Below, piece after piece: positions 1-64,000 of a stretch of DNA of 64,000 nucleotides. The stretch is from Candidatus Omnitrophota bacterium (GTDB lineage: Bacteria; Omnitrophota; Gorgyraeia; Gygaellales; Profunditerraquicolaceae). The notes beneath the pieces are model-generated. The model saw nothing but the letters and a program-made list of their open reading frames with translations. It was not told the origin of the DNA and did not search any database. The stretch lies in the NCBI GenBank assembly GCA_050012075.1, contig JBEKHW010000004.1, positions 8,864-72,863 of the forward strand. The letters are read 5' to 3'. Made by a program: the position numbers and the translations under genes. Numbering within the stretch: the first letter of the stretch is position 1; every line of letters starts with the position of its first letter.

Positions 1-152
1 GCCGACCTAGCATTCTAACAGAAAAATTATCCCGGCAGCTGGGGATAGAGGTAATTGCTGCCTACGACGGGATGACTTTAGATTTTTCTTGACATAACTC
101 CATAACTATGATAGAGTTAAAAAAATGATACTTAAACCAAAGGAGGTGGAGG

Positions 153-830
153 ATGAGTAGTTGGCAGTTAGTGTTACTGGAGCCAGCGAGAACAATTCTG
201 TCCCAAATCGGAACATTCTTCGCGTTTGTATTACTGGTGCTCATCATACTCCTGATAGGTTGGCTTATATCCAAACTCATCAGGACAGCGGTGACCAAAG
301 GGCTGCGCGCCATAAAGATCGATGAACTTTCCGACCGGATCGAGTTGGATAGCATCCTTGAAAAGGGCGGGATAACCTATTCTCTCTCTGAGTTATTAGG
401 TGTAATATCTTACTGGATCGGTCTTCTAGTCACTTTTATGGTTGCTATCAATGCCGTTGGCCTTACTGTGGCAGCGGACCTTTTAAACAAGATAGTGCTG
501 TATATACCTAATATAGTCGCAGCGGTTTTTATCCTCGTATTAGGTATGTTTGTGGCGGCCCTCTTAAGGAACATCGTCCAGACCGCCGCTAATAATGCGG
601 GTCTGTCGCACGTGAAACTCTTAAGTAAGGCTGTAGAGGTAATCGTGACTGTTTTTGTGGTCCTGGTAGCGCTTGAGCAGCTTAAGATAGGGATTCGCAT
701 TACCGAACTTACCATAGCTGTTATCCTGGGTTCAATAGGCCTGGGATTGGCGTTGGCGTTTGGTTTGGGCTGCAAAGATATAGCAGGACGCGCCGTCAAC
801 GATTTTGTGGATAAACTGAAGAAGAAATAA
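153..830 (+). CDS. Integral membrane protein with repeated TM helices (conserved TM-helix repeat family as found in MscS/MscK-type channels); function unknown
   Basis: 225-aa ORF with the SD AGGAGGTGG upstream. Several hydrophobic helices with repeated internal motifs. No catalytic motif. Confidence 0.45.
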   Translation: MSSWQLVLLEPARTILSQIGTFFAFVLLVLIILLIGWLISKLIRTAVTKGLRAIKIDELSDRIELDSILEKGGITYSLSELLGVISYWIGLLVTFMVAINAVGLTVAADLLNKIVLYIPNIVAAVFILVLGMFVAALLRNIVQTAANNAGLSHVKLLSKAVEVIVTVFVVLVALEQLKIGIRITELTIAVILGSIGLGLALAFGLGCKDIAGRAVNDFVDKLKKK

Positions 831-853
831 GATATTTTTGTATCAGTAAACAA

Positions 854-923
854 TAGCCCCGCACCTTTTCCTTATTCAAGTACTTTAGCTAAATACATGA
901 ATGAGATAAAAGGTGCGGGGCTA
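854..923 (+). other. Stem-loop with a 13-16 bp GC-rich stem (TAGCCCCGCACCTTTT / AAAAGGTGCGGGGCTA) and a ~38-nt loop, followed by ATATTTTT; possible terminator or regulatory hairpin
   Basis: The two arms are perfect inverted repeats, read directly. The same CCCCGCACCTT stem sequence recurs at 63234-63311. Confidence 0.5.
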
Positions 924-934
924 ATATTTTTAAT

Positions 935-1621
935 ATGCATATCCCCGATGGTTACTTAGGCCCTGCTACATCCGGAATTTTTTACGCAATCATGCTGCCT
1001 ATATGGGCGGCTGCTTCAAGGATTGTTAAAAAAACGCTTTCTGCAAAACAAGTTCCGCTTCTGGCAATAGGCGCATCTTTTACCTTCCTGATCATGATGT
1101 TTAATATTCCCATACCAGGCGGTTCAACCGGCCACGCTGTCGGAGGCGTATTGGTTGCGATACTTCTCGGCCCCTGGGCTGCCTGTATTGCCGTAACCGT
1201 TTCCCTTGTTATTCAAGCGCTCCTGTTCGGGGATGGCGGGATTACTGCCATAGGCGCTAATTCTTTTAACATGGCTTTTATAATGCCTTTTACCGGATAT
1301 TTTATTTATAAGGTAATAAGCGCAAAGGCGGGCCTCAAATCTTTACGTAGGACCATAGCAGCTGGTATTGCCGGATACGCAGGTCTTAATCTCGCCGCGT
1401 TATTTACGGCGGTTGAATTCGGCCTGCAGCCCCTTTTACATAAAACCGGGCAGGGCCAGGCGCTTTATTGTCCTTATGGGTTGAATGTAGCCATACCCGT
1501 GATGGCCTTGGAACATTTATTGTTATTCGGTTTTATTGAAGGGATTATAACTGCCCTGGTAGTCAGGTTTTTGCAGCAGCATTCTCCAGGGCTCCTTGAA
1601 GGAAAGCGTGATATTTTATGA
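935..1621 (+). CDS. cbiM: ECF-type cobalt/nickel transporter substrate-capture component CbiM/NikM
   Basis: N-terminus MHIPDGYL is characteristic of CbiM/NikM. Multi-pass membrane protein with 4-bp overlaps to the downstream genes. Confidence 0.85.
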   Translation: MHIPDGYLGPATSGIFYAIMLPIWAAASRIVKKTLSAKQVPLLAIGASFTFLIMMFNIPIPGGSTGHAVGGVLVAILLGPWAACIAVTVSLVIQALLFGDGGITAIGANSFNMAFIMPFTGYFIYKVISAKAGLKSLRRTIAAGIAGYAGLNLAALFTAVEFGLQPLLHKTGQGQALYCPYGLNVAIPVMALEHLLLFGFIEGIITALVVRFLQQHSPGLLEGKRDIL

Positions 1622-1950
1622 AAATCGCAAATAAATTATGGCTGGGGCTAGCGATTTTACTCCTTATTTCACCTTTAGGAATTTTACTGCCGTATTATTT
1701 TAAGGCCGGCGGCGCCTGGGGTGAATGGGGAGTTAGTGAAATGCAGGAACTTGTAGGATATATCCCGAAAGGGATGGGGAAATTGTCATCTTTATGGAAT
1801 GCGCCTATGTCCTATTATTCGTTTAAAGGATGCCAAGAAAAAGGGTTGTTTTGTGCAGCTCTTGCCTATATAATATCCGCAGCGCTAGGGATAGCATTAA
1901 TTATTTTGCTGGTAATGATTCTTGGTAGAATATTAGTAAAAAAAAGGTGA
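1618..1950 (+). CDS. PDGLE-domain small membrane protein (CbiN/NikL-like auxiliary component of the Ni/Co ECF transporter)
   Basis: 110 aa with two TM segments and a GAWGEWG motif typical of PDGLE-domain proteins. Translationally coupled to cbiM. Confidence 0.6.
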   Translation: MKIANKLWLGLAILLLISPLGILLPYYFKAGGAWGEWGVSEMQELVGYIPKGMGKLSSLWNAPMSYYSFKGCQEKGLFCAALAYIISAALGIALIILLVMILGRILVKKR

Positions 1951-1955
1951 AATAA

Positions 1956-2804
1956 GTGTTGAAGAATGGTAATTTTATAGAGCGCTCACTTCTAGGCGCT
2001 CTATATTTTTTGAAAGAATCAGTCCTTGCGGATGAGCACGCCGCAAAAAACGGGTTCTTGCAGGCGGTTCATCCGCGGATAAAGACAATAACTATGATAA
2101 TGTTTATAATCCTTGCTATCCTGGTTAAGCATATCATACTCCTGGTTTTTCTTTACGCGTTATGCCTGACGCTGGCGTATTTATCTTCGGTAAGGTTAGG
2201 TTTATTTATTAAAAGGACATGGATATTTATTCCTTTATTCTCGCTCTTTATCGCTATCCCCGCCGTCTTTAATATTTTTAGCCCGGGTGAGGCAGTAGCA
2301 AGATTCAGTTTCTTAGGGTTAGATTTTATAATTACGAGGCAAGGCATAAACAGCGCTGTTTTATTTGTGATGAGAGTTGCCGTATCCGTTTCCTTTGCCG
2401 TGCTACTTGCTCTTACCACAAGGCATTTTGTGCTGCTTAAGACGCTGCGTGTTTTTGGGGTGCCGCAGGTTTTCGTAATGACTATCGGGATGTGCCACCG
2501 CTACATCTATCTGTTTATAGAAATAATAGAAAATACCTATCTTGCCATTAAGAGCAGGGTAGGTGTGTTAGTCAACCCTAAAAGCGGGCAGAGGATTGTC
2601 GCATGGAATATCGCGCAATTATGGCAACGCTCTTATGTCTTAAGCCAGGATGTATATAATGCCATGCTTTCCCGCGGCTTTAGAGGAGAACCGGTTGTAT
2701 TGCATGAGCCAAGGATGACCCGGGTTGATTTTTCCTGGCTTTTATTTGCTATGTTTATCTTTATTTGCGGCATGTATTTAAATTGGCGCCTGCCTTTATA
2801 TTAA
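1956..2804 (+). CDS. cbiQ: ECF transporter transmembrane (T) component CbiQ
   Basis: 282-aa polytopic membrane protein lying between the CbiM/N genes and the CbiO ATPase, the usual operon position. Confidence 0.75.
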   Translation: MLKNGNFIERSLLGALYFLKESVLADEHAAKNGFLQAVHPRIKTITMIMFIILAILVKHIILLVFLYALCLTLAYLSSVRLGLFIKRTWIFIPLFSLFIAIPAVFNIFSPGEAVARFSFLGLDFIITRQGINSAVLFVMRVAVSVSFAVLLALTTRHFVLLKTLRVFGVPQVFVMTIGMCHRYIYLFIEIIENTYLAIKSRVGVLVNPKSGQRIVAWNIAQLWQRSYVLSQDVYNAMLSRGFRGEPVVLHEPRMTRVDFSWLLFAMFIFICGMYLNWRLPLY

Positions 2805-3623
2805 ATGGAAAACACAATATTTGAGCTTAGGGATATCTCATTTTCTTATTTAGGCAAATACCCTGCCTTGTGCGATATAAACGCCCGGATAGAAAAAGGC
2901 CAGAGGGCAGCACTTCTGGGCGCAAACGGTTCGGGCAAATCTACATTTTTACATATATTGGACGGCCTGATTTTTCCTGATAAGGGTATAATTACGGCTT
3001 TCGGCAGCGAGTTGAATGAAAAGGCATTGAACGACAACGGGTTTTCCCGTTTGTTCAGGCGCAGGGTTGGATTTGTATTCCAGAATCCGGATGTCCAGCT
3101 GTTCTGCCCTAGCGCAAGGGAAGATATCGTCTTTGGGCCGCTAGAGCTTGGTATAGGCGAAGCTGAAACAGAAAGGCGCCTCGGCAAGATAGCGGCACTT
3201 TTACAGATAGAACGCCTCCTTGACAGGCCGCCTCATCAATTAAGTATCGGGGAGAAACGCAAAGTCGCCATAGCTTCTGTCCTGGTAATTGAGCCGGAGG
3301 TGCTATTGCTGGATGAGCCAACGGCAGGGCTTGACCCTGCTACGACCAGGCATATACTTGATTTACTCCTTGAGGCCAATAATTCCGGAAAGACCATTAT
3401 TACGGCAACGCATGATTTGCATTTGCTAGAGGAGATAGCGGATTCTGTTTATGTTTTTAGCCAGGATAAAAGATTAATCAGGACCGGTAATCCCAGAGAA
3501 GTCCTGAAAGATACGCAATTCCTTAAAGAGAACAATCTGCTGCACATTCATTCTCACCGGCATGACGGCACGGTACATATCCATCCGCACGAGCATTTTA
3601 CAGACCACCATCAATCCCCCTAA
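2805..3623 (+). CDS. cbiO: ECF transporter ATPase component CbiO/NikO with a histidine-rich C-terminal tail
   Basis: Walker A GANGSGKST, the ABC signature LSIGEKRKV and Walker B LLLDEPTAGLD are present. The C-terminus reads HIHSHRHDGTVHIHPHEHFTDHHQSP. Confidence 0.85.
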   Translation: MENTIFELRDISFSYLGKYPALCDINARIEKGQRAALLGANGSGKSTFLHILDGLIFPDKGIITAFGSELNEKALNDNGFSRLFRRRVGFVFQNPDVQLFCPSAREDIVFGPLELGIGEAETERRLGKIAALLQIERLLDRPPHQLSIGEKRKVAIASVLVIEPEVLLLDEPTAGLDPATTRHILDLLLEANNSGKTIITATHDLHLLEEIADSVYVFSQDKRLIRTGNPREVLKDTQFLKENNLLHIHSHRHDGTVHIHPHEHFTDHHQSP

Positions 3624-3632
3624 TATAAGCTT

Positions 3633-3661
3633 GACAAACACACTAATCCTATATATCATAT
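3633..3661 (+). promoter_or_regulatory. Putative sigma70 promoter (TTGACA-17-TATCAT) for the AbrB-like gene and efflux operon
   Basis: Read directly as cTTGACAaacacactaatcctataTATCAT, about 30 nt upstream of the ATG at 3692. Confidence 0.35.
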
Positions 3662-3691
3662 TATTCATACATTTCATACTTATCCAAGGAG

Positions 3692-3934
3692 GTGCTAATG
3701 AAAAGTTTTATGAAGGGGAAGTTCTTTGGTTCGGTTACAGTCGGAGAAAGAGGGCAGGTAGTCATACCCGCAGAGGTGAGGAAATCCTTTAAGATTAAAA
3801 CCGGGGATAAATTGATAGTCCTTTGTAAGCCGGATCATGGAATGTTAAATCTTGTGCCGGCAGATAATTTTAACCGGTTTTTAAACGAAGCGGCGAATTT
3901 ACTGTCAAAACTTAAAAAGAAAGCTGTAAAATAA
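3692..3934 (+). CDS. AbrB/MazE/SpoVT-family (looped-hinge helix) DNA-binding protein
   Basis: 80 aa. The segment VTVGERGQVVIPAEVRKSFKIKTGDKLIV matches the SpoVT-AbrB swapped-hairpin domain. Confidence 0.6.
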   Translation: MLMKSFMKGKFFGSVTVGERGQVVIPAEVRKSFKIKTGDKLIVLCKPDHGMLNLVPADNFNRFLNEAANLLSKLKKKAVK

Positions 3935-3940
3935 TCATCC

Positions 3941-5227
3941 ATGGCAAGTAAGTACTCATATTATTTTATAATTTCATTATTATTCCTTGGCTTTATTTGC
4001 CCGGATGCGAGGGCCGAAGAGGCACTTACCTGGCAGGGCTGTATTAAAGAAGCCGCGAAAAACCATCCTGATTTAATCGCGGCGGTAGAAATCGTCAAAC
4101 AATCCGAAGCCAGCAAAAAGATTACCGCAAGCACGTTGTTTCCTCAGGTCAACGCAGAATTAAACGCATCAACAGCAAAAACTCCTAGCGGCGGAGGTTC
4201 ATCAAGTCAAACTGCCGATAGCTACTCTTATGGAGTAACGGGAAGCCAGCTATTGTTTGATGCCGGCAAGACAATTAATAATGTGAGGGCGGCAGGGGAA
4301 AATATAAAGGCTTCTCAACAGGGTTTCAGGTTTACTTCTTCTCAGGTACGCCTGCGGCTCAGGACCGCCTTTGCTAATTTACTTAGCGCGCAAGAATTAA
4401 TCCATGTTACAGAAGAGATCGTCAAGATAAGAAAGGATAATTTAGAACTTATAATGTTACGTTACTTATCCGGATTAGAGCATAAAGGAGCCCTGTTGAC
4501 GGCTGAAGCAAATTTAACCGCTGCTAATTTACAGGTTTCTCAGGCAAAAAGGGATGTTGAGCTGGCGCAAAGGCAGCTGACTAAGGAAATGGGGCGCAAA
4601 GAATTTGTCCCTATGAGCGTAAAAGGAGACTTCGCTGTAGGTAATACTGTAAACGAAAAACCGGATTTAGAAGCTTTAGCTAAAAACCATCCTTCTTTAC
4701 TACAACTCACAGCAGAAAAGAACGCTGCGGAATTCGAGCTTAAATCTACTTATGCAAACTTCTTTCCTACGCTTTCCGGACAGGCGGGCGCAGGTAAAAC
4801 AGATTCACATTGGGCGCCTCAAGGGGATCAATGGAATCTCGGTTTGGCTTTATCAGTTCCTATATTTGAAGGGGGCTTAAGATTCGCGCAGGTATCTCAG
4901 GCAAAAGCCGTTCTGAATCAGTTACAGGCCAATGAAAGAAGCGCACGAGACGGTATTATTGTAAATTTAGAGCAGACCTGGACGGCATTACAAAACGCTA
5001 TTGAAAATATCGGAGTACAAAATAAACAACTAGCTGCTGCTGAAGAGCGGTCAAAAATAGCCGAAGCAGAATTTTCAACAGGCTTTATCACCTATGATAA
5101 CTGGACAATTATTGAGGATAACCTGGTGAGTGCTAAGACTGCCTATTTAAATGCCCAGGCAAATACCTTACTTGCCGAAGCAAACTGGATTCAGGCGAAA
5201 GGAGAGACGTTGGAATATGCGCAATAA
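3941..5227 (+). CDS. TolC-family outer-membrane efflux channel
   Basis: 428 aa with a signal peptide, two tandem coiled-coil/beta-barrel repeats and Gly/Ala/Asn/Gln-rich regions. It lies upstream of a MacAB pair. Confidence 0.8.
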   Translation: MASKYSYYFIISLLFLGFICPDARAEEALTWQGCIKEAAKNHPDLIAAVEIVKQSEASKKITASTLFPQVNAELNASTAKTPSGGGSSSQTADSYSYGVTGSQLLFDAGKTINNVRAAGENIKASQQGFRFTSSQVRLRLRTAFANLLSAQELIHVTEEIVKIRKDNLELIMLRYLSGLEHKGALLTAEANLTAANLQVSQAKRDVELAQRQLTKEMGRKEFVPMSVKGDFAVGNTVNEKPDLEALAKNHPSLLQLTAEKNAAEFELKSTYANFFPTLSGQAGAGKTDSHWAPQGDQWNLGLALSVPIFEGGLRFAQVSQAKAVLNQLQANERSARDGIIVNLEQTWTALQNAIENIGVQNKQLAAAEERSKIAEAEFSTGFITYDNWTIIEDNLVSAKTAYLNAQANTLLAEANWIQAKGETLEYAQ

Positions 5228-6188
5228 AAATTTAAAAATTACTTTTGTTGTCCTGGTTATATTAGCTATCTCGGCATTCGTTGTGTTTAAGATGAGAAGC
5301 AAAGGTTCAAGCAAAGAAATGACAACGGAGATCAGCCCGACTGTCGGCACAATCCAGACTTTTATCTCTACTACGGGGACGGTCTTGCCTAAGAACCGCC
5401 TGGAAGTGAAACCTCCGGTTGGCGGCCGTATTGACAGTATCTTGGTGCAGGAAGGAGAAAATGTAAAAACAGGTCAGATTTTAGCCTGGATGAGTTCTAC
5501 TGAAAGGGCTGCGCTTTTAGATGCTGCAGAGGGTCAGGGTGAAGAACAATTAAAATATTGGAAAGAAGTCTATAAGGCTATACCGTTACTTTCGCCAATA
5601 GACGGACAGGTTATAGTAGCGACAACTCAGCCAGGTCAGACCGTTACTACGACTGATGCAGTAATTGTTCTATCGGATCATCTTATTGTGCGGGCCCAGG
5701 TCGATGAGACTGATATCGGTAAAATAAAGGTTGGGCAAGGGGCAGCTATTACTTTGGATGCATATCCAGAAACAAAAATAAATGCCTCCGTAGAGCATAT
5801 ATATTATGAATCCCAAACTGTAAATAACGTCACTATTTATAATGTTGATTTGTTGCCTGAAAATGTGCCGCCATTTTTCCGTTCAGGGATGAATGCGACT
5901 GTAGATTTCAAGTCAGAAGGTAAAGAAAATGCCTTACTTATTCCAGTTGGCGCAGTGCATAAAGAAAAAGATGCATCTTTTGTTTTATTAAAGCAGGAAG
6001 GCAGCAGAGAGCCGGTTAAGCGCGTTGTCGAATTGGGTATGACCGATGATAAGAATTTCGAAGTCCTTTCCGGCATAGACGCTAACGATAAAATAATCGT
6101 TAAGACAAAGAAATATGCTCTTCCTGGCAGTAGCGTAGGGAGTAATCCATTTATGCCAGCCAGGCAGCAAAAGAAGAAATCAAGCTAA
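5217..6188 (+). CDS. macA: Efflux pump periplasmic adaptor (HlyD/MacA family)
   Basis: An internal ATG with the SD AAAGGAGAG gives MRNKNLKITFVV plus a TM anchor. Lipoyl and beta-barrel adaptor domains follow. The longer ORF from 5151 overlaps TolC, so the 5217 start is preferred. Confidence 0.8.
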   Translation: MRNKNLKITFVVLVILAISAFVVFKMRSKGSSKEMTTEISPTVGTIQTFISTTGTVLPKNRLEVKPPVGGRIDSILVQEGENVKTGQILAWMSSTERAALLDAAEGQGEEQLKYWKEVYKAIPLLSPIDGQVIVATTQPGQTVTTTDAVIVLSDHLIVRAQVDETDIGKIKVGQGAAITLDAYPETKINASVEHIYYESQTVNNVTIYNVDLLPENVPPFFRSGMNATVDFKSEGKENALLIPVGAVHKEKDASFVLLKQEGSREPVKRVVELGMTDDKNFEVLSGIDANDKIIVKTKKYALPGSSVGSNPFMPARQQKKKSS

Positions 6189-6209
6189 AATCACGATAGA
6201 AAGAAAACA

Positions 6210-8180
6210 ATGATAGAAGTAAAAAACTTATATAAAACCTACCAGATGGGGCAGGTTAAAGTAGAGGCCTTACGTAATGTATCGTTAAAGATTGCCTCAG
6301 GCGAGTTTGTCGCGATTATGGGCGCTTCTGGTTCAGGAAAATCTACTTTGATGCATGTTTTGGGGCTTCTGGATAGGGCTGATTCAGGAGAATATTTCTT
6401 GTCAGGAGCAGAAATTACCAAGCTTTCAGATCAGGAATTAGCTTTAGTCAGAAACCGGCTGGTAGGTTTTGTCTTTCAGCAATTTCATTTATTACCAAGG
6501 ATGACCGCTTTGGAAAATGTCGAACTTCCTCTTGTTTATGCCGGTAAGCGCCATATGAAGGAGAAGGCAAGGGAGAAAATTGAGGAGGTCGGTCTTAAGG
6601 AGAGGATGTTTCATCAGCCTAACGAGATGTCCGGGGGTCAGCAACAGAGAGTTGCGATTGCAAGATCCCTGGTAAATGAGCCGCCGATAATCTTTGCAGA
6701 TGAGCCAACGGGTAATCTTGATTCGAAAAGCAAAGAAGAAATAATGGCTGTAATAAAAGAGCTTAATCAGAAAGGTAAAACGGTAGTTATTGTTACTCAT
6801 GAAAGCGAGATTGCCGCTCATGCCAGAAGGATTATTCAGATGCGTGACGGCCAGATTATTTCCGATAAGACTGTTTCTGACGAAACAAAAACCTCCGAAA
6901 TCAGTATCCCGGAAGATTTAATAAAAAATATCTTATCAAAATCCACCGATGCAGTAAAAGGGGGGATAGAATTTTTAGACTATCTTAGGCAGGCAATCTT
7001 TGCTATGTTGGCGCATAAGATGCGCGCATTTCTATCCATCCTTGGCATACTCATAGGCGTAGCTGCTGTTATTGCCATGATCGCTTTGGGCAGCGGAGCT
7101 CAGAAATCAATAGAGCAACAGCTGGCTTCATTGGGCTCTAACCTTTTGTTAGTCAGGCCCGGCTCTCCTAAGGTAGGAGGGATAGCCATGCAGGCCACAA
7201 CTACTCGGTTTACTTTCCAGGACCTAACGGCGATTTCCAAGCTTACAGACATGATAAAATATATCAGTCCTTCAGTAACCGGCCGGGCGCAAATCGTCTA
7301 TGGAAATAAAAACTGGAATACTCAGGTCGAAGGCGTAGGGGTAGATTATGAACAATTGCGCGTTACTACTCCTGCAGTCGGAAGGTTCTTTACGGATCAA
7401 GAAGTAAAAATGAGAAATAAGGTGGTTTTACTTGGAATGACTGTTGTACGCGAGCTTTTCGGAGATACTAATCCCATCGGAGAAACCATAAAAATAAATT
7501 TGATTAATGTTAAGGTTATTGGGATTTTGCCCCAGAAAGGCGCAACGGGGTTTCGTGATCAGGATGATACCGTTATTGTTCCCATAACTACTGCAATGTA
7601 TAGGCTTTTGGGGAAACAATATATTGATCAAATTTACGTTGAAGCAAAATCACCGGATTTAGTGGATACGGCACAGGATGCAATAACGCAAACGCTTGTA
7701 AAACAACATCATATAAATCCAAAAGATGCAGATGATGCATTCCAAATACGCAATATGTCTGATATTAAGGCAGCGATGGAATCAAGCACTAAAACCATGA
7801 GTTTATTATTGGGTTGTATTGCCGCAATTTCTCTTTTGGTAGGCGGAATAGGGATTATGAATATTATGCTTGTTTCAGTAACCGAACGCACTCGAGAAAT
7901 TGGTTTAAGAAAAGCAATAGGGGCAAGCAATAAAGATATCATGGTACAATTCCTTATTGAGGCGGTGTTGATGTCATTTATTGGGGGTGTAGCAGGCATT
8001 ATCTTAGGGATAGGTATTTCTATTGTGATCACCGTATTTAGTGGATGGGCAGTAATAATTTCTTTATTTCCCGTAGTCCTGGCGACAACATTCTCCCTAG
8101 TTGTTGGAATAGTATTTGGACTTTGGCCTGCCCAAAAGGCCTCCAAGCTCGATCCTATCGAGGCCTTAAGATACGAATAA
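6210..8180 (+). CDS. macB: MacB-type ABC transporter (fused ATPase + FtsX-like permease)
   Basis: The N-terminal ABC domain has GASGSGKST, LSGGQQQRVAIARSL and IIFADEPTGNLD. The C-terminus has a 4-TM FtsX permease with a large periplasmic loop. Confidence 0.85.
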   Translation: MIEVKNLYKTYQMGQVKVEALRNVSLKIASGEFVAIMGASGSGKSTLMHVLGLLDRADSGEYFLSGAEITKLSDQELALVRNRLVGFVFQQFHLLPRMTALENVELPLVYAGKRHMKEKAREKIEEVGLKERMFHQPNEMSGGQQQRVAIARSLVNEPPIIFADEPTGNLDSKSKEEIMAVIKELNQKGKTVVIVTHESEIAAHARRIIQMRDGQIISDKTVSDETKTSEISIPEDLIKNILSKSTDAVKGGIEFLDYLRQAIFAMLAHKMRAFLSILGILIGVAAVIAMIALGSGAQKSIEQQLASLGSNLLLVRPGSPKVGGIAMQATTTRFTFQDLTAISKLTDMIKYISPSVTGRAQIVYGNKNWNTQVEGVGVDYEQLRVTTPAVGRFFTDQEVKMRNKVVLLGMTVVRELFGDTNPIGETIKINLINVKVIGILPQKGATGFRDQDDTVIVPITTAMYRLLGKQYIDQIYVEAKSPDLVDTAQDAITQTLVKQHHINPKDADDAFQIRNMSDIKAAMESSTKTMSLLLGCIAAISLLVGGIGIMNIMLVSVTERTREIGLRKAIGASNKDIMVQFLIEAVLMSFIGGVAGIILGIGISIVITVFSGWAVIISLFPVVLATTFSLVVGIVFGLWPAQKASKLDPIEALRYE

Positions 8181-8214
8181 TCTTTATTTTTTACAAGGGG
8201 AATGAACTTCTAAA

Positions 8215-9519
8215 ATGAGTAAGATGTTGTTTACCAGGGATAGATTGAAAGTTATTTTCCGCACCCTGCGTTACAGGAATTACCGGCTATTTTTTGGCGG
8301 ACAAACCATATCTTTAACCGGCACTTGGATACAGCAGGTGGCAGTGGGCTGGCTCGTTTATCGCCTGACAAACTCTCCATTTTTATTGGGGATTGTAGGG
8401 TTCGTGGGGCAGGTGCCTACTTTTTTGTTTTCGCCTTTTGCGGGGGTCTTTGCGGACAGGCATAACCGCAGGAATATGCTGGTTATAACCCAGGCCCTTT
8501 CAATGGTACAGGCATTAATCTTGGCCATACTTCTTTTAACCGGCCACATCCAGGTCTGGCATATTGTCGTCTTAAGCGCAGCCCTTGGGATAATTAATTC
8601 TTTTGATATTCCGATACGCCAGGCCTTTACTGTGGAGATGATAGAAAACAGGGAAGATTTAAGCAATGCGATAGCGCTGAATTCATCTATGGTAAATGGG
8701 GCGAGGCTCATAGGCCCGTCCATAGCGGGAATACTGATTGCGACTGTTGGCGAGGGCGCCTGTTTTCTTCTGAATGCGGCTAGCTATATCGCGGTTATTG
8801 CGTCTTTGTTAGCGATGAAGGTCGCTCAAAAGGAAATTAAATCGCAGAACAGGCATATTTTTATGGAGTTAAAAGATGGCTTCAATTACGCTTTTCATTT
8901 CTCTCCTATCAGGATAATCCTTCTGCTTCTGGCGCTGGTCAGCCTCATGGGTGTACCCTACCAAGTATTAATGCCGGTTTTTGCCAAGGATATTTTCCAT
9001 GGCGGGCCGAATACCCTGGGATTTCTCGTCGCAATGAGCGGGATGGGGGCGTTGGCGGGGGCAATTTATCTGGCTGCCAGAAGAAATATCTTCGGATTAG
9101 ACAGGGTCATTGCTTTGTCTGCCGTTATTTTTGGCATCGGAATTATCGTATTCTCGGCGTCGCGCGTTTTATGGTTTTCTATGCTCGTATTGTTATTCAG
9201 CGGTTTTGGGATGATGGTCCAGATGGCATCAAGCAATACGATATTACAGACAATAGTTGATGAAGATAAGCGCGGAAGAGTGATGAGCTTTTATACAATG
9301 TCTTTCATGGGTATGTCGCCTTTTGGCAGCTTATTGGCAGGCAGCCTTGCCAGTAAAATAGGCGCTCCCGATACATTATTGATTGGCGGATTGTGTTGTA
9401 TTGTCGGGGCAATCATATTTTTCTTCAAACTTCCCTCCATAAGAACCAAAGTCCACGCGATCTACGCAAGTAAAGGTATTATCCCTGAGATAGCCAAAGG
9501 GATCCAATCGGCTGGATAA
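8215..9519 (+). CDS. MFS transporter
   Basis: 434 aa with 12 predicted TM helices and the MFS-like motif GVFADRHNRR after TM2. Confidence 0.7.
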   Translation: MSKMLFTRDRLKVIFRTLRYRNYRLFFGGQTISLTGTWIQQVAVGWLVYRLTNSPFLLGIVGFVGQVPTFLFSPFAGVFADRHNRRNMLVITQALSMVQALILAILLLTGHIQVWHIVVLSAALGIINSFDIPIRQAFTVEMIENREDLSNAIALNSSMVNGARLIGPSIAGILIATVGEGACFLLNAASYIAVIASLLAMKVAQKEIKSQNRHIFMELKDGFNYAFHFSPIRIILLLLALVSLMGVPYQVLMPVFAKDIFHGGPNTLGFLVAMSGMGALAGAIYLAARRNIFGLDRVIALSAVIFGIGIIVFSASRVLWFSMLVLLFSGFGMMVQMASSNTILQTIVDEDKRGRVMSFYTMSFMGMSPFGSLLAGSLASKIGAPDTLLIGGLCCIVGAIIFFFKLPSIRTKVHAIYASKGIIPEIAKGIQSAG

Positions 9520-9604
9520 CAGCCTACCCGTATTTTAATTGAGATTTTACGCAGTTGTTATATAATAAATTCCTTACGCACAAACAACCATCTCTTAATT
9601 AAGT

Positions 9605-10351
9605 ATGAAGAAAACAATTAAGAAATCAATAATCACTGCGTTCATCATCGGGTTTATCCTGATTTTAGCAATAGCCGCATTTACGGTTTTCTTTGATGAG
9701 GCGGCTTTGGTCAGAAAGGGCACATTGTATGACGTAAAGAGTAAAGACAAGCTCGTGGCGCTGACCTTTGATGACGGGCCGTCTCCGGAATGGACTCCGC
9801 AGATATTAGAGGCTTTAAAGGCGGCAGGTATAAAAGCCACTTTCTTTATGCTTGGCAAGCACGTGCGGGAATATCCTGAGATTGCCAGAATGGTCGTTTC
9901 TGAAGGCCATGAGATAGGCAATCACAGTTATAGCCATCATGTGCTTATTTATTACAAAACCGATGAATTGGAGAAAGAAATAAAAGATACAGAACAAATA
10001 ATCGGGAAGGTAACAGGGGTTACCACGAAGTATTTCCGTCCGCCAAAGGCATGGCTTACTGAGGCAGAAAAGAAGAAAATAAAGGAAATGGGGTATAAGA
10101 TTGTGCTTTGGTCATTAAACTCCAAGGATTGGGTTAATTTCGACGACAAATATATCGTTAGGTATTTGGCCAGGCGTATTAATCCGGGCGACATCATCTT
10201 ATTTCATGACAGCGGAGGGGTTTTTAGCACGGAGGGAGGCAGCCGCCATGAGACAGTAAAGAGTGTGCCGCTATTGGCTGAAAAGTTGAGGAAAATGGGT
10301 TACAGGTTTGTGACCATAAGCCAACTCATTAGCGCAAGGAAGGGCAACTGA
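9605..10351 (+). CDS. Polysaccharide deacetylase (NodB homology domain; ArnD-like), membrane anchored
   Basis: N-terminal TM anchor followed by TFDDGPSP and HxxxH, which are NodB-family catalytic motifs. Confidence 0.8.
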   Translation: MKKTIKKSIITAFIIGFILILAIAAFTVFFDEAALVRKGTLYDVKSKDKLVALTFDDGPSPEWTPQILEALKAAGIKATFFMLGKHVREYPEIARMVVSEGHEIGNHSYSHHVLIYYKTDELEKEIKDTEQIIGKVTGVTTKYFRPPKAWLTEAEKKKIKEMGYKIVLWSLNSKDWVNFDDKYIVRYLARRINPGDIILFHDSGGVFSTEGGSRHETVKSVPLLAEKLRKMGYRFVTISQLISARKGN

Positions 10352-10353
10352 TT

Positions 10354-12006
10354 ATGAATAAAGATTTAAAATATATCCTCATCCTGTTTTTCCTCGGTTA
10401 CTTTTTTTTATTCTTCGGTAATGGTTTAATCAGCCTGACGAGCCCCGATGAAGTTTTTTACGCCCAGACCGCAAGAGAGATGAGCCAGCATCATACCTGG
10501 ATGACGCCCATTCTTTTTGACCAGCCGCAGTTTGAAAAGCCGATTCTTACTTATTGGCTTTTAAGGATAGGGTTTATAATCTTTGGAGTCAGCAGTTTCT
10601 CCGCGCGTTTTTTCCCCGCTCTGTTTGGGCTTATCGGCGTGATCGCGGTTTACCTCTTCGCAAAACTGCTTTTCGAAGACCATAAAAAGGCATTTATTTC
10701 GGCGCTGGTGCTTTTATCCGCCGGTTTCTATATAGGTATGGCAAGGACTGTTTTTACGGATATGGTTTTTTCTGTATTGGTCCTTCTTTCACTGCTTAGT
10801 TTCTTCTGGGGATACGCTTGCGAAAAATGGAAAGGGCCTGGGATTATATTGTTTTTTATTTTTTCAGCGCTAGCAGTCCTTGCAAAAGGGCCGCTAGGTT
10901 TATTTATTCCGTTTTTGGCCGTAGGCGTCTTTTTGCTTCTAGAAAGAAAAATAAAATTTATATGCTCCAGTTATGCTTTGTGGGGGATACTCATTTTCTT
11001 AATCATTTCCTTACCCTGGTATATTCTTATGACTGCCAAATACGGCCAGGCCTTCCTGCATGAATTTTTTTATAATGACCATTACCGCAGGCTTATTGAG
11101 GCAGAACACGGGGGAAGCGACAGGTGGTATTTTTATCCTTTTACCATGCTTGGATGTATGTTTCCCTGGAGTATCTTTGTCGCGGTTTCCCTTTTTTATC
11201 TTTTCTGGCGCATAAGCAAGCCAAGGACCGCCGACCTTTTCATTGTCAGCTGGATTGCCTCTACTTTATTGGTTTTCCAGCCCGCCCACTCGAAATTGAC
11301 CAGCTATATTCTACCGCTTTTCCCTGCCCTGGCTTTGGCATGCGGTGATTTTATTTATGATTGCATAGCGCATAAGGAGAGAAAACGATTACTCTTTATT
11401 CTTTTGGCTTTAATATGGGCCATCCTGCTATTTATCGCAGTGGGAGTTGTTTTTGCCTCTTTCAAATTCTCCAATTATATCTCTTCTCCGAGCCCTGTTT
11501 GTTTTCTTACCATGGTTTTTATCTTATGGCTTTCGGTACTTTTGTTTTACATTGCCAGGCATAAATACAATACAGCTGTTTATTTGCTTGCCCTGTGTGT
11601 GCCCGTAATGCTTTCGGTAGTCCCGTTTATACATCGGGATATCGAAGTGAATTTCTCTTCACAATACGCCTGTGGATATTTATTGAAAAACTACTCGCCC
11701 GATCGAGAATCGTACGTGTTAGCTTCCAAGGATTTTGCCAGGGGAACGCGCTACTATACCGATATGAAAGTAGCGGTATTTGCCCCGCGCGCAAAGAATT
11801 TCTTCAGCCCTCACCCCATACCATTTCTGGATACTGATGGAAAAATCTTGGATTTCCTGCGCCAACATCCCCTGGTTTATTGTTTCCTCAAGAAATCGTC
11901 CTTAGAGAATCTAAAGAGCGCACTGAATAAGGATTTCGAGTATCGGATCCTTAACTTAATCGGGAACCAATATATCGTAAAGATCCAACAAATCCGGCAC
12001 GATTAG
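10354..12006 (+). CDS. GT-C fold glycosyltransferase (ArnT/PMT family, GT39/GT83-like)
   Basis: 550-aa polytopic protein. The N-terminal periplasmic loop has the SPDE..FY motif typical of ArnT/PMT2 enzymes. Confidence 0.65.
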   Translation: MNKDLKYILILFFLGYFFLFFGNGLISLTSPDEVFYAQTAREMSQHHTWMTPILFDQPQFEKPILTYWLLRIGFIIFGVSSFSARFFPALFGLIGVIAVYLFAKLLFEDHKKAFISALVLLSAGFYIGMARTVFTDMVFSVLVLLSLLSFFWGYACEKWKGPGIILFFIFSALAVLAKGPLGLFIPFLAVGVFLLLERKIKFICSSYALWGILIFLIISLPWYILMTAKYGQAFLHEFFYNDHYRRLIEAEHGGSDRWYFYPFTMLGCMFPWSIFVAVSLFYLFWRISKPRTADLFIVSWIASTLLVFQPAHSKLTSYILPLFPALALACGDFIYDCIAHKERKRLLFILLALIWAILLFIAVGVVFASFKFSNYISSPSPVCFLTMVFILWLSVLLFYIARHKYNTAVYLLALCVPVMLSVVPFIHRDIEVNFSSQYACGYLLKNYSPDRESYVLASKDFARGTRYYTDMKVAVFAPRAKNFFSPHPIPFLDTDGKILDFLRQHPLVYCFLKKSSLENLKSALNKDFEYRILNLIGNQYIVKIQQIRHD

Positions 12007-12110
12007 CCAGAAAAGTGCTATCCGTTCTTTTTTGTATTGGATAGTAATAATTTATAGTGCTATAATACGTTATCTTTTGGCACTAAACTCCCGCCTATAA
12101 AATTAAAATT

Positions 12111-14384
12111 ATGGATACACAGGTAAGAAAAAGTGGGCTTAAGCTTATCAGGGATTTTCCCTGGGGTACTCATTTCTGCCAGTTCTATTCTACGAAACAA
12201 GACCTTCTTGATATCTTGGTTCCTTATTTTAAAGCCGGATTAAAAAACAATGAATTCTGCATGTGGGTTACTTCAGAGCCCTTAGGCGTTACGGATGCAA
12301 AAGCCGCAATGCAAAAAGCGGTTCCGGATTTCAAACGTTACATTAAAAAAGGCCAGATAGAAATCATCGCCTATTCGCAATGGTATGTAAAAGGCGGCGC
12401 CTTCAATCAAGACAGGGTGCTTGATGGCTGGGTGAGAAAACTTAAAGAAGGAGAAAGGCGCGGTTTTGATGGCCTGCGTTTGACCGGAAACACCTTATGG
12501 CTGGAGAAAAAGCACTGGAAGGCGTTCACCGAGTATGAGCGCGTTATCAATTCGGTGATTGGTAATTATAAGATGCTGGCGATATGCACCTATTCGTTAG
12601 ATAAATGCGGCGCGTCTGAAATATTGGATGTGGTGGCTAACCATGAATTCGCGCTCGTGAAACGGAATGGCAAATGGCAGATTCTTGAAAGCTCTGAGCG
12701 CAAGCGGATAGAAAATTTACTGCAAGAAAAAATCAGCCATCTTGCTTCATTCCCGCAGCTTAACCCTAATCCGGTGATTGAAGTTGACGCAAGCGGCAAA
12801 GTAATTTTTTGTAACTATGCCGCCATCAGAATCCTGCAACGGTTAAATGCGCCTAAGAGGATAAATTTATTCTTTCCTGCAGATTTTGCGAAAATCCTGA
12901 AAGCCGCTCAGTCCGGGGAAAAGAATGAATTTAACCGCGAGGTTAAAATAAAAGATTCTATTTTTATTGAAAACCTGGCTATTGTACCAGAATCAAAAAC
13001 AGTGCGTATTTATGCCCTGGATATCACCTGGCGTAAGCGCGCCGAGGAAGCGCTGCGTAAAAGCGAGGGGCAACTTAAGAAACTAAACCGCATGCTTAAA
13101 GCGCTTAGCGATTCTGACCAGGCAATGATGCGTGCCGATAATGAGGCGGATTATCTGAATAAAATCTGTGAAATCATAATCGAGGATTGCGGCTATTCTA
13201 TGGTATGGATAGGATTTGCTGAAGAAGATGAGGATAGGACAGTGCGTCCGGTGGCACAGGCAGGTTTTGAAGAAGGGTACCTTAAGACCGTAAATATCAC
13301 ATGGTCGGATACCGAATTCGGCAGGGGGCCGACAGGTACGGCTATACGTACCGGAAAACCTAGTATTTGCAGAAACATGCTGACGGATACCAATTTTAAA
13401 CCCTGGCGGCAGGAAGCGATAAAAAGAGGTTACGCATCCTCAATAGTCCTTCCTTTGATTACAGCCGATAGGGTATTCGGAGCGATAAACATATATTCAA
13501 GAGAGCCGGATCCTTTCTCGGAAAAAGAGGTACAGTTACTTTCCGAATTGGCTGATGACCTTGCTTACGGAATACAGGCGATACGTTTACGCGCTGAACA
13601 TGCGCAAGCGGAAGAGGAACTGCACCGGGCTGACGAAATATTGAAACGAGACAAAGAAACTCTTGAGCGGATCGTGAAAGAAAGGACCGAAAAATTATTG
13701 GCGGCGGAATTAGAACTGGAGAAGGCAAAACACCTCTCAGATATAGGAACACTCGCCGCTACAGTTGCCCATGAGCTGCGCAATCCCCTGGCTGCAATTG
13801 GAATTGCTGCTCACAATATAAAAAGAAAGGCAAAGAATCCTGATTTGGAACACCACCTGTCCAATATCGAAAAGAAGGTTTCCGAGAGCGACCAGATTAT
13901 CAATAATCTATTGTATTATTCCAGGATTAAGCCGCCGCACTATGAGAGAATCAATATCCGCGATATTATAAATGAATGCGTGGATACAAAAAAGAAGGGG
14001 TTTCATAATAAGATATCTTGTAAGGTCAGGATGCGGGTGCCAGATATTTTTATCGAGGCAGACCCGCTGCAAATGAAGGAAGTGTTTTCCAATATAATAA
14101 ACAACGCCTGCGACGCTATTTCCGGAGAAAGGGGTAAAGTAGAGATTGCAATTCATGATGAGACTAATAGTGTCAGGATTGACATCTGCGATAACGGATG
14201 CGGTATAGAAAAAGAATACCTATCCAAAGTGTTTGATCCATTCTTCACTACCAAAGCCAAAGGCACCGGGCTTGGCCTTTCGGTCTGCCAGCAGATAGTG
14301 CATCTGCACGGCGGCTCAATATCCATAGAGAGCCAGCCGCAAAAAGGGACAACCGTTACGGTGAGCCTGCCTAAGAAAGAATAA
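12111..14384 (+). CDS. Sensor histidine kinase with N-terminal MEDS domain, PAS, GAF, HisKA and HATPase_c
   Basis: MEDS-like N-terminus (DFPWGTHFCQFY...EFCMWVTSEP). GAF region present. The H-box is AHELRNPL and the C-terminus carries GxGxG ATPase motifs. No adjacent response regulator. Confidence 0.8.
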   Translation: MDTQVRKSGLKLIRDFPWGTHFCQFYSTKQDLLDILVPYFKAGLKNNEFCMWVTSEPLGVTDAKAAMQKAVPDFKRYIKKGQIEIIAYSQWYVKGGAFNQDRVLDGWVRKLKEGERRGFDGLRLTGNTLWLEKKHWKAFTEYERVINSVIGNYKMLAICTYSLDKCGASEILDVVANHEFALVKRNGKWQILESSERKRIENLLQEKISHLASFPQLNPNPVIEVDASGKVIFCNYAAIRILQRLNAPKRINLFFPADFAKILKAAQSGEKNEFNREVKIKDSIFIENLAIVPESKTVRIYALDITWRKRAEEALRKSEGQLKKLNRMLKALSDSDQAMMRADNEADYLNKICEIIIEDCGYSMVWIGFAEEDEDRTVRPVAQAGFEEGYLKTVNITWSDTEFGRGPTGTAIRTGKPSICRNMLTDTNFKPWRQEAIKRGYASSIVLPLITADRVFGAINIYSREPDPFSEKEVQLLSELADDLAYGIQAIRLRAEHAQAEEELHRADEILKRDKETLERIVKERTEKLLAAELELEKAKHLSDIGTLAATVAHELRNPLAAIGIAAHNIKRKAKNPDLEHHLSNIEKKVSESDQIINNLLYYSRIKPPHYERINIRDIINECVDTKKKGFHNKISCKVRMRVPDIFIEADPLQMKEVFSNIINNACDAISGERGKVEIAIHDETNSVRIDICDNGCGIEKEYLSKVFDPFFTTKAKGTGLGLSVCQQIVHLHGGSISIESQPQKGTTVTVSLPKKE

Positions 14385-14554
14385 ATAGAAGCAAAGAGGT
14401 TCCTTATTGAGGAATAATCCTTTACTATGAGTAAAAAAATAACTGTTTTTCTGCGCACTTTTGGCTGGCCGATGGTGTAAGTACCGCGTGATGATTTTGG
14501 GATTTTAACGCGGTTAAGCGATTGCGAATGCAGGAGTTAAGATAAGATGAGTGG

Positions 14555-15844
14555 TTGAAGGAACGACTTATGAATATAATTAATAAGAAAAGAATAAGGT
14601 ATTATTATGTAGCAGGAGTACTTATAGCCTTTTTTGGGCTATTTGTTTCTTTTAAATTTACCCTATCTACAGGTAATTTACCTTGGTTTGAGCCGCGGCT
14701 TTGTATAGATGGACCATATTATATTAACGGAATGATATCTATCGCTAGAAGTAACGATTTTTTAAATTTAAAAGATATATATCATTCCCCAGGATACCAA
14801 ATATATTTAGCTTTAATATATAAATTTTTTCCATACGATGGCAAAATATTCTATATAGTTAAGATCGTATCATGGGTACTGAATTTGCTGTGCGCCGGTC
14901 TTGTGTTTTATCTCGGGGAAAAATATTTTAGTCAATACGTTGGGATTATCGCAACAATTTTATTTGTATGGTCTACTAAGTATCGTATTTATATAAACTT
15001 ACTTCAGCCAGAAGTGCTCCTTGGATTTTTACTATTGATGTACGTGTGTTTTCAAATGAAAGCCGCAGAAGTTAAATCAAAACGCAAACAGCTCTTTTTA
15101 TTGTTTATATCAGGTACGCTTTCTTCGGTGATATGCCTTATTCAGGTAAGGTATATATTTATTGTGCTTTTTGGGTGTGTAAGTATTTATCTTAAGCATA
15201 GAGCCCGCGTTATGAATAAAAAATTGGTTTACAAAAATACTTTGTTTCAAATATTTATCTTTTTTCTACCGTTTATTCTCATATTTGTGGCATGGTCGGT
15301 TTATTACTCATTTAAAAATCATTGTATAATAACAGGGCAAAGTAGATCGTTGTGGCGATTTATGATTGGGAACAATCCTAATGCGTTAGGATACTCATAT
15401 CCTTATCCGGTTATGGGGAAGCCTGCTGGTTTTCAATTTATAATCTCGCAACCCATAAGGTTTCTTTGGCTTATCAAACAGAGGTTTTTATTTCTATGGG
15501 ATTTTAAAAAAGATATTTGGTATCTCAAAAGCCCTATCATTGAATGGTTAAATATGCATTCAGGAAAAGGCATTTTTGAAATGCCTTTCTATCTGGTATG
15601 CTTTTTTGCATTCCTCGCTGGGTTCCTGATCAAAATCAGATCGGATTTAAATAGATCCTCAATAGCTATCACCTCGTCTTTGTACTTAACATTTTTTGCA
15701 TCGATTATAGGGCCACTTCTTATTTTTAGTAGTTCGCGTTTTCTTATTCCAAGTGTACCTTTAATCGTTCTTTTTCAAAGTTACTTTATAATCTGGTTTT
15801 TTCAAAAATTGAAAAATATTACAATACCATTAAAAGCAGGCTAA
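14555..15844 (+). CDS. Polytopic membrane protein, possibly a GT-C-like glycosyltransferase; markedly AT-rich gene
   Basis: 429 aa, 10 or more TM segments, rich in F/Y/I/K. Its composition differs from neighbouring genes. Confidence 0.4.
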   Translation: MKERLMNIINKKRIRYYYVAGVLIAFFGLFVSFKFTLSTGNLPWFEPRLCIDGPYYINGMISIARSNDFLNLKDIYHSPGYQIYLALIYKFFPYDGKIFYIVKIVSWVLNLLCAGLVFYLGEKYFSQYVGIIATILFVWSTKYRIYINLLQPEVLLGFLLLMYVCFQMKAAEVKSKRKQLFLLFISGTLSSVICLIQVRYIFIVLFGCVSIYLKHRARVMNKKLVYKNTLFQIFIFFLPFILIFVAWSVYYSFKNHCIITGQSRSLWRFMIGNNPNALGYSYPYPVMGKPAGFQFIISQPIRFLWLIKQRFLFLWDFKKDIWYLKSPIIEWLNMHSGKGIFEMPFYLVCFFAFLAGFLIKIRSDLNRSSIAITSSLYLTFFASIIGPLLIFSSSRFLIPSVPLIVLFQSYFIIWFFQKLKNITIPLKAG

Positions 15845-15925
15845 GTATGTGTAGTCGGCCGAAATAGTAAAATGGAAACATTCCACTAGAGATAACATTT
15901 TTTGTTGTAACTATCTGAAAGACAG

Positions 15926-17065
15926 ATGGATAAGAAACGTATCGCAATCGTTACGTACGGCTGCCAGATGAATGTTAGGGATTCGGAAGTAATTTGCGGC
16001 CTTCTCCAGAAGGCTGGGTTTAAGATTACCGAAGATGAGAAGGCGGCGGATATAGCTATCTTTAATACCTGTTCTGTGCGCCAGCACGCAGAAGATAAGG
16101 TTTGGTCGGCAGTGGGTATGACAAAAGCTGGAATTATCGGTATCGTAGGATGTATGGCGAATAATTACCGCGAGGCGATTTTCGAGAAGGCGCCAAAAGT
16201 GGATTTTGTGGTTGGGACATCTGATATTGCCAAGATGCCCGGCATAATTAAGGAAATACAAAAACATAAAGGCGGATTTCTTGCCAAGAAGATTTATGAA
16301 ACAGACGCGGATTACAGGGAAGATGAGATTTACCATACAGGTTTTCATCTGGATAAAAATCACGCTTTTGTGGTGATTTCTGAGGGGTGCGAGAACTATT
16401 GTTCATACTGCGTGGTCCCTTATGTGCGCGGGAAGTTGCGCTCACGTAATCATCAGGATATCCTTGATGAAATAAAAGAGGATATTGACTCCGGAATAAC
16501 GAAAATAACCCTGCTTGGGCAAAATGTCAACGCATATGTTTCAAGCGCACAACCCACAGCGCATAACGCACAACGAACAAGATTTGTCGAGTTGTTAGAA
16601 ATGGTAAACGATGTAAAGGGCCTTAAAGAATTCACTTTTGTCACTTCTCATCCAAAAGATACTTCGGTAGAATTATTTAAGGCGATGGCAGAGCTGGAAA
16701 AATTAAAAAAACACCTTCACCTTCCGGTGCAGTCAGGTTCAGACAGAATTCTAAAGCTAATGAACCGCGGTTACACCAGAAGATTCTATTTGGATTTGAT
16801 AGAGGATTATCGTAAAATAGTAAAAGACGGGGCGCTCTCTACTGATATCATTGTCGGTTTTCCCACTGAAAATAAAGACGATTTCCAGGATACTTACGAC
16901 CTGGTAGGAGGTGTCGAGTTTGATGCTGCCTACATATTCAAGTATTCCGTAAGGCCGCATACGCAGGCAGCCAGTATGCCTGATGATGTAGAGAAGAAGG
17001 AGAAAGAAAGAAGACACGGGTTAATTTTGGAATTACAGAAGGAGATATCACGAAGAAAGAAATGA
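15926..17065 (+). CDS. MiaB/RimO-family radical-SAM methylthiotransferase lacking the C-terminal TRAM domain
   Basis: The MTTase N-domain has three Cys. The radical-SAM motif CENYCSYC is present. The protein ends after the radical-SAM core with a Lys-rich tail (379 aa). Confidence 0.75.
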   Translation: MDKKRIAIVTYGCQMNVRDSEVICGLLQKAGFKITEDEKAADIAIFNTCSVRQHAEDKVWSAVGMTKAGIIGIVGCMANNYREAIFEKAPKVDFVVGTSDIAKMPGIIKEIQKHKGGFLAKKIYETDADYREDEIYHTGFHLDKNHAFVVISEGCENYCSYCVVPYVRGKLRSRNHQDILDEIKEDIDSGITKITLLGQNVNAYVSSAQPTAHNAQRTRFVELLEMVNDVKGLKEFTFVTSHPKDTSVELFKAMAELEKLKKHLHLPVQSGSDRILKLMNRGYTRRFYLDLIEDYRKIVKDGALSTDIIVGFPTENKDDFQDTYDLVGGVEFDAAYIFKYSVRPHTQAASMPDDVEKKEKERRHGLILELQKEISRRKK

Positions 17066-17832
17066 AGAAAATAGCGATCTTGATTATTCTGCTGACTGTC
17101 TGGTTCGTTTGCGCCTATGCCGCTAGTTTAGATACTATGAAGGTCTATTTCCTGAACGCGGATTATAAGGCGGCGATACTGGAAGGAGAGAAGCTTTTAG
17201 CCGGGGCAAAGGATTCTTCGGGGCTTGATGAGTTATATTATCTACTTGGCTTAAGCTATCTTAAAGACGGTAATTATTTACGGGCCTCGGATATATTTGA
17301 GATAATGCTATACGAGATTAAACCCAATAGGTTTAAAGAAGAGGCAAAGCTCGCCTTAGGCGACACCTATCTTTTAAGGAAGGAGCCAGGCAAGGCGCAG
17401 GAATATTACCTTGCGTTGCTACAGGCAAACCCCGCTACCAAACTAAGGGCGCAGTTATATTACCGTTTAAGTAAAACCGGTTTTGATACAGGCAATGCCC
17501 AGCAAGGCGCCCAATATAGGGAAAAACTAAAAAAAGAGTTTCCTTCCGATGTAGAAGCGCTGACAAACCAGGATATATGTTATCTTGATAAAAATACCTC
17601 CTCCGGCACATTTTACACTGTACAGGTAGGATATTTCGCCAATCCTTCTAACGCCCGGAATCTCACTCAGGAATTGGCCTCTAAAGGATATCCTGCCTAT
17701 ACCGAAGAAGCATTTATCGGCGGAAAGCACTATTATCGAGTCATGGTTGGTAAATCAGCTGTTCGCCGGGACACTGCCATATTGGCAGATAAATTATCCG
17801 CCCAGGGTTATCCCACGAAAATCTGCCCCTGA
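17062..17832 (+). CDS. TPR-repeat / SPOR-domain protein (peptidoglycan-binding, division-site associated)
   Basis: Signal peptide, TPR-like repeats, and a C-terminal SPOR-like block (TVQVGYFANPSNARNL...YRVMVG). Overlaps the upstream gene by 4 bp. Confidence 0.65.
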   Translation: MKKIAILIILLTVWFVCAYAASLDTMKVYFLNADYKAAILEGEKLLAGAKDSSGLDELYYLLGLSYLKDGNYLRASDIFEIMLYEIKPNRFKEEAKLALGDTYLLRKEPGKAQEYYLALLQANPATKLRAQLYYRLSKTGFDTGNAQQGAQYREKLKKEFPSDVEALTNQDICYLDKNTSSGTFYTVQVGYFANPSNARNLTQELASKGYPAYTEEAFIGGKHYYRVMVGKSAVRRDTAILADKLSAQGYPTKICP

Positions 17833-18839
17833 TGAAACGTCACCACGCCACCACGTCAGTGCCAAGCGAAGCGAATCCTACCCGGAGGGGACCACGTCAC
17901 CAGAGTAAAACTTGCTCAAATAGAAAGAGAGTCGTTTTTATTACCGGGCCTACGGCTTCAGGTAAGAGTGAAATAGCGCTGGTCTTAGCCAGCAAGCTTG
18001 GCGCTGAAATAATTTCCAGCGACTCCATGCAGATTTATAAGGGGATGGAGATCCTTTCTTCCCAGCCACAACCATCCATAAGGAAAAAAGTACCGCATCA
18101 TCTATTGGCTTTTATTTCTCCACGGAAAGAATACAATGTGTCCCGCTATATCCGCGACGCAAATAAGAAGGTAAAGAGCATAATTAAAAAAGGAAAGTTT
18201 CCGCTTTTTGTGGGCGGCACAGGTTTATACATGGCGACAATTATTGACGGCATATTCAAGGATTCAGGTAAAAATGAGGACTTACGCAAGAAACTTTATA
18301 AACAGTCCAAAACCCATGGTGTAGGTTTTTTACATGCGAGGTTAGCAAAAATAGACCCTGTTGCCGCTTCAAGGATCCATCCCAATGATACAAAGCGCAT
18401 AGTAAGGGCCCTTGAGGTATTTGAAACTACGGGAAAACCGATATCCCAATTGCAGAAGGAAAAAAGCGGCGGGCTTAGCGAGGATTATGATATAAAAATC
18501 TTCTGCCTTAACCTTAAACGCAGCGCCCTCTATAGAAGGATTGAGAAAAGAGTGGATGTGATGTTTAAAAGAGGTATACTGGAAGAGGTAAAGAAACTTT
18601 TAATGATACCGTTAAGTAAAACCGCTTCTTATGCTATAGGTATAAGAGAATTAGAAGGTTATTTTGCGGGCCGTTATGATTTAGGAGAGGCAAAGGAGCT
18701 TATAAAGAGGAATACGCGATTATACGCTAAGCGGCAGTTGACCTGGTTTAGGAAAGATAAGCGCATAGAGTGGGTAGAGATAGGAGATAAAGAGAAATCT
18801 TCAGTAACCGTAGAAAGGATATTTAAGAAGCTGATGTGA
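17832..18839 (+). CDS. miaA: tRNA dimethylallyltransferase MiaA
   Basis: P-loop VVFITGPTASGKSEIA and DSMQIYKGMEI. The N-terminal ~30 aa are encoded by GTCAC-type repeat DNA, so the true start may be the in-frame GTG at ~17859. Confidence 0.85.
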   Translation: MKRHHATTSVPSEANPTRRGPRHQSKTCSNRKRVVFITGPTASGKSEIALVLASKLGAEIISSDSMQIYKGMEILSSQPQPSIRKKVPHHLLAFISPRKEYNVSRYIRDANKKVKSIIKKGKFPLFVGGTGLYMATIIDGIFKDSGKNEDLRKKLYKQSKTHGVGFLHARLAKIDPVAASRIHPNDTKRIVRALEVFETTGKPISQLQKEKSGGLSEDYDIKIFCLNLKRSALYRRIEKRVDVMFKRGILEEVKKLLMIPLSKTASYAIGIRELEGYFAGRYDLGEAKELIKRNTRLYAKRQLTWFRKDKRIEWVEIGDKEKSSVTVERIFKKLM

Positions 18840-18840
18840 T

Positions 18841-19003
18841 GGGCGGGTCCTGCCGAGGCGCGTTCTCGCAGGAACGCACGATTTTCCCCAGCGTGGAAAA
18901 TCGTGCTCGGCTCCTCGGCCTCACTCGTCACATACAAGTTTATTTAGGGTGACACCGTGCCCGTTCGGCCTGCGGACGTCCTGCTCGAATCGCGCCTCGT
19001 CAC
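18841..19003 (+). other. GC-rich multi-hairpin element enclosed by a ~40-nt imperfect inverted repeat; candidate structured ncRNA or complex terminator
   Basis: GGGCGGGTCCTGCCGAGGCGCG...CGCGCCTCGTCACCCGCC are inverted repeats. Internal hairpins include GCGTTCtcgcagGAACGC and CGATTTTCCccagcgtGGAAAATCG. Confidence 0.3.
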
Positions 19004-19235
19004 CCGCCTCTTGAGACAGTAGTAAGCCTGGGAACAATCAGATTTGTAAAAAAATGCTGGTAGCCGAGATTGGAAGATTTCCGGCTTTTGCCGGAGCGTG
19101 CATTAGTCCGCCACAAATTTTGGCGGACAGCACGCGAGGCGAAAGACGGAAAGCTAATTTTGCATCCCCGCGAAAGTATGGACAAAACACGCTGATTTAT
19201 GAAAAAGATACGCCGCAGGAGATAGGAAGGAATTT

Positions 19236-20486
19236 ATGGAAAAAGCTCTGTTAGTGACTATACGGCTTAAGTCGGATAGGGACAATTGGAAGATGGATGA
19301 CGTAGCCGAAGAACTCGAAGAATTAACGCGTTCCGCAGGCGCTCAACCGGTGGACACTGTCAGCTGTTTCTGCGAAAAATTCACCCCAAATCTGCTTATC
19401 GGTAAAGGCAAGGTAGAAGAAATCGCCGGTATCTCCCAGGAAGAGAACGTTGATACCGTGATTTTTAGCGCCGACCTTTCCGGGACGCAGCAGAGGACGC
19501 TGGAAGAAATAATCGGCAAGAAAACCATTGACCGCACGCAGCTTATATTGGATATTTTTGCCCGCAGGGCAAAAAGCCCCGAGGGAAAAATGCAGGTGGA
19601 GCTGGCGCAGCTGGAATACCTTATACCCCGGCTCGTAGGCAAGGGGATAATGCTCTCGCGGTTAGGCGGCGGCATAGGGACAAGGGGCCCCGGAGAACAG
19701 AAGCTGGAAGTTGACCGCAGGCGTATCAGAAAACGCATTGATAAATTAAAGGAAGAGCTTAAGGGCGTAGTGCAACACCGTCTGGTCATGCGTAAGAAAA
19801 GAAAGGAGAACGCTGTCCCTGTTGCAGCACTCGTCGGTTACACTAACGCGGGAAAATCCACGCTTATGAACGCGCTTGCCAATGCCGAACAGCTGGTGCA
19901 GGACAGCCTCTTTACTACTCTGGATACTATTTTTAAAAATCTCCAACTGCCCGGAGGAGAGAATATCATTATTTCTGACACCGTCGGGTTCTTGCATAAC
20001 CTTCCGCATCATCTTATAGAAGCGTTTAAAGCGACACTGGAAGAAGTGGTAGAGGCGGATTTATTGATCCATGTCCTGGATGCTTCGCATCCAAAAGTAT
20101 ACGATCACGCGAAAGCGGTACTCCAGGTTTTAAAAGAACTAGGCGCCGATAAAAAACACCTTATTACAGCCCTTAATAAAATAGACTTGGCTAGCGATCC
20201 CCTATGGCTAAATAAACTTAAGGAAGATTTTTCTGACGCGGTCCTTATCTCTGCAAAACTAAAGACTAACCTGGATATATTGCTCGGGAAGATTCAGGAT
20301 AATTTCTCCCAGAGAATGATTGAAAAGGAGATACTGATTCCGCATTCCAGGATGGACCTGGTAGATTTATTCCATCGGGAAGGTAAGGTTATTAAGATAG
20401 AATATCTGCAGAAAGGCATAAAAATCAAGCTTAACCTGCCATTGATATTACATAATAAGCTATTACATTCAGGCCAGATAAAATAA
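19236..20486 (+). CDS. hflX: GTPase HflX
   Basis: HflX N-domain followed by a G-domain with [19 protein letters not shown] and NKID motifs. Confidence 0.85.
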
Positions 20487-20490
20487 TCTG

Positions 20491-21678
20491 TTGCGAATGA
20501 AGATCCTCCATATTACAACCGTTATCCATCCGTATCTGAATAATTTTATACGCGAAGAATCACTGAAAGAGGTTGTTAATGTTTTGGTGATAACCAAAGA
20601 TGGGCGGCCCGGGAAAGATTTTATAAAGAAAAACCTCGTAGTTACTTATATCCGGGGCGATACTTCTAATTTTGTATGCAGCAAGGATGAATCTTTATGC
20701 CGGGACGTTTTAGCGCATATCAATCATGAAAAGCCGGATGTTGTCAATTTCCAGTATTGTATCGGTATAGACATCCTTTCTATAATGGAAGAGCTCGTGC
20801 ATCGCGGTATCAAAATGGTAACTTTCCTTCACGACCATTTTTTATATTGCCCTAGGGTAACAAACCTGAATAATAAGGAAAATATCTGCACAGGCGCGTT
20901 TCATTCCTGCTCTTCTTGCTGCATATATGATTATTTTTCAAAGAAAACTGGACTTACTCCCGATTATTGGGTTTCTCGGAAGAAAATGACGGCGATAAAG
21001 ATAATGAGTTTATTTGATGCCGTCATCTGCCCTTCGCATAGCTTAAAGAATAAATTAGACGGGCTTTTTCCTTGGTTCAAAGATAAGACCGTCGTCAGGT
21101 ATTCTGGGGTAAAAAAATATGGCTGCAAGAGGCGCATCATCCGAGGGATAAAGACGATCGGCTATTGTGGATCAGTTACGTATCAGAAGGGGATAGATTA
21201 TTTTCTGGAGGCATTTGATAGGGCTTGCCGCCAAAGGGATATCAATTTACTTTTAGCAATCCGGCGTCCGGAACCAAAGACTTTTAATAAGGTTTACAAG
21301 ATTATACGTAGGAATCCCCGTATTCAATTTATGTGGGATGTGCCGTATGAAAAAATCTATAGTAAATTTTATCGGCGCATTGACCTTTTGGTGATCCCTT
21401 CGATTTTCCAGGAGCCGGGCCCATTAGTGCTTTGGGAGGCTTTTGTTCATGGGATCCCCGTGCTTGTCCCTGAAATTGACAGTATTGTTGAGAAAGTCAA
21501 GGTAGGCGTTAACGCATTGGTCTTTAAGTATAAATCGAGTCCTGACCTGGAGAAGCAAATCAAGTATGCCGTAGATAAATTTCCATTTTGCTTTGATGAT
21601 AGTTCTAATTGGTATACCCCTATGAAACAGCATGTATCGGAGATAAGGAAACTTTATAGGACTACTAATATCTGTTAG
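20491..21678 (+). CDS. Glycosyltransferase family 4 (GT-B, group 1) with a Cys-rich N-terminal insert
   Basis: The C-terminus has the GT1 motif E..G..LWEAFVHGIPV. The N-terminal region carries a CxxC...CxxC-like cluster (CPRV...CTGAFHSCSSCC). Confidence 0.7.
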   Translation: MRMKILHITTVIHPYLNNFIREESLKEVVNVLVITKDGRPGKDFIKKNLVVTYIRGDTSNFVCSKDESLCRDVLAHINHEKPDVVNFQYCIGIDILSIMEELVHRGIKMVTFLHDHFLYCPRVTNLNNKENICTGAFHSCSSCCIYDYFSKKTGLTPDYWVSRKKMTAIKIMSLFDAVICPSHSLKNKLDGLFPWFKDKTVVRYSGVKKYGCKRRIIRGIKTIGYCGSVTYQKGIDYFLEAFDRACRQRDINLLLAIRRPEPKTFNKVYKIIRRNPRIQFMWDVPYEKIYSKFYRRIDLLVIPSIFQEPGPLVLWEAFVHGIPVLVPEIDSIVEKVKVGVNALVFKYKSSPDLEKQIKYAVDKFPFCFDDSSNWYTPMKQHVSEIRKLYRTTNIC

Positions 21679-21706
21679 ATTATCTAACGATTTCTATTGA
21701 AAATAC

Positions 21707-21735
21707 TTGACAAAATAATTAGATTATGCTATATT
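21707..21735 (+). promoter_or_regulatory. Putative sigma70 promoter (TTGACA-17-TATATT) for the MerR-like gene
   Basis: Read directly, about 35 nt upstream of the SD GGAGCAAGGATG. Confidence 0.4.
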
Positions 21736-21769
21736 TAGTCTAGGATGAGAGAGGGGGAAAGGAGCAAGG

Positions 21770-22030
21770 ATGCCTCTGTACGATATCCAGATTAGCCCTG
21801 ATGAGCCGGTATATGTGATTAGTGTAGTGAGTAGACTGGTGACATTGCCGGTATGGACATTGCGCCAACTGGATAAAGCCGGGATTGTTTCTCCTAAGAG
21901 AATAGGCAAGAAGAGCCGTCTTTATTCCTTGAAAGATATGCGAAGGTTAGAATACGTGCATTACCTCATGGAAGTCAGGCATGTGAATATACACGGTATA
22001 AAAATTATTCTTGAAAAAGAGAAAGAGTAA
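21770..22030 (+). CDS. MerR-family transcriptional regulator (small, HspR-like position upstream of the hrcA-grpE-dnaK-dnaJ genes)
   Basis: 86 aa. The N-terminal segment VYVISVVSRLVTLPVWTLRQLDKAGIVSP is a MerR-type HTH. Confidence 0.6.
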   Translation: MPLYDIQISPDEPVYVISVVSRLVTLPVWTLRQLDKAGIVSPKRIGKKSRLYSLKDMRRLEYVHYLMEVRHVNIHGIKIILEKEKE

Positions 22031-22178
22031 ATTTTTTTGACTTAATGTTAGCACTCTGCTTCGTGGACTGCGACCCCCCAGCAGGCAAGTTCTTATCAGG
22101 AGAACTTAAAGAAAATGCAAAGGTAGTGATGGATTTGGACTCGAATAAAAAGATCGTATTTAAGGCAGGATGATTCAA

Positions 22179-22206
22179 TTGACAAACTATTAATTTATGT
22201 TAAAAT
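22179..22206 (+). promoter_or_regulatory. Putative sigma70 promoter (TTGACA-16-TAAAAT) of the heat-shock operon
   Basis: Read directly. It ends 6 nt before the CIRCE element. Confidence 0.45.
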
Positions 22207-22212
22207 TACCTT

Positions 22213-22239
22213 TTAGCATTCGAAAGGAAAGAGTGCTAA
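22213..22239 (+). promoter_or_regulatory. CIRCE operator (HrcA binding site)
   Basis: TTAGCATTC-N9-GAGTGCTAA matches the CIRCE consensus TTAGCACTC-N9-GAGTGCTAA with one mismatch. It lies about 35 nt upstream of hrcA. Confidence 0.7.
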
Positions 22240-22273
22240 AAGGCTTGTTATTGCGGTAGGCAGGGAGCCATAT

Positions 22274-23011
22274 ATGGTAAGAAACGTTGACTACGATACA
22301 AGAAGAAGAGCGATTTTAGCGGCAACCATTGACAGGTATATCAAGAATGCGCAACCGGTTGCTTCAGAGGATATTGCCAGGGAATTTGATTTAAGTTCCG
22401 CGACTATCCGTAATATATTTGCCGAGCTTGAGGAATCCGGCTATCTTACCCACCCGCATACTTCAGGCGGCAGGCTTCCTACGAATAAAGGTTACCGTTA
22501 TTACGTGGATTTCCTTACGTCCCAGATGGAACTTCTGGATGAGGAAAAAGAGCGGATTTTAAAGGGTTACAAGAGAGAAATCAAGATACTTGAAGAAGCG
22601 CTGGAGGAGACCTCTGAGCTTATCTCCGCGGTAACCCATTACGCGGGCATAGTGTCTTTTATGGAGTGGCACGATAAGTTGTTTTACAGGGGGATAAGCA
22701 GGATTTTAGAACATCCCGAATTCCACGATTTCGAAAAAGTAAGGGTGCTGTTCAAGATTATTGAGGATAAAAAGAGGCTGCTCGAAATCATAAATCGCGA
22801 TTTCGATGAAAGGATAAAAGTCTATATCGGCCAGGAACTGGGCTGCCCTGAAATGGAGAATTGTTCTTTGGTAATTTCAAGCTATCGCATTAATAACCGG
22901 CTCTCTGGAAGAGTGGCGGTCTTGGGCCCGCAGCGGATGGAGTACAACCATATTATACCGGCCCTGGAATATATATCGGACGTATTAACGACTGTTTTGG
23001 GGAATATTTAG
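22274..23011 (+). CDS. hrcA: Heat-inducible transcription repressor HrcA (short form, 245 aa)
   Basis: The N-terminal winged helix has SATIRNIFAELEESGYL...GRLPTNKGYRYYVD. The C-terminus has GRVAVLGPQRMEY. Confidence 0.85.
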   Translation: MVRNVDYDTRRRAILAATIDRYIKNAQPVASEDIAREFDLSSATIRNIFAELEESGYLTHPHTSGGRLPTNKGYRYYVDFLTSQMELLDEEKERILKGYKREIKILEEALEETSELISAVTHYAGIVSFMEWHDKLFYRGISRILEHPEFHDFEKVRVLFKIIEDKKRLLEIINRDFDERIKVYIGQELGCPEMENCSLVISSYRINNRLSGRVAVLGPQRMEYNHIIPALEYISDVLTTVLGNI

Positions 23012-23012
23012 A

Positions 23013-23546
23013 ATGGAAAAGGAAGAGCATAAAAACCAGGATCATAAAGAAGAAGCAAAGACAGTTACTTTGCCTGAAGTTGAATACGCAAAGCTTAAGG
23101 AAGAGGCGGAAAAAGCCAAGGAATACTGGGATAAGTTACTGCGGCTTCAGGCGGAATTTGAAAATAGCCGCAAGCGTATTGAGAAGGAAAAACAGGATTA
23201 CATAAAGTTCGCAAACGAAGAAGTAATCCTGGAGTTATTGAACATACTGGATGATTTGGAGCGCGTTGTGGAATTGGCTCAGGCAAAACATGAGGATTTG
23301 CCTGCTTTTTTGAAAGGCGTGGAAATGATATTAGCGCATCTTTATGATATGATTAAGGAGCACGGCGTAAAACCTATTGATGCTACAGGTAAGATTTTTG
23401 ACCCGCATTGCCATGAGGCGCTTATGCAAGTTGAAAACAAGGATGTGCCGGAGCATACCGTGCTTGAAGAGTTGCAAAAGGGTTATATGTTGAACGATAG
23501 GGTGATTAGAACTGCGAAGGTGAAGGTGTCCAAGAAGGGCACTTAA
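23013..23546 (+). CDS. grpE: Nucleotide exchange factor GrpE
   Basis: Coiled-coil N-terminus and a GrpE C-terminal domain. Lies between hrcA and dnaK. Confidence 0.85.
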   Translation: MEKEEHKNQDHKEEAKTVTLPEVEYAKLKEEAEKAKEYWDKLLRLQAEFENSRKRIEKEKQDYIKFANEEVILELLNILDDLERVVELAQAKHEDLPAFLKGVEMILAHLYDMIKEHGVKPIDATGKIFDPHCHEALMQVENKDVPEHTVLEELQKGYMLNDRVIRTAKVKVSKKGT

Positions 23547-23629
23547 TAAATATGACATTATACTCCCACATAGTGCGGAGTTAAATAAGCCATAAGCGCC
23601 AGGGGCATGGCTTATTTAAGGAGGGTAAA

Positions 23630-25525
23630 ATGGCAAAAGTAATCGGTATCGATTTAGGGACTTCTAATTCGGCAGCTGCGGTAATGGAAGGCGGCAGGCC
23701 TGTGATTATACCTTCTGCGGAAGGCGCGGGTGTGGCTTCCGGAAAGGCATTCCCTTCTTATGTCGCTTTTACAAAGGACGGCCAGCGTCTTGTCGGTGAA
23801 CCTGCCCGCAGGCAGGCGGCAATTAACGCTGAAGGGACAATCCAGGCTGCCAAGCGCAAGATGGGCACGGACGATAAATTCAAGGTTTTTGGCAAGGAGT
23901 ATACGCCGCAGCAAATCTCCGCGTTTATCCTGCAGAAGATAAAACAGGACGCGGAGGCGTACCTGGGCGAGAAAGTTGAAGAGGCAGTAATTACCTGCCC
24001 TGCTTATTTCAATGATAACCAGAGGACCGCTACAAAAGACGCCGGAGAAATAGCGGGCTTAAAGGTGTTACGCATAATCAATGAGCCTACGGCAGCATGC
24101 CTTGCCTATGGTTTAGAGAAGGCCCAAAAAGCGCAAAAGATCATGGTTTTTGATTTAGGCGGCGGGACCCTGGATGTCACCATAATGGAGATGGACCAGG
24201 GTGTTTTTCACGTGCAATCAACTTCAGGCGATACGCAGCTGGGTGGCACAGATATGGACAAGGTTCTGCTTGAGTATATCGCCGGGCAGTTTAAGCGCGA
24301 AACTGGAATAGAGCTTCTGAATGATAAAATGGCAGTGCAAAGGGTGCGCGAGGCAGCAGAAAAGGCCAAGATCGAATTATCTTCGACTGTCAGCACGGAT
24401 ATCAATCTTCCTTTTATTACGGCGGATGCGACAGGGCCTAAACATTTGACTATGAATATTACCCGCGCAAAACTGGAAGACCTGATTTCTCCGATTATTC
24501 AAAGGTGCCGCCATCCAATGGAACAGGCGCTCTCGGATGCAAAGTTGACCAGTAGCGAAATCGACCGCATTATCATGGTGGGTGGTCCAACAAGGATGCC
24601 TATCGTGCAGAAGTTCGTCGAAGATTACGTGGGCAAGAAGATAGAGCGTGGGGTTGACCCTATGGAATGCGTTGCTTTGGGTGCCGCGATTCAGGCAGCG
24701 ATCATTACCGGAGAGGTCAAAGACGTTCTTCTTCTGGATGTTACCCCGCTTTCCCTGGGTATTGAAACATTGGGAGGGGTAAACACAAAATTAATAGAGA
24801 GGAACGCTTCTATCCCTACTCAAAAAAGCCAGGTTTTTTCTACTGCGGCGGATAACCAGACCGCGGTTACCATCAGGGTCCTGCAGGGTGAGCGCCAGAT
24901 GGCAGACGATAACGTGGAATTAGGAAGGTTTGACCTGGTGGGTATACCGCCAGCACCCAGGGGTGTACCGCAAATTGAAGTAAAATTTGATATTGACCGG
25001 GACGGGATTGTGCATGTTTCAGCAAAGGATTTAGGCACCGGTAAAGAACAATCTATCCGTATCACCGCGCCCAAGAAACTCTCCAAGGAAGAAATAGACA
25101 AGATGGTCAGGGACGCGGAGAAATTTGCGGCTGAGGATACCAAGAAAAAAGAAGAGGTTGAAACTGTCAATCAGGCAGATACCCTGGTTTATGCCACTGA
25201 AAAATCCCTTAAGGATTTCGGGGATAAAGTCAGCCAGAGTGAGCGTGCCGACATAGAGGCCAGGACAAATGATTTGAAGGCAGCGATTAAAGATAAAAAC
25301 GTGGACAGGATTAAGAAAGGCATGGAAGATTTGACCCGCGCTTCGCATAAATTAGCCGAAGAGATATACAAGCAGGCAGGCGCAAAGCAGCAGCAGTCTC
25401 AGCAGCCAGGGCAGGGCCAAGGGCCTCAGCAGGAAGCACAAGAAGAGCCAAAGGGCTCCGCAGGCGGAAAAGAAGATGTGATTGACGCGGAGTTCAAGGA
25501 AGAGGACGATAAAAATAGTAAATAG
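23630..25525 (+). CDS. dnaK: Molecular chaperone DnaK (Hsp70)
   Basis: [19 protein letters not shown] and a C-terminal Gly/Gln-rich tail ending EEDDKNSK. Confidence 0.95.
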
Positions 25526-25592
25526 TTCATAGTTGATAGTTCATAGTAAAATATTGTACCATTAACCATGAACAATGAACTATGAACCATTA
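25521..25592 (+). repeat. Family-A palindromic element copy 1: 2x AGTTCATAGT, an A-rich loop, then 2x inverted units
   Basis: TAGTTCATAGTTGATAGTTCATAGT...CATGAACAATGAACTATGAACC. It starts at the dnaK stop codon. Confidence 0.6.
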
Positions 25593-25596
25593 TATA

Positions 25597-26754
25597 ATGA
25601 GCACTAAACGCGACTATTATGAATTACTGGGTGTAAAAAAGAACGCAACCCTTGATGAGATAAAGAAAGCTTACCGGGAGTTGGCGTTGAGGTTCCATCC
25701 TGACCGCGTTCCCCACGAGCAGAAAAAGGAAGCGGAAGAGAAATTTAAAGAGATCTCCGAGGCCTACGCAGTCCTGTCAGATTCCCAGAAGCGTGCGCTT
25801 TACGATCAGTACGGGCATTCCGGAATAGACCAGAAATACGCCTATGAGGATATATTCAAAGGCGCTGATTTTTCAACTATTTTTCAGGATTTAGGTGATT
25901 ACGGCGTTGGAGGAGGGCTTTTTGAAGATATTTTTAGCGACCTGGGGTTTGATATTTTCGGAGGAAGGTCTTCTTCCCGTGGTACGGGAAGGCGCAGGGG
26001 CCGTGATTTACAGATAGCAGTTTCTATTACCCTCGAGGAAGCAGCTACGGGAACTGAAAAGACAATAAGCGTCCCCCGTTATGAAACTTGTTTTACCTGT
26101 TCAGGAAGCGGCGCAAAGCCGGGGACAAAAAGAATTACCTGTCCTCAGTGCAGAGGTTCCGGCCGCACGGTCGTATCAAACGGATTTTTCCAAATGGCAC
26201 AGACCTGTTCACGCTGCAGAGGAGAGGGCTCTACGATTCAGGCGCCCTGCCCTGATTGCCGTGGTGAAGGCAGGACAAAAGTCACCCACAAGATAAAGGT
26301 CAAGATACCTGCCGGAGTAGACAATAACTCAAGCCTCAGGGTCAGGGGTGAGGGTGAGGTAGGTGCTGCAGGCCATGGAGACCTGTATGTAGTGATTGAA
26401 GTAATGCCCCATTCTGTTTTTGAGCGGCATGATAACGATATAATTACTCAGGTGGGTATAAGTTTAAGCAAGGCGATCCTGGGAGGAGAAATAGAGGTCC
26501 ATACGTTAAACGGGAAAGCCAGTATGAAAATTCCGCAAGGCACGCAATCAGGAAGGATTTTCAGGTTAAAGGGGAAAGGGATACCGGATTTGCACGGTAG
26601 GGGGATAGGGGACGAGTTAATAAAAGTAGATGTCCAGATACCTGTTAGGTTGACACCCGAACAGCGTAAGCTGATTGAGGAGTTTGCCAGGCTTTCGGGG
26701 GAACAGGTAAATTCAGAAACTTTTACAGAAAGAATAAAGAAAACTTTTCGATAG
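25597..26754 (+). CDS. dnaJ: Molecular chaperone DnaJ
   Basis: J-domain with HPD, a Gly/Phe region, and four CxxCxGxG zinc-finger repeats. The internal Met ([13 protein letters not shown]) is preferred as the start. Confidence 0.9.
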
Positions 26755-26824
26755 TTCATAGTTAATAGTTAATGGTTCATGGTACGAGTCTTACTATGAA
26801 CTATGCACCATGAACTATGAACTA
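26752..26824 (+). repeat. Family-A palindromic element copy 2
   Basis: TAGTTCATAGTTAATAGTTAATGGTTCATGG...CTATGAACTATGCACCATGAACTATGAACT. It starts at the dnaJ stop codon. Confidence 0.6.
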
Positions 26825-26849
26825 AATTCAATAAGGAGTTGGTTAAAAA

Positions 26850-27116
26850 ATGCCTACATACGAATACGAATGTTCACATTGCGGTCATAAGTTTGAATTA
26901 TCTCAGAAGATGACTGACAAGCCGGTAGAGAAGTGCCCTGAATGCCATAAGAAAGTCAGGCGCCTTATCGGCAGCGGCTCAGGTATTATTTTTAAAGGAA
27001 GCGGATTTTACGCCACGGATTACCGCAAGGGCTCGAAAGGCGAAGCGCAAAAATCCAAACCAGCTACCTGCCCGAAGGCGAAAGACGGTTGTAATGCCTG
27101 CCGGAAAATGGATTAA
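26850..27116 (+). CDS. FmdB-family zinc-ribbon protein
   Basis: MPTYEYEC.HCGH...CPEC, the typical FmdB/putative regulatory Zn-ribbon N-terminus. Confidence 0.6.
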   Translation: MPTYEYECSHCGHKFELSQKMTDKPVEKCPECHKKVRRLIGSGSGIIFKGSGFYATDYRKGSKGEAQKSKPATCPKAKDGCNACRKMD

Positions 27117-27119
27117 TAT

Positions 27120-27476
27120 ATGTCAGAGAGAATAATGTCCTGGTTCCTGGTAATATTCTGGATGGGGGCTATTTTTTATTTTTCTTCTATCCCCGGGAGA
27201 AATATTCCAGCCATATTCCCCTTTCAGGATGTGGTATTGCATATTTTTGTTTACGCGATATTAGGGGCATTCTTTGCCGCCGCATTAAAGAATACTTTTC
27301 CCGGGGTCACGTTACTTAAGTCAATAATCTTTGTGGTTATTTTTGGTTTCCTATACGGATTGAGTGATGAATGGCATCAGGGTTTTGTACCCGGCAGGAC
27401 GGTTTCCGGCCTCGATGTATTTTCTGATGTCTTAGGTTCGCTGGCAGGAGGATGGCTTTACCAATGGCGGAAATAA
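27120..27476 (+). CDS. VanZ-like family membrane protein
   Basis: 118 aa with 3-4 TM helices and a DEWHQ.FVPGR motif typical of VanZ-like proteins. Confidence 0.5.
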   Translation: MSERIMSWFLVIFWMGAIFYFSSIPGRNIPAIFPFQDVVLHIFVYAILGAFFAAALKNTFPGVTLLKSIIFVVIFGFLYGLSDEWHQGFVPGRTVSGLDVFSDVLGSLAGGWLYQWRK

Positions 27477-28753
27477 AGCCGTTTAAAGCGGCAATTTATA
27501 ATCAGGAAAAGGTAAAAGACCTGTCGAAAGTAATCTGTCCGCCTTATGACATCATTTCACCGGCACAACAGGAGCGTTTCCATGAGAAAGACCCCCATAA
27601 TTTTATTTGTCTACTCCTTGGTAAGGATATCCCCGGAGAAGACAAGTATGTGCGCGCAGCCCAATATTTAAAGGAATGGTTTAACGAGAATATACTTGTC
27701 GAGGATAATGAACCGGCAATATATTTTTACACCCACGAGTATAGAATACAGGGGGAGAAAAAGACGCGGTTTGGATTTATCTGCCTCTTAAAGCTTCCGG
27801 ATAAGCAAAAATCTGTTTTTGTGCATGAGCATACGCGCCTGGCCCCGAAACAGGACAGGCTTAAACTCCTACGCCGCACAAAAGCAAACTTAAGCCCGAT
27901 ATTCGTAATCTTCCAGGATAAGAAGCGTATTATTCAGTATATCTCTAAAAATGGCATTGAAGGCACTTCTCCTTTTATTACTGTCTATGAAGAAGGCAAT
28001 ATCCATAAATTATGGAGGCTTTCTTCAGGGGATTTAGTGGTGCGGGTAGAGGAGGGTCTGCGCAATGAAAATATTTTCATCGCCGACGGCCACCACCGTT
28101 ACGAAGTAGCATGCATTTACCGGGAAGAAATGAGGAAAAGGCTGGGAGATAAGTTTACGGGCAGGGAAGATTTTAATTATGTCATGGCATATTTTACCAA
28201 TACCGACCAGCGAGGCCTGTCTATATTGCCTATACACCGCCTAATAAGATTAGGGAACGCCTTAGATATCGAGGACTTTAAGTCAAAACTTAAAGAACAT
28301 TTCAGTATCGAAGAGGTAAAAGAAAAAACGCGCTTCTTCTTCCTCATGCAGAAGGGCGGCCGCACGGAGAATGTCCTCGGCATGTATATGAAGGCAAGGT
28401 TTTACCTTTTGCGCCTGAAGAATATAAAGATCCTGGATAAGGCGATGGGCGATAAGCCCAAAGCTTATCGTACCCTCGATGTTTCCATATTGAACTCCTT
28501 AATTTTAAGGAATATTCTTGGGTTTGAGGAAAATGACAAAGAGAATATCGTTTACACCGTTAGTAGCCAGGAGGCGATTGCCGCAGTAGACAGCGCTTCT
28601 TTTGACCTGGTTTTTTTCTTGAATCCCGTGGATATCCAGCGGATAATTGCCGTAGCGCTTGCAGAAGAAAGAATGCCGCCAAAATCGACTTATTTTTATC
28701 CCAAGGTTATGTCGGGCCTGGTGGCAAGAAAATTTAACTCTAATCGGGAGTAG
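27452..28753 (+). CDS. DUF1015-family protein (function unknown)
   Basis: Contains the conserved DUF1015 blocks SPIFVIF and IADGHHRYEVA. Confidence 0.6.
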   Translation: MALPMAEIKPFKAAIYNQEKVKDLSKVICPPYDIISPAQQERFHEKDPHNFICLLLGKDIPGEDKYVRAAQYLKEWFNENILVEDNEPAIYFYTHEYRIQGEKKTRFGFICLLKLPDKQKSVFVHEHTRLAPKQDRLKLLRRTKANLSPIFVIFQDKKRIIQYISKNGIEGTSPFITVYEEGNIHKLWRLSSGDLVVRVEEGLRNENIFIADGHHRYEVACIYREEMRKRLGDKFTGREDFNYVMAYFTNTDQRGLSILPIHRLIRLGNALDIEDFKSKLKEHFSIEEVKEKTRFFFLMQKGGRTENVLGMYMKARFYLLRLKNIKILDKAMGDKPKAYRTLDVSILNSLILRNILGFEENDKENIVYTVSSQEAIAAVDSASFDLVFFLNPVDIQRIIAVALAEERMPPKSTYFYPKVMSGLVARKFNSNRE

Positions 28754-28755
28754 AT

Positions 28756-29598
28756 ATGGCCCTATTCGGAAAGCCAAAATACACTATAGTGCGCCTTAAG
28801 AAAAAAGATATACCGGACGGCTTATGGACAAAATGCGAAGATTGCTCCGAGATGCTTTACAATAAAACCCTGGAAGAGAACCTGAAGGTTTGCCCAAAAT
28901 GCAATTATCATTTTGTGTTGGGCTCCTATGAAAGGATCAATCTGTTATTAGATAAGGATACTTTTAGAGAATACGACTCTGATATGACGAGCCTAGATCC
29001 TTTGGATTTCAAGGGGCCAAAGACATATAAGGATAAACTCGCCGCAGACCAGCTCTCTACTGGCCTGAAGGATGCCGCAGTTTACGGTGAGGGAAAATTG
29101 AACACGAGGAGCCTGGTTATCGCAGTCACGGATTCACGTTTTATCATGGGCTCAATGGGTTCGGTCGTAGGAGAGAAGATAACGCGGGCGATAGAGAGAG
29201 CTACTGCCGGGAAGTTGCCGCTTATCATTGTTTCGGGTTCCGGCGGAGGGGCAAGGATGTACGAGGGTATGTATAGCCTTATGCAGATGTCTAAAACCTG
29301 CGCGGCGCTCGCCTATCATAAAAAAGCAAAGCTTCCCTATATTTCGGTATTGACTAACCCTACAATGGCAGGTGTAATGGCTTCTTTTGCGGGTATAGGC
29401 GACGTGATCGTCGCCGAACCCAAGGCATTAATCGGCTTTACCGGGCCGCGCGTAATCGAACAGACGATACGCCAGAAATTGCCAGCTGGCTTTCAGCGTT
29501 CGGAGTTTCTCCTGGAGCATGGCCTTATAGATATGATCGTGCACCGCAAAACTCTTAAAGATACACTGACTCTCTTACTTGACTATTTGACACAATAA
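28756..29598 (+). CDS. accD: Acetyl-CoA carboxylase carboxyltransferase beta subunit AccD
   Basis: N-terminal Zn-ribbon C.DC...CPKC and a carboxyltransferase domain. Confidence 0.85.
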   Translation: MALFGKPKYTIVRLKKKDIPDGLWTKCEDCSEMLYNKTLEENLKVCPKCNYHFVLGSYERINLLLDKDTFREYDSDMTSLDPLDFKGPKTYKDKLAADQLSTGLKDAAVYGEGKLNTRSLVIAVTDSRFIMGSMGSVVGEKITRAIERATAGKLPLIIVSGSGGGARMYEGMYSLMQMSKTCAALAYHKKAKLPYISVLTNPTMAGVMASFAGIGDVIVAEPKALIGFTGPRVIEQTIRQKLPAGFQRSEFLLEHGLIDMIVHRKTLKDTLTLLLDYLTQ

Positions 29599-29655
29599 CT
29601 ATATAATAATAATTTTGAATCCTTACCAAAATCCAAAAGCAAGGAGTAGGTCTAC

Positions 29656-30759
29656 ATGGCACAGGTAAGTTTAAAAAATGTTTCGAAAATCTTTTCCGGC
29701 AATGTCAAAGCAGTAGACAACGTGAGTATCGGCGTTGAAAACAGGGAATTTATGGTGTTGGTTGGGCCATCGGGCTGCGGAAAATCTACTACATTAAGGA
29801 TGATCGCCGGCCTTGAAGAGATAAGCAATGGCGATATATATATAGGAGATAAGCTCGTCAATGAAATACCGGCTAAGGACAGGGATATTGCCATGGTTTT
29901 CCAGAATTACGCACTGTACCCGCATATGACGGTCTTTGAGAATATGTCTTTCGGGTTACGCCTAAGGCGCATACCTAAACAGGAGATCATCCAGCGCGTA
30001 AATGATGCAGCAGAAATCCTGGGCATCAAACGCCTCTTACAGAGAAAGCCCAGGGAGTTATCCGGCGGGGAGAGGCAGCGGGTTGCAGTAGGAAGGGCGA
30101 TCGTGCGTAAGCCCCTCGTTTTCCTTTTTGATGAGCCGTTAAGCAATCTCGACGCCAAGATGCGCGTGCAGATGCGCACAGAGATACATAAACTGCATAT
30201 CCGGCTTCAGACGACCATTATTTATGTTACGCACGATCAGGTCGAAGCCATGACCATGGGTGACAGGATCGCGGTGATGAAGGATGGGGTCCTACAGCAG
30301 GTTGCAGACCCTATTACAATTTATGACCATCCCAAGAATAAATTTGTCGCAGGTTTTATCGGCTCTCCCCCCATGAATTTTATGGCCGGAAGGATAGTCA
30401 AGAAAAACGGAAGGATTTATTTTGACGAAGGAAAGGTTGTGGTAAAACTGGTCGAGGATATACATACCAAGATCACCCCTTACCTTGGGAAAGAAGTTAC
30501 TCTCGGAATACGCTCCGAGGATATCTATGATAAGTTGTTTGTTTCAGAAGCCCCTCCTGAGAATGTAGTCAGGGTAAACTGCGAGGTATACGAACCAATG
30601 GGTTCGGAAGTATACCTTTATCTCAATACTGGAAAGCACACCTTTATTGCGCGCGTGGGAGCACACGACAAGCCGAAAGTTAATCAGGATATGGATGTGG
30701 TCTTCGATATGAGTAAAGTGCATTTTTTTGATAAAGATACCGAAGAAACCATTGCGTAA
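29656..30759 (+). CDS. ABC transporter ATP-binding protein, MalK/UgpC-type (carbohydrate importer ATPase)
   Basis: GPSGCGKST, LSGGERQRVAVGRAI and LFDEPLSNLD, plus a C-terminal TOBE-like regulatory domain. Confidence 0.8.
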   Translation: MAQVSLKNVSKIFSGNVKAVDNVSIGVENREFMVLVGPSGCGKSTTLRMIAGLEEISNGDIYIGDKLVNEIPAKDRDIAMVFQNYALYPHMTVFENMSFGLRLRRIPKQEIIQRVNDAAEILGIKRLLQRKPRELSGGERQRVAVGRAIVRKPLVFLFDEPLSNLDAKMRVQMRTEIHKLHIRLQTTIIYVTHDQVEAMTMGDRIAVMKDGVLQQVADPITIYDHPKNKFVAGFIGSPPMNFMAGRIVKKNGRIYFDEGKVVVKLVEDIHTKITPYLGKEVTLGIRSEDIYDKLFVSEAPPENVVRVNCEVYEPMGSEVYLYLNTGKHTFIARVGAHDKPKVNQDMDVVFDMSKVHFFDKDTEETIA

Positions 30760-32056
30760 TTTAACTCCACAAAAAAGACCTTTTCTTTTAAGGATAACCC
30801 TGCCTATCGCCCTGCCTGTTTTTTTATACCTGTTTTTGCCTGTTTATCTGAAATTGAGTAAGCCCGGTATGCCTGCATGGTATTTATTTCTTTTTTACCT
30901 GGTCAATGCCGTAATTTCAATCTTTATCTTCCGCGCCTTTCTGCATAAAAGTTATGAGGAGCGTTACCGTAAGGAACAGATGGAAGAGAGGATTAACGTA
31001 CTGCGCGACCAGGTCTCTTCTGAATCAAAGAACAACGCAAGCCTTAAGACAAAAATAATGCGTTATCAGCAGCTCAAGAACATAGTCGGGGATATTAATA
31101 AGACTCTGGAGCTCAATTCTGTGGCGGAGAGCCTTGTTTCGGTATGTTTTTCCCTGATTGGAAACAATAAAGGGGTTTGCGCGCTGTATCTTGTAGACGA
31201 GCAGACCTCAAGGCTCCTGCTTTATAAGACCAAGAAGGAAGACAGGGAGATGGTGATTAAGGCTAAAGAAGGCGATATATTCGACCTTTGGGTCTTGCGC
31301 CACGCCCAGCCCCTACTTATAGAAAATATCAGGAAGGATTTCCGCTTTGACCTGGAGAAGATTAAAAAAGAGGAGGTGCGGCCTTTTTCATCACTGATCA
31401 GCTCCTGTTTTCTAAGTGACCATAAATTTTTAGGCATCTTAAGGCTGGATAACCCTGTTCCTCAATCTTACTCCCAGGATGATTTAAGGTTCCTGGTTAA
31501 AATCTGTGAACTCGGATCCGTGGCGCTGGAGAACAGCGAGCTTTTTAAGAAGACCCAGGACCTGGCTGTCCATGATTCCCTGACCTCGCTTTTTACCAAA
31601 GGCTATCTCCTTGAGCGCCTGAAGGAAGAGCTCAACAGGGCATTACGTAAAGAGGCCCGGCTTTCGATCCTAATGATAGACATAGATTTCTTCAAGAAAT
31701 ACAATGATAAATTCGGACATATCGCCGGAGATATAGTGCTGCAGAAGCTAAGCAGTATAATCTCAGAATATCTAAAAGACCTGAAGCCGATTATCTGCCG
31801 TTTCGGAGGGGAAGAATTCTGCGCGGTTTTGAGTAACATCGATAAAAAACGCGCTCTTGATATTTCAAAGGGCTTATGCGACAGGATCGCCCAGGAGAAA
31901 CTAATCCTGCGCCGCCAGGAGACACAGACGACTGTTTCGATAGGAGTGGCGACTTTTCCTGTTGATGCAGCTGACGAGACTGAAATTATCCAGAAGGCCG
32001 ATAAGGCAATGTACGCGGCAAAGGCCAGAGGAAGGAATCAGGCATGTTGCGCTTAA
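30728..32056 (+). CDS. Diguanylate cyclase (membrane-anchored, GAF-like sensor + GGDEF)
   Basis: N-terminal TM helices and a C-terminal GGDEF domain with RFGGEEF. The start is uncertain because it overlaps the upstream gene. Confidence 0.75.
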   Translation: MIKIPKKPLRNLTPQKRPFLLRITLPIALPVFLYLFLPVYLKLSKPGMPAWYLFLFYLVNAVISIFIFRAFLHKSYEERYRKEQMEERINVLRDQVSSESKNNASLKTKIMRYQQLKNIVGDINKTLELNSVAESLVSVCFSLIGNNKGVCALYLVDEQTSRLLLYKTKKEDREMVIKAKEGDIFDLWVLRHAQPLLIENIRKDFRFDLEKIKKEEVRPFSSLISSCFLSDHKFLGILRLDNPVPQSYSQDDLRFLVKICELGSVALENSELFKKTQDLAVHDSLTSLFTKGYLLERLKEELNRALRKEARLSILMIDIDFFKKYNDKFGHIAGDIVLQKLSSIISEYLKDLKPIICRFGGEEFCAVLSNIDKKRALDISKGLCDRIAQEKLILRRQETQTTVSIGVATFPVDAADETEIIQKADKAMYAAKARGRNQACCA

Positions 32057-33027
32057 TTACCCTCTTATTGCTGACAATTTTATTATCCATACGTATTAAA
32101 AAGATCCTGTCAGGGCGGCTATCCCGGGAACGCGAAGCGTATTCTTCGCTAGAAAACGAAAGTAAGCTATGCGCCAAGGAGAGTGAGGGATTAAAGATAA
32201 GTAATCAGGAGCTGGAAAAAGTATCTGAAGAGACCATAGCGCTTTACGATATTACCCAGGATATCTATAAGACATTGGATGTGGAGAAGATGCTGGAGAT
32301 ATTCCGGGGAAGGCTTGCCAATTATTTAAAGTTCGACCGGTGTATATTTACCAGCCTTGAATCAGACCTTTCGCAATACCCCGATGCGCTGGTATTACCT
32401 TTATCCATACATAAAACAAACATGGGATACCTGGTTGCTGCGGGCGTCGGCCAAAAGGACAAGGATAAATTCAATATCCTGGCGCATCAGTTGATTATCG
32501 GGATAAAGAAGGCGATACTTTACAAGAGGGTTCAGGAGATGGCTATTACCGATAGCCTTACCCAGGCATTCTCCCGCCGGCACTTTCTGGACAGGTTTAA
32601 TGAAGAAATGGAGCGTTCCAAGAAATTCAAATTGCGCTTTTCTTTTTTGATGGTAGACGTCGACCATTTTAAGGAAATTAATGATAATTACGGCCACCTT
32701 GTAGGAGATGCTGTTTTAAGGGAGATCGCCAGGTCCATGAAAGAAAATATCCGCCAGATAGATTTTATCGGCCGCTGGGGAGGAGAGGAGTTCGCCCTTA
32801 TTTTCGTGGAGACTGAGAAATCACAGGCCTGCCTTGCCGCAGAACGTATACGTCAGACCATCGAATCAAAACAGATTAGCGTATACGACGAAGCCCTGAA
32901 GACTACGATTAGCATGGGTGTGGCAACCTTTCCGGAAGACGCTCGCGAGGCGGTTAGCTTGGTAGAGAAAGCGGATAAATCGTTATACCTGGCAAAGGAA
33001 AAGGGCAGGAATATGGTATGTTCCTAG
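32044..33027 (+). CDS. Diguanylate cyclase (GGDEF domain) with an N-terminal TM/coiled-coil and GAF-like region
   Basis: GGDEF domain with RWGGEEF. Overlaps the upstream GGDEF gene by 13 nt. Confidence 0.75.
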   Translation: MLRLITLLLLTILLSIRIKKILSGRLSREREAYSSLENESKLCAKESEGLKISNQELEKVSEETIALYDITQDIYKTLDVEKMLEIFRGRLANYLKFDRCIFTSLESDLSQYPDALVLPLSIHKTNMGYLVAAGVGQKDKDKFNILAHQLIIGIKKAILYKRVQEMAITDSLTQAFSRRHFLDRFNEEMERSKKFKLRFSFLMVDVDHFKEINDNYGHLVGDAVLREIARSMKENIRQIDFIGRWGGEEFALIFVETEKSQACLAAERIRQTIESKQISVYDEALKTTISMGVATFPEDAREAVSLVEKADKSLYLAKEKGRNMVCS

Positions 33028-33082
33028 AGGCCTTACTTATCCACTTGCAAATAGCCGGTTTTTAATATAGAATACACCCTTA

Positions 33083-34012
33083 ATGAAAAATAAATATATT
33101 ATTGCTGTTGATCTCGGAGGGACAAATCTTAAAGTAGCGGTCCTGGATCCGAAATTAAAAATCATAAGGAAAGAGATTTTTTCCACCCGCATCTCAAAGA
33201 CAAAAAGCCTTCTTATCGGGACCATTATATTTTCTATTAATAAAGTTATTGGCGACTGCCGCCTGAAAAAGGCGCAAATCCTGGGTGTCGGCTTAGGCGT
33301 TCCCGGGCCTGTTGACCAGGAATCGGGAGTTGTCCATTTTTTCCCTAATATACCCGGATGGAAAGAAGTAAGATTAAAGGAAATCCTGCAGAGAAAAACC
33401 GGATTATCAGTCAATCTTGATAACGATGCCAAGGTAATGGCGCTTGCGGAATATACCCTGGGCGCAGCAAAGAAAAGCAAGAATGCCTTGTGTATAACGC
33501 TTGGCACAGGCGTAGGAGGCGGTATTATTATCGGCAACAGCCTTTATCGCGGCGCAAATAATGCGGCCGGAGAGGTCGGGCATATGCCTATTAATGAAAA
33601 TGGGCCGCGTTGCAATTGCGGTGGTATCGCGTGCCTGGAATCCTATGTAGGTAATAACACTATCCTCAGGGAGGCAAGGAAGGTTTTTAAACGTAAGATC
33701 AGCTTGGAAGAATTGAGCCTGTTGGCCAGGCGCAAAAATAAAAAAGCCATCCGTATCTGGAAGGATGTAGGCAGGCGTCTTGGTATAGCCTTAAGTGGCG
33801 TGGTCAATCTCCTGAACCTTGACGTAATAGTGATAGGCGGGGGGATCGCCAATTCCGGACCCTTATTATTCAATGCCGTCAGGAATACGATAAAAGAGCG
33901 CGCGATGAGCGTCCAGGCGCGGCATGTAAGAGTGGTTGGCGCGAAAATGGGCGCTTGCTCCGGGCTATTCGGAGCGGCTATCATGGTAAAACAAGCGAAG
34001 GAGATTCTTTAA
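33083..34012 (+). CDS. ROK-family sugar kinase (glucokinase-like)
   Basis: DLGGTNLK N-terminus and the ROK zinc motif [10 protein letters not shown]. Confidence 0.75.
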
Positions 34013-34659
34013 TGAAGATTTTCATTGATACCGCTAATATTACCGAGATAAAACAGGCTGCGGCGCTTGGGGTTATTGATGGGGTCACTACCAATCCTAC
34101 GCTGATTGCGAAAGAAAACAAACCCTCGGAAGAGCTGCTGCGGGAAATATGCGCGCTCGTCCCCGGGCCGATAAGCGCGGAGGTCATTAGCCTTGAAGCA
34201 GAAGGCATGGTCAGGGAGGCAGAAACGCTTTCTAAAATCGCAAAAAATATCGTAATAAAAATACCTTTAATAAAAGAAGGCCTTAAGGCTGTAAGGATCC
34301 TGTCAAAGGAGGGAATTAAGACCAATGTAACCCTTTGTTTTTCTCCGTCTCAGGCGCTCCTGGCAGCGAAGGCAGGCGCGGACTATATCTCTCCGTTTAT
34401 CGGAAGACTCGATGATATAGCTTGCGAAGGCATGAATTTAATCCGTGATATAAAACAGATATATTCCAATTACGGTTTTAAAACTCAGATCATCGTCGCA
34501 TCAGTGCGTAACCCTATGCATGTCGTAGACGCGGCCAAAATAGGCGCTGATATAGCTACGGTTCCATTCGCGGTCATTGAACAATTGATAAAACACCCCC
34601 TTACCGATCTGGGGATAGCCAGGTTTCTGGAAGACTATAAAAAAATACCGAAAAAGTAG
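34012..34659 (+). CDS. Transaldolase / fructose-6-phosphate aldolase family (short TalC/Fsa type)
   Basis: [11 protein letters not shown]-terminus. ATG overlaps the ROK stop codon (TAATG). 215 aa. Confidence 0.8.
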
Positions 34660-34666
34660 GTTAAAG

Positions 34667-36868
34667 TTGCATAATCCTGCGAAGAAGCGCTTCAGCTTTA
34701 TTTTTACTCTAACCGGAATCCTTTTTTTTCTCGTGCTGGCGAATTCTCTTGCTGCCGAGCCTTCTCAACCGCTTATTGTTAACGGTGATACTGTTGAGTA
34801 TTCCACGGAAAATAATGAAGTGACCGCTACCGGAAACGTGGAGGTAGATTATAAGGGTGCAAAACTTACCTGTCGCAAAATAAAGGTCAATACCCTGACT
34901 AAGGATGTAGTTGCTGAAGGAAATGCCAGGCTCGACGATAAAAAAGGGATTATAGAAGGCCAAAAGCTGCTTTACAATTTTCAGGCAAAAAGCGGCACGA
35001 TCATCGATGCTCAATTCAGGGCTAACCCCTATTTCGGCAGGGCAAGGAAGGTAGAAAAGATAAGCGATAATGAGTTCATTGCCCGTCAGGGTTATTTAAG
35101 CACTTGCAGCTTCGATAAACCGCATTACCGTATAGGCGCAAAGAAATTAGACATGTTCCCCGGGGATAAAATGCTTATCCGTTCAGCCACTTTTTATGCG
35201 GGGGAAATTCCTTTAATGGGTATACCGGAATTTAACCAGAGCCTGACTGATCCCATAATGCATATGTGGGTTATGCCCGGACACAGGAAGGATTGGGGTT
35301 ATTATGTATTGGATGCCTGGAGATACAATTTAGCAGATGACGTAAACGGCAGGGTTTACCTTGACTACCGCACAAAATTAGGCCTCGCAGAGGGAGTAGG
35401 CCTTAATTACAATACGGCAAAGACCTTGAAAATCGGAGAAGGGGATTTCATGTTTTATTACACTAAGGAAACTCCTACGACGCCTCTTTCGGCAGACGCG
35501 CCCTCTGAATTCACAAGGTACCTTATGCGCCTTCGTCATAAATGGCTGATAGACGCCCAGACTAACCTTACGGTTGAGGCCTATAAGATACGCGATGACA
35601 GGAGGAAGGAAGATGACTCCACGCGTAATTTTCTAAAAGATTATTTTTACCGGGAATACGAAAAAGATTCACAGCCGCTTAGCTACGTGTCTTTCCACCA
35701 TAATTTCAGCCTCTCTTCATTCGATTTAGTCACGCAATACCGCCTCAACCACTGGTTTGATCAGATTGATAAGCTGCCGGAGGCAAGATATACCCTGCCG
35801 AGCATCCAGATTGGGCAAACTCCTCTTTATTTTGAGAATTTAACGAGTATCGCAAATCTTAACAAGAAGGCATCCACCGCGCCGGTCAGCGCCGATGATG
35901 TTACGATGAGCAGGTTTGATACGTTCAATAAAATATCTTTGCCCGCGAAGGTCTCCTTTATTCAAATTACTCCTTTTGTCGCCAGCCGCCAGACTGCCTA
36001 TGATAAAGGAGCTAATGGGCAGAACGTACCCGTAAGGACAATATTTTACAGCGGCGCGGATTTAAGCACGAAGTTCTACCGTGTTTTTAACGTGAAATCA
36101 AATTTCTTAGGCATGGATCTAGAGGGGCTGCGCCATGTAATCACTCCGACGGCTGGATATGCCTATAACCACACCCCAACTGTCCCTGCGGCTAACCTCC
36201 TCCAGGTAGATGGCACAGATGCTATAGGGCCCAGCAATTTAGTAAACCTGGGGTTGTCTAATAAACTGCAAACAAAGCGACAAGGCGCAAACGTTGATTT
36301 AGTAGATTTATTGGTAACTTCCACATATAATATTAAACCCAAGACAGGGGTTAACAGGGAAAGCAGTTTATCCGATATACTTTTTAAGTTAAAACTGCTG
36401 CCGTATTCCTGGCTACGGCTTGAAGCCGACGCAACCTATAACAGGTCCGTAAGCAAGGCAGACCCTTCTTACAACACTTTCAGTGAAGTCAACTACGATT
36501 TTAATTTTGATATTGGCAAATACCGTTCCTTCGGCATAGGGCAGCGTTATACCAGAAGCAATGGAAACCAGCTTACCTGCAATTTTAGTTGGCGTTTCAA
36601 TCCTAAATGGAGCTTTTCCATATACGAAAGGTATGAACTGGGACATAACTCTACCTTATCAAATGGTTCTAGTTCTAATTCTAATGAACAGCAATATACA
36701 ATATCGCGAGACCTGCATTGTTGGACCATGGATATGCTTTATGATATAGGCGGACAGGGAGGGCAAACCGTGTATCTCGTTTTTAGGCTAAAGGCCTTCC
36801 CTGAGGGAGAATTTAGTCTTGAACAGTCATATAATAAACCCAAATCAGGTTCACAAAACAATCATTAA
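34667..36868 (+). CDS. lptD: LPS-assembly outer-membrane protein LptD (OstA family)
   Basis: Signal peptide, an N-terminal OstA/LptA-like jellyroll (VNGDTVEY...ATGNVEV...AEGNARL), and a long C-terminal beta-barrel rich in Y/N/G. Confidence 0.65.
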   Translation: MHNPAKKRFSFIFTLTGILFFLVLANSLAAEPSQPLIVNGDTVEYSTENNEVTATGNVEVDYKGAKLTCRKIKVNTLTKDVVAEGNARLDDKKGIIEGQKLLYNFQAKSGTIIDAQFRANPYFGRARKVEKISDNEFIARQGYLSTCSFDKPHYRIGAKKLDMFPGDKMLIRSATFYAGEIPLMGIPEFNQSLTDPIMHMWVMPGHRKDWGYYVLDAWRYNLADDVNGRVYLDYRTKLGLAEGVGLNYNTAKTLKIGEGDFMFYYTKETPTTPLSADAPSEFTRYLMRLRHKWLIDAQTNLTVEAYKIRDDRRKEDDSTRNFLKDYFYREYEKDSQPLSYVSFHHNFSLSSFDLVTQYRLNHWFDQIDKLPEARYTLPSIQIGQTPLYFENLTSIANLNKKASTAPVSADDVTMSRFDTFNKISLPAKVSFIQITPFVASRQTAYDKGANGQNVPVRTIFYSGADLSTKFYRVFNVKSNFLGMDLEGLRHVITPTAGYAYNHTPTVPAANLLQVDGTDAIGPSNLVNLGLSNKLQTKRQGANVDLVDLLVTSTYNIKPKTGVNRESSLSDILFKLKLLPYSWLRLEADATYNRSVSKADPSYNTFSEVNYDFNFDIGKYRSFGIGQRYTRSNGNQLTCNFSWRFNPKWSFSIYERYELGHNSTLSNGSSSNSNEQQYTISRDLHCWTMDMLYDIGGQGGQTVYLVFRLKAFPEGEFSLEQSYNKPKSGSQNNH

Positions 36869-36872
36869 TAAA

Positions 36873-38180
36873 ATGCAAAAAATCGCTATTATCGGTTCGG
36901 GATATGTGGGGCTGGTAACAGGGGCATGCCTTGCAGAGTTAGGCAATACCGTTATCTGCGCGGATAACGACGCCAAGAAGATCGCCGCTTTAAAGAAAGG
37001 GATAGTCCCCATATATGAACCTGGCTTGGAAGATCTAGTCAGGCGCAATCTTAAGAAAAAGAAACTTTCCTTTACCTCAAGCATAAAAGAGGCGGTGGAG
37101 CTTTCGGAGGTTATTTTTATTGCAGTAGGCACACCTTCATTGGAAGACGGCGAAGCAGACCTTACGGGAATCGAGAACGTGGCGCGCAATATAGCTTTAC
37201 ATATGAAAGATTACCGCCTTATTGTGGAGAAATCCACTGTCCCGGTTGAGACGTGCGAATGGATTAAGCATACGGTTATAACTTACGTAAAGCATAAAAT
37301 AAAATTCGACGTCGCCTCTAACCCGGAATTCCTGCGCGAGGGCTCAGCAATCAATGATTTTATGCATCCCGACCGTATTGTTATCGGAGTAGAATCGCAG
37401 AAGGCAAAAGATATTTTGTGCGCTTTATATAAGCCAATAAAGGTGCCCCTCGTAGTTACCAACATAAAATCAGCGGAGTTGATAAAACATGCTTCTAACG
37501 CATTCCTGGCTACGAAGATTTCTTTCATTAACGCGCTCTCCAGGATATGCGATAAGGTGGGGGCGGATGTTAGTGAGGTGGCGCAAGGGATGGGATTTGA
37601 TAAACGTATCGGGAATTCCTTCCTTGATGCGGGTTTAGGTTATGGCGGCTCCTGTTTCCCCAAAGACCTGGACGCGTTTGTAAATATCGCCCATAAATTA
37701 GGGTACAATTTTGAGCTGCTTAAAGCCGTGCGCAAAGTAAATGAAGAACAGAGGGATTTCTTCCTGCATAAGATTAAAAGCGCGCTCTGGATAATAAAGG
37801 AGAAGACCATCGCGATACTCGGGTTGTCTTTTAAGCCGGATACCGATGATATGCGTAATGCCCCATCTACATATATCATTGAAGCGTTGCGTAAAGAAGG
37901 CGCAACTATCAGGGCATATGACCCTCGCGCAATGAAGAAAGCCAAAGGCATTCTAAAAGGCGTTACTTTTTGTAATGATCCATATGAGGCATGCAGAAAT
38001 GCCGACTGCCTTTTATTAATCACGGAATGGGACGAGTTTAGGAAACTCGATTTTCGTAAAGTCAAGAAGATGCTTAACAGGCCGCTGGTTATAGACGGCC
38101 GTAATATGCTGGAGCCGGAGCCGTTAAATAAGATGGGTTTTGTTTATATCTGCATAGGCAGGGGTGGCAGGCGTGTCTGA
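36873..38180 (+). CDS. ugd: UDP-glucose 6-dehydrogenase (nucleotide-sugar dehydrogenase)
   Basis: MQKIAIIGSGYVGLV Rossmann N-terminus and the catalytic GGSCFPKD motif. Start placed at the internal Met just after the lptD stop. Confidence 0.8.
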   Translation: MQKIAIIGSGYVGLVTGACLAELGNTVICADNDAKKIAALKKGIVPIYEPGLEDLVRRNLKKKKLSFTSSIKEAVELSEVIFIAVGTPSLEDGEADLTGIENVARNIALHMKDYRLIVEKSTVPVETCEWIKHTVITYVKHKIKFDVASNPEFLREGSAINDFMHPDRIVIGVESQKAKDILCALYKPIKVPLVVTNIKSAELIKHASNAFLATKISFINALSRICDKVGADVSEVAQGMGFDKRIGNSFLDAGLGYGGSCFPKDLDAFVNIAHKLGYNFELLKAVRKVNEEQRDFFLHKIKSALWIIKEKTIAILGLSFKPDTDDMRNAPSTYIIEALRKEGATIRAYDPRAMKKAKGILKGVTFCNDPYEACRNADCLLLITEWDEFRKLDFRKVKKMLNRPLVIDGRNMLEPEPLNKMGFVYICIGRGGRRV

Positions 38181-39474
38181 TTCCAATTTAGAGAAACGGA
38201 TTAAGAATAAGAAAGCAAAAGTAGCAGTTGTGGGCTTAGGTTATGTGGGATTGCCGTTGGCTATTTCTTTCGTCAAAAAGGGATTCCATGTGCTGGGTAT
38301 TGAAGTAGACGGTACAAGGCTCCATAAAATTCAGGAAAAAAGTTCCTATATCACCGATATATCAGACAGGCAGTTATCAGGGGCATTAAAGACGGGAAGA
38401 TTTCATACCTCTGGAGAGTTTTCATCCCTTAAAGACGCGGGAGTAATCATAATTTGCGTTCCTACTCCCCTAAAGAAAAAATACCTGCCGGATATTTCTT
38501 ACATAAAAAAAGCCGTAAAGGCGATATCGAGAAACTTAAAGCGCGGGAGTTTAGTTATTTTGGAAAGCACGACTTATCCCGGTACGACAGAAGAAGTTAT
38601 CCTGCCTTTACTTGAGGCTAGTGGCTTACGGCACGGTAAAGATTTTTACCTTGCTTTTTCTCCGGAAAGGATTGACCCCGGGAACAGTCAATTTCCTGTC
38701 CAGAAGATTCCCAAGATAGTCGGTGGGATAACTCCTGAAGCGACGAGGCTGGCGCAACTTGTTTACAGGAGTATCGTTAAAGATGCGATACCCGTCTCGG
38801 GTGCCAGGACTGCCGAAGCGGTAAAGTTGCTGGAGAATTCATTCCGGCTTATTAACATCGCTTTTATTGACGAATTGAGCATGATGGCGCATAAAATGAA
38901 TTTAGATATTTGGGAGATAGTAAAGGCTGCTTCAACCAAGCCTTTTGGCTTTATGCCTTTTTATCCGGGGCCAGGGGTGGGCGGACATTGCATCCCGAAG
39001 GATCCTTTGTATCTTTACTGGAAGGCCAGGCGTTTTGGTTTTTCTTCCCGCTTCATTAAGCTGGCGTCGAGCATCATCAATGCCATGCCTGCCTATGTAG
39101 TAGAACGCGTAGAAGATATGCTCAAAAGAGGCAGGATCTTAAAAAAAGCGAAGATTCTGGTTATCGGCGTAACCTATAAGAAGGATGTGCTGGATTTACG
39201 TAAGTCCCCGGCCATAGATATAATTTCCCTGCTTAAAAAGAGAAATCATAAGGTTTCTTATTTTGATCCCATTATACCCTATCTTAACATTGACGGGATA
39301 AGCCTGAAATCCACGCCATTAAACCGGGCTACGCTTTCCAAATTTGATTGCGTAATTATCGCCACAGACCATTCAGTCCTGGATTATCCCTTTATATTAC
39401 GGAACTCGCGCCGTATATTTGATACGCGTAACGCCTATAGAAAATTTCGCGACAGGAGGATAGAGCGGCTATGA
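38164..39474 (+). CDS. UDP-N-acetyl-hexosamine (GlcNAc/ManNAc) 6-dehydrogenase, WecC/WbpA/TviB family
   Basis: VAVVGLGYVGLPLA and GGHCIPKD, the nucleotide-sugar dehydrogenase architecture. Confidence 0.75.
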   Translation: MAGVSDSNLEKRIKNKKAKVAVVGLGYVGLPLAISFVKKGFHVLGIEVDGTRLHKIQEKSSYITDISDRQLSGALKTGRFHTSGEFSSLKDAGVIIICVPTPLKKKYLPDISYIKKAVKAISRNLKRGSLVILESTTYPGTTEEVILPLLEASGLRHGKDFYLAFSPERIDPGNSQFPVQKIPKIVGGITPEATRLAQLVYRSIVKDAIPVSGARTAEAVKLLENSFRLINIAFIDELSMMAHKMNLDIWEIVKAASTKPFGFMPFYPGPGVGGHCIPKDPLYLYWKARRFGFSSRFIKLASSIINAMPAYVVERVEDMLKRGRILKKAKILVIGVTYKKDVLDLRKSPAIDIISLLKKRNHKVSYFDPIIPYLNIDGISLKSTPLNRATLSKFDCVIIATDHSVLDYPFILRNSRRIFDTRNAYRKFRDRRIERL

Positions 39475-40412
39475 GTAGATTTCTTGTTACCGGAGGAGCT
39501 GGTTTTATAGGCTCACATATCGTAGAAACGCTGGTAGGGAGTGGGGAACAGGTCAGGGTGTTGGATAATTTCACAAGCGGCAAAGAAGAAAATCTTAAAA
39601 GCGTGATAGATAAAATCGAGCTGGTTCGTGCGGATATACGTTCGAAAGAGGACTGTCTCAAGGCGGTAAAGGGCGTTGATTTTGTATTACATCAGGCGGC
39701 GTTAAGAAGTGTACCTAAATCAATGGAAGACCCGTTTTCTTATAATGACGTAAATATCAACGGCACTTTAAATATGCTGCAGGCCTCGGCCGAGAATCAG
39801 GTGGAGCGTTTTGTTTTTGCTTCCTCAAGCTCTGTCTACGGAGAGGTAGAGGATTTTCCCGAGAAGGAGAATTTTGTCCCTTCGCCAATTTCACCTTATG
39901 CCTTAAGTAAATTAGCAGGAGAATATTATTGCAAGATTTTTACCAGGCATTACGGGCTCAAAACAGTTTGCCTGCGCTATTTTAATGTTTTTGGCGAACG
40001 CCAGTCCTTAGATGATGAGTACGCGGTCGTAATACCAAAGTTTATCACCTGTCTATTGAAGAATGAGCCGCCTCCTATTTACGGAACCGGTAAGCAGTCG
40101 CGGGATTTTACTTATGTCGGCAATGTTGTCAAGGCCAATATCCTGGCTACGCATATGCCGCAGGCAGTCGGCGGGGTTTTTAATATCGCATCCGGTAGGG
40201 ATTATACTATACTGGAACTGGTTAAATTCCTGAATAAGATAATGCATAAGGATATAATGCCCGTGTTCTTAAAACTGCGTCCCGGAGATGTTTTTAAAAC
40301 GCACGCGGATTTATCCAGGTCGAAAAAATACCTCGGGTTTAAGCCGTCAGTTGATTTTGTGCAGGGGTTGACATTAACGGCAATATTCTTTAAGGAAAAA
40401 GGAAATTTATGA
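39471..40412 (+). CDS. NAD-dependent nucleotide-sugar epimerase (UDP-GlcNAc/UDP-GlcA 4-epimerase type, extended SDR)
   Basis: GGAGFIGSH and the catalytic YxxxK (YALSK). Confidence 0.75.
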
Positions 40413-41347
40413 AGAGAAAAACCGCCGTAATTACAGGTGGCGCCGGCTTCATCGGCTCGCACTTATGCGACCGGCTGATTAAGGAAGGTTTTAAAGTTCT
40501 TTGTCTGGACAATCTTATCACGGGCACCAAAGCCAATATAAAACACCTCCTGCATAACAAATATTTCAGTTTCATAGAGCATAATGTGGCGAAATATATC
40601 AGCGTAAAAGGAAAAGTTGATTATGTATTGCATTTTGCTTCCCCGGCATCTCCGGAAGATTATTTAAAATTTCCGATACAGACGCTTAAGGTGGGCTCAT
40701 TAGGGACACATAACGCCCTGGGGCTTGCCAAAGAGAAAAAAACCAGATTTATAATTGCTTCTACCTCGGAAGTTTACGGAGACCCCGCAGAACATCCGCA
40801 GCCAGAATCATACTGGGGGAACGTAAACCCTGTGGGGGTGCGTGGCTGTTATGACGAGGCAAAGCGTTTTGCCGAAGCCATGACCATGGCCTATCACAGG
40901 GTGCACAAAATAAACACGAAGATAATAAGGATTTTTAATACCTATGGCCCGAGGATGAGGATTAACGATGGAAGAGTGGTGCCGAATTTTATTTACCAGG
41001 TTATTAATAACAAACCTATTACTGTATACGGGACAGGCAGGCAGACCAGGAGTTTCTGTTATGTTGATGATTTGGTGGAGGGGATATTCAGGTTAATGAA
41101 CGCAAACACCAATGAGCCGGTTAATTTAGGTAACCCCACGGAATTTACCATTTTAGAAGTTGCCCGACTTCTGATTAAATTAACAGGTTCAAAAAGCAGG
41201 ATTATCTTTAAACCGCTTCCGCAGGACGACCCCAAGCAACGCTGCCCTGATATAGGCAGGGCAAAAAGGCTGCTTAAATGGCAGCCAAAAGTAACCCTCC
41301 GGCAAGGCCTGATAAGGACCATACCCTATTTCAAGAGGACGATTTAA
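40409..41347 (+). CDS. UDP-glucuronate decarboxylase (UDP-xylose synthase / ArnA C-domain-like SDR)
   Basis: GGAGFIGSH, the conserved TSEVYGDP and YDEAKR motifs of UXS/ArnA decarboxylases. Confidence 0.75.
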
Positions 41348-41367
41348 CCCCAGAGAAAGCGCTTTCC

Positions 41368-41396
41368 TTGACAAAGCATTCTTTATGTGTTATACT
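41368..41396 (+). promoter_or_regulatory. Putative sigma70 promoter (TTGACA-17-TATACT)
   Basis: Read directly, upstream of cvpA. Confidence 0.4.
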
Positions 41397-41442
41397 TGAA
41401 AAAACTTCTTAACTCCAAGCGATTCAGAACGTTAAAAGAAAT

Positions 41443-42021
41443 ATGCTGAAGGATTTATTGCTTAAAATCAACTGGGTTGACCTGCTTATTTTATTCACCC
41501 TATTAAGGGTGTTTTATGCCGGCTTGACTCAAGGGTTCTACAATGAGATCTTTAAACTGATAGGGGTCACTGTCGCAATATACATTTCCCTGCATTATTT
41601 CACTCCTCTTTCAGATTTACTGAAAAAACAGTTTGCGGTAAAAACAGTGCCTATTGAGTTCCTGGATTTTGTGTGTTTCCTGTTTTTGGTTATTATCGGT
41701 TATTACATTGTTACGCTGGTGCGTATGGTGTTTGACCGTTTCGTAAAAGTCGAAGCAGTCCCCGCATTAAGCAAGTGGGGCGGCCTTATTATCAGTATCG
41801 GTAGAGGGTTCTTATTGACAAGCCTTATTGTTTTTTGTCTTACAATCTCAGGTTTCAGTTATTTTAAGAAAAGCGTCGCCACTTCATTTACAGGCAGGGA
41901 GATATTCAGGATTGCCCCCACAACATATCAATGGATTTGGAACCATATTACCTCCAGGTTTATGCCGTTAGAAAAAATAAACGAGACCATCCCCGAGATA
42001 GAGGCATCTCTTAACAAATGA
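41443..42021 (+). CDS. cvpA: CvpA-family membrane protein (colicin V production protein-like)
   Basis: 192 aa, 4 TM helices, N-terminus typical of CvpA. Confidence 0.6.
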   Translation: MLKDLLLKINWVDLLILFTLLRVFYAGLTQGFYNEIFKLIGVTVAIYISLHYFTPLSDLLKKQFAVKTVPIEFLDFVCFLFLVIIGYYIVTLVRMVFDRFVKVEAVPALSKWGGLIISIGRGFLLTSLIVFCLTISGFSYFKKSVATSFTGREIFRIAPTTYQWIWNHITSRFMPLEKINETIPEIEASLNK

Positions 42022-42896
42022 AGTTATCGTATCTTTATCAACAGGCGGTAAAGCTGGGCGCCCAGTGCGATCCCCGGCAGCAGAAAAATAAGATATCTTC
42101 TTATGCCGATACCGCAATACTTAACGGAAACCCCGATAGCCGGATAAAAAGAGTCCTTGTCGGAATAGACATAGAAGTTGCGGAGTTGCTATTGGCAGAC
42201 AGGATCCGTTCCCGCGAGGGCCTAGACCTGGTTATTTCCCATCATCCCGAAGGGAGGGCTTACGCGTCTTTATACAAAGTTATGCAGTTACAGGTTGATG
42301 TGTTGAAAAAAGCCGGGATTCCTGTAGCTGTGGCGCAGAAATTCCTGGACGAGAGAATGGAGGAGGTTTCCAGGAGAGTTATGCCCGCTAATCATACCAG
42401 GCCCGTAGATGCGGCTCGTCTTCTGGGTATACCCTTTATGTGCGTGCATACGCCCGCAGATAACCATGTGTTCTATTTTATTCAACAGTTATTAAAGAAG
42501 GTAAAACCAAGAAAAGTCGCTGGTGTTGTAGATATGCTCCTTAAAATACCGGAATATAAAGAAGCGGCAGGCCAGGCAAGCGGGCCGCGGATTATCCTGG
42601 GTAGCCCCGGTAGGCAAACTGGTAAAATCTTGGTTGAGATGACCGGCGGCACGGAAGGCCCGAAGGATATTTTTGACAAGTTGTATAAAGCAGGCATAAG
42701 GACAATCGTCGGTATGCATTTGAGCGAAGAGCATTTTAAGAAAGTTAAAGACATAAATCTCAGTGTAGTTATCGCAGGGCACATATCTTCCGATACGCTT
42801 GGGCTAAATCTACTTCTAGACCGGATAGAAAAACAGGCTAACGAAAGATTAGAAGTAATCAGCTGTTCCGGGTTTAAGAGAATAAGCAGAAACTAA
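42018..42896 (+). CDS. Nif3-family dinuclear-metal-centre protein (YqfO/YbgI-like)
   Basis: DLVISHHP, HTPADNH and AGH motifs correspond to Nif3 metal-binding blocks. Confidence 0.55.
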   Translation: MKLSYLYQQAVKLGAQCDPRQQKNKISSYADTAILNGNPDSRIKRVLVGIDIEVAELLLADRIRSREGLDLVISHHPEGRAYASLYKVMQLQVDVLKKAGIPVAVAQKFLDERMEEVSRRVMPANHTRPVDAARLLGIPFMCVHTPADNHVFYFIQQLLKKVKPRKVAGVVDMLLKIPEYKEAAGQASGPRIILGSPGRQTGKILVEMTGGTEGPKDIFDKLYKAGIRTIVGMHLSEEHFKKVKDINLSVVIAGHISSDTLGLNLLLDRIEKQANERLEVISCSGFKRISRN

Positions 42897-42916
42897 ATAA
42901 TTTATAATAAATAGAG

Positions 42917-44689
42917 ATGCAGACACGCATACCAGAGACACTTTTAGAGGATATATTAAGCCGTGTGGATATTGTCGAGGTGGTTTCCGGTTTTATACCC
43001 CTTAAGCGGGCAGGAAGGAATTTCAAGGCGCATTGCCCTTTCCACCACGAGAAAACCCCATCTTTCATGGTTTCTCCCGACCGCCAGATTTACCATTGTT
43101 TCGGCTGCGGAGAATCAGGGAATGCCTTCAAATTCCTTATGCGCTATGAACGGCTGGATTTTTTGGAAGCGGTGGAATACCTGGCAAAAAAATCAGGGGT
43201 AATTTTACCCAGGCGCCAAGCTAGCGACCAAAAGACAGTCGGCTTTACGACACAGCTTTACAAGATAAATGAATTGGCCGCTATCTTTTATGAAGAGACA
43301 CTGAATTCAACGCAGGGAAAACTAGCAAAAGAATATCTTTTTAAAAGAGGGATTGATGAAAATTCTATAAAGATATTCAAGCTTGGCCTTGCGCCCGATA
43401 GATGGGATGGGTTGATTTCTTATCTTCGGCAGAAGAATATAAGCCTTGCGTTCCTGGAAAAGGCAGGGCTTATCCTTTCTAAGGACGGAGGCGGGTTTTA
43501 CGACCGGTTCCGTAACCGCCTTATGATTCCTATCCTTGATATCAAAAACCGCGTGCTGGGGTTTGGCGCAAGAGTCCTTGATGATACCCTGCCCAAATAC
43601 ATTAATTCTCCGGAGACCCCGGTTTACACCAAGGGCAGGCATCTTTACGGTTTAAATTTCGCAAAAGACGGTATCCGGCAAGAAGATTGCGTGGTAGTGG
43701 TAGAAGGATACCTCGATTTTCTTGTTCCCTTTCAGGCCGGCCTGAAAAATATAGTTGCATCTTTGGGTACGGCACTTACACTAGAGCAGGTAAGGCTTAT
43801 AAAGCGGTATACGCACAACGTGATTATGATTTATGACCCTGATGTAGCAGGAGAGATTGCTACTCTGCGAAGCCTCGATATATTCGTGGAGGAAGAAATG
43901 AATGTAAGGGTAGTTACTCTTCCCAAGGGTTTTGATCCTGATTCGCTTGTCCGTAAAGACGGCATAGAGGCCCTTCGCGAGAAAATTAAGAACGCCCAGG
44001 GGATTTTTGATTATAAACTAGGCATACTTAAAAGCCGTAACGGCTCCGAAGACGCGGAGGGCAAGGCAAAGATATCATCGGGAATGCTTGAGACAATCGT
44101 TAAATTCAAGAACGAAATCCTTAAATCCGAATATATCAAGCGCCTGGCGCAGGAGCTGGATGTCAGGGAGGACGCGCTGTTACATGAGTCCAGGAAGATA
44201 AATACGGCAAAGTTGCCTTATTCGCAAGAAGGCCCTGTGGCCGCAAAGAAGGCGTTGGCTATAAACCCGACCGAAAAGCTGCTCCTTAAGCTTATGCTTG
44301 AGGAAACGGAACTGGTCGTCCAACTGCGCGATAGTATTACACCGGCTGATTTCTACAATGAGAAGGTATCGCGTATTGTCTCTGTCATGTTCGACCTGGT
44401 GTCGCAGGGCAAAGGTATAGAGCCGCGCCTGCTTATGGAGCATTTAGGCGACGATGACATCTCTGAAATCATCTGCGAATCCGCTTTTCTGCCGGAAGAT
44501 TTATCCGGGCAACAGAAGGAGCGGGTAGTCAGCGATTGTGTCCAGCGCCTAAAAAAAGAGAAAATAAAATTACGCAGGCAACATTTGCATGACCAGATAA
44601 AAACAGCCCAGGATTCAGGGGATGATGAACGATTGAGCCAGTTGATGGGCGAATTCCATTCTTTAATTAAAAAAGGGAGCCAGGTATGA
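42917..44689 (+). CDS. dnaG: DNA primase DnaG
   Basis: CHC2 zinc finger [11 protein letters not shown]...CFGCGESG, a TOPRIM domain, and a C-terminal helical domain. Confidence 0.9.
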
Positions 44690-46227
44690 AAAAGAAAGAA
44701 AAAGAATATGTAAGCAAGGATATGGAGAAAATTATTGCCTTGGGCAGGCAAAAAGGGTTCCTTACTTATGATGAAGTAAACGACCTCTTGCCCGAGGATA
44801 TATCCTCTTCAGAAGAGATTGACCGTTTATTTGAGATACTCGGGAACGAAGATATTGAACTTGTGGAAAATGAAGAAGAGAAGATGGCCGAGAAAGAGGC
44901 GCAGGCAGCAGCAAAAGAGGATGCTTTAAACGAACAGCTTAAAGCAGAAGAGCGGTTCTTGCCTTTGGATGATCCCGTTAAGATGTACCTTAAGCAGATG
45001 GGCTCTATTGCCCTTCTTTCGCGCGAGAATGAGATAGAGCTGGCTAAGAAGATAGAATACGCGGAAGGAAAATTTAAACTTGCGGCGCTGGATACGAAAT
45101 TTATCCGCCGGCATGTTTTATCCGTTGCAGTTGGGATTATAGAGGGCAGGGTAAATTTAGACGAGATGGTGAAAGAGGATATCAAGGCCAAAAAAGGCAG
45201 TTCCCTTTCCAGGATAAAAAGGATAGTTAAACGCCTCAAGTATGTGCGCGGGGTAGGCGAGACAATTAAACTGCTGTTGCAGTTTAATTTCACGACTTCT
45301 GTTATAGAGAACGCGGCATTGCGCCTGAGCGCGTTGCTTAGAGAAATAGATAACTTAAGCCGTACGGGAAGATCAAGGAACAGGGCGCACAAACGCATGC
45401 TTTTAAGGCAGCTCGGAGAGCCGCCTCAGAAGATAAAAGAAAAGATCAAGCTCATTAAATTAGCGCATCTTAGATTTAACCGGACGAAGAAGAAGTTGGT
45501 AGAGGCAAACCTGCGTTTAGTGGTAAGCATTGCCAAGAAATATACCAACAGGGGGCTTTCTTTCCTTGATTTAATCCAGGAGGGTAACATAGGCCTTATG
45601 CGGGCAGTGGAAAAGTTTGAATATAAGAGAGGGTATAAATTTTCCACTTACGCTACCTGGTGGATACGTCAGGCTATTACCCGCTCAATCGCCGACCAGG
45701 CGCGCACTATCAGGATTCCCGTTCATATGACAGAGACGATAAACAAAATAATCAGGTTCTCCCGCATATTCGTTCAGCAGAATGGCAGAGAACCCGTGCC
45801 TGAAGAGATAGCGCAGAAGATGCGGCTGCCGCAGGATAAAGTCAAGACCATACTAAAAATTGCCCAAGAGCCGATATCTTTGCAGATGCCAATAGGAGAT
45901 GAAGGGGATACTCATTTCGGCGATTTTATACAGGATAAAAAAGCAGTTTCTCCGGCAAATGAAACAGTCCGGGTTATGCTCAAAGAGGAGATGAATTCCG
46001 CCCTCAGCACCCTGACCGAAAGGGAGAAGAAGATTTTGATCTTAAGGTTCGGGGTCAATGACGGTTGCCCCAGAACACTGGAAGAAGTGGGGAATATTTT
46101 CAGGGTAACCCGCGAAAGAGTCAGGCAAATAGAGGCAAAGGCCTTAAAGAAGCTCCGCCATCCTACGCGTTCAAGGCGGCTGCGCACTTTTCTGGATATG
46201 ACGCTTGCGCACCAGCGGGAGTATTAA
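44686..46227 (+). CDS. rpoD: RNA polymerase sigma factor RpoD (sigma-70)
   Basis: Region 2 has [18 protein letters not shown]...[10 protein letters not shown]. Region 4 has [15 protein letters not shown]. Confidence 0.9.
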
Positions 46228-46233
46228 ACGGCA

Positions 46234-48543
46234 ATGGATATCAGTAAAGAAAAAGAAGAAAAATTAAACGAGAAAATAAGTTCTCTACAGTCCCGCATAG
46301 CGGAGTTGGAAGGCTTGCGGGAAAAGCACAAGCAGATAGAGGAAAAGCTGAAAGAGAGCCGCGCTGAGTTAGAGATACGGGTTAAAGTAAGGACATCGGA
46401 ACTTGCCAAGGCGAATGAGGAACTCCGCAAAGAAATCTCTGAGCGCCGTATGGCGGTAGAGAAATTGGCCAAGATAAACCAGTGTTTCTTGAATTTTATG
46501 CCGGATGCCAGGCAGAATATCAACAGCCTTACCTGCCTTTGCGGAGAGATGCTCAATGCGGATTGCGCTTTATACAACCACCTTGAAGAAAAAAATTTAT
46601 TATGTTCTTTGGGGCAATGGCAGGTGCCTGTGGATTATAAAGCCTTGGACAATGCAAAGGGGCATATCTGTTTTGACGTGATTAACCAGGCTAAAGATGA
46701 GGTTATGGTTATACGTAACCTTAAAGAGAGTAAATACTTCGAGAGTGACCCCAATGTGAAGGCGTACGGACTTAAGACTTATCTCGGTTATCCCGTTAAG
46801 AATTACGATGGCCTTTATATCGGCTCTTTGTGCCTGGTATACAAGAGGGATTTTGCTCCTACCGAAGATGATAAGAAGATAATCAAAACTATCGCCACTG
46901 CTATCAGTACAGAAGAGAGCCGCAGGGAATTAAAGGAAAGATTGATCAATTCAGAAGAGCAGTACCGTCTGGCGATTGATTCCATGCCTAATCCCATTCA
47001 TATCGTCGACAAAAGATTGAATATTGTTTTGTTTAACAAGGCGTTCAAGGGGCTTAATACCCGCCTGGGCCTTGAGGAAAACGTAATCGGCAAGAATATC
47101 TTCGAAGTTTTTACTTTCCTGCCAAAGACGGTTAAGGAAGAGTATGATAAGGTATTCCATACAGGCGAGCCACTGATTACTGAGGAACAGACCAGGATAG
47201 GCCGCGAGGCATTCTTTACCGAAACAAGCAAGATCCCGGTTTTTAATAAAGAAGAGGTCGAAGAGATAATCACGGTAATGAGGGATATCACTGAAAGAAA
47301 GGCGACAGAAAAAGAGAGGGAGCGGTTAAATAAGGAATTGCTCAAGACCAACACCGAATTAAAACAGCTCTGCCTTATGGATTACGATACGGGCCTTTAC
47401 AATCACAGGTATTTAAAAGATGCTATAGAGGCGGAGTTCGACCGCAGCCGCAGGTACGCGCACCCCTTATCTATAATCATGCTGGATATCGATTATTTTA
47501 AGTCGATAAACGAGGTGTATGGCCTTGCCTTCGGCGACCTGGTTTTAAAGCAGTTGGCCCAGGAGATAAAAAGGATGGTGCGCAGGTACGATATAGTTGT
47601 CCGTTTCGCGGGAGAGGAATTCGTGATTATTTCTCCCGGCATAGATAGGACACAGGGTGTTCTCCTTGCGCAGCGGCTCCTGGATGCCCTTAATCTCTGC
47701 ACCTTCGGAAATAAAAAACAGAGCGTTAAACTTAAACTGAGCGTTGCGGTTTCCTCGTATCCTGAAGATAAGGCGCTCAAAGCCATGGACTTGGTCAGCC
47801 TCGTAGAACATTTATTGACGGAAGTCAAGGAGGCTGGCGGCAACCGTGTTTATTCGTCCCTGGAATCAAAAAAGATAAAGAACGCGCCTGTTTCTTCCAA
47901 GAACCATATAGGCGGTATCCATATGTTAAGGAATAAATTAGACCGCCTTACTAGAAGAGCGAATCAGAGCCTGGCCGAAGCAATATTTGCTTTCGCGAAA
48001 ACCATAGAGGTCAAAGACCATTACACCGGAGAACATGTGGAAAGAACGGTGTATTACGCCACGGAGATTGCTAAAGAGATGGGGTTGCCGGAAGACGAAA
48101 AAAATCTTATCAAGCAAGCGGCAATGCTTCATGATCTTGGCAAGATCGGAATAAGCGAGGCGATTCTCAACAAGAAATCTAAATTGACGCCGAAAGAATT
48201 TACTGAAATCAAGAAGCATCCGCAAATAGGCGCTGATATAATAAGGCCGATACACTTTTTGCACAGCATCATCCCTTTTATGCTCTATCATCATGAGAGA
48301 TGGGACGGGAAAGGTTATCCCATGGGTTTAAAGGGGGAGGAGATTCCGACAGGGGCAAGGGTTATCGCGCTTGCAGACGTTTATCAGGCCGTAACCAGCG
48401 AACGCCCATACCGCAAGGCATTCCCTAAGAGAGAAGCAATAAAGATTGTCAAAGATGGCGCGGGAACGCAATTTGATCCCAAGGTAGTTGCGGCGTTCCT
48501 GCAGGTTCTAAAGAAAGAAAAGCACTTATCAAGCAAAAGATAA
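46234..48543 (+). CDS. Multidomain c-di-GMP signalling protein: coiled-coil, GAF/PAS sensors, GGDEF (RFAGEEF) and HD-GYP phosphodiesterase
   Basis: GGDEF signature in the middle. The C-terminus has HD...HDLGK and HHERWDGKGYP (HD-GYP). Confidence 0.8.
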   Translation: MDISKEKEEKLNEKISSLQSRIAELEGLREKHKQIEEKLKESRAELEIRVKVRTSELAKANEELRKEISERRMAVEKLAKINQCFLNFMPDARQNINSLTCLCGEMLNADCALYNHLEEKNLLCSLGQWQVPVDYKALDNAKGHICFDVINQAKDEVMVIRNLKESKYFESDPNVKAYGLKTYLGYPVKNYDGLYIGSLCLVYKRDFAPTEDDKKIIKTIATAISTEESRRELKERLINSEEQYRLAIDSMPNPIHIVDKRLNIVLFNKAFKGLNTRLGLEENVIGKNIFEVFTFLPKTVKEEYDKVFHTGEPLITEEQTRIGREAFFTETSKIPVFNKEEVEEIITVMRDITERKATEKERERLNKELLKTNTELKQLCLMDYDTGLYNHRYLKDAIEAEFDRSRRYAHPLSIIMLDIDYFKSINEVYGLAFGDLVLKQLAQEIKRMVRRYDIVVRFAGEEFVIISPGIDRTQGVLLAQRLLDALNLCTFGNKKQSVKLKLSVAVSSYPEDKALKAMDLVSLVEHLLTEVKEAGGNRVYSSLESKKIKNAPVSSKNHIGGIHMLRNKLDRLTRRANQSLAEAIFAFAKTIEVKDHYTGEHVERTVYYATEIAKEMGLPEDEKNLIKQAAMLHDLGKIGISEAILNKKSKLTPKEFTEIKKHPQIGADIIRPIHFLHSIIPFMLYHHERWDGKGYPMGLKGEEIPTGARVIALADVYQAVTSERPYRKAFPKREAIKIVKDGAGTQFDPKVVAAFLQVLKKEKHLSSKR

Positions 48544-48544
48544 G

Positions 48545-49297
48545 ATGAAGAAATTCCGAGAAAAATTGCTTAGGTCAAATAAAATATTGCTGGTCGACGA
48601 TGACTCTATATTCCGGAATGAATTCAGGGAGTGTTTCCAGGAGTACGGCGTCATTGACGCTCCAGGAGGAGAAGAGGCGATTAGTATCCTAAAGAAACCG
48701 AACGAAATTGACCTGGTAATCTTAGATGTCAGGATGTCCGGCTTAAACGGTATCGAAGTTTTAAACCAGATAAGAAAGCTAAGCCCGGGTTTAAGGATTG
48801 TTATCCTGACCGGCTATGGCTCAAAAGATGTGGCGGTTGAAGCGCTTCGGGGACAGGCAGACGATTACATAGAAAAGCCCCTGGAGATTGAAAGCGCAAG
48901 GCAGATCATTGAGAAATTCGTAGGGACAAAGCGCGGCGAACCTGGCTTCGACGCGATCGGCATCAAAGAGAAGATTGAACGCGTAAAAAACTTTGCCCGC
49001 AGGAATGCCTTAAAAAAGATTTCCCTAAAAGATGCCGCCCAAACCATATTTTTGAGCCCGAAATACTTAAGCAGGATTTTTAAGGAACATACGGGAAAAG
49101 GGTTCAACGAATATAAATTGACGCTTAAAATTGAAGAAGCAAAGAACCTTTTGATGAAAACCGGATATAACGTTGAGCAGATTTCAGATAAACTGGGATA
49201 CCAAAACCCGGAGTCATTTATCCGGCAATTCAAGAAGATTACCAAGAAGACCCCCGCTGAATTCCGCATTAAATCAAAGCGCAAGAAGCGTAAATAG
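48545..49297 (+). CDS. Response regulator with CheY-like receiver and AraC-type HTH output
   Basis: Receiver motifs LLVDDD...LDVRMSG...LTGYG. C-terminal AraC HTH. Confidence 0.75.
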   Translation: MKKFREKLLRSNKILLVDDDSIFRNEFRECFQEYGVIDAPGGEEAISILKKPNEIDLVILDVRMSGLNGIEVLNQIRKLSPGLRIVILTGYGSKDVAVEALRGQADDYIEKPLEIESARQIIEKFVGTKRGEPGFDAIGIKEKIERVKNFARRNALKKISLKDAAQTIFLSPKYLSRIFKEHTGKGFNEYKLTLKIEEAKNLLMKTGYNVEQISDKLGYQNPESFIRQFKKITKKTPAEFRIKSKRKKRK

Positions 49298-49379
49298 CGC
49301 CCTATTAATAAGCCCGCATTCAATTGGCTCCCTAACCTGTCCAGGTGGAAAAAAGTCCATAAAAAAGTTAATATGCATA

Positions 49380-49407
49380 TTGACTTTTTTTGTTTCCTTA
49401 GTAATAT
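49380..49407 (+). promoter_or_regulatory. Putative sigma70 promoter (TTGACT-16-TAATAT) driving the leader element and DUF2934 gene
   Basis: Read directly, about 40 nt upstream of leader repeat copy 1. Confidence 0.35.
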
Positions 49408-49447
49408 GGATACAGGTATTCAATGCCCACAAGATACGAATGAAATT

Positions 49448-49597
49448 AAGCGCCGCGCATAGCGCGGAGTAAACAAGCGCTAGACACCTAGCATAGCTAG
49501 GTGTGATTTTGGCATAAGCAACCCCCTCCGCAGAGCCTGAGGGCGATTTAGCCGTAAACGCCAAAGGCACGGCTAAATCGAGAGGTATGCTAAAATC
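49448..49597 (+). promoter_or_regulatory. Structured 5'-leader RNA repeat, copy 1 (candidate cis-regulatory RNA/riboswitch)
   Basis: About 90% identical to 50245-50419. Contains multiple hairpins (CCGCGCatagGCGCGG, ACACCTAGCataGCTAGGTGT, ATTTAGCCGT-N13-ACGGCTAAAT, outer GGCATA...TATGCT) and the stretch CCCCCUCC, which is complementary to the downstream SD. Confidence 0.4.
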
Positions 49598-49645
49598 AAG
49601 GCACGTTGAAATCAAGGCAGCGCCTGTTTAAAAGGAGGAGAAAAG

Positions 49646-49819
49646 ATGGCAAGGATGAATACGCAGGATTCTTCTAAGTTAACGCCAGAGAAGATCCATT
49701 CCCTGATACAGAAAAGAGCGCAGGAAATTTGCATGAAGAGGGGTTGCGCTCCCGGAAATGACTGGAAGGATTGGTTTGAGGCGGAGAAACAGATAAAACG
49801 CGAATTAAGATTAAAGTAA
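49646..49819 (+). CDS. DUF2934-family small protein (57 aa; not in the ORF track)
   Basis: SD AAGGAGGAG then ATG. IQKRAQEICMKRGCAPGNDWKDWFEAEKQI matches the DUF2934 pattern (R-A-Y-E-x-W...G...D-W-x-x-A-E). Confidence 0.6.
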   Translation: MARMNTQDSSKLTPEKIHSLIQKRAQEICMKRGCAPGNDWKDWFEAEKQIKRELRLK

Positions 49820-50118
49820 GAATATAGAGATAATAGTAATACACGCAAGATATCAGATATAAAAGATAAAATTGGTCCGCGCATGGATGCGGCTTTGGTA
49901 TTTCTTTATGTGAGCGTCCGTCTGCCTTATGCCTTTTAAAGATCCTTTCTCAATAGTCTCTCATTTTACCTCCTAAAAATAGAGTAGAAATAAGTCAATA
50001 AAAAGCGCAATCTAACCATAAACTTTTTTTGCATGATCAGTATAATAAGAAATAACATAGTATCCGCTTAACCCGTTAGAGATTATTCATAGGATAGAAG
50101 AAACATTGGCATGACAAA

Positions 50119-50146
50119 GTTGACAGGATACAAAGAAGAGCTACAA
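50119..50146 (+). promoter_or_regulatory. Putative sigma70 promoter (TTGACA-16-TACAAT) driving the leader element and superoxide reductase gene
   Basis: Read directly, about 100 nt upstream of leader repeat copy 2. Confidence 0.35.
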
Positions 50147-50244
50147 TACGAGTTTGAAACTATCGAGCATGAAATCCGCCACATAATCATTGATGAGCAG
50201 GAACACGTGGCTGAGCTCGAGGTTATTTTAGGATGAAGCGAACT

Positions 50245-50419
50245 AGCGCCGCGCATAGCGCAGAACCAGCTCCGCACACAGTGCGGAGTAAAATAAGCCA
50301 TAGACACCTAGCATAGCTCGGTGTGATTTCGGCATAAGCAACCCCCTCCGCAGAGCTTGAGGGCGATTTAGCCGTAAACGCCAAAGGCACGGCTAAATCG
50401 AGAGGTATGCCAAAATCAA
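50245..50419 (+). promoter_or_regulatory. Structured 5'-leader RNA repeat, copy 2 (contains an extra 23-nt hairpin insert CTCCGCACacagTGCGGAG)
   Basis: Aligns with 49448-49597. The downstream SD AGGGAGG is complementary to the internal CCCUCC. Confidence 0.4.
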
Positions 50420-50457
50420 CGCCAGAGGCATGGCTTATTTTAAAGGGAGGTATACCA

Positions 50458-50853
50458 ATGGGAAATTTCAAAGAATTATTTCAAGATGCCGACTGGAAGG
50501 CAGAAAAACACGTTCCGGTAATAGAGGTTTCGGATAAGATAATCAAAGGAGAATTCTTTAAGATTACGGTAACCGTGGGTAAAGAAATCGCGCACCCCAA
50601 CAAAACAGAGCATCATATCCGCTGGATAGCGGTTTATTTTCTCCCTAAGGGAGAAAAATTTCCCTATCAGATTGGAAAAGCTGAATTTAGCGCCCACGGC
50701 GAATCTGCCCAGGGCCCGGATACCAGCACCGTATATACGTACCATGAGGCTAGCTTGAGTTTTAAAACAGAAAAACCCGGTACGATTTACGCATCAAGTT
50801 ACTGTAATATACACGGGTTATGGGAGAATGCAAAAGAAATAACCTTAAGTTAA
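50458..50853 (+). CDS. sor: Superoxide reductase (neelaredoxin / 1Fe-SOR, desulfoferrodoxin ferrous-iron-binding domain)
   Basis: ADWKAEKHVPVIE, HPNKTEHHIRWI and CNIHGLWE are the conserved SOR centre-II ligand blocks (E, 4 His, Cys). The internal Met after the SD AGGGAGG is preferred as the start. Confidence 0.8.
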   Translation: MGNFKELFQDADWKAEKHVPVIEVSDKIIKGEFFKITVTVGKEIAHPNKTEHHIRWIAVYFLPKGEKFPYQIGKAEFSAHGESAQGPDTSTVYTYHEASLSFKTEKPGTIYASSYCNIHGLWENAKEITLS

Positions 50854-50910
50854 CCAGGCTAACTTTAGAAAAAGTTCCTATTACGGACAACAAAGTATGA
50901 GGTGTTAGAT

Positions 50911-51099
50911 ATGAAAGCTAGAGTCGACCCGGATATTTGCATCGGTTGCACATTATGTGTACAAACATGTCCAGCGGTATTCAGGATGGACGGTGAGAAA
51001 GCCGTTGCGTATTTAAATCCTGTACCAAAAAACGTTGAGGATGCCTGTAGGAACGCAGCAGATGAATGTCCTGTGACCGCGATAATAATTGAAGGGTAG
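50911..51099 (+). CDS. Small [4Fe-4S] ferredoxin
   Basis: CIGCTLCVQTCP...CP. 62 aa. Confidence 0.75.
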   Translation: MKARVDPDICIGCTLCVQTCPAVFRMDGEKAVAYLNPVPKNVEDACRNAADECPVTAIIIEG

Positions 51100-51109
51100 G
51101 TAAACGCAG

Positions 51110-51517
51110 ATGGCAAAGATATCTGGAAAGCTTAAAGAGTATTTAAGGAATCATCTGGCGTTTGTGGCGACCGCTGATCTAAAAGGCAGGCCCAACGTGG
51201 TGCCTAAGGGAAATCTGGCTGTTTTAGATGAAGGCACAATAGTTTTTGCGGATTTGTATAATCACCAGACCAAAAAGAATTTACTGGTAAATCCTAATAT
51301 CGCCATTACGGTAGTAAATCCGGCAGGTTATACCGGATACCAGCTCAAAGGCAAGGCGAAGATTATAGGGCGCGGATTAGAATACGATAAACTTGTCAAA
51401 CTACTCGGCCAGGACGGCCAGCTTAGCCACCCTGACGCAAAATACGCGGTAAAGGCTAACGTCACTAAAATTATCGATATAGGTTACGGAGAGTTCGCGG
51501 ATAAGGAGATAAGATAA
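51110..51517 (+). CDS. Pyridoxamine 5'-phosphate oxidase-like FMN-binding protein (general stress protein 26 family)
   Basis: The PNPOx-like split-barrel N-terminus LAFVATADLKGRPNVVPKG..L matches. Confidence 0.65.
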   Translation: MAKISGKLKEYLRNHLAFVATADLKGRPNVVPKGNLAVLDEGTIVFADLYNHQTKKNLLVNPNIAITVVNPAGYTGYQLKGKAKIIGRGLEYDKLVKLLGQDGQLSHPDAKYAVKANVTKIIDIGYGEFADKEIR

Positions 51518-51542
51518 CGGTTCTAACCCCCCAATTTTTATC

Positions 51543-51571
51543 TTGCCAAAATTCCTCTAAAATAGTATCAT
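51543..51571 (+). promoter_or_regulatory. Putative sigma70 promoter (TTGCCA-17-TATCAT) for the tRNA pair
   Basis: Read directly, about 75 nt upstream of tRNA-Met. Confidence 0.35.
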
Positions 51572-51647
51572 ATAGTATTACTTTCTGGTCATGGGTTATC
51601 CCCTAAAACGGGGTATCGCTATGCGGCGGTACAGAGCCTAGATTTTG

Positions 51648-51719
51648 GGGCCCATAGCTCAGCGGTAGAGCAGGAGACTCATAATCTCTTGGTCCGGGGT
51701 TCGAATCCCTGTGGGCCCA
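51648..51719 (+). tRNA. tRNA-Met (anticodon CAU; elongator type, could also be the lysidine-modified tRNA-Ile2)
   Basis: Folds by hand as a cloverleaf: acceptor GGGCCCA/TGGGCCC, D-arm AGCTCAGCGGTAGAGC, anticodon loop CTCATAA, T-arm GGTTCGAATCC. No encoded CCA. Confidence 0.8.
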
Positions 51720-51757
51720 GTTCGTTAACCGTTAGTCGCTTAACCAGTAACGAGAAC

Positions 51758-51834
51758 GGGCGCATAGCTCAGTTGGTTAGAGCGCTACACTCACATTGTA
51801 GAGGTCGAGGGTTCAATTCCTTCTGCGCCCACCA
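51758..51834 (+). tRNA. tRNA-Val (anticodon CAC), CCA encoded
   Basis: Acceptor GGGCGCA/TGCGCCC, D-loop AGTTGGTTAGAGC, anticodon loop CTCACAT, T-arm GGTTCAATTCC, 3' ACCA. Confidence 0.85.
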
Positions 51835-51861
51835 TATTGCTTTTTATAAAAAAGGAGAAGA

Positions 51862-52584
51862 TTGTTGATAACCGTAAACCTAAAAGCGCAACTGGAAATA
51901 CTAGTGAAGCTGCAGGCGATAGACACCGAAATCTACAATCTCAAGGCCGAAAAGGAAGCTAAGCCGCAGCAGCTTAAAGAGATAGAAGCCTTGTTTGAAG
52001 AGAAGAAACAGAAGATGGCTTCCCTTGAAAAGAACCTGCTGGATTTGCAGAAAGAGAGGAAAGATAAAGAACTGGAGTTAGGTTCTAAAGAGGAATCAGG
52101 CAAGAAATTGCAGTCCCAGCTTTATTCCTTAAAGACCAATAAGGAATATCAGACGATGTTGCAGCAGATACAGGATGCCAAGGCAGACGTTTCTTTAATT
52201 GAAGATAAAATCTTGGCTATCCTGGATGAGACTGATAAGTTAAAGATAGAAGTAGAAAAGGAGAAGGCACGGCTTAAAGAAGAAGAAAAGGTTTTTTCAA
52301 GCCAAAAGAATGCAATCGAGGCCAGGATCAGAGAAATAGACGACCATCTTGCGCAATTAGAGACGCAGAGGAAGCAGGTTATCCCGGAAGTAGATGTAAA
52401 AATACTGGCACAATATGATAGGATCCTTAAGAGCCGCGATGGTTTGGCGATTGTAGCCGTTATAAATAATTCCTGCAAAGGCTGCAATATGTTCGTGCCG
52501 CCGCAGGTAATAAACCTTATAAAGATGTATGAGCGCATGATCACCTGCGAGGTGTGCAACAGGATATTATATACCAATGAATGA
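51862..52584 (+). CDS. COG1579-type coiled-coil / C4 zinc-ribbon protein
   Basis: Long coiled coil with a C-terminal CKGC...CEVC ribbon. Overlaps rnhA by 8 nt. Confidence 0.6.
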   Translation: MLITVNLKAQLEILVKLQAIDTEIYNLKAEKEAKPQQLKEIEALFEEKKQKMASLEKNLLDLQKERKDKELELGSKEESGKKLQSQLYSLKTNKEYQTMLQQIQDAKADVSLIEDKILAILDETDKLKIEVEKEKARLKEEEKVFSSQKNAIEARIREIDDHLAQLETQRKQVIPEVDVKILAQYDRILKSRDGLAIVAVINNSCKGCNMFVPPQVINLIKMYERMITCEVCNRILYTNE

Positions 52585-52993
52585 ACTGGAGATCTACATT
52601 GACGGCGCATCGAAAGGTAACCCCGGGCCAAGCGGGATAGGGGTGGTTATCTGTAAAGAAGGCCAAACTATTAAGAACATTTCTAACTATATCGGCAATG
52701 CCACCAACAACGTTGCGGAATACACCGCTCTTATTTTCGCTCTGCAGGAGGCCTTAAAGATGAGGGCGGAGATCCTAAAAATAAATACCGATAGCCAGTT
52801 ATTATATAGCCAGCTTAACCGTACCTATAAAGTAAAAAGTGAGAATATTATCGGCCTGTTTAAAGAGGCTTCGCATTTACTTTCGGTTTTTAAAAAAGTT
52901 TGCATTACCAATATTCCCCGCGAGAAAAACCGGGGCGCGGATAAATTAGCCACACAGGCGGTAAAGAAACACTTAAAGAAAACGATTCTTTGA
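52577..52993 (+). CDS. rnhA: Ribonuclease HI
   Basis: IYIDGASKGNPGPSGIGVV, the type-1 RNase H catalytic core, with E/D residues conserved. Confidence 0.8.
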   Translation: MNELEIYIDGASKGNPGPSGIGVVICKEGQTIKNISNYIGNATNNVAEYTALIFALQEALKMRAEILKINTDSQLLYSQLNRTYKVKSENIIGLFKEASHLLSVFKKVCITNIPREKNRGADKLATQAVKKHLKKTIL

Positions 52994-53045
52994 TAAGTGG
53001 ACAGGCCCCGTTAGACGGGGCAGTCCTGTTAGATAAAGTCGTCTA

Positions 53046-53552
53046 ACGGGGCAGGTAGGATGTGGCCGCCCGCCATTGAATAAATGGCGGGAGGAAAGTC
53101 CGGGCTCCAGAGGACAGCGTAACGGGTAACGCCCGTCTCCGCCGGATAATACCGGTGGAAGGATCTCCGCCATAATACATGGCGGACCCGCCAATATTTT
53201 TGGCGGGAGAGCCACAGAGACGAGCAACCGTTGCTTCGCAACGGAGTTAATAGTTGATAGTTCATAGTTGATGGTTTAAAGGTAAAACTAAGAACCATGA
53301 ACAATGAACCATGAACTCCCGCGCGAAGCGCGGGGAGGTGAAACGAGGCAATCTCTACGCGGAGCAAGGCCCAATAGGAGATGAGCGCTGGTCCGGCGCA
53401 TCCCTGTCAAGCTATTCAATAGCAGGCGGGGATTTAATCTCGGGTAAGCTGCTTGAGCCCCTACGGCAACGTCGGGGTCGAGAGGAATGGCCACTTTGGA
53501 TGCGGTTATTCGTATCGAGACAGAACCCGGCTTATCCTACCTGTCCCACTTA
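53046..53552 (+). ncRNA. rnpB: RNase P RNA (bacterial type A) carrying an internal repeat-element insertion
   Basis: Conserved blocks GGAGGAAAGUCCGGGCUCC (53089-53108), GGUGAAA, GGAGCAAGGCCCAAUAGG, GCUGCUUGAGCC and ACAGAACCCGGCUUAUC (53520-53536). P1 pairs 53048-53059 with 53536-53547. Confidence 0.8.
53249..53317 (+). repeat. Family-A palindromic element copy 3, located inside rnpB between the P11 and P12 regions
   Basis: TAGTTGATAGTTCATAGTTGATGGTT...AACCATGAACAATGAACCATGAACT has the same unit structure as the dnaK/dnaJ copies. Confidence 0.55.
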
Positions 53553-53584
53553 TTACGAATATGCAGGAACTAGTCACCAAGATA

Positions 53585-53645
53585 CCATGTCACCACGTCA
53601 CAAGTAAAATCTTTGACTTGTGACTTTGTGACGTTGTGTCATTGC
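53585..53645 (+). repeat. Family-B palindromic element (GTCAC units): TGTCACCACGTCACAAG, an A-rich loop, CTTGTGACTTTGTGACGTTGTG
   Basis: Inverted tandem GTCAC/GTGAC units, read directly. Lies between rnpB and yebC. Confidence 0.55.
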
Positions 53646-53674
53646 GACCATTATTAATTTAACGGGAGGCTAAA

Positions 53675-54433
53675 ATGTCTGGTCATTCAAAATGGAAGAC
53701 GAATAAAGGCAAAAAGATGGCGGCCGATGCCAAAAAAGGCGCTGCCTACACGAAAATCATCAAAGAGATTACTGTTGTCGCGCGCGAAGGCGGCGGTAAC
53801 CCCGATACTAACCCTAAGTTAAGGACCGTTATTGCCAGGGCGCGTGAACTTAATATGCCTTCTGATAACGTTAAGATGGCGATAAAAAGAGGCACTGGTG
53901 AATTGCCGGGCGTAATTTATGAATCGGTAGTATATGAAGCATACGGTCCAGGCGGGGTAGCTATTCTGGTTGAGGCGCTTACCGATAATAAGAACCGCAC
54001 TACTGCTGAATTGCGCAATATCATGTCTAAAAAAGGCGCTAATATGGCGGGCGCGGGCTCAGTAAGCTGGATGTTCGCCAAGAAGGGTTATATCACCGTT
54101 GATAAGACACAGGCGAAAGAAGACGATCTTATGGTGCTTCTTGATTCCGGGGCGGAAGATATAAAAGCAGAAGACCCGAAACAATTCGAGATTATCACCT
54201 CTACCGAAGGGCTGGAAAAGGTAAAAGCTGCAATGGAAGCGCAAAAGATCCCCTATATTTCGGCAGAAGTAACAATGATTCCTTCTTCTACCATTAAACT
54301 CGCAGGTAATGAAGCTAAACAGCTGTTATCGCTTATTGAGGCATTAGAAGAACATGATGACGTACAACAGGTCTCCGCTAACTTTGACATCCCTGATGAA
54401 ATCCTGGAACAGGTAGCCGCAGAGTCAGAATGA
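53675..54433 (+). CDS. yebC: YebC/PmpR-family DNA-binding regulator
   Basis: MSGHSKWKT N-terminus with conservation along the full length. Confidence 0.9.
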   Translation: MSGHSKWKTNKGKKMAADAKKGAAYTKIIKEITVVAREGGGNPDTNPKLRTVIARARELNMPSDNVKMAIKRGTGELPGVIYESVVYEAYGPGGVAILVEALTDNKNRTTAELRNIMSKKGANMAGAGSVSWMFAKKGYITVDKTQAKEDDLMVLLDSGAEDIKAEDPKQFEIITSTEGLEKVKAAMEAQKIPYISAEVTMIPSSTIKLAGNEAKQLLSLIEALEEHDDVQQVSANFDIPDEILEQVAAESE

Positions 54434-54912
54434 TAATATTGGGGATCGATCCTGCTTTGACGGTAACCGGCTACGGCGTTATCAATGTATCAGGCAGAGA
54501 GATCTCTTTGATAGAAGCCGGGGTCGTGACTACCTCTAGCAAGGATAACACTCCTCATCGGCTAGACAGGATTTACGAAGCAGTAACCAAACTTATCTCT
54601 GAAACCAGTCCCGATGTAATGGTGCTGGAGAAGTTATATGCGCATTATCGTCATCCTACTACCGCGTATTTGTTGGGACAGGCGAGGGGTGTGATTTGTT
54701 TGGCCTGCGCAAATAAAAATCTGCCGTTAGTAGAATATGCGGCTACGCGCGTCAAAAAGGCAGTTGTCGGAAAAGGGCTTGCTTCTAAATATCAGGTGCA
54801 GCGGATGGTTGCCAGCATGCTTAATATAAATAGATTGCCTAAATACACGGATGTGACTGATGCTTTGGCATTAGCCATTGCTCACAGCTATATAATGAGG
54901 TTCAAGATATGA
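54430..54912 (+). CDS. ruvC: Holliday junction resolvase RuvC
   Basis: ILGIDPALTVTGYGV with catalytic D/E residues. Coupled to yebC and ruvA. Confidence 0.85.
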   Translation: MIILGIDPALTVTGYGVINVSGREISLIEAGVVTTSSKDNTPHRLDRIYEAVTKLISETSPDVMVLEKLYAHYRHPTTAYLLGQARGVICLACANKNLPLVEYAATRVKKAVVGKGLASKYQVQRMVASMLNINRLPKYTDVTDALALAIAHSYIMRFKI

Positions 54913-55535
54913 TATCGCGGATCTCCGGAAAGGTGATTGAAAAGTGCGCGAGTTCCTTAATCATTGATACGGGAGGTATATGTTATGAAGTTTTGATTCC
55001 CGCCATGGTAATGGAGCGCATTCAGGAAAGCATAGATCCTGACGGCAGGATTTCCCTGGTAACATTTCATTATTTACAGGTTGAGCCGTCAAAAACTTTT
55101 CCGGTCCTGGTCGGTTTTGCCAATGACGTTGAGAGGAGTTTTTTTGAAGTTTTTATTACTGTTTCGGGGATAGGGCCACGGGCGGCATTAAAAGCCCTGA
55201 ATAAGCCGATCCCATTGATAGCGCGCGCAATAGATGAAGGGGACTTAAGTTTTTTAAAGTCGCTTCCTGGAATAGGAGAGCAGCGGGCGAAGGAGATCGT
55301 AGCTAAACTGCAGAATAAAGTCGGTAAATTTGCCCTCATAAAAGATAAGAGGATAACCTCTGATTCTATAAAGGCAAGGGATATAACCGAGGAGGCATTG
55401 GCAGTGCTTATGCAGCTGGAATACAAAAAGGCAGAGGCGCTTAATATGATAAAACGGGCGCTGGAGATTGCCCCGGATATACAGACGGCAGAGGAAGTTT
55501 TAAATGTGGTCTATAAACAAAGGAAGGCAAAATAA
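54909..55535 (+). CDS. ruvA: Holliday junction branch-migration protein RuvA
   Basis: OB-fold N-terminus, a tandem HhH motif (LPGIGEQRAKEIV), and a C-terminal domain III. Confidence 0.85.
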   Translation: MISRISGKVIEKCASSLIIDTGGICYEVLIPAMVMERIQESIDPDGRISLVTFHYLQVEPSKTFPVLVGFANDVERSFFEVFITVSGIGPRAALKALNKPIPLIARAIDEGDLSFLKSLPGIGEQRAKEIVAKLQNKVGKFALIKDKRITSDSIKARDITEEALAVLMQLEYKKAEALNMIKRALEIAPDIQTAEEVLNVVYKQRKAK

Positions 55536-55537
55536 CG

Positions 55538-56137
55538 ATGTCGGAAGATAATTTAAAATCGGTGATAGAGGCATTGCTTTTTGCCAGCGAAAAACCCATG
55601 ACCATTGAGCAGGCAAGGAAGGTGCTTGATAATCTAGACGCTACCAAGGTGCGCCAGGTTATCGAAGAGATACAGGCGGATTATGCGGCGGCCAATCGCG
55701 GTATACGCATTGTTGAAGTCGCGGGCGGTTTTCAGATGATTACCGCGCCTGGTTTTGCTTCATTTTTAAAAAAGCTTTTTAAGGAGCGCCATGTGGAGCG
55801 GCTCTCTAAACCGGCTCTCGAGACCTTGGCGATTATTGCTTATAAGCAGCCCCTGACGAAACAGGAAATAGAGTCGCTTCGGAACGTCAACGTCGATGGA
55901 GTCATGAAAAATCTTTTGGATAAAGACCTGATACGCATTTCCGGAAGAAAGAAAGCGCCGGGCAGGCCCTATGTATTCGGCACCACGCGTCAGTTCCTGG
56001 AATATTTTGGTTTAAAATCGCTTGAGGAATTACCTAAAATGGAAGAGTTTTCTACTCTCGTGGCTAATACCACAGGGGAATCGGAAATAGAGAAAATAGA
56101 GGAGGATATAAATGAGCCTCAAAAAACTGCGCAGTAA
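55538..56137 (+). CDS. scpB: Segregation and condensation protein ScpB
   Basis: Tandem winged-helix, with ALLFASEKPMT and SKPALETLAIIAYKQPLT. Confidence 0.8.
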   Translation: MSEDNLKSVIEALLFASEKPMTIEQARKVLDNLDATKVRQVIEEIQADYAAANRGIRIVEVAGGFQMITAPGFASFLKKLFKERHVERLSKPALETLAIIAYKQPLTKQEIESLRNVNVDGVMKNLLDKDLIRISGRKKAPGRPYVFGTTRQFLEYFGLKSLEELPKMEEFSTLVANTTGESEIEKIEEDINEPQKTAQ

Positions 56138-57173
56138 AATAGATAACCTGGACAGAAAAATAACACAGTTGCTTAACCTGCGGGCGAAAGTCGCTTTGGA
56201 TATTGCCAGGCAGAAACAGAAAAGCGGGATAAGCGCCTATGCGCCTGAGAGGGAAAGGGTGGTGTTAGAAAAAGTAGCTAATTTAAGCCGCGGTCCTCTG
56301 ACTAAAGATGCCCTGGAGGCAATTTACCGGGAGATTATGTCTGCGAGCTTAAGCATGAATGAACCTTTGGTGATAGCCTATATGGGGCCGCAGGCAAGTT
56401 TCAGCAATTTCGCCGCCCTAAAAAGGTTCGGTTCCCAGGTGAAATATGCCCCTTGCGAAAGCATTACGGATGTTTTCGAGGAGGTAGAAAAGGGCAATGC
56501 CGAATACGGGGTTGTCCCGGTTGAGAATTCCATTGAGGGTGCTGTAACTTATACGCTGGATATGTTCGTGGATTCGGATTTAAAAATATGCAGCCAGATT
56601 ATTCTGGATATTTCGCATAGCCTCTTAGCAAATTGTCCCAAGGGTAAGATTAAACGGGTATATTCTAACCCCCAGGTTTTGGGGCAGTGCCGGATATGGC
56701 TTCAGGAGAATCTTCCCGGTGTAGAAACAATCGAGGTATCCAGTACAACGCGAGCCGCGCAAATTGCAGCAAAAGAAAAAAACAGCGCTTGTATCGCTTC
56801 GATCCTGGCGGCTAAAATTTATAAATTAAAGGTGTTGGCTTCAGATATCGAAGATTCGCCGCATAATATTACCCGTTTTTTTGTCATTGGTAAAAATGAC
56901 GTCGCACCCACTAGACACGATAAAACTTCAATCCTTTTTTCCATCAAAGACAAGGTAGGCGCACTGCATGATATGCTCGTGCCATTCAAAAAATACGGCA
57001 TTAACCTGACAAAAATCGAATCGCGGCCTTCCAAGAAAAAGGCCTGGGATTATTATTTCTACCTTGATTTAGAGGGCCACTACGATGATCCCAAGGTCAG
57101 GAAAGCTTTAAGAGAATTAGAAAGTAAATGCAAGTTCTTGAAAATTTTAGGATCGTATCCGACAGGAGAATAA
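56112..57173 (+). CDS. pheA: Bifunctional chorismate mutase / prephenate dehydratase (P-protein)
   Basis: N-terminal CM_2 domain, a PDT domain with the ESRP motif, and a C-terminal ACT domain. Confidence 0.85.
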   Translation: MSLKKLRSKIDNLDRKITQLLNLRAKVALDIARQKQKSGISAYAPERERVVLEKVANLSRGPLTKDALEAIYREIMSASLSMNEPLVIAYMGPQASFSNFAALKRFGSQVKYAPCESITDVFEEVEKGNAEYGVVPVENSIEGAVTYTLDMFVDSDLKICSQIILDISHSLLANCPKGKIKRVYSNPQVLGQCRIWLQENLPGVETIEVSSTTRAAQIAAKEKNSACIASILAAKIYKLKVLASDIEDSPHNITRFFVIGKNDVAPTRHDKTSILFSIKDKVGALHDMLVPFKKYGINLTKIESRPSKKKAWDYYFYLDLEGHYDDPKVRKALRELESKCKFLKILGSYPTGE

Positions 57174-57177
57174 ATAA

Positions 57178-58257
57178 GTGAATTTAGTCAGAAAGCATAT
57201 ATTAAAAATCGACCCTTATGAGGCCGGTAAACCTATTGAAGAGATCAAGCGGCAACTGGGCCTTCGCGAGGTGATTAAGCTCGCTTCTAACGAGAATCCG
57301 CTCGGGCCATCGCCAAAGGCAATAGCGGCAATCAAGAAGAACCTTTCTGTGCTTAACCGCTATCCGGACAGTAACGGTTTCTATCTAAAAAGACGCCTGG
57401 CCAGGTTTTTCGGTCTTACGCCCTCGAATATTGTCCTGGGCAATGGTTCTGATGAGCTTATTGATATTATCATCAAGACTTTCGTAGAAGAGGATGAGCA
57501 GATTATCACTGCTGATTTTACATTCCTGGAATATAAAATCATATCTTCTGTCAAGGGCCGAGCTGTAATTACCGTGCCGTTACGATACTTTAAGTATGAC
57601 CTGGAAGCGATTAAAAGAAGGATTGATAAGAAAACCAAAGTCATCTTTATAGCCAATCCGAATAATCCGACCGGCACATACGTTACTAAATACGAGATCG
57701 AGGAATTTATGCGCGGCCTTCCGGATAATATATTACTTGTTTTGGATGAGGCCTACGACGCTTTTGTTGATGTGAATGATTTTCCACGCAGCCTCGCTTA
57801 TATCCGCAGGAATAATGTCGTAGTGCTTAAGACATTTTCCAAGGCCTATGGCTTGGCAGGCCTACGGGTCGGTTTTGCATTGGCAAGGCCGGAACTTTGC
57901 GCGTATATGGAGATTGCCCGCCAGCCCTTTAATGTGAATTCTCTCGCCCAGGTAGCTGCCGAGGCCGCGCTAGACGACAAAGGATTCCTTAACCGGACAA
58001 GAAAGACGATCCTGGAAGGCAAGGGCTATCTTTACGATAACTTAAAGAGAATGGGGCTTGCTTATGTGCCAAGCGTAACAAACTTTATCCTGGTCGATGT
58101 TGGCAGGGATTGCGTAAGCTTGTTCAAAGATATGCTTAAATTCGGGGTAATCGTGCGCGATATGAAGCAATACGGGTTAAAGAATTTTATAAGAGTTACG
58201 ATAGGGACAAAAAAAGAAAATGAAAGGTTTATAAGGGTTCTTGCGAAAGTCCTTTAG
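57178..58257 (+). CDS. hisC: Histidinol-phosphate aminotransferase
   Basis: Class-II aminotransferase with the PLP lysine in FSKAYGLAGLRVG. Confidence 0.85.
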   Translation: MNLVRKHILKIDPYEAGKPIEEIKRQLGLREVIKLASNENPLGPSPKAIAAIKKNLSVLNRYPDSNGFYLKRRLARFFGLTPSNIVLGNGSDELIDIIIKTFVEEDEQIITADFTFLEYKIISSVKGRAVITVPLRYFKYDLEAIKRRIDKKTKVIFIANPNNPTGTYVTKYEIEEFMRGLPDNILLVLDEAYDAFVDVNDFPRSLAYIRRNNVVVLKTFSKAYGLAGLRVGFALARPELCAYMEIARQPFNVNSLAQVAAEAALDDKGFLNRTRKTILEGKGYLYDNLKRMGLAYVPSVTNFILVDVGRDCVSLFKDMLKFGVIVRDMKQYGLKNFIRVTIGTKKENERFIRVLAKVL

Positions 58258-58269
58258 AAAGGAGAAACA

Positions 58270-59286
58270 ATGATTATTGTCCTCAGGCCTGAAGCGACAG
58301 AAGAACAGATAAATCATATTATCGATAAGGTAAAGAAGATAGGGCTTACTCCCCATGTGTCTAAAGGCACTGAGCGGACCATTATCGGGGTCATTGGGCC
58401 GGAAGACGTGCTGCGGGTGACACCCCTCGAGGTATTTCCCGGAGTAGAAAAAGTAATGCCGGTTCTGGCACCCTACAAATTAGTTTCCCGGGAATTCAGG
58501 CAACAGGGCTCGATAGTCGATCTGGGTAAAGGCATCAAGATCGGCGGAAAGAAAATTGTGGTCATGGCCGGACCATGCGCGATAGAGAATCCGGATACGC
58601 TTCGCGCCATAGCAAAAGAGATTAAGAAAGCAGGTGCCACGGTACTACGCGGAGGAGCCTTCAAGCCGCGGACGTCTCCTTACAGTTTTCAGGGTTTAGG
58701 AGAAGAAGGCCTGAAATATTTAAAAGAGGTAGGAGATGATTTGGGGTTGGCCACGGTAACCGAAGTCATGGATACGCGCGATGTTGAACTGGTAGTCAAA
58801 TACGCTGATGTCCTGCAGATCGGCGCGCGCAATATGCAGAATTTTAGTCTTCTGAAAGAAGTTGGAATGACAAAAAAGACGGTGGTATTAAAACGCGGAC
58901 TTTCTTCTACGGTAAAAGAACTGTTGATGTCCGCTGAATACATCCTTTCCGGAGGCAATTTCAACGTTATCCTCTGTGAACGCGGGATAAGGACTTTTGA
59001 GGATTTTACCCGTAACACCCTTGATGTCAGCGCCGTGCCGGTAGTAAAGCAGCTTTCGCATTTGCCAATCATAGTCGATCCTTCGCATGCAGCCGGGAAG
59101 TGGGGATTGGTTGCGCCATTATCTAAAGCATCGGTTGCCTGTGGCGCAGATGGGTTAATCATTGAAGTGCACAATAGCCCGGAAGACGCGCTTTCAGACG
59201 GTGCCCAGTCGCTTAAACCGGAAAACTTTGCTCAACTGATGCGCGATTTAAATACCTTAACGCAGGCAATAGGCAGGGAAATATAA
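58270..59286 (+). CDS. 3-deoxy-7-phosphoheptulonate (DAHP) synthase, type I-beta with an N-terminal regulatory domain
   Basis: KDO8P/DAHP synthase core ([22 protein letters not shown]) preceded by a ~75-aa ferredoxin-like N-extension. Confidence 0.8.
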
Positions 59287-60116
59287 TGAAGCTGTTTAAT
59301 AAAGTAATAATTGTCGGGACAGGATTAATCGGTGGTTCTCTTGCCATGGCGATGAAGAAGTATAATATTGCCGGCGAAATTGTCGGCATGGGCCGGCATA
59401 AGAAGAATCTCCTGTTGGCAAAGAATATAGGAGCGATAGATTCATTTTCAGAGGACCTCTCGGTGGTAAAAGATGCGGACCTGGTGGTACTGGCAACGCC
59501 TGTGCATATGATTATGAACTTAGGCCGTAAGGTCTCTACCCGCATAAAAAAAGGCTGCATAGTTACTGATGTCGGCAGCACTAAGAAAGAAATAGTCGGG
59601 CTTTTAGAAAGAATAATCCCTGATTATGTCGGCAGTCATCCTCTCGCCGGTTCAGAAAAAAGAAGTATTGCCTATGCAGAACCCGGCATATTTAAGGATT
59701 CACTTTGCATTATTACTCCTACTAAAAAGACAAGCCGTCAGGCGTTAAAGAAGATAGGGAAATTATGGAAAAGGGTGGGTGCCAATGTTGTATTAACCCA
59801 ACCACCCCTTCACGATAAAATTCTGGCATTCACGAGCCATCTCCCTCATGCCCTGGCATTCGCTTTAATTGATAGCGTGCCGCAGGATTACATCAAGTTT
59901 GCTTCAGGGGGGCTCAAAGATACGACCCGTATCGCTGGTTCTGACAGCGAGCTCTGGACGGATATATTCTTAAGTAATTCGCAGAATTTAACTAATTCCC
60001 TGGATAAATTCCAGGAAAAATTATCGGCTTTAAAGCTAGCCATAGGCAAAAAGGACAGGCGCAGGCTGTTTTCTATCCTTAAGAAAGCAAAGGGGAAGAG
60101 AGACGGATTTAAATGA
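59286..60116 (+). CDS. tyrA: Prephenate dehydrogenase
   Basis: Rossmann IVGTGLIGGS, followed by the catalytic GSHPLAG. Confidence 0.75.
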   Translation: MKLFNKVIIVGTGLIGGSLAMAMKKYNIAGEIVGMGRHKKNLLLAKNIGAIDSFSEDLSVVKDADLVVLATPVHMIMNLGRKVSTRIKKGCIVTDVGSTKKEIVGLLERIIPDYVGSHPLAGSEKRSIAYAEPGIFKDSLCIITPTKKTSRQALKKIGKLWKRVGANVVLTQPPLHDKILAFTSHLPHALAFALIDSVPQDYIKFASGGLKDTTRIAGSDSELWTDIFLSNSQNLTNSLDKFQEKLSALKLAIGKKDRRRLFSILKKAKGKRDGFK

Positions 60117-60808
60117 TTATCGCTATTGACGGGCCTGCAGGCGCAGGAAAGAGCACTATCGCAAAGAAGGTAGCCTGGAAACTGGGCTTTCTTTATATTG
60201 ATACGGGTGCCATGTACAGGGCGCTTGCTTTAAAGGCTATAAAAGAAAATGTTGATATCGCTAGTACCCATAAAATAATCAGTATGACTGCAAGGGCCAC
60301 TATTAATTTAATCAATGACCCGGACGGCACTCTCCAGGTGATGCTTGACGGAAAAGATGTAGGAAGCCAAATACGGCAGCCGGCAATAACCAAAGTCGTT
60401 TCAGATATAGCAAAAATAAAGGAAGTGCGCCAGGTCATGGTGGGCCTGCAGAGAGAGCTGGGGAAGCGCGGCAATAGTGTCCTGGATGGGCGCGATATAG
60501 GCACAGTGGTTTTTCCCAATGCCGAGAAGAAGTTTTACCTGGATGCTGATTTTGCTGAGCGCAGCCGCAGGCGTTATAAGGAGTTGATTGAGGCAGGCCA
60601 GCAGGTGACGCTGGAAAGTGTACAAGCTGATGTAAAGAATCGCGATAATATTGATTCTACGCGCGAGGTAGGGCCATTAAAGCAGGCAGAAGACGCGATT
60701 TATATAGATAGTACTAATATGAGTATTGAGGAAGTAGTTGAAACAGTATTAAGGCACATCAAGTCACCAAGTCACAATGTCACCAAGTCACAGGAAAAAA
60801 CTTTGTGA
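60113..60808 (+). CDS. cmk: Cytidylate kinase (C-terminal 17 codons encoded by a Family-B repeat)
   Basis: IIAIDGPAGAGKST P-loop with NMP-binding and LID regions. The tail HIKSPSHNVTKSQEKTL overlaps the repeat. Confidence 0.85.
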   Translation: MIIAIDGPAGAGKSTIAKKVAWKLGFLYIDTGAMYRALALKAIKENVDIASTHKIISMTARATINLINDPDGTLQVMLDGKDVGSQIRQPAITKVVSDIAKIKEVRQVMVGLQRELGKRGNSVLDGRDIGTVVFPNAEKKFYLDADFAERSRRRYKELIEAGQQVTLESVQADVKNRDNIDSTREVGPLKQAEDAIYIDSTNMSIEEVVETVLRHIKSPSHNVTKSQEKTL

Positions 60809-60838
60809 CTTTGTGGCTTGGTGTACTTTGTGACCCTC
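60758..60838 (+). repeat. Family-B palindromic element, large copy: 4x (A)AGTCAC units, GAAAAAA, 4x inverted units
   Basis: CAAGTCACCAAGTCACAATGTCACCAAGTCACAG...CTTTGTGACTTTGTGGCTTGGTGTACTTTGTGAC, read directly. Confidence 0.6.
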
Positions 60839-60842
60839 CATA

Positions 60843-62636
60843 ATGGATAAATCGTTAATCAGGAATTTCAGCATTATCGCTCACATAGACCATGGTAAAT
60901 CGACCCTGGCCGACAGGATACTGGAATTGACCGGTGCCGTGGACATGAGGCATAAAGGCGAGCAGCTCTTAGACGATATGGACCTGGAAAAAGAGCGCGG
61001 GATTACCATAAAGGCCTCTATGGTCCGCCTCTCGTATACCGCCTCCGACGGTAAGACCTATATCCTAAATCTTATAGATACTCCCGGCCACGTTGATTTT
61101 ACCTATGAGGTATCTAAGTCCCTTGCTGCCGGGGAAGGCGCAGTACTCGTGGTAGATGCCGGACAGGGGATAGAGGCACAAACAGTGGCAAATTATTACC
61201 TGGCTATGGAGAATAATCTGCAGGTAGTCCCGGTTATCAACAAAATAGACCTGTCAAGTGCCGATATCCCGAGAGTAAAGAGGCAGATTGAATCGGTGCT
61301 GGGATTTAAAGAAGAAGAGATAGTTCTTGCATCGGCAAAAGAAGGCAGGGGTATTCAGGATATATTAGAAAGTATTATCAGGGTGGTGCCTCCACCCGGA
61401 GGGGAATCAACTCATCCTTTGAAGGCATTGGTTTTTGACTGCCGTTTTGATTCTTACCGGGGAGTGGTTGTTTTTGTCAGGGTATTCGACGGTCAAATCA
61501 CAATGGACACTCAGCTTAAAATGATGCACTCAGGCACAGTTTATAAAATTGAAGAATTAGGGGTGCTGGAGAACCTGAAATATACAAAAGTAAATGCCCT
61601 TACCTGCGGTGAAGTAGGATATTTCATGGCAAATATAAGGGATGCGCGGGAGATTATTATCGGAGATACCATAACCGATAACAGGAATCCGTGCGAGAAG
61701 CCCATGGCCGGTTACCGCACCCTTAAGCCGCTGGTATTTTGCGGTATATACCCTGTGAATGCCGCTGATTTCACGGAATTGCGCACGGCTATGGATAAAA
61801 TGAAGCTTTCCGACGCCTCTTTTGTATTTGAGCCGGAAAATTCGCAGTCCTTCGGCTTTGGTTTCCGCTGCGGATTCTTGGGGCTGTTGCATATGGAGAT
61901 AGTGCAGGAACGCCTGGAACGGGAATATAATCTCAATTTGATTCTTACTGTCCCTAACGTCGTATACAAAGTAAAGAAGGTTGGCGGAGAAGTTATCGAA
62001 ATTGATACACCGGCAAAATTCCAGCCGCAGGATGTAGAAGAGGCATATGAGCCCTACGTGAGCCTGCTTATGATTGTCCCTGTTGATACGATTGAACCGG
62101 TATGCGAATTAGCAAAGTCGCGCCGCGGCACATTCCGTTCCAATGAATATTTAGGGGAAGACAGGGTGAAGCTCGTTTTTGAAATTCCGCTTTCAGAAAT
62201 TATCGTTGATTTTTACGACCGGATGAAATCTCTCACAAAGGGGTACGGCTCCCTGGATTACGAATTCAAGGATTACCTCCCCACGAGATTAGTGAAACTG
62301 GATATTATGTTAAACGGAGTCGTATGTGATGCGTTTTCTTCGCTCATACATAAAGACAAGGCAGCGTATAAAGCAAATGCCCTGGTAGATAAATTGAAAG
62401 AACTTATCCCCAGGCAGGTTTTTGAAGTTGTCATCCAGGCAGCTATAGGCAGCCAGGTTATAGCTTCGGCAAAGGTCCGCGCCCTGGCCAAACACGTTAC
62501 CGCAAAATGCTACGGCGGTGATATCACGCGTAAACGTAAACTCTGGGAGAAGCAGAAAGAGGGCAAGAAGCGGCTGAAGCAATTCGGTAGGGTCGAAATC
62601 CCCCAGGAGGCGTTTTTGGAGGTATTGAGGATATGA
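60843..62636 (+). CDS. lepA: Elongation factor 4 (LepA)
   Basis: NFSIIAHIDHGKSTL, DTPGHVDF, NKID and the LepA-specific C-terminal domain. Confidence 0.95.
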   Translation: MDKSLIRNFSIIAHIDHGKSTLADRILELTGAVDMRHKGEQLLDDMDLEKERGITIKASMVRLSYTASDGKTYILNLIDTPGHVDFTYEVSKSLAAGEGAVLVVDAGQGIEAQTVANYYLAMENNLQVVPVINKIDLSSADIPRVKRQIESVLGFKEEEIVLASAKEGRGIQDILESIIRVVPPPGGESTHPLKALVFDCRFDSYRGVVVFVRVFDGQITMDTQLKMMHSGTVYKIEELGVLENLKYTKVNALTCGEVGYFMANIRDAREIIIGDTITDNRNPCEKPMAGYRTLKPLVFCGIYPVNAADFTELRTAMDKMKLSDASFVFEPENSQSFGFGFRCGFLGLLHMEIVQERLEREYNLNLILTVPNVVYKVKKVGGEVIEIDTPAKFQPQDVEEAYEPYVSLLMIVPVDTIEPVCELAKSRRGTFRSNEYLGEDRVKLVFEIPLSEIIVDFYDRMKSLTKGYGSLDYEFKDYLPTRLVKLDIMLNGVVCDAFSSLIHKDKAAYKANALVDKLKELIPRQVFEVVIQAAIGSQVIASAKVRALAKHVTAKCYGGDITRKRKLWEKQKEGKKRLKQFGRVEIPQEAFLEVLRI

Positions 62637-63232
62637 AGTTTAAACTGCAGCAATTGGAAAAATTAAGGACAAAATTCGTAAGGGACTGGGTTGAGCCATT
62701 TCTGGTAGCCGCATTCTTTGCCCTTTGTATCATAAGGCCCTTTATTGTAGAGGCATACAAGATTCCCACGGGTTCCATGCGGCCTACGCTTCTTGAGGGA
62801 GATTTGATTTTTGTGAATAAGTTTATCCATGGTGCGCGCATACCTTTTACCTTCGTAAGGCTACCCGCCTTAAGGAAACCGGTGCGCGGAGAAGTAATTG
62901 TCTTTAAGTATCCTGTGGACCCCTCCAAAAACTATATAAAAAGATTGGTGGGTTTTCCGGGCGAGACAGTCGAGATTAAAAACTACACAATATACATCGA
63001 TGGCAGGCCGTTGACAGACCCTCCCTTCGGGGAGCGCGCCTACTATAACCGCGGCAGTTACGGCGCAGAAGGAGTAAAAATCACCGTCCCCAAAGACAGC
63101 TACTTTGTATTAGGCGACAATTCCGCTTCATCGCTTGACAGCCGTTTCTGGGGTTTTGTGCCGTATAAGTATCTGCAGGGAGGGGCGATGGTTATCTGGT
63201 GGCCATTGAGTAGGATTAGGATAATCAGGTGA
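62633..63232 (+). CDS. lepB: Signal peptidase I
   Basis: S26 catalytic Ser (IPTGSMRPTL) and Lys (YIKRLVGFPGE), plus GDN.S.DSR. Confidence 0.85.
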   Translation: MKFKLQQLEKLRTKFVRDWVEPFLVAAFFALCIIRPFIVEAYKIPTGSMRPTLLEGDLIFVNKFIHGARIPFTFVRLPALRKPVRGEVIVFKYPVDPSKNYIKRLVGFPGETVEIKNYTIYIDGRPLTDPPFGERAYYNRGSYGAEGVKITVPKDSYFVLGDNSASSLDSRFWGFVPYKYLQGGAMVIWWPLSRIRIIR

Positions 63233-63233
63233 A

Positions 63234-63311
63234 CCCCGCACCTTCTTTAAATTCACTACATAAGAAGGCGGGGTATAAATGAACTGTTTGACTAAAGGAG
63301 AAGGTGCGGGG
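63234..63311 (+). promoter_or_regulatory. Alternative-pairing stem-loop: CCCCGCACCTTCT can pair either with AGAAGGCGGGG (63263-63273) or with AGAAGGTGCGGGG (63299-63311), which contains the pgsA SD and start codon
   Basis: Three segments read directly. The distal arm overlaps [13 protein letters not shown] and the GTG start at 63311. Confidence 0.45.
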
Positions 63312-63874
63312 TGAATATTGCCAATAAGATTTCAACCTTCCGTATTTTAAGCGTTCCTTTCTTCGTTGCCTGCCTCATTTATTATTCTCCCGAAAGAGCC
63401 TATCTTAGGTTTGCTGCACTTGGTATCTTTATATTAGGTATTATCTCGGATGCTGTAGACGGCTACATAGCGCGAAGGGCAAAACAACAGTCCCGCGCCG
63501 GGCTAATACTGGATCCACTGGGAGATAAACTATTACTGATGAGCGCATTTATATTTCTTTCCGGGATAAGTAAGATCCGCCCGGACTTTCCAGTCTGGGT
63601 AACACTTGTCGTAATCAGCAGGGATATGATCATACTTTTGGGGACTCTGGTAATTTATCTGGTAAAACAGAATCTGGATATTTATCCTACGAGATGGGGA
63701 AAGCTCACTACTACCTTCCAAATGGCAGCGGTTGCGAGCGTGCTTATACAGCTGTCTTTTTCATTCGTATTCTGGTGGCTGGCAGTGGTTCTTACCCTTA
63801 TTTCGGGATTTGATTATACAATGAGAGGGTTTAAAATACTTTATGGCGCGGATAATCACAGGAATAATATTTAG
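63311..63874 (+). CDS. pgsA: CDP-alcohol phosphatidyltransferase (phosphatidylglycerophosphate synthase PgsA-like)
   Basis: D.VDG.IAR...G...D.L.D motif ([10 protein letters not shown]...LDPLGDK). GTG start. Confidence 0.8.
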
Positions 63875-64000
63875 TTACCTGATTGGTTCGATACCTACCG
63901 CGTATATCTTTGGCAGGGCGTTAAAGGGAATTGATATACGCGATTTCGGCTCAGGCAATATGGGGGCTACCAATGCGTTACGGGTATTGGGTAAGAAAGC
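63843..64000 (+). CDS. plsY: Glycerol-3-phosphate acyltransferase PlsY (5' part; continues beyond the window)
   Basis: [52 protein letters not shown] is the typical PlsY N-terminus. Overlaps the pgsA end in another frame. Confidence 0.7.

Follow-up and report, generated by a model that had tools for sequence, protein, structure and literature searches.

Tandem repeats of a seven-nucleotide unit reportedly occur in heterocystous cyanobacteria as sequences called STRR (short tandemly repeated repetitive), whose units are CCCCAGT, TTGGTCA and CAACAGT. STRR arrays are short, belong to several families per genome, lie between genes and are co-transcribed with their neighbours; in the cyanobacterial RNase P RNA gene, such heptamers are said to be located in P12. 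A second point of reference is provided by the REP, BIME and REPIN sequences of enterobacteria and pseudomonads, which are extragenic hairpin repeats, numerous per genome and often within operons. The copies of a REP have one full-length consensus in common and are associated with RAYT transposases, and a REPIN joins two inverted repeats into a hairpin of about 70–110 nt. REP hairpins lend stability to the mRNA segments that lie upstream of them.

Further heptamers have been described elsewhere. In Xanthomonas, mostly intergenic GGGAATC repeats form 70–75 convergent inverted pairs per genome, capable of forming stem-loops and for the most part transcribed, with array lengths that vary between close relatives (Rehm et al. 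2015, PMC4692102). The TAACTGA repeats of Beggiatoaceae, cyanobacteria and Bacteroidetes are intergenic, have 2–6 copies and lie near start codons; because the unit contains stop codons, an array can extend into a gene end by a few nucleotides at most (MacGregor 2015, PMC4679880). Heptamers are, as relayed in the same paper, the most abundant class of long simple-sequence repeats (SSRs) in bacteria, which has been attributed to polymerase slippage (Mrazek 2007, via PMC4679880).

The repeats that we analysed lie in a 64,000-nt stretch of a metagenome contig from Candidatus Omnitrophota (the window; Table 1), in which an earlier note had reported tandem-inverted repeats on both sides of dnaJ and a third copy within rnpB. 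All three structures, here called family A, are real and non-random. Coordinates given for the two dnaJ-flanking elements were right, and so was their placement after stop codons: the TAG that ends dnaK (25523–25525) and the TAG that ends dnaJ (26752–26754) each coincide with the initial TAG in the leading unit of the adjoining element, elements 1 and 2 respectively. What did not survive was the description of the repeat itself. Instead of a 10-nt unit with a 4-nt gap, present twice per arm, Tandem Repeats Finder (TRF) returned a period of 7, with about four units per arm (in the left arm of element 1, TAGTTCA, TAGTTGA, TAGTTCA and TAGTAAA). The 10+4 parse thereby hid that the arms are heptanucleotide SSRs, a kind known from cyanobacteria (STRR) and Xanthomonas.

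Table 1. Repeat elements and associated genes in the window.
Feature	Position	Strand	Context
Solo heptamer array, CGCACAA x5	16546..16580	+	MiaB-like radical-SAM coding region
dnaK (Hsp70)	23630..25525	+	Third gene of the CIRCE-controlled hrcA-grpE-dnaK-dnaJ operon
Family-A element 1	25521..25592	+	dnaK/dnaJ junction
dnaJ	25597..26754	+	True start ATG 25597
Family-A element 2	26752..26824	+	Directly 3' of dnaJ
rnpB, bacterial RNase P RNA type A	53052..53547	+	Rfam RF00010
Family-A element 3	53243..53319	+	P12 region of RNase P RNA gene
Family-B element	53572..53648	+	Between rnpB and yebC
Family-B element 2	60751..60834	+	Between cmk and lepA

The family-A unit is the heptamer TTNATNG, with consensus TAGTTCA, and an element of roughly 70 bases consists of about four tandem units, a short A/T-rich loop (1–17 nt) and about four inverted units. 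Long simple-sequence repeats (LSSRs in the sense of Mrazek 2007) are head-to-tail repeats of a 5–11 nt unit that exceed the length expected by chance in their genome, and the arms, with 3.4–5.4 copies of the 7-nt unit each (TRF), belong to this class. Allowing at most one mismatch, AGTTCATAGT had 15 matches against 2.8 expected, a number that none of 100 shuffles reached; the three-unit pattern TTNATNGTTNATNGTTNAT had 8 matches against 0 expected, and 0 in 100 shuffles. Among the inverted repeats of the window, the family-A elements rank at the top. As had been claimed, each folds into a long imperfect hairpin (24–30 bp in an interrupted stem): element 1 pairs 25521–25550 with the inverted units at 25562–25591 around a loop at about 25551–25561 (83% complementary; −20.2 kcal/mol, z −5.3), element 2 pairs two 36-nt arms, 26752–26787 and 26789–26824 (81% complementary; −30.5 kcal/mol, z −7.4), and element 3, which sits between two short GC hairpins, folds with −24.8 kcal/mol (z −5.2). 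The three copies are not near-identical, as they had appeared; they have the unit and the architecture in common, and their loops and the order of their unit variants are unrelated.

Stable stems directly after stop codons invite the idea that dnaK and dnaJ end in rho-independent terminators or attenuators. We regard this as highly improbable. The stems are A/T-rich and, as already noticed from the sequence, have no U-tract; a terminator scan found no terminator-like site at 25521–25592 or 26752–26824, and an intrinsic terminator is therefore not supported. One copy, moreover, lies within a functional RNA gene, and several copies in related loci separate the start codon of the following cistron from its Shine-Dalgarno (SD) sequence. 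The gene that follows element 2 encodes a zinc-ribbon protein; it starts at ATG 26850 and has an AAGGAG SD of its own, placed 3' of the hairpin. Two further candidate features at element 1 were discarded. The dnaJ start in the ORF list, 25582, lies inside the hairpin, and a lookup with this start found nothing; a promoter-like match at 25569–25598 overlaps the dnaJ ATG and so cannot serve dnaJ.

The identity of the gene that hosts element 3 is firm: it matches RF00010 with 164.2 bits (gathering score 100) over model positions 1–367, and in the cmscan alignment the insert comes after ACAGAGACGAG. The gene has a length of 496 nt in the window, as against 331 nt in L282, the closest relative, which has no P12 insert. 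None of the five other species checked (L282, L283, L284 and L286–L290, which are one species) has a heptamer element in rnpB P12, and the insertion is thus lineage-specific; element 3 would simply make P12 longer.

Family A is not alone. In the family-B elements, the unit is an octamer, AAGTCACC/AAGTCACA, and the architecture is likewise tandem then inverted; the element next to rnpB folds with −30.3 kcal/mol (z −5.0) and element 2 with −40 kcal/mol (z −6.0). Over 82 kb of the contig there are four family-A arrays and three unit families (A, B and TAGGTTG), which bears out the suggestion that the elements belong to a dispersed family. At the spot of the solo CGCACAA array in the MiaB-like gene, other lineages carry other heptamer arrays.

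To trace such elements more widely requires a handle other than the repeat itself. A scan for TTNATNG x4 returned more than 120 IMG/VR contigs, mostly with unrelated A/T-rich heptamer arrays, and because this pattern is too unspecific for tracing family A, loci were collected with DnaJ orthologues in one genome scan and one metagenome scan, giving 149 non-redundant Omnitrophota dnaJ loci (1.76 Mb). The closest relative in the JGI metagenome scan stood at 83%; a YebC relative (P0002) was 99% identical. Among 285 strong hairpins in the 149 loci, 107 are periodic, 90 with period 7 and 17 with period 8 and essentially none with another; shuffled controls of the survey contained no periodic hairpins. 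Tandem repeats follow the same pattern, with 181 arrays of period 7 and at most 41 of any other period. Solo direct arrays are about as common as paired ones.

Intergenic and post-stop positions, for which an enrichment test had been proposed, predominate in these loci: of 95 classifiable elements, 90 lie between co-directional genes and only 1 inside an ORF, and for more than half the distance from the upstream stop codon to the start of the element is at most 10 nt. The dnaK/dnaJ junction is occupied in 43 of 141 cases (30% of species), the position after dnaJ in 21 of 140 and other junctions in roughly 5%, and the dnaK/dnaJ hairpins of different species have many different unit sequences. 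In L122 and in L155/L163, a hairpin that separates SD and start codon is tolerated; the corresponding empty relatives are L204 and L140. Altogether, at least 41 different unit sequences serve one architecture.

Comparison of orthologous sites, which had been proposed as a check, reveals fast turnover. Between species whose DnaJ is 88–95% identical, the unit family changes or the site is empty (TAA-TG-ATG). The closest relative has no element in rnpB, between rnpB and yebC or between cmk and lepA, two genes that overlap there, and it carries a different unit at dnaK/dnaJ. Such repeat hairpins are a fast-changing class, present in each sampled set of related Omnitrophota loci. Change by whole units, as expected of slippage, was seen in a single observation: over 15.7 kb, L153 and L254 share 99.92% identity, and the sole indel between the two is a single AAAAATG unit of a hairpin arm. 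In five samples from one species, a heptamer hairpin is identical, which shows that the arrays are not hypermutable.

With tandem heptanucleotide units in 41 families dispersed over the non-coding DNA of 149 loci, the Omnitrophota elements resemble STRRs (Mazel 1990; Vioque 1997), and the likeness extends to repeats inside the RNase P RNA gene, at least as the title of Vioque 1997 describes them. Since the phylum and the unit sequences (TAGTTCA, AAGTCACC and others) differ, we call them STRR-like and not STRRs. They differ further in that the intergenic norm is an inverted pair of arrays forming a hairpin, in that octamer families exist alongside heptamer families, and in that one unit family takes the place of another at orthologous sites, with dozens of families involved. 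In contrast to Omnitrophota, Xanthomonas has one G-rich unit with G-quadruplex potential, and 83% of its sites are conserved between two species (PMC4692102), whereas Omnitrophota have many A/T-rich units, no G-tracts and rapid turnover. The contrast with the TAACTGA repeats, which have a single unit, 169 direct sets as opposed to one indirect and no predicted structure (PMC4679880), is again that inverted, hairpin-forming pairs are the intergenic rule in Omnitrophota. We found no account of such hairpins for Omnitrophota in the literature searched; they appear to be new for the phylum and resemble a kind already known from the cyanobacterial and Xanthomonas repeats.

Taken together, we consider it rather likely that these are STRR-like hepta- and octanucleotide SSR hairpins that are born by slippage, spread within a genome, are kept where they are harmless and act in a REP-like manner. 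Replication slippage adds whole units to an array or removes them, as the one natural 7-nt indel shows; a unit type would then spread to further sites in the same genome, and the inverted arm could arise by strand-switching or inverted copying. Selection would keep only harmless insertions, namely those in narrow spaces that separate co-directional genes, at the outer end of a peripheral helix in rnpB, and in protein segments that are hydrophobic or disordered. The spread within genomes agrees with the distribution of units: 33% of element pairs within a genome share a unit family, as against 3.7% between genomes, a nine-fold difference (chance, about 0.9%).

The same figures, with dominant families in each genome, could be read as the trace of REPIN- or MITE-like non-autonomous elements copied by a transposase encoded elsewhere, e.g., RAYT or a single-strand transposase of the IS200/IS605 type. 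REPINs are of similar size to the elements seen here (65–90 nt). Also in favour of mobility are the recurrence of identical unit families in distant lineages, an apex motif, AGTAAAATCTTTNAC, that is common to several families, and a non-periodic GGGGTCAGAATTATTTTTT...AAAAAATAATTCTGACCCC hairpin at the same junction in three DnaJ clusters (L212, L244, L277 and L280). Several observations nevertheless make this explanation unlikely. REP copies share a full-length consensus, loop or spacer included, whereas family A, compared between the window and L232, has copies with only the 7-nt unit in common that differ in loop, unit order, copy number and length; in the Omnitrophota elements, copies share only the 7- or 8-nt unit, and the arms are periodic and register-degenerate. 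Filled and empty sites give no evident target-site duplication of the kind that accompanies the terminal inverted repeats of a MITE: at dnaK/dnaJ, the insert lies exactly between TA(A/G) and (T)G-ATG. In the inverted pair at gatC/gatA, the arms enclose 166 nt of essential coding sequence, so that at least this pair was not inserted as one piece, and solo direct arrays are as frequent as pairs. The genes on 82 kb of the contig include no transposase Pfam match. A classical cut-and-paste or copy-paste element is not supported, in view of the shared unit alone, the absence of an evident target duplication and the lack of an annotated transposase over these 82 kb. From the menu of readings offered earlier, the dispersed, REP-like family of hairpin-forming intergenic sequences is supported in broad terms; the intrinsic terminator and the classical mobile element are not.

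A neutral or selfish origin, in which the elements are mutational by-products of heptamer slippage and inverted copying, have no effect on expression and persist where a self-folding insert is invisible, is a serious though less than likely possibility. If RNA pairing were selected, G-U pairs should exceed A-C mismatches on the sense strand; the counts (65 G-U and 54 A-C) show no such excess and hence no signature of selection on sense-strand pairing. Arms are 0.81 complementary in the native register, 0.74 after a shift of one unit and 0.25 out of register, the advantage of the native register over the one-unit shift being stated as only 0.08 for the structural-selection test; pairing is mainly owed to the shared unit. 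Arms have often been homogenised separately, leaving a systematic, periodic mismatch in every unit (L172, L152 and L187), which also counts against strong selection for perfect pairing. Compensatory changes and a G-U excess, the marks of a functional RNA hairpin under structural selection, were not found, and the orientation and wobble tests for an RNA-level signature were negative. A heptamer that contains a stop codon closes all three reading frames, but a selected role as a three-frame stop signal was rejected: shuffles show such blocking less often, yet this follows arithmetically from period 7, and there is no bias between left and right arms or strands (31 vs. 23). Neutrality also accommodates the rapid alternation of presence and absence among close relatives and the arrays in tolerant coding segments (the DnaK tail, the MiaB-like loop and signal peptides).

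Neutrality does not, however, readily account for the dnaK/dnaJ junction, whose occupancy is about six-fold above that of an average junction. In other lineages, unrelated GC-rich or non-periodic hairpins occupy this same place, which suggests that a hairpin is favoured there; enrichment could also come from recombination through the very conserved flanking genes and not from function. In addition, RNases and ribosomes would probably respond to a 25–30 bp stem in an mRNA.

On the slippage-born, REP-like explanation that we prefer, the elements would be transcribed as part of operon mRNA, here that of the CIRCE-controlled hrcA-grpE-dnaK-dnaJ operon, where the 24–30 bp interrupted stem would reach from the stop codon to a few nucleotides before the next start. 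The insert would fold away, so that the stop codon or SD and the next start codon remain close. By analogy, REP-type elements appear to offer the best functional comparison: like them, the hairpins would probably serve in operon mRNA as barriers or as sites of processing, the stem most likely blocking 3'-exonucleases or being cut by double-strand RNases. The dnaK part of the message would then outlast dnaJ.

Heptamer repeats can also act through copy number or as binding sites. In Haemophilus influenzae, a transcribed non-coding heptameric SSR is described, in outline, as tuning expression through RNA structure, as an RNase III-targeted element of the 5'-UTR (PMC12721329), and for Nostoc and Beggiatoaceae it has been suggested that proteins bind to heptamer repeats. 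Together with the one natural 7-nt copy-number difference, these precedents raise the idea of binding-site arrays for a DNA- or RNA-binding protein, or of phase-variable contingency loci that tune their neighbours. We judge this very unlikely for Omnitrophota: the variety of at least 41 units for one architecture argues against a single sequence-specific binder, the hosts are housekeeping operons and rnpB and not surface or virulence genes, the arrays are short (3–5 units), and they are identical in five independent samples. The Haemophilus array, as that outline presents it, is also of a different build, a long direct array in an adhesin promoter and 5'-UTR that undergoes classical phase variation and has no inverted arm (PMC12721329).

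A more speculative alternative, which we hold to be improbable, is that Omnitrophota have a dedicated DNA transaction that writes the 7–8 nt arrays, usually as inverted pairs with the shared A/T-rich apex AGTAAAATCTTTNAC. It may operate at the borders of genes and within coding loops that tolerate insertions, and candidate activities may include a repeat-adding polymerase, reverse transcriptase or primase, or strand-switching break repair; a similar process may have evolved independently in heterocystous cyanobacteria, Xanthomonas and Beggiatoaceae. If this were true, the hairpins would amount to lineage-wide post-transcriptional control of operon stoichiometry by register-degenerate hairpins, read by double-strand RNases or a repeat-binding protein.

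Omnitrophota are abundant, uncultured bacteria with small genomes, and to our knowledge almost nothing is known of their regulation. Repeat hairpins of this kind can mislead gene callers, as when the dnaJ ORF was extended into a hairpin, and arrays lie within real coding regions as well. If they are the chief origin of intergenic DNA in these compact genomes, they would also explain much of the variation in spacer length among orthologous operons, provide a ready marker for strain typing, comparable to STRR-PCR in cyanobacteria, and offer a natural experiment on insertion tolerance in which only inserts that fold away persist. That the periods are so sharply limited to 7 and 8, and this in a phylum not related to the cyanobacteria and Xanthomonas from which such repeats were first known, makes the old questions of why bacterial slippage prefers heptamers and how inverted arrays originate directly testable by comparative genomics.

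The three family-A elements of the window, which flank dnaJ and interrupt rnpB, are hairpins whose arms are tandem repeats of a seven-base unit. Tandem Repeats Finder assigned period 7 to all six arms, the left arms comprising about four units of TTNATNG and the right arms about four reverse-complement units, with A/T-rich loops of 1-17 nt that lack mutual similarity. An earlier note on this DNA had described two 10-nt copies separated by 4 nt; the structures exist, but that parse is wrong and corresponds to two heptamers. Its 10-mer has 15 matches in the window (2.8 expected), and the three-unit family-A pattern has eight (0 expected). In an inverted-repeat search these elements were the strongest local inverted repeats of the window, and each is predicted to fold as RNA into one long, interrupted stem (-20 to -30 kcal/mol; z of -5.2 to -7.4). 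The note was right that the hairpins lack a U-tract: they are not followed by a T-run, and scanning the window for terminators returned no site at the dnaK/dnaJ hairpins. It was also right to place a third copy inside rnpB, which is a genuine RNase P RNA gene of type A.

Placement directly after the dnaK and dnaJ stops proved to be exact, in that the stop TAG of dnaK (25523-25525) and that of dnaJ (26752-26754) each serve as the initial TAG of unit one; in this register the left-arm units read TAGTTCA TAGTTGA TAGTTCA TAGTAAA. The true dnaJ start, at 25597, lies five bases past the right arm of element 1. Both elements belong to the hrcA-grpE-dnaK-dnaJ operon, and ahead of hrcA lies a CIRCE operator with a TTGACA-16-TAAAAT promoter-like site immediately upstream of it, which, judged by sequence, would provide the expected heat-shock control.

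Coordinates of repeat elements and associated features (window positions unless a locus of the same contig is named)
Feature	Position	Location	Basis or remark
Family-A element 1	25521-25592	dnaK/dnaJ flank	sequence inspection, Tandem Repeats Finder
Family-A element 2	26752-26824	after dnaJ stop	sequence inspection, Tandem Repeats Finder
Family-A element 3	about 53245-53317	P12 region of rnpB	sequence inspection, Tandem Repeats Finder
CIRCE operator	22179-22239 with promoter-like site; operator 22213-22239	upstream of hrcA	TTAGCATTC-N9-GAGTGCTAA, one mismatch
rnpB	53052-53547		RF00010, 164 bits
Family B, octamer unit AAGTCACC/AAGTCACA	53572-53648	directly after rnpB	same tandem-then-inverted design
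Family B, octamer unit AAGTCACC/AAGTCACA	60751-60834	between cmk and lepA	same tandem-then-inverted design
TAGGTTG arrays	L292 16433-16465 and 16627-16660	about 5 kb past window end	

The window's contig, a metagenome contig in ENA, is 89 kb long. Within the 82 kb of it surveyed, a fourth family-A array lies between pta and ackA. This locus (L291 146-215, upstream of the window) consists of two direct arrays, TAGTTCATAGTTCTTAGTT ... GGTTCATAGTTAATAGTT, separated by a small GC-rich hairpin (CCGCCGGAGGCGG...), an arrangement that recalls cyanobacterial heptamer arrays, in which small dispersed repeats are reportedly nested. In a third family, TAGGTTG, the left array follows the gatC stop and the inverted one is found 166 nt further downstream, within gatA, in a variable loop before the LxGxPxxxKDN motif. 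Because its arms enclose the gatA start codon and first 48 codons, this pair cannot have inserted as one piece. No transposase-like Pfam family is annotated across the 82 kb. Every credible-looking window ORF of 150 aa or more is on the + strand, GC skew is positive throughout with a monotonically rising cumulative curve, and loci of related species are about 96% co-directional; the only large opposite-strand gene on the contig (on the minus strand at L292 12500-15703, past the end of the window) encodes a 1067-aa protein with no Pfam match.

Close DnaJ relatives in GTDB genomes all come from Candidatus Omnitrophota MAGs, which makes the source organism a member of Omnitrophota. We collected 160 dnaJ loci from other Omnitrophota genomes and metagenomes; after redundancy was removed, 149 loci (1.76 Mb) went through a custom hairpin and periodicity script, with a minimum arm length of 18 nt, a minimum complementarity of 72% and a loop of at most 45 nt. 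Arms were periodic in 107 of 285 hairpins, with period 7 in 90, period 8 in 17 and essentially no other; block-shuffled sequence yielded zero periodic hairpins. Tandem arrays showed the same preference (181 of period 7 vs at most 41 for any other). The note had proposed a test for intergenic and post-stop enrichment. In these loci, of 95 elements that could be classified, 90 fall between genes of the same direction and one within an ORF; more than half begin no more than 10 nt from the preceding stop codon, with a median gap of about 15 nt to the next start. Periodic hairpins are present between dnaK and dnaJ in 43 of 141 loci and behind dnaJ in 21 of 140; accD and an ABC transporter, DUF1015 and accD, grpE and dnaK, and ROK and transaldolase form other recurrently occupied junctions, and most junctions never are. 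Family B also occurs in two related loci, L156 and L252.

An apex motif, approximately AGTAAAATCTTT(T/G)AC around the loop, is common to different unit families and present in about 15-20% of the 107 elements (for example window 53596-53620; L255 6947; L264 7028; L206 158; L232 11155 and 13999; L156 2250; L207 29). TTNATNG x4 arrays also occur in at least 120 viral contigs of IMG/VR (L002-L121); among the matches listed there are inverted pairs (L040, L045, L046), several adjoining heptamer families (L034, L042, L076) and a recurrent GGTTTATGGTTAATGG array in many related phage contigs.

Orthologous sites turn over rapidly. At the dnaK-dnaJ junction the unit varies by species (TAGTTCA, TAGCGTA, TAGTAGG, AGCTGTC, GTATTGC, octamers and others, 41 families in all), and among species with 88-95% identical DnaJ the site holds another family or a non-periodic hairpin, or is empty (TAA-TG-ATG). 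Most sites of the window are different in the closest available relative (DnaJ 84%, YebC 91%): its dnaK-dnaJ junction carries another unit, no periodic hairpin appears in the census after dnaJ, no element follows rnpB, and cmk and lepA overlap. Presence or absence at orthologous sites, a comparison the note had suggested, does differ. The relative's rnpB is 331 nt and lacks the P12 insert; the P12 region of the window's gene is three hairpins side by side. Against this 331-nt gene there are two more expansions (53140-53215 and 53395-53432), one of about 41 nt after P7-P9 (aligned gap) and one of about 29 nt in the P15-P17 region. A small hairpin motif, CCCCGTTAGA...TCTAACGGGG, just upstream of rnpB (about 53003-53055) recurs in L234 (about 11775-11825), where it forms an insertion of 50 nt compared with L225, which is 95% identical.

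Direct evidence of unit-wise slippage comes from two near-identical genomes (99.92% over 15.7 kb), where the sole indel, in a hairpin arm, amounts to one 7-nt unit. In another species, a heptamer hairpin has the same sequence in all five samples; such arrays are therefore not hypermutable. Unit family is shared in 33% of element pairs from the same genome, vs 3.7% between genomes and about 0.9% by chance, which means that unit types are being spread or homogenised inside genomes and that the repertoire circulating among the sampled lineages is limited. Within a family, copies have only the unit in common, differing in loops, unit order and copy number, and no target duplication was found at the filled and empty sites compared, a pattern unlike that of a classical MITE or REPIN. 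Of the identities offered earlier, a terminator and a classical mobile element are not supported; dispersed hairpin repeats recurring in related loci are. At dnaK-dnaJ in L212, L244, L277 and L280 there is a non-periodic hairpin, GGGGTCAGAATTATTTTTT-(loop)-AAAAAATAATTCTGACCCC, nearly identical across three DnaJ clusters; it is a separate hairpin element, possibly mobile or recombining.

Several observations bear on whether the hairpins are selected as RNA. Stem mismatches show no wobble bias on the sense strand (65 G-U vs 54 A-C), and in many elements the arms have been homogenised separately, with one systematic mismatch per unit. Arm complementarity falls from 0.81 in the native register to 0.74 after a one-unit shift and 0.25 out of register, so that pairing is mostly a consequence of the shared unit; being degenerate in register, the hairpins are robust to unit gain or loss. 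These features might suggest that the hairpins are functionally inert, the main rival explanation, which we nevertheless consider rather unlikely: occupancy of dnaK-dnaJ is in roughly 6-fold excess, and unrelated GC-rich or non-periodic hairpins occupy the same junction in other lineages, both of which stand against pure neutrality. In L122 and L155/L163 the hairpin separates the Shine-Dalgarno sequence from the start codon, where downstream translation could be normal only if the insert folds away.

Solo arrays also occur within tolerant protein segments, disordered or hydrophobic. CGCACAA x5 (16546-16580) lies in the coding sequence of a MiaB-like radical-SAM gene; other lineages (L165 2632, L244 566, L182 759) carry different heptamer arrays at the same protein position, just ahead of the conserved F-x-K/E-L-L-E motif, which gives the site the look of a hot spot for recurrent in-frame insertion. 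In several species the disordered C-terminal tail of DnaK includes translated arrays such as CAGAGAA x4 (dnaK 3' region of L127 6189, L153 9767, L194 7397, L235 3461, L252 1558 and L132 4522), so that they supply coding sequence as well as spacers. In an LptD-like outer-membrane protein, the signal peptide's hydrophobic core appears to be encoded by T-rich heptamer arrays (TTACTGG, GGTCTGT and others) that lie just ahead of the conserved VNGD-x-IEY with which the mature protein starts (L125 18127, L153 18841, L156 9970, L172 10949, L196 17599).

As heptamer simple sequence repeats (SSRs), such elements are of a known kind. Heptamers are given as the commonest long SSRs in bacteria (Mrazek 2007, as cited in PMC4679880); Xanthomonas genomes each hold 70-75 convergent pairs of GGGAATC repeats able to form stem-loops (PMC4692102), and Beggiatoaceae TAACTGA repeats adjoin start codons (PMC4679880). 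New here are the phylum, the inverted pair as default intergenic form, the presence together of many heptamer and octamer families, A/T-rich and all of one architecture, the way these supplant each other at orthologous sites, and their occurrence within coding sequence. In the literature searched, no paper ties Omnitrophota to such repeats.

The elements are thus heptanucleotide and octanucleotide SSR hairpins that recur in the sampled Omnitrophota loci with rapid turnover, change by whole units, and are confined to places that tolerate a self-folding insert: tight intercistronic gaps, the region at the tip of a variable rnpB helix and, as solo arrays, protein segments. The inverted arm may arise by strand switching or inverted copying, and unit types may spread between loci. 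In the operon transcript, the stem would act like a REP element, as a 3' exonuclease barrier or processing site. We judge the whole of this account reasonably probable, and its identity and slippage part considerably surer than the REP-like action, through which expression of dnaK may be uncoupled from that of dnaJ.

What the first reader, a model, noticed from the sequence alone, without database searches (positions are those of the whole stretch)
53046..53552. RNase P RNA gene interrupted by a palindromic repeat element
The conserved type-A RNase P RNA blocks are all present on the + strand, spanning about 500 nt instead of the usual 350-400. The blocks are GGAGGAAAGUCCGGGCUCC, GGUGAAA, GGAGCAAGGCCCAAUAGG, GCUGCUUGAGCC and ACAGAACCCGGCUUAUC.

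Between the P10/P11-like region (GCCACAGAGACGAGCAA) and a P12-like hairpin (CCCGCGCgaagCGCGGG) there are two extra hairpins. One is CCGTTGCttcgGCAACGG. The other (53249-53317) has the same tandem-inverted unit structure, 2x AGTT(C/G)ATAGT then a loop then 2x inverted, as the elements immediately after dnaK and dnaJ.

This looks like a genus-specific mobile or expanding palindromic element that has landed in a structurally tolerant peripheral region of an essential ribozyme. That is unusual and bears on the element's mobility.
Basis: partly seen in the sequence, partly recalled or inferred. Interest (0 to 1): 0.7.

Follow-up and report, generated by a model that had tools for sequence, protein, structure and literature searches.

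The report
Heptamer-repeat hairpin inside RNase P RNA
The RNase P ribozyme gene of an uncultured Omnitrophota bacterium carries, beside its peripheral helix P12, a 73-nt hairpin built from tandem 7-nt repeats that also occur after neighbouring genes; this matches what was described in 1997 for heterocyst-forming cyanobacteria, now seen in a second phylum.

Summary
Window 53052-53547 (+) is a full-length type-A RNase P RNA (Rfam RF00010, 164 bits, E 4e-51). Its P12 region is 113 nt, the longest of 127 Omnitrophota rnpB genes compared (range 4-113). The two relatives with the most similar rnpB cores have 19 and 22 nt there.

The region folds into three hairpins in a row. The middle one (53245-53317) has arms made of tandem heptamers ATRGTTN and their complement. 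The same unit builds hairpins that overlap the dnaK stop codon and start at the dnaJ stop codon (75-80% pairwise identity; 18 pattern hits against 0.02 expected).

The insert is absent from relatives and sits in a tolerant peripheral position. It is not a rarity, though. Tandem-inverted arrays of 7-8 nt units, mostly unrelated in sequence, are common across Omnitrophota. They also occupy P12 or the P19 position of rnpB in other lineages.

This parallels the cyanobacterial STRR sequences in P12 (Vioque 1997). Mobility is not shown: there is no target duplication and the loops are not conserved. Most likely it is a neutral passenger that stays in the mature RNA.

Verdict: new member of a known kind, moderate interest.

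The parts
53052..53547 (+). rnpB, bacterial type-A RNase P RNA, 496 nt. P13/P14 are absent, as in its whole subclade.
   Evidence: RF00010, 164.2 bits, E 3.8e-51, model 1-367. rnpB lies upstream of yebC in 63 of 80 Omnitrophota loci.
53228..53244 (+). Hairpin H1, CCGTTGC-ttc-GCAACGG. This is the first of three hairpins between J11/12 (ACAGAGACGAG) and J12/13 (GGTGAAACG). It is extra relative to the closest relatives.
   Evidence: MFE fold of 53216-53346; unique in the window; absent in L001, L002, L004 and L007.
53245..53317 (+). Hairpin H2, the tandem-inverted heptamer hairpin. Left arm: AGTT AATAGTT GATAGTT CATAGTT GATGGTT. Centre: 16 nt of degenerate units. Right arm: AACCATG AACAATG AACCATG AACT.
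   Evidence: TRF period 7; pattern statistics; fold z -5.6 (+ strand) and -6.3 (- strand); alignment with the dnaK and dnaJ copies.
53318..53334 (+). Hairpin H3, CCCGCGC-gaag-CGCGGG, followed directly by GAGGTGAAACG. This is probably the ancestral P12.
   Evidence: Same position and sequence type as the plain P12 of L007 (CCCGAC-gaaa-GTCGGG-GGTGAAACG), L004 and L002 (CCCGCCA..TGGCGGG-GTGAAACG). The assignment is an inference.
25513..25591 (+). Heptamer hairpin between dnaK and dnaJ. The dnaK stop codon is a TAG of the left array.
   Evidence: HSP70 and DnaJ Pfam hits.
26751..26825 (+). Heptamer hairpin directly after dnaJ. The dnaJ stop codon (26752-26754) is the TAG of the first unit.
53573..53648 (+). 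A second family: a tandem-inverted octamer hairpin (GTCACNNN / NNNGTGAC) between rnpB and yebC.
   Evidence: An orthologous, sequence-conserved hairpin is present in L003, L014 and L067.
60755..60834 (+). Paralogous octamer hairpin overlapping the 3' end of cmk, upstream of lepA.

Best explanation
The window comes from an uncultured Candidatus Omnitrophota bacterium (ENA ERZ27250059, contig k141_267760). Positions 53052-53547 encode what looks like its working type-A RNase P RNA.

About 93 nt have been added beside helix P12, a peripheral and length-variable part of the specificity domain. The addition is a short GC hairpin plus a 73-nt hairpin whose arms are tandem heptamers (ATRGTTN)n and their complement.

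The heptamer hairpin belongs to a dispersed, STRR-like family of short-tandem-repeat hairpins. On 82 kb of this contig the family has at least four ATAGTT loci, one ATAGGTT variant and two GTCACNNN octamer loci. They lie mostly right at gene ends.

Shown: placement, unit identity, absence in relatives, and how common such hairpins are across Omnitrophota.

Inferred:
(a) The arrays gain and lose units by replication slippage. Heptamers are the favoured period, as in other bacteria.
(b) The inverted arm arises, and stays matched, through intrastrand template switching or copying between loci.
(c) In rnpB the hairpin is a passenger that stays in the mature RNA as a solvent-exposed extra helix and does not affect catalysis. 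This is what is reported for cyanobacterial STRR in P12.
(d) The same hairpin sits inside a presumably essential ribozyme. The family therefore cannot by itself be a strong terminator or a destructive cleavage signal.
For: - Identity and placement of rnpB.
- P12 region: 113 nt, the longest of 127 (range 4-113); 19 and 22 nt in the two closest rnpB cores.
- Same unit at three window loci: 18 hits against 0.02 expected; 75-80% pairwise identity.
- More loci on the same contig.
- Census of about 1.1 Mb of Omnitrophota DNA. Arrays by period: 5 nt 8, 6 nt 21, 7 nt 93, 8 nt 37, 9 nt 12. An inverted partner lies within 90 nt for 44 of 93 heptamer arrays and 25 of 37 octamer arrays.
- Control in viral contigs: 2 of 122 arrays of the same heptamer have an inverted partner.
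- Independent repeat hairpins in P12 of L084 (10-12-mers, z -10.7) and L049 (CGCAAAA), and at the P19 position of L159, L105, L117 and L115.
- Literature. STRR occur in rnpB of heterocystous cyanobacteria. P12 is dispensable there. STRR are 7-bp repeats that form hairpins between genes, function unknown. Heptameric repeats are over-represented in bacteria, and polymerase slippage has been proposed as the cause.
Against: - No RNA data, so retention in the mature RNA and neutrality are untested.
- Slippage alone does not explain why unlinked loci share one unit.
- Slippage alone also does not explain why the GTCAC octamer hairpin is conserved in sequence at the same site in lineages with only 76-79% YebC identity. 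That looks like selection or a cognate factor.
- All seven loci on the contig carry the ATAGTT or GTCAC arm 5' on the sense strand. This hints at a strand-specific process or function the model does not explain.
- The heptamer hairpin is not a simple coaxial extension of P12. It sits next to the conserved J11/12 module, where neutrality is less obvious.
- No DNA is available for the 99%-identical strain, so the age of the insertion is unknown.
Confidence: 0.7

Rival explanations
1. Discrete mobile element. On this view the ~75-nt heptamer hairpin is a non-autonomous transposable unit of REP or MITE type. An enzyme encoded elsewhere (for example a RAYT or IS200-like transposase that recognises hairpins) copies it, and it inserted as a unit into rnpB.
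For: - The three copies share overall architecture and length (about 5 left units, a short centre, about 4.5 right units) and are 75-80% identical.
- The rnpB and dnaK copies share the rare unit variant AACAATG at the same place in the right arm.
- The site is empty in relatives. Conversely, an ATAGTTN array sits at ruvA-scpB in L105, where the window has a 2-nt spacer.
- The octamer family has a consensus shared by a paralogue in the window and by orthologues in three other lineages.
- All copies on the contig have the same orientation.
Against: - No target-site duplication or conserved flank. The centres and loops are not conserved.
- Unit number varies between copies.
- The pta-ackA locus has direct, not inverted, arrays around GC hairpins. 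The gatC-gatA locus has its arms 170 nt apart. Neither looks like insertion of one fixed element.
- No transposase was found next to any copy.
- Direct arrays of the same unit arise in many unrelated viral contigs.
Confidence: 0.2
2. Intervening sequence. On this view the hairpin is transcribed and then cut out by RNase III, like the IVS hairpins of 23S rRNA. That would leave a two-piece but functional RNase P RNA.
For: - A long, mostly paired stem of about 26 bp sits in a peripheral position.
- It is distributed sporadically among relatives.
- From general knowledge, RNase P RNA can be reconstituted from separate pieces.
Against: - There is no RNA evidence.
- The stem has a mismatch about every 7 nt, which makes it a poorer RNase III substrate.
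- From my memory of Vioque 1997, not re-read here, the cyanobacterial precedent describes STRR as lengthening P12 in the RNA.
Confidence: 0.07
3. Lineage-typical long P12, or an assembly artefact or pseudogene. On this view the extra sequence is an ancestral extension shared by relatives, or it is not real or not functional.
For: P12 length varies widely in the phylum, and one subclade has a conserved 80-86 nt P12.
Against: - The closest rnpB cores have P12 of 19-22 nt. No other locus has this sequence in P12.
- A separate Logan assembly is identical.
- The conserved core is intact and scores 64 bits above the Rfam threshold.
Confidence: 0.03

Closest known systems
STRR (short tandemly repeated repetitive) sequences in helix P12 of rnpB of heterocyst-forming cyanobacteria (Vioque 1997, Nucleic Acids Res 25:3471)
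   Same: [quoted passage not shown]
- The same units are dispersed at other, mostly intergenic, sites where they form hairpins.
- Related lineages carry unrelated repeats or none. For cyanobacteria this last point rests on my memory of the abstract.
- P12 is regarded as dispensable.
   Different: - Host phylum: Omnitrophota, not Cyanobacteria.
- Unit sequence: ATRGTTN. From memory, the classic STRR units are CCCCA(A/G)T, TT(G/T)GTCA and CAACAGT.
- The repeat hairpin stands beside a short P12-like hairpin instead of simply lengthening P12.
- Relatives also carry 8-12 nt units and insertions at the P19 position.
Heptameric simple-sequence repeats in bacteria (GGGAATC in Xanthomonas, GGGGAYT in Nostoc, TAACTGA in Beggiatoaceae, Cyanobacteria and Bacteroidetes)
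   Same: - 7-nt period and intergenic location close to start or stop codons.
- Length varies between close relatives.
- Occasional inverted pairs.
   Different: - Those are mainly direct arrays.
- Here about half of the heptamer arrays and two thirds of the octamer arrays are inverted pairs that form hairpins.
- One of them lies inside a ribozyme gene.
REP/BIME elements and other small palindromic dispersed repeats
   Same: - Short imperfect palindromes.
- Many copies, at the 3' ends of genes and between genes of operons.
- Plausible role in stabilising transcripts.
   Different: - REPs have a fixed consensus that includes the loop region, and their arms are not tandem sub-repeats.
- Here only the 5-6 nt core of each unit is conserved.
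- Association with a RAYT gene could not be examined.
Intervening sequences (IVS) in peripheral helices of 23S rRNA
   Same: An extended hairpin added to a variable peripheral helix of an essential structural RNA, with sporadic phylogenetic distribution.
   Different: IVS are excised by RNase III, and no processing data exist here. IVS arms are not tandem repeats.

Membership tests
Bacterial RNase P RNA class A (Rfam RF00010) | Covariance-model score at or above the curated gathering score, over the whole model | tested here: met
   164.2 bits against 100; model 1-367; E 3.8e-51.
Bacterial RNase P RNA class A (Rfam RF00010) | Conserved P4 strands and the J11/12 and J12/13 sequences | tested here: met
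   GAGGAAAGTCCGGGC, ACAGAGACGAG, GGTGAAACG and ACAGAACCCGGCTTA are all present.
Bacterial RNase P RNA class A (Rfam RF00010) | Helices P13 and P14 in the specificity domain (typical of class A, not universal) | tested here: not met
   GGTGAAACG is followed directly by AGGCAATCTCT (the 3' strands of P11 and P10). The 43 model positions are deleted in L001, L084, L159, L105 and L115 as well. This is a subclade trait and does not affect the Rfam assignment.
STRR of cyanobacteria | Tandemly repeated heptanucleotide units | tested here: met
   TRF period 7; 4.6 and 3.6 copies in rnpB; 3.4-5.4 copies at the dnaK and dnaJ loci.
STRR of cyanobacteria | The same unit dispersed at many, mostly intergenic, sites of the genome | tested here: met
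   Four ATAGTT loci plus one ATAGGTT variant on 82 kb of the contig. The whole genome is not available.
STRR of cyanobacteria | In rnpB, located in helix P12 and lengthening it | tested here: inconclusive
   The insert lies between J11/12 and J12/13, which is the P12 region. It is predicted to be a separate hairpin between two short GC hairpins, not an extension of one helix. L084 and L049 do show a simple extension.
STRR of cyanobacteria | Host is a heterocyst-forming cyanobacterium and the units are those of the described STRR families | tested here: not met
   The best relatives are all Candidatus Omnitrophota MAGs. The unit is ATRGTTN.
STRR of cyanobacteria | The repeats are not needed for catalysis in vitro | not testable with these tools
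   Needs an RNase P assay with RNAs that have and lack 53245-53317.
MITE or other transposable palindromic element | Target-site duplication and conserved termini or full-length consensus | tested here: not met
   The flanks of the three copies share nothing beyond the units, and the centres differ.
REP/BIME | Cognate RAYT transposase in the genome; fixed palindrome of about 20-40 nt | not tested
   Only 82 kb of the genome is available. Gene tables for the three stretches of the contig that were fetched list no transposase family. Most of the contig between them was not annotated here.
rRNA-type intervening sequence | Excision from the mature RNA by RNase III | not testable with these tools
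   No transcript data.

The most novel reading that the evidence does not exclude
Omnitrophota as a phylum run an active process that builds hairpins from tandem 7-8 nt units. They appear at gene ends, between tRNA genes and after rnpB, and have repeatedly and independently entered peripheral helices of rnpB: P12 in the window, L084 and L049, and the P19 position in L159, L105, L117 and L115. Some unit families are conserved across genera (the GTCAC octamers), and all copies seen on this contig have the same orientation relative to transcription. That points to a dedicated, strand-specific mechanism or binding factor rather than plain slippage. It would be a second, independent occurrence of the unexplained cyanobacterial STRR phenomenon, and would allow comparative analysis of its cause.
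Probability: 0.35. Interest if true: 0.65.

Novelty: new member of a known kind. Interest (0 to 1): 0.5.

Why it matters
Repeat hairpins inside an essential ribozyme show which parts of RNase P RNA tolerate large insertions. Here those are the P12 region and the P19 position, in a lineage that has already lost P13/P14.

The insert also limits what the repeat family can do. A copy that survives inside rnpB cannot by itself be a strong terminator or a destructive cleavage signal.

The origin and function of cyanobacterial STRR have stayed unexplained since 1990. A second phylum with the same phenomenon, hundreds of MAGs and lineage-specific units gives a comparative handle. For example, hairpin load could be correlated with gene content.

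On the practical side, these inserts make rnpB up to about 200 nt longer than in related lineages (331-541 nt in the cmscan matches). That can mislead annotation and structure-based alignment.

Tried and rejected
1. Closer relatives, to date the insertion.
   - The GTDB species scan gave at best 91% YebC identity (L001).
   - The JGI metagenome scan gave at best 86%, with no upstream DNA.
   - The 99%-identical YebC (P0002) lies on two ENA contigs for which no DNA is held.
   - Look-ups with the RNase H-like protein and RuvC returned only copies identical to the window.
2. Reading Vioque 1997 itself. It is not held. Only its title and one citing sentence could be verified.
3. Literature on Omnitrophota repeats or rnpB. 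No paper has Omnitroph* together with 'RNase P RNA'. The only hit for Omnitrophota plus 'tandem repeats', judging by title and abstract alone, concerns lake microbial communities.
4. Covariation support for the hairpins. None is available, because the paired cores are invariant. This is neither for nor against.
5. RNA strand preference. The + and - strand folds are similar and the better strand differs between copies. That gives no verdict on RNA-level versus DNA-level function.
6. Terminator scan around rnpB. No terminator-like site at the octamer hairpin and no U-tract. The only hits are the GC hairpin pair inside rnpB.
7. The period-7 array at 16546-16580 (CGCACAA x5). It lies inside a radical-SAM/UPF0004 gene and does not fold (z +0.98), so it is not part of the family.
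8. Viral contigs as a possible vehicle. Arrays of the same units are there but are almost all direct, in AT-rich giant-virus and phage contigs. This served as a control, not as a link.
9. A stop codon in every unit as a general rule. It holds for ATAGTT but not for many other units listed.

Full report
**1. What is at the coordinates**

An Rfam scan of the whole window finds three RNAs: two tRNAs and a full-length bacterial class-A RNase P RNA. The RNase P RNA lies at 53052-53547 on the + strand (RF00010, 164.2 bits against a gathering score of 100, E 3.8e-51, model 1-367). ARAGORN identifies the tRNAs as tRNA-Met (CAT) and tRNA-Val (CAC).

At 496 nt the gene is about 130 nt longer than the 367-position model. 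The covariance-model alignment places the surplus in three places:
- after P9;
- in the P12 region;
- in P15-P17.

**2. Source and comparators**

The window is part of ENA assembly ERZ27250059, contig k141_267760 (89 kb). All close homologues of the neighbouring YebC protein come from Candidatus Omnitrophota MAGs. Two contigs of a separate Logan assembly of run SRR7028477 are 100% identical to window 51765-53833 and 53826-57912, so the rnpB sequence is reproducible.

The rnpB-yebC arrangement is conserved: 63 of 80 GTDB species representatives carry the P4 motif upstream of yebC. With a further 80 metagenome loci, this gave 127 non-duplicate Omnitrophota rnpB genes for comparison.

**3. Where the extra sequence sits**

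I measured from ACAGAGACGAG (J11/12) to GTGAAACG (J12/13). By this measure the P12 region ranges from 4 nt (no P12 at all, for example L139 and L018) to 113 nt. The window is the longest of the 127.

The two genes with the most similar rnpB cores have simple P12 hairpins: L002 has 22 nt and L001 has 19 nt.

In the window the region folds into three consecutive hairpins (-49.2 kcal/mol, z -6.9):
- H1, CCGTTGC-ttc-GCAACGG (53228-53244).
- H2, the heptamer hairpin (53245-53317).
- H3, CCCGCGC-gaag-CGCGGG (53318-53334).

H3 abuts GAGGTGAAACG just as the plain P12 of L007, L004 and L002 does. I therefore take H3 as the ancestral P12, and H1 plus H2 (about 93 nt) as the addition. This is an inference.

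The 42 extra nt after P9 (53166-53207) are two further hairpins of the P9 type. A related sequence is present in L033, and many relatives have a similarly enlarged interval. That part is a lineage feature, not part of the finding.

**4. The repeat**

H2 has this layout:
- Left arm: AGTT AATAGTT GATAGTT CATAGTT GATGGTT.
- Centre: 16 nt that align with degenerate units.
- Right arm: AACCATG AACAATG AACCATG AACT.

The same unit, in the same left-right order, builds two other hairpins:
- 25513-25591. The dnaK stop codon is a TAG of the array.
- 26751-26825. The dnaJ stop codon is the TAG of the first unit.

A three-unit pattern with up to two mismatches hits 18 times, only at these three loci, against 0.02 expected. 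Pairwise identity over about 75 nt is 75-80%. Each folds well beyond shuffled controls (z -5 to -7), about equally on either strand.

A second family, with octamer units GTCACNNN, forms hairpins at 53573-53648 (between rnpB and yebC) and at 60755-60834 (the 3' end of cmk).

I stitched 82 kb of the contig together. That adds an ATAGTT locus in the pta-ackA spacer and an ATAGGTT locus at gatC-gatA, for seven loci in 82 kb.

**5. The wider picture**

In about 1.1 Mb of Omnitrophota DNA, short-period arrays are dominated by period 7:

| Period (nt) | Arrays | With inverted partner within 90 nt |
|---|---|---|
| 5 | 8 | 1 |
| 6 | 21 | 2 |
| 7 | 93 | 44 |
| 8 | 37 | 25 |
| 9 | 12 | 1 |

As a control, I searched viral contigs for four-unit arrays of the same two motifs. 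They are abundant there but almost never paired: 2 of 122 for the heptamer, and none convincing of 99 for the octamer. The hairpin arrangement is therefore a property of these genomes, not of the motifs.

Unit sequences differ between most lineages. Arrays lie within 250 nt downstream of rnpB in 38 of 127 loci. Where an upstream ORF can be assigned, the arrays often start within a few nt of its stop codon.

Other lineages carry their own repeat hairpins inside rnpB:
- L084 has 10-12-mers in P12 (-63 kcal/mol, z -10.7).
- L049 has CGCAAAA units in P12.
- L159, L105, L117 and L115 have 8-9-mers between the 3' strand of P2 and the 3' strand of P4, the P19 position.

The octamer hairpin after rnpB is conserved in position and sequence in L003, L014 and L067. 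It consists of paired 5-bp GUCAC/GUGAC blocks separated by unpaired 3-nt spacers.

**6. Interpretation**

- The title of Vioque 1997 was verified from a reference list.
- P12 is cited as dispensable there.
- STRR are described as 7-bp repeats that form hairpins between genes, with unknown function.

Heptameric repeats are known to be over-represented in bacteria, with polymerase slippage as the proposed cause.

I conclude that H2 is a member of an STRR-like hairpin family that came to lie beside P12. Most probably it persists in the mature RNA as a harmless peripheral helix.

One deduction follows from its location. The family cannot be an efficient terminator or a destructive cleavage site by itself, because a copy survives inside a presumably essential ribozyme and another sits within the dnaK-dnaJ gene pair.

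**7. What remains open**

Slippage explains the period and the copy-number variation. It does not explain:
- why unlinked loci share a unit;
- why the octamer family is conserved across genera;
- why all seven loci on the contig have the same orientation.

A discrete mobile element (confidence 0.2) is not excluded. It lacks target duplications, conserved loops and a fixed architecture. Excision as an intervening sequence (0.07) cannot be tested without RNA data.

The only very close strain (YebC 99% identical) has no DNA on record. Its gene table shows that the interval containing rnpB is 40 or 96 nt shorter. That suggests recent length change, but the change cannot be located.

**8. Verdict**

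It is a new member of a known kind: STRR-type repeats in the RNase P RNA P12 region, here in a second phylum.

No paper in the searchable library mentions Omnitrophota together with RNase P RNA.

Interest is moderate (0.5). The single locus is explained by precedent. The more notable result is the phylum-wide, repeated colonisation of rnpB and gene ends by tandem-inverted 7-8-mers.

Noticed in passing
window 53573-53648; L003 3915-3977; L014 416-492; L067 1874-1946; window 60755-60834: An octamer (GTCACNNN) tandem-inverted hairpin sits between rnpB and yebC. It is conserved in position and sequence in lineages whose YebC is only 76-79% identical, and has a paralogue at the cmk 3' end. Paired 5-bp GUCAC/GUGAC blocks alternate with unpaired 3-nt spacers. 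This much conservation suggests a function or a binding factor.
   Followed up: partly
window 53138-53207: There are three consecutive similar hairpins after P8: UCCGCCGG..CCGGUGGA (P9), UCCGCCAU..AUGGCGGA and CCCGCCAA..UGGCGGG. They also resemble P3 (CCCGCCAUU..AAUGGCGGG). This looks like a tandem multiplication of the P9 hairpin. A related sequence occurs in L033, and many relatives have an enlarged P4-to-P10 interval.
   Followed up: partly
window 53335-53360; also L001, L084, L159, L105, L115: This Omnitrophota subclade lacks helices P13 and P14: GGTGAAACG runs straight into the 3' strands of P11 and P10. Another subclade (L011, L023, L027, L048, L057) keeps them. Some members (L139, L018, L028, L042) also have no P12. 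These are very reduced specificity domains.
   Followed up: partly
L159 5787-5867; L105 5746-5855; L117 1399-1510; L115 1010-1075: Tandem-inverted repeats of 8-9 nt units (CACGGATTT, CCACTGAA, ATCTGCGTA) are inserted at the P19 position of rnpB, between the 3' strand of P2 and the 3' strand of P4, in other Omnitrophota lineages. The matched rnpB genes in these four loci are 499-541 nt long.
   Followed up: partly
L381 16433-16465 and 16632-16664 (same contig, about 5 kb beyond the window end): An ATAGGTT heptamer array lies directly after gatC. Its inverted partner (AACCTAY x4.7) lies about 170 nt downstream, inside the called gatA coding region. The pair would form a long-range stem enclosing the gatA start codon and its first ~50 codons.
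   Followed up: no
L380 146-215 (same contig, about 8.7 kb before the window start): In the pta-ackA spacer, direct (not inverted) ATAGTT arrays flank two small GC hairpins (CCGCCggaGGCGG and CAGCCtacGGCTG). The array starts 2 nt after the pta stop. The whole segment does not fold better than shuffles (z -0.6).
   Followed up: partly
window 25523-25525, 26752-26754; L105 8556-8558: The stop codons of dnaK and dnaJ, and of ruvA in L105, are TAG triplets of the heptamer array itself. A run of ATAGTTN units carries a TAG in every reading frame within three units, so an array reaching into a 3' end truncates the protein with almost no added tail.
   Followed up: partly
ENA ERZ1426817 (4821-nt contig) and ERZ1426844 (2365-nt contig); no DNA held: Strains with 99%-identical YebC have 585 and 641 nt between the upstream gene's end and the yebC start, against 681 nt in the window. 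The differences are 96 and 40 nt. Both are multiples of 8, which may or may not be meaningful.
   Followed up: partly
L049 2125-2190: A tandem-inverted heptamer hairpin (GCATATC / CGATAAG) sits between two tRNA genes (2045-2117 and 2196-2269). It would therefore be part of a tRNA precursor.
   Followed up: no
window 16546-16580: A period-7 direct array (CGCACAA x5, 75% matches) lies inside a radical-SAM/UPF0004 (MiaB/RimO-like) gene. It has no hairpin potential (z +0.98) and is probably unrelated to the hairpin families.
   Followed up: yes
window 1-64000: Almost all ORFs of 150 aa or more are on the + strand. The few on the - strand all overlap + strand ORFs. GC skew is positive throughout, so the whole window appears co-oriented with replication. 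Orientation relative to transcription and relative to replication therefore cannot be separated for the hairpins.
   Followed up: no
L201 (IMGVR_UViG_3300045988_165550) and L272: These are the only two of 122 viral-contig ATAGTTN arrays with an inverted partner. They form hairpins much like the window's. Their hosts are unknown.
   Followed up: no
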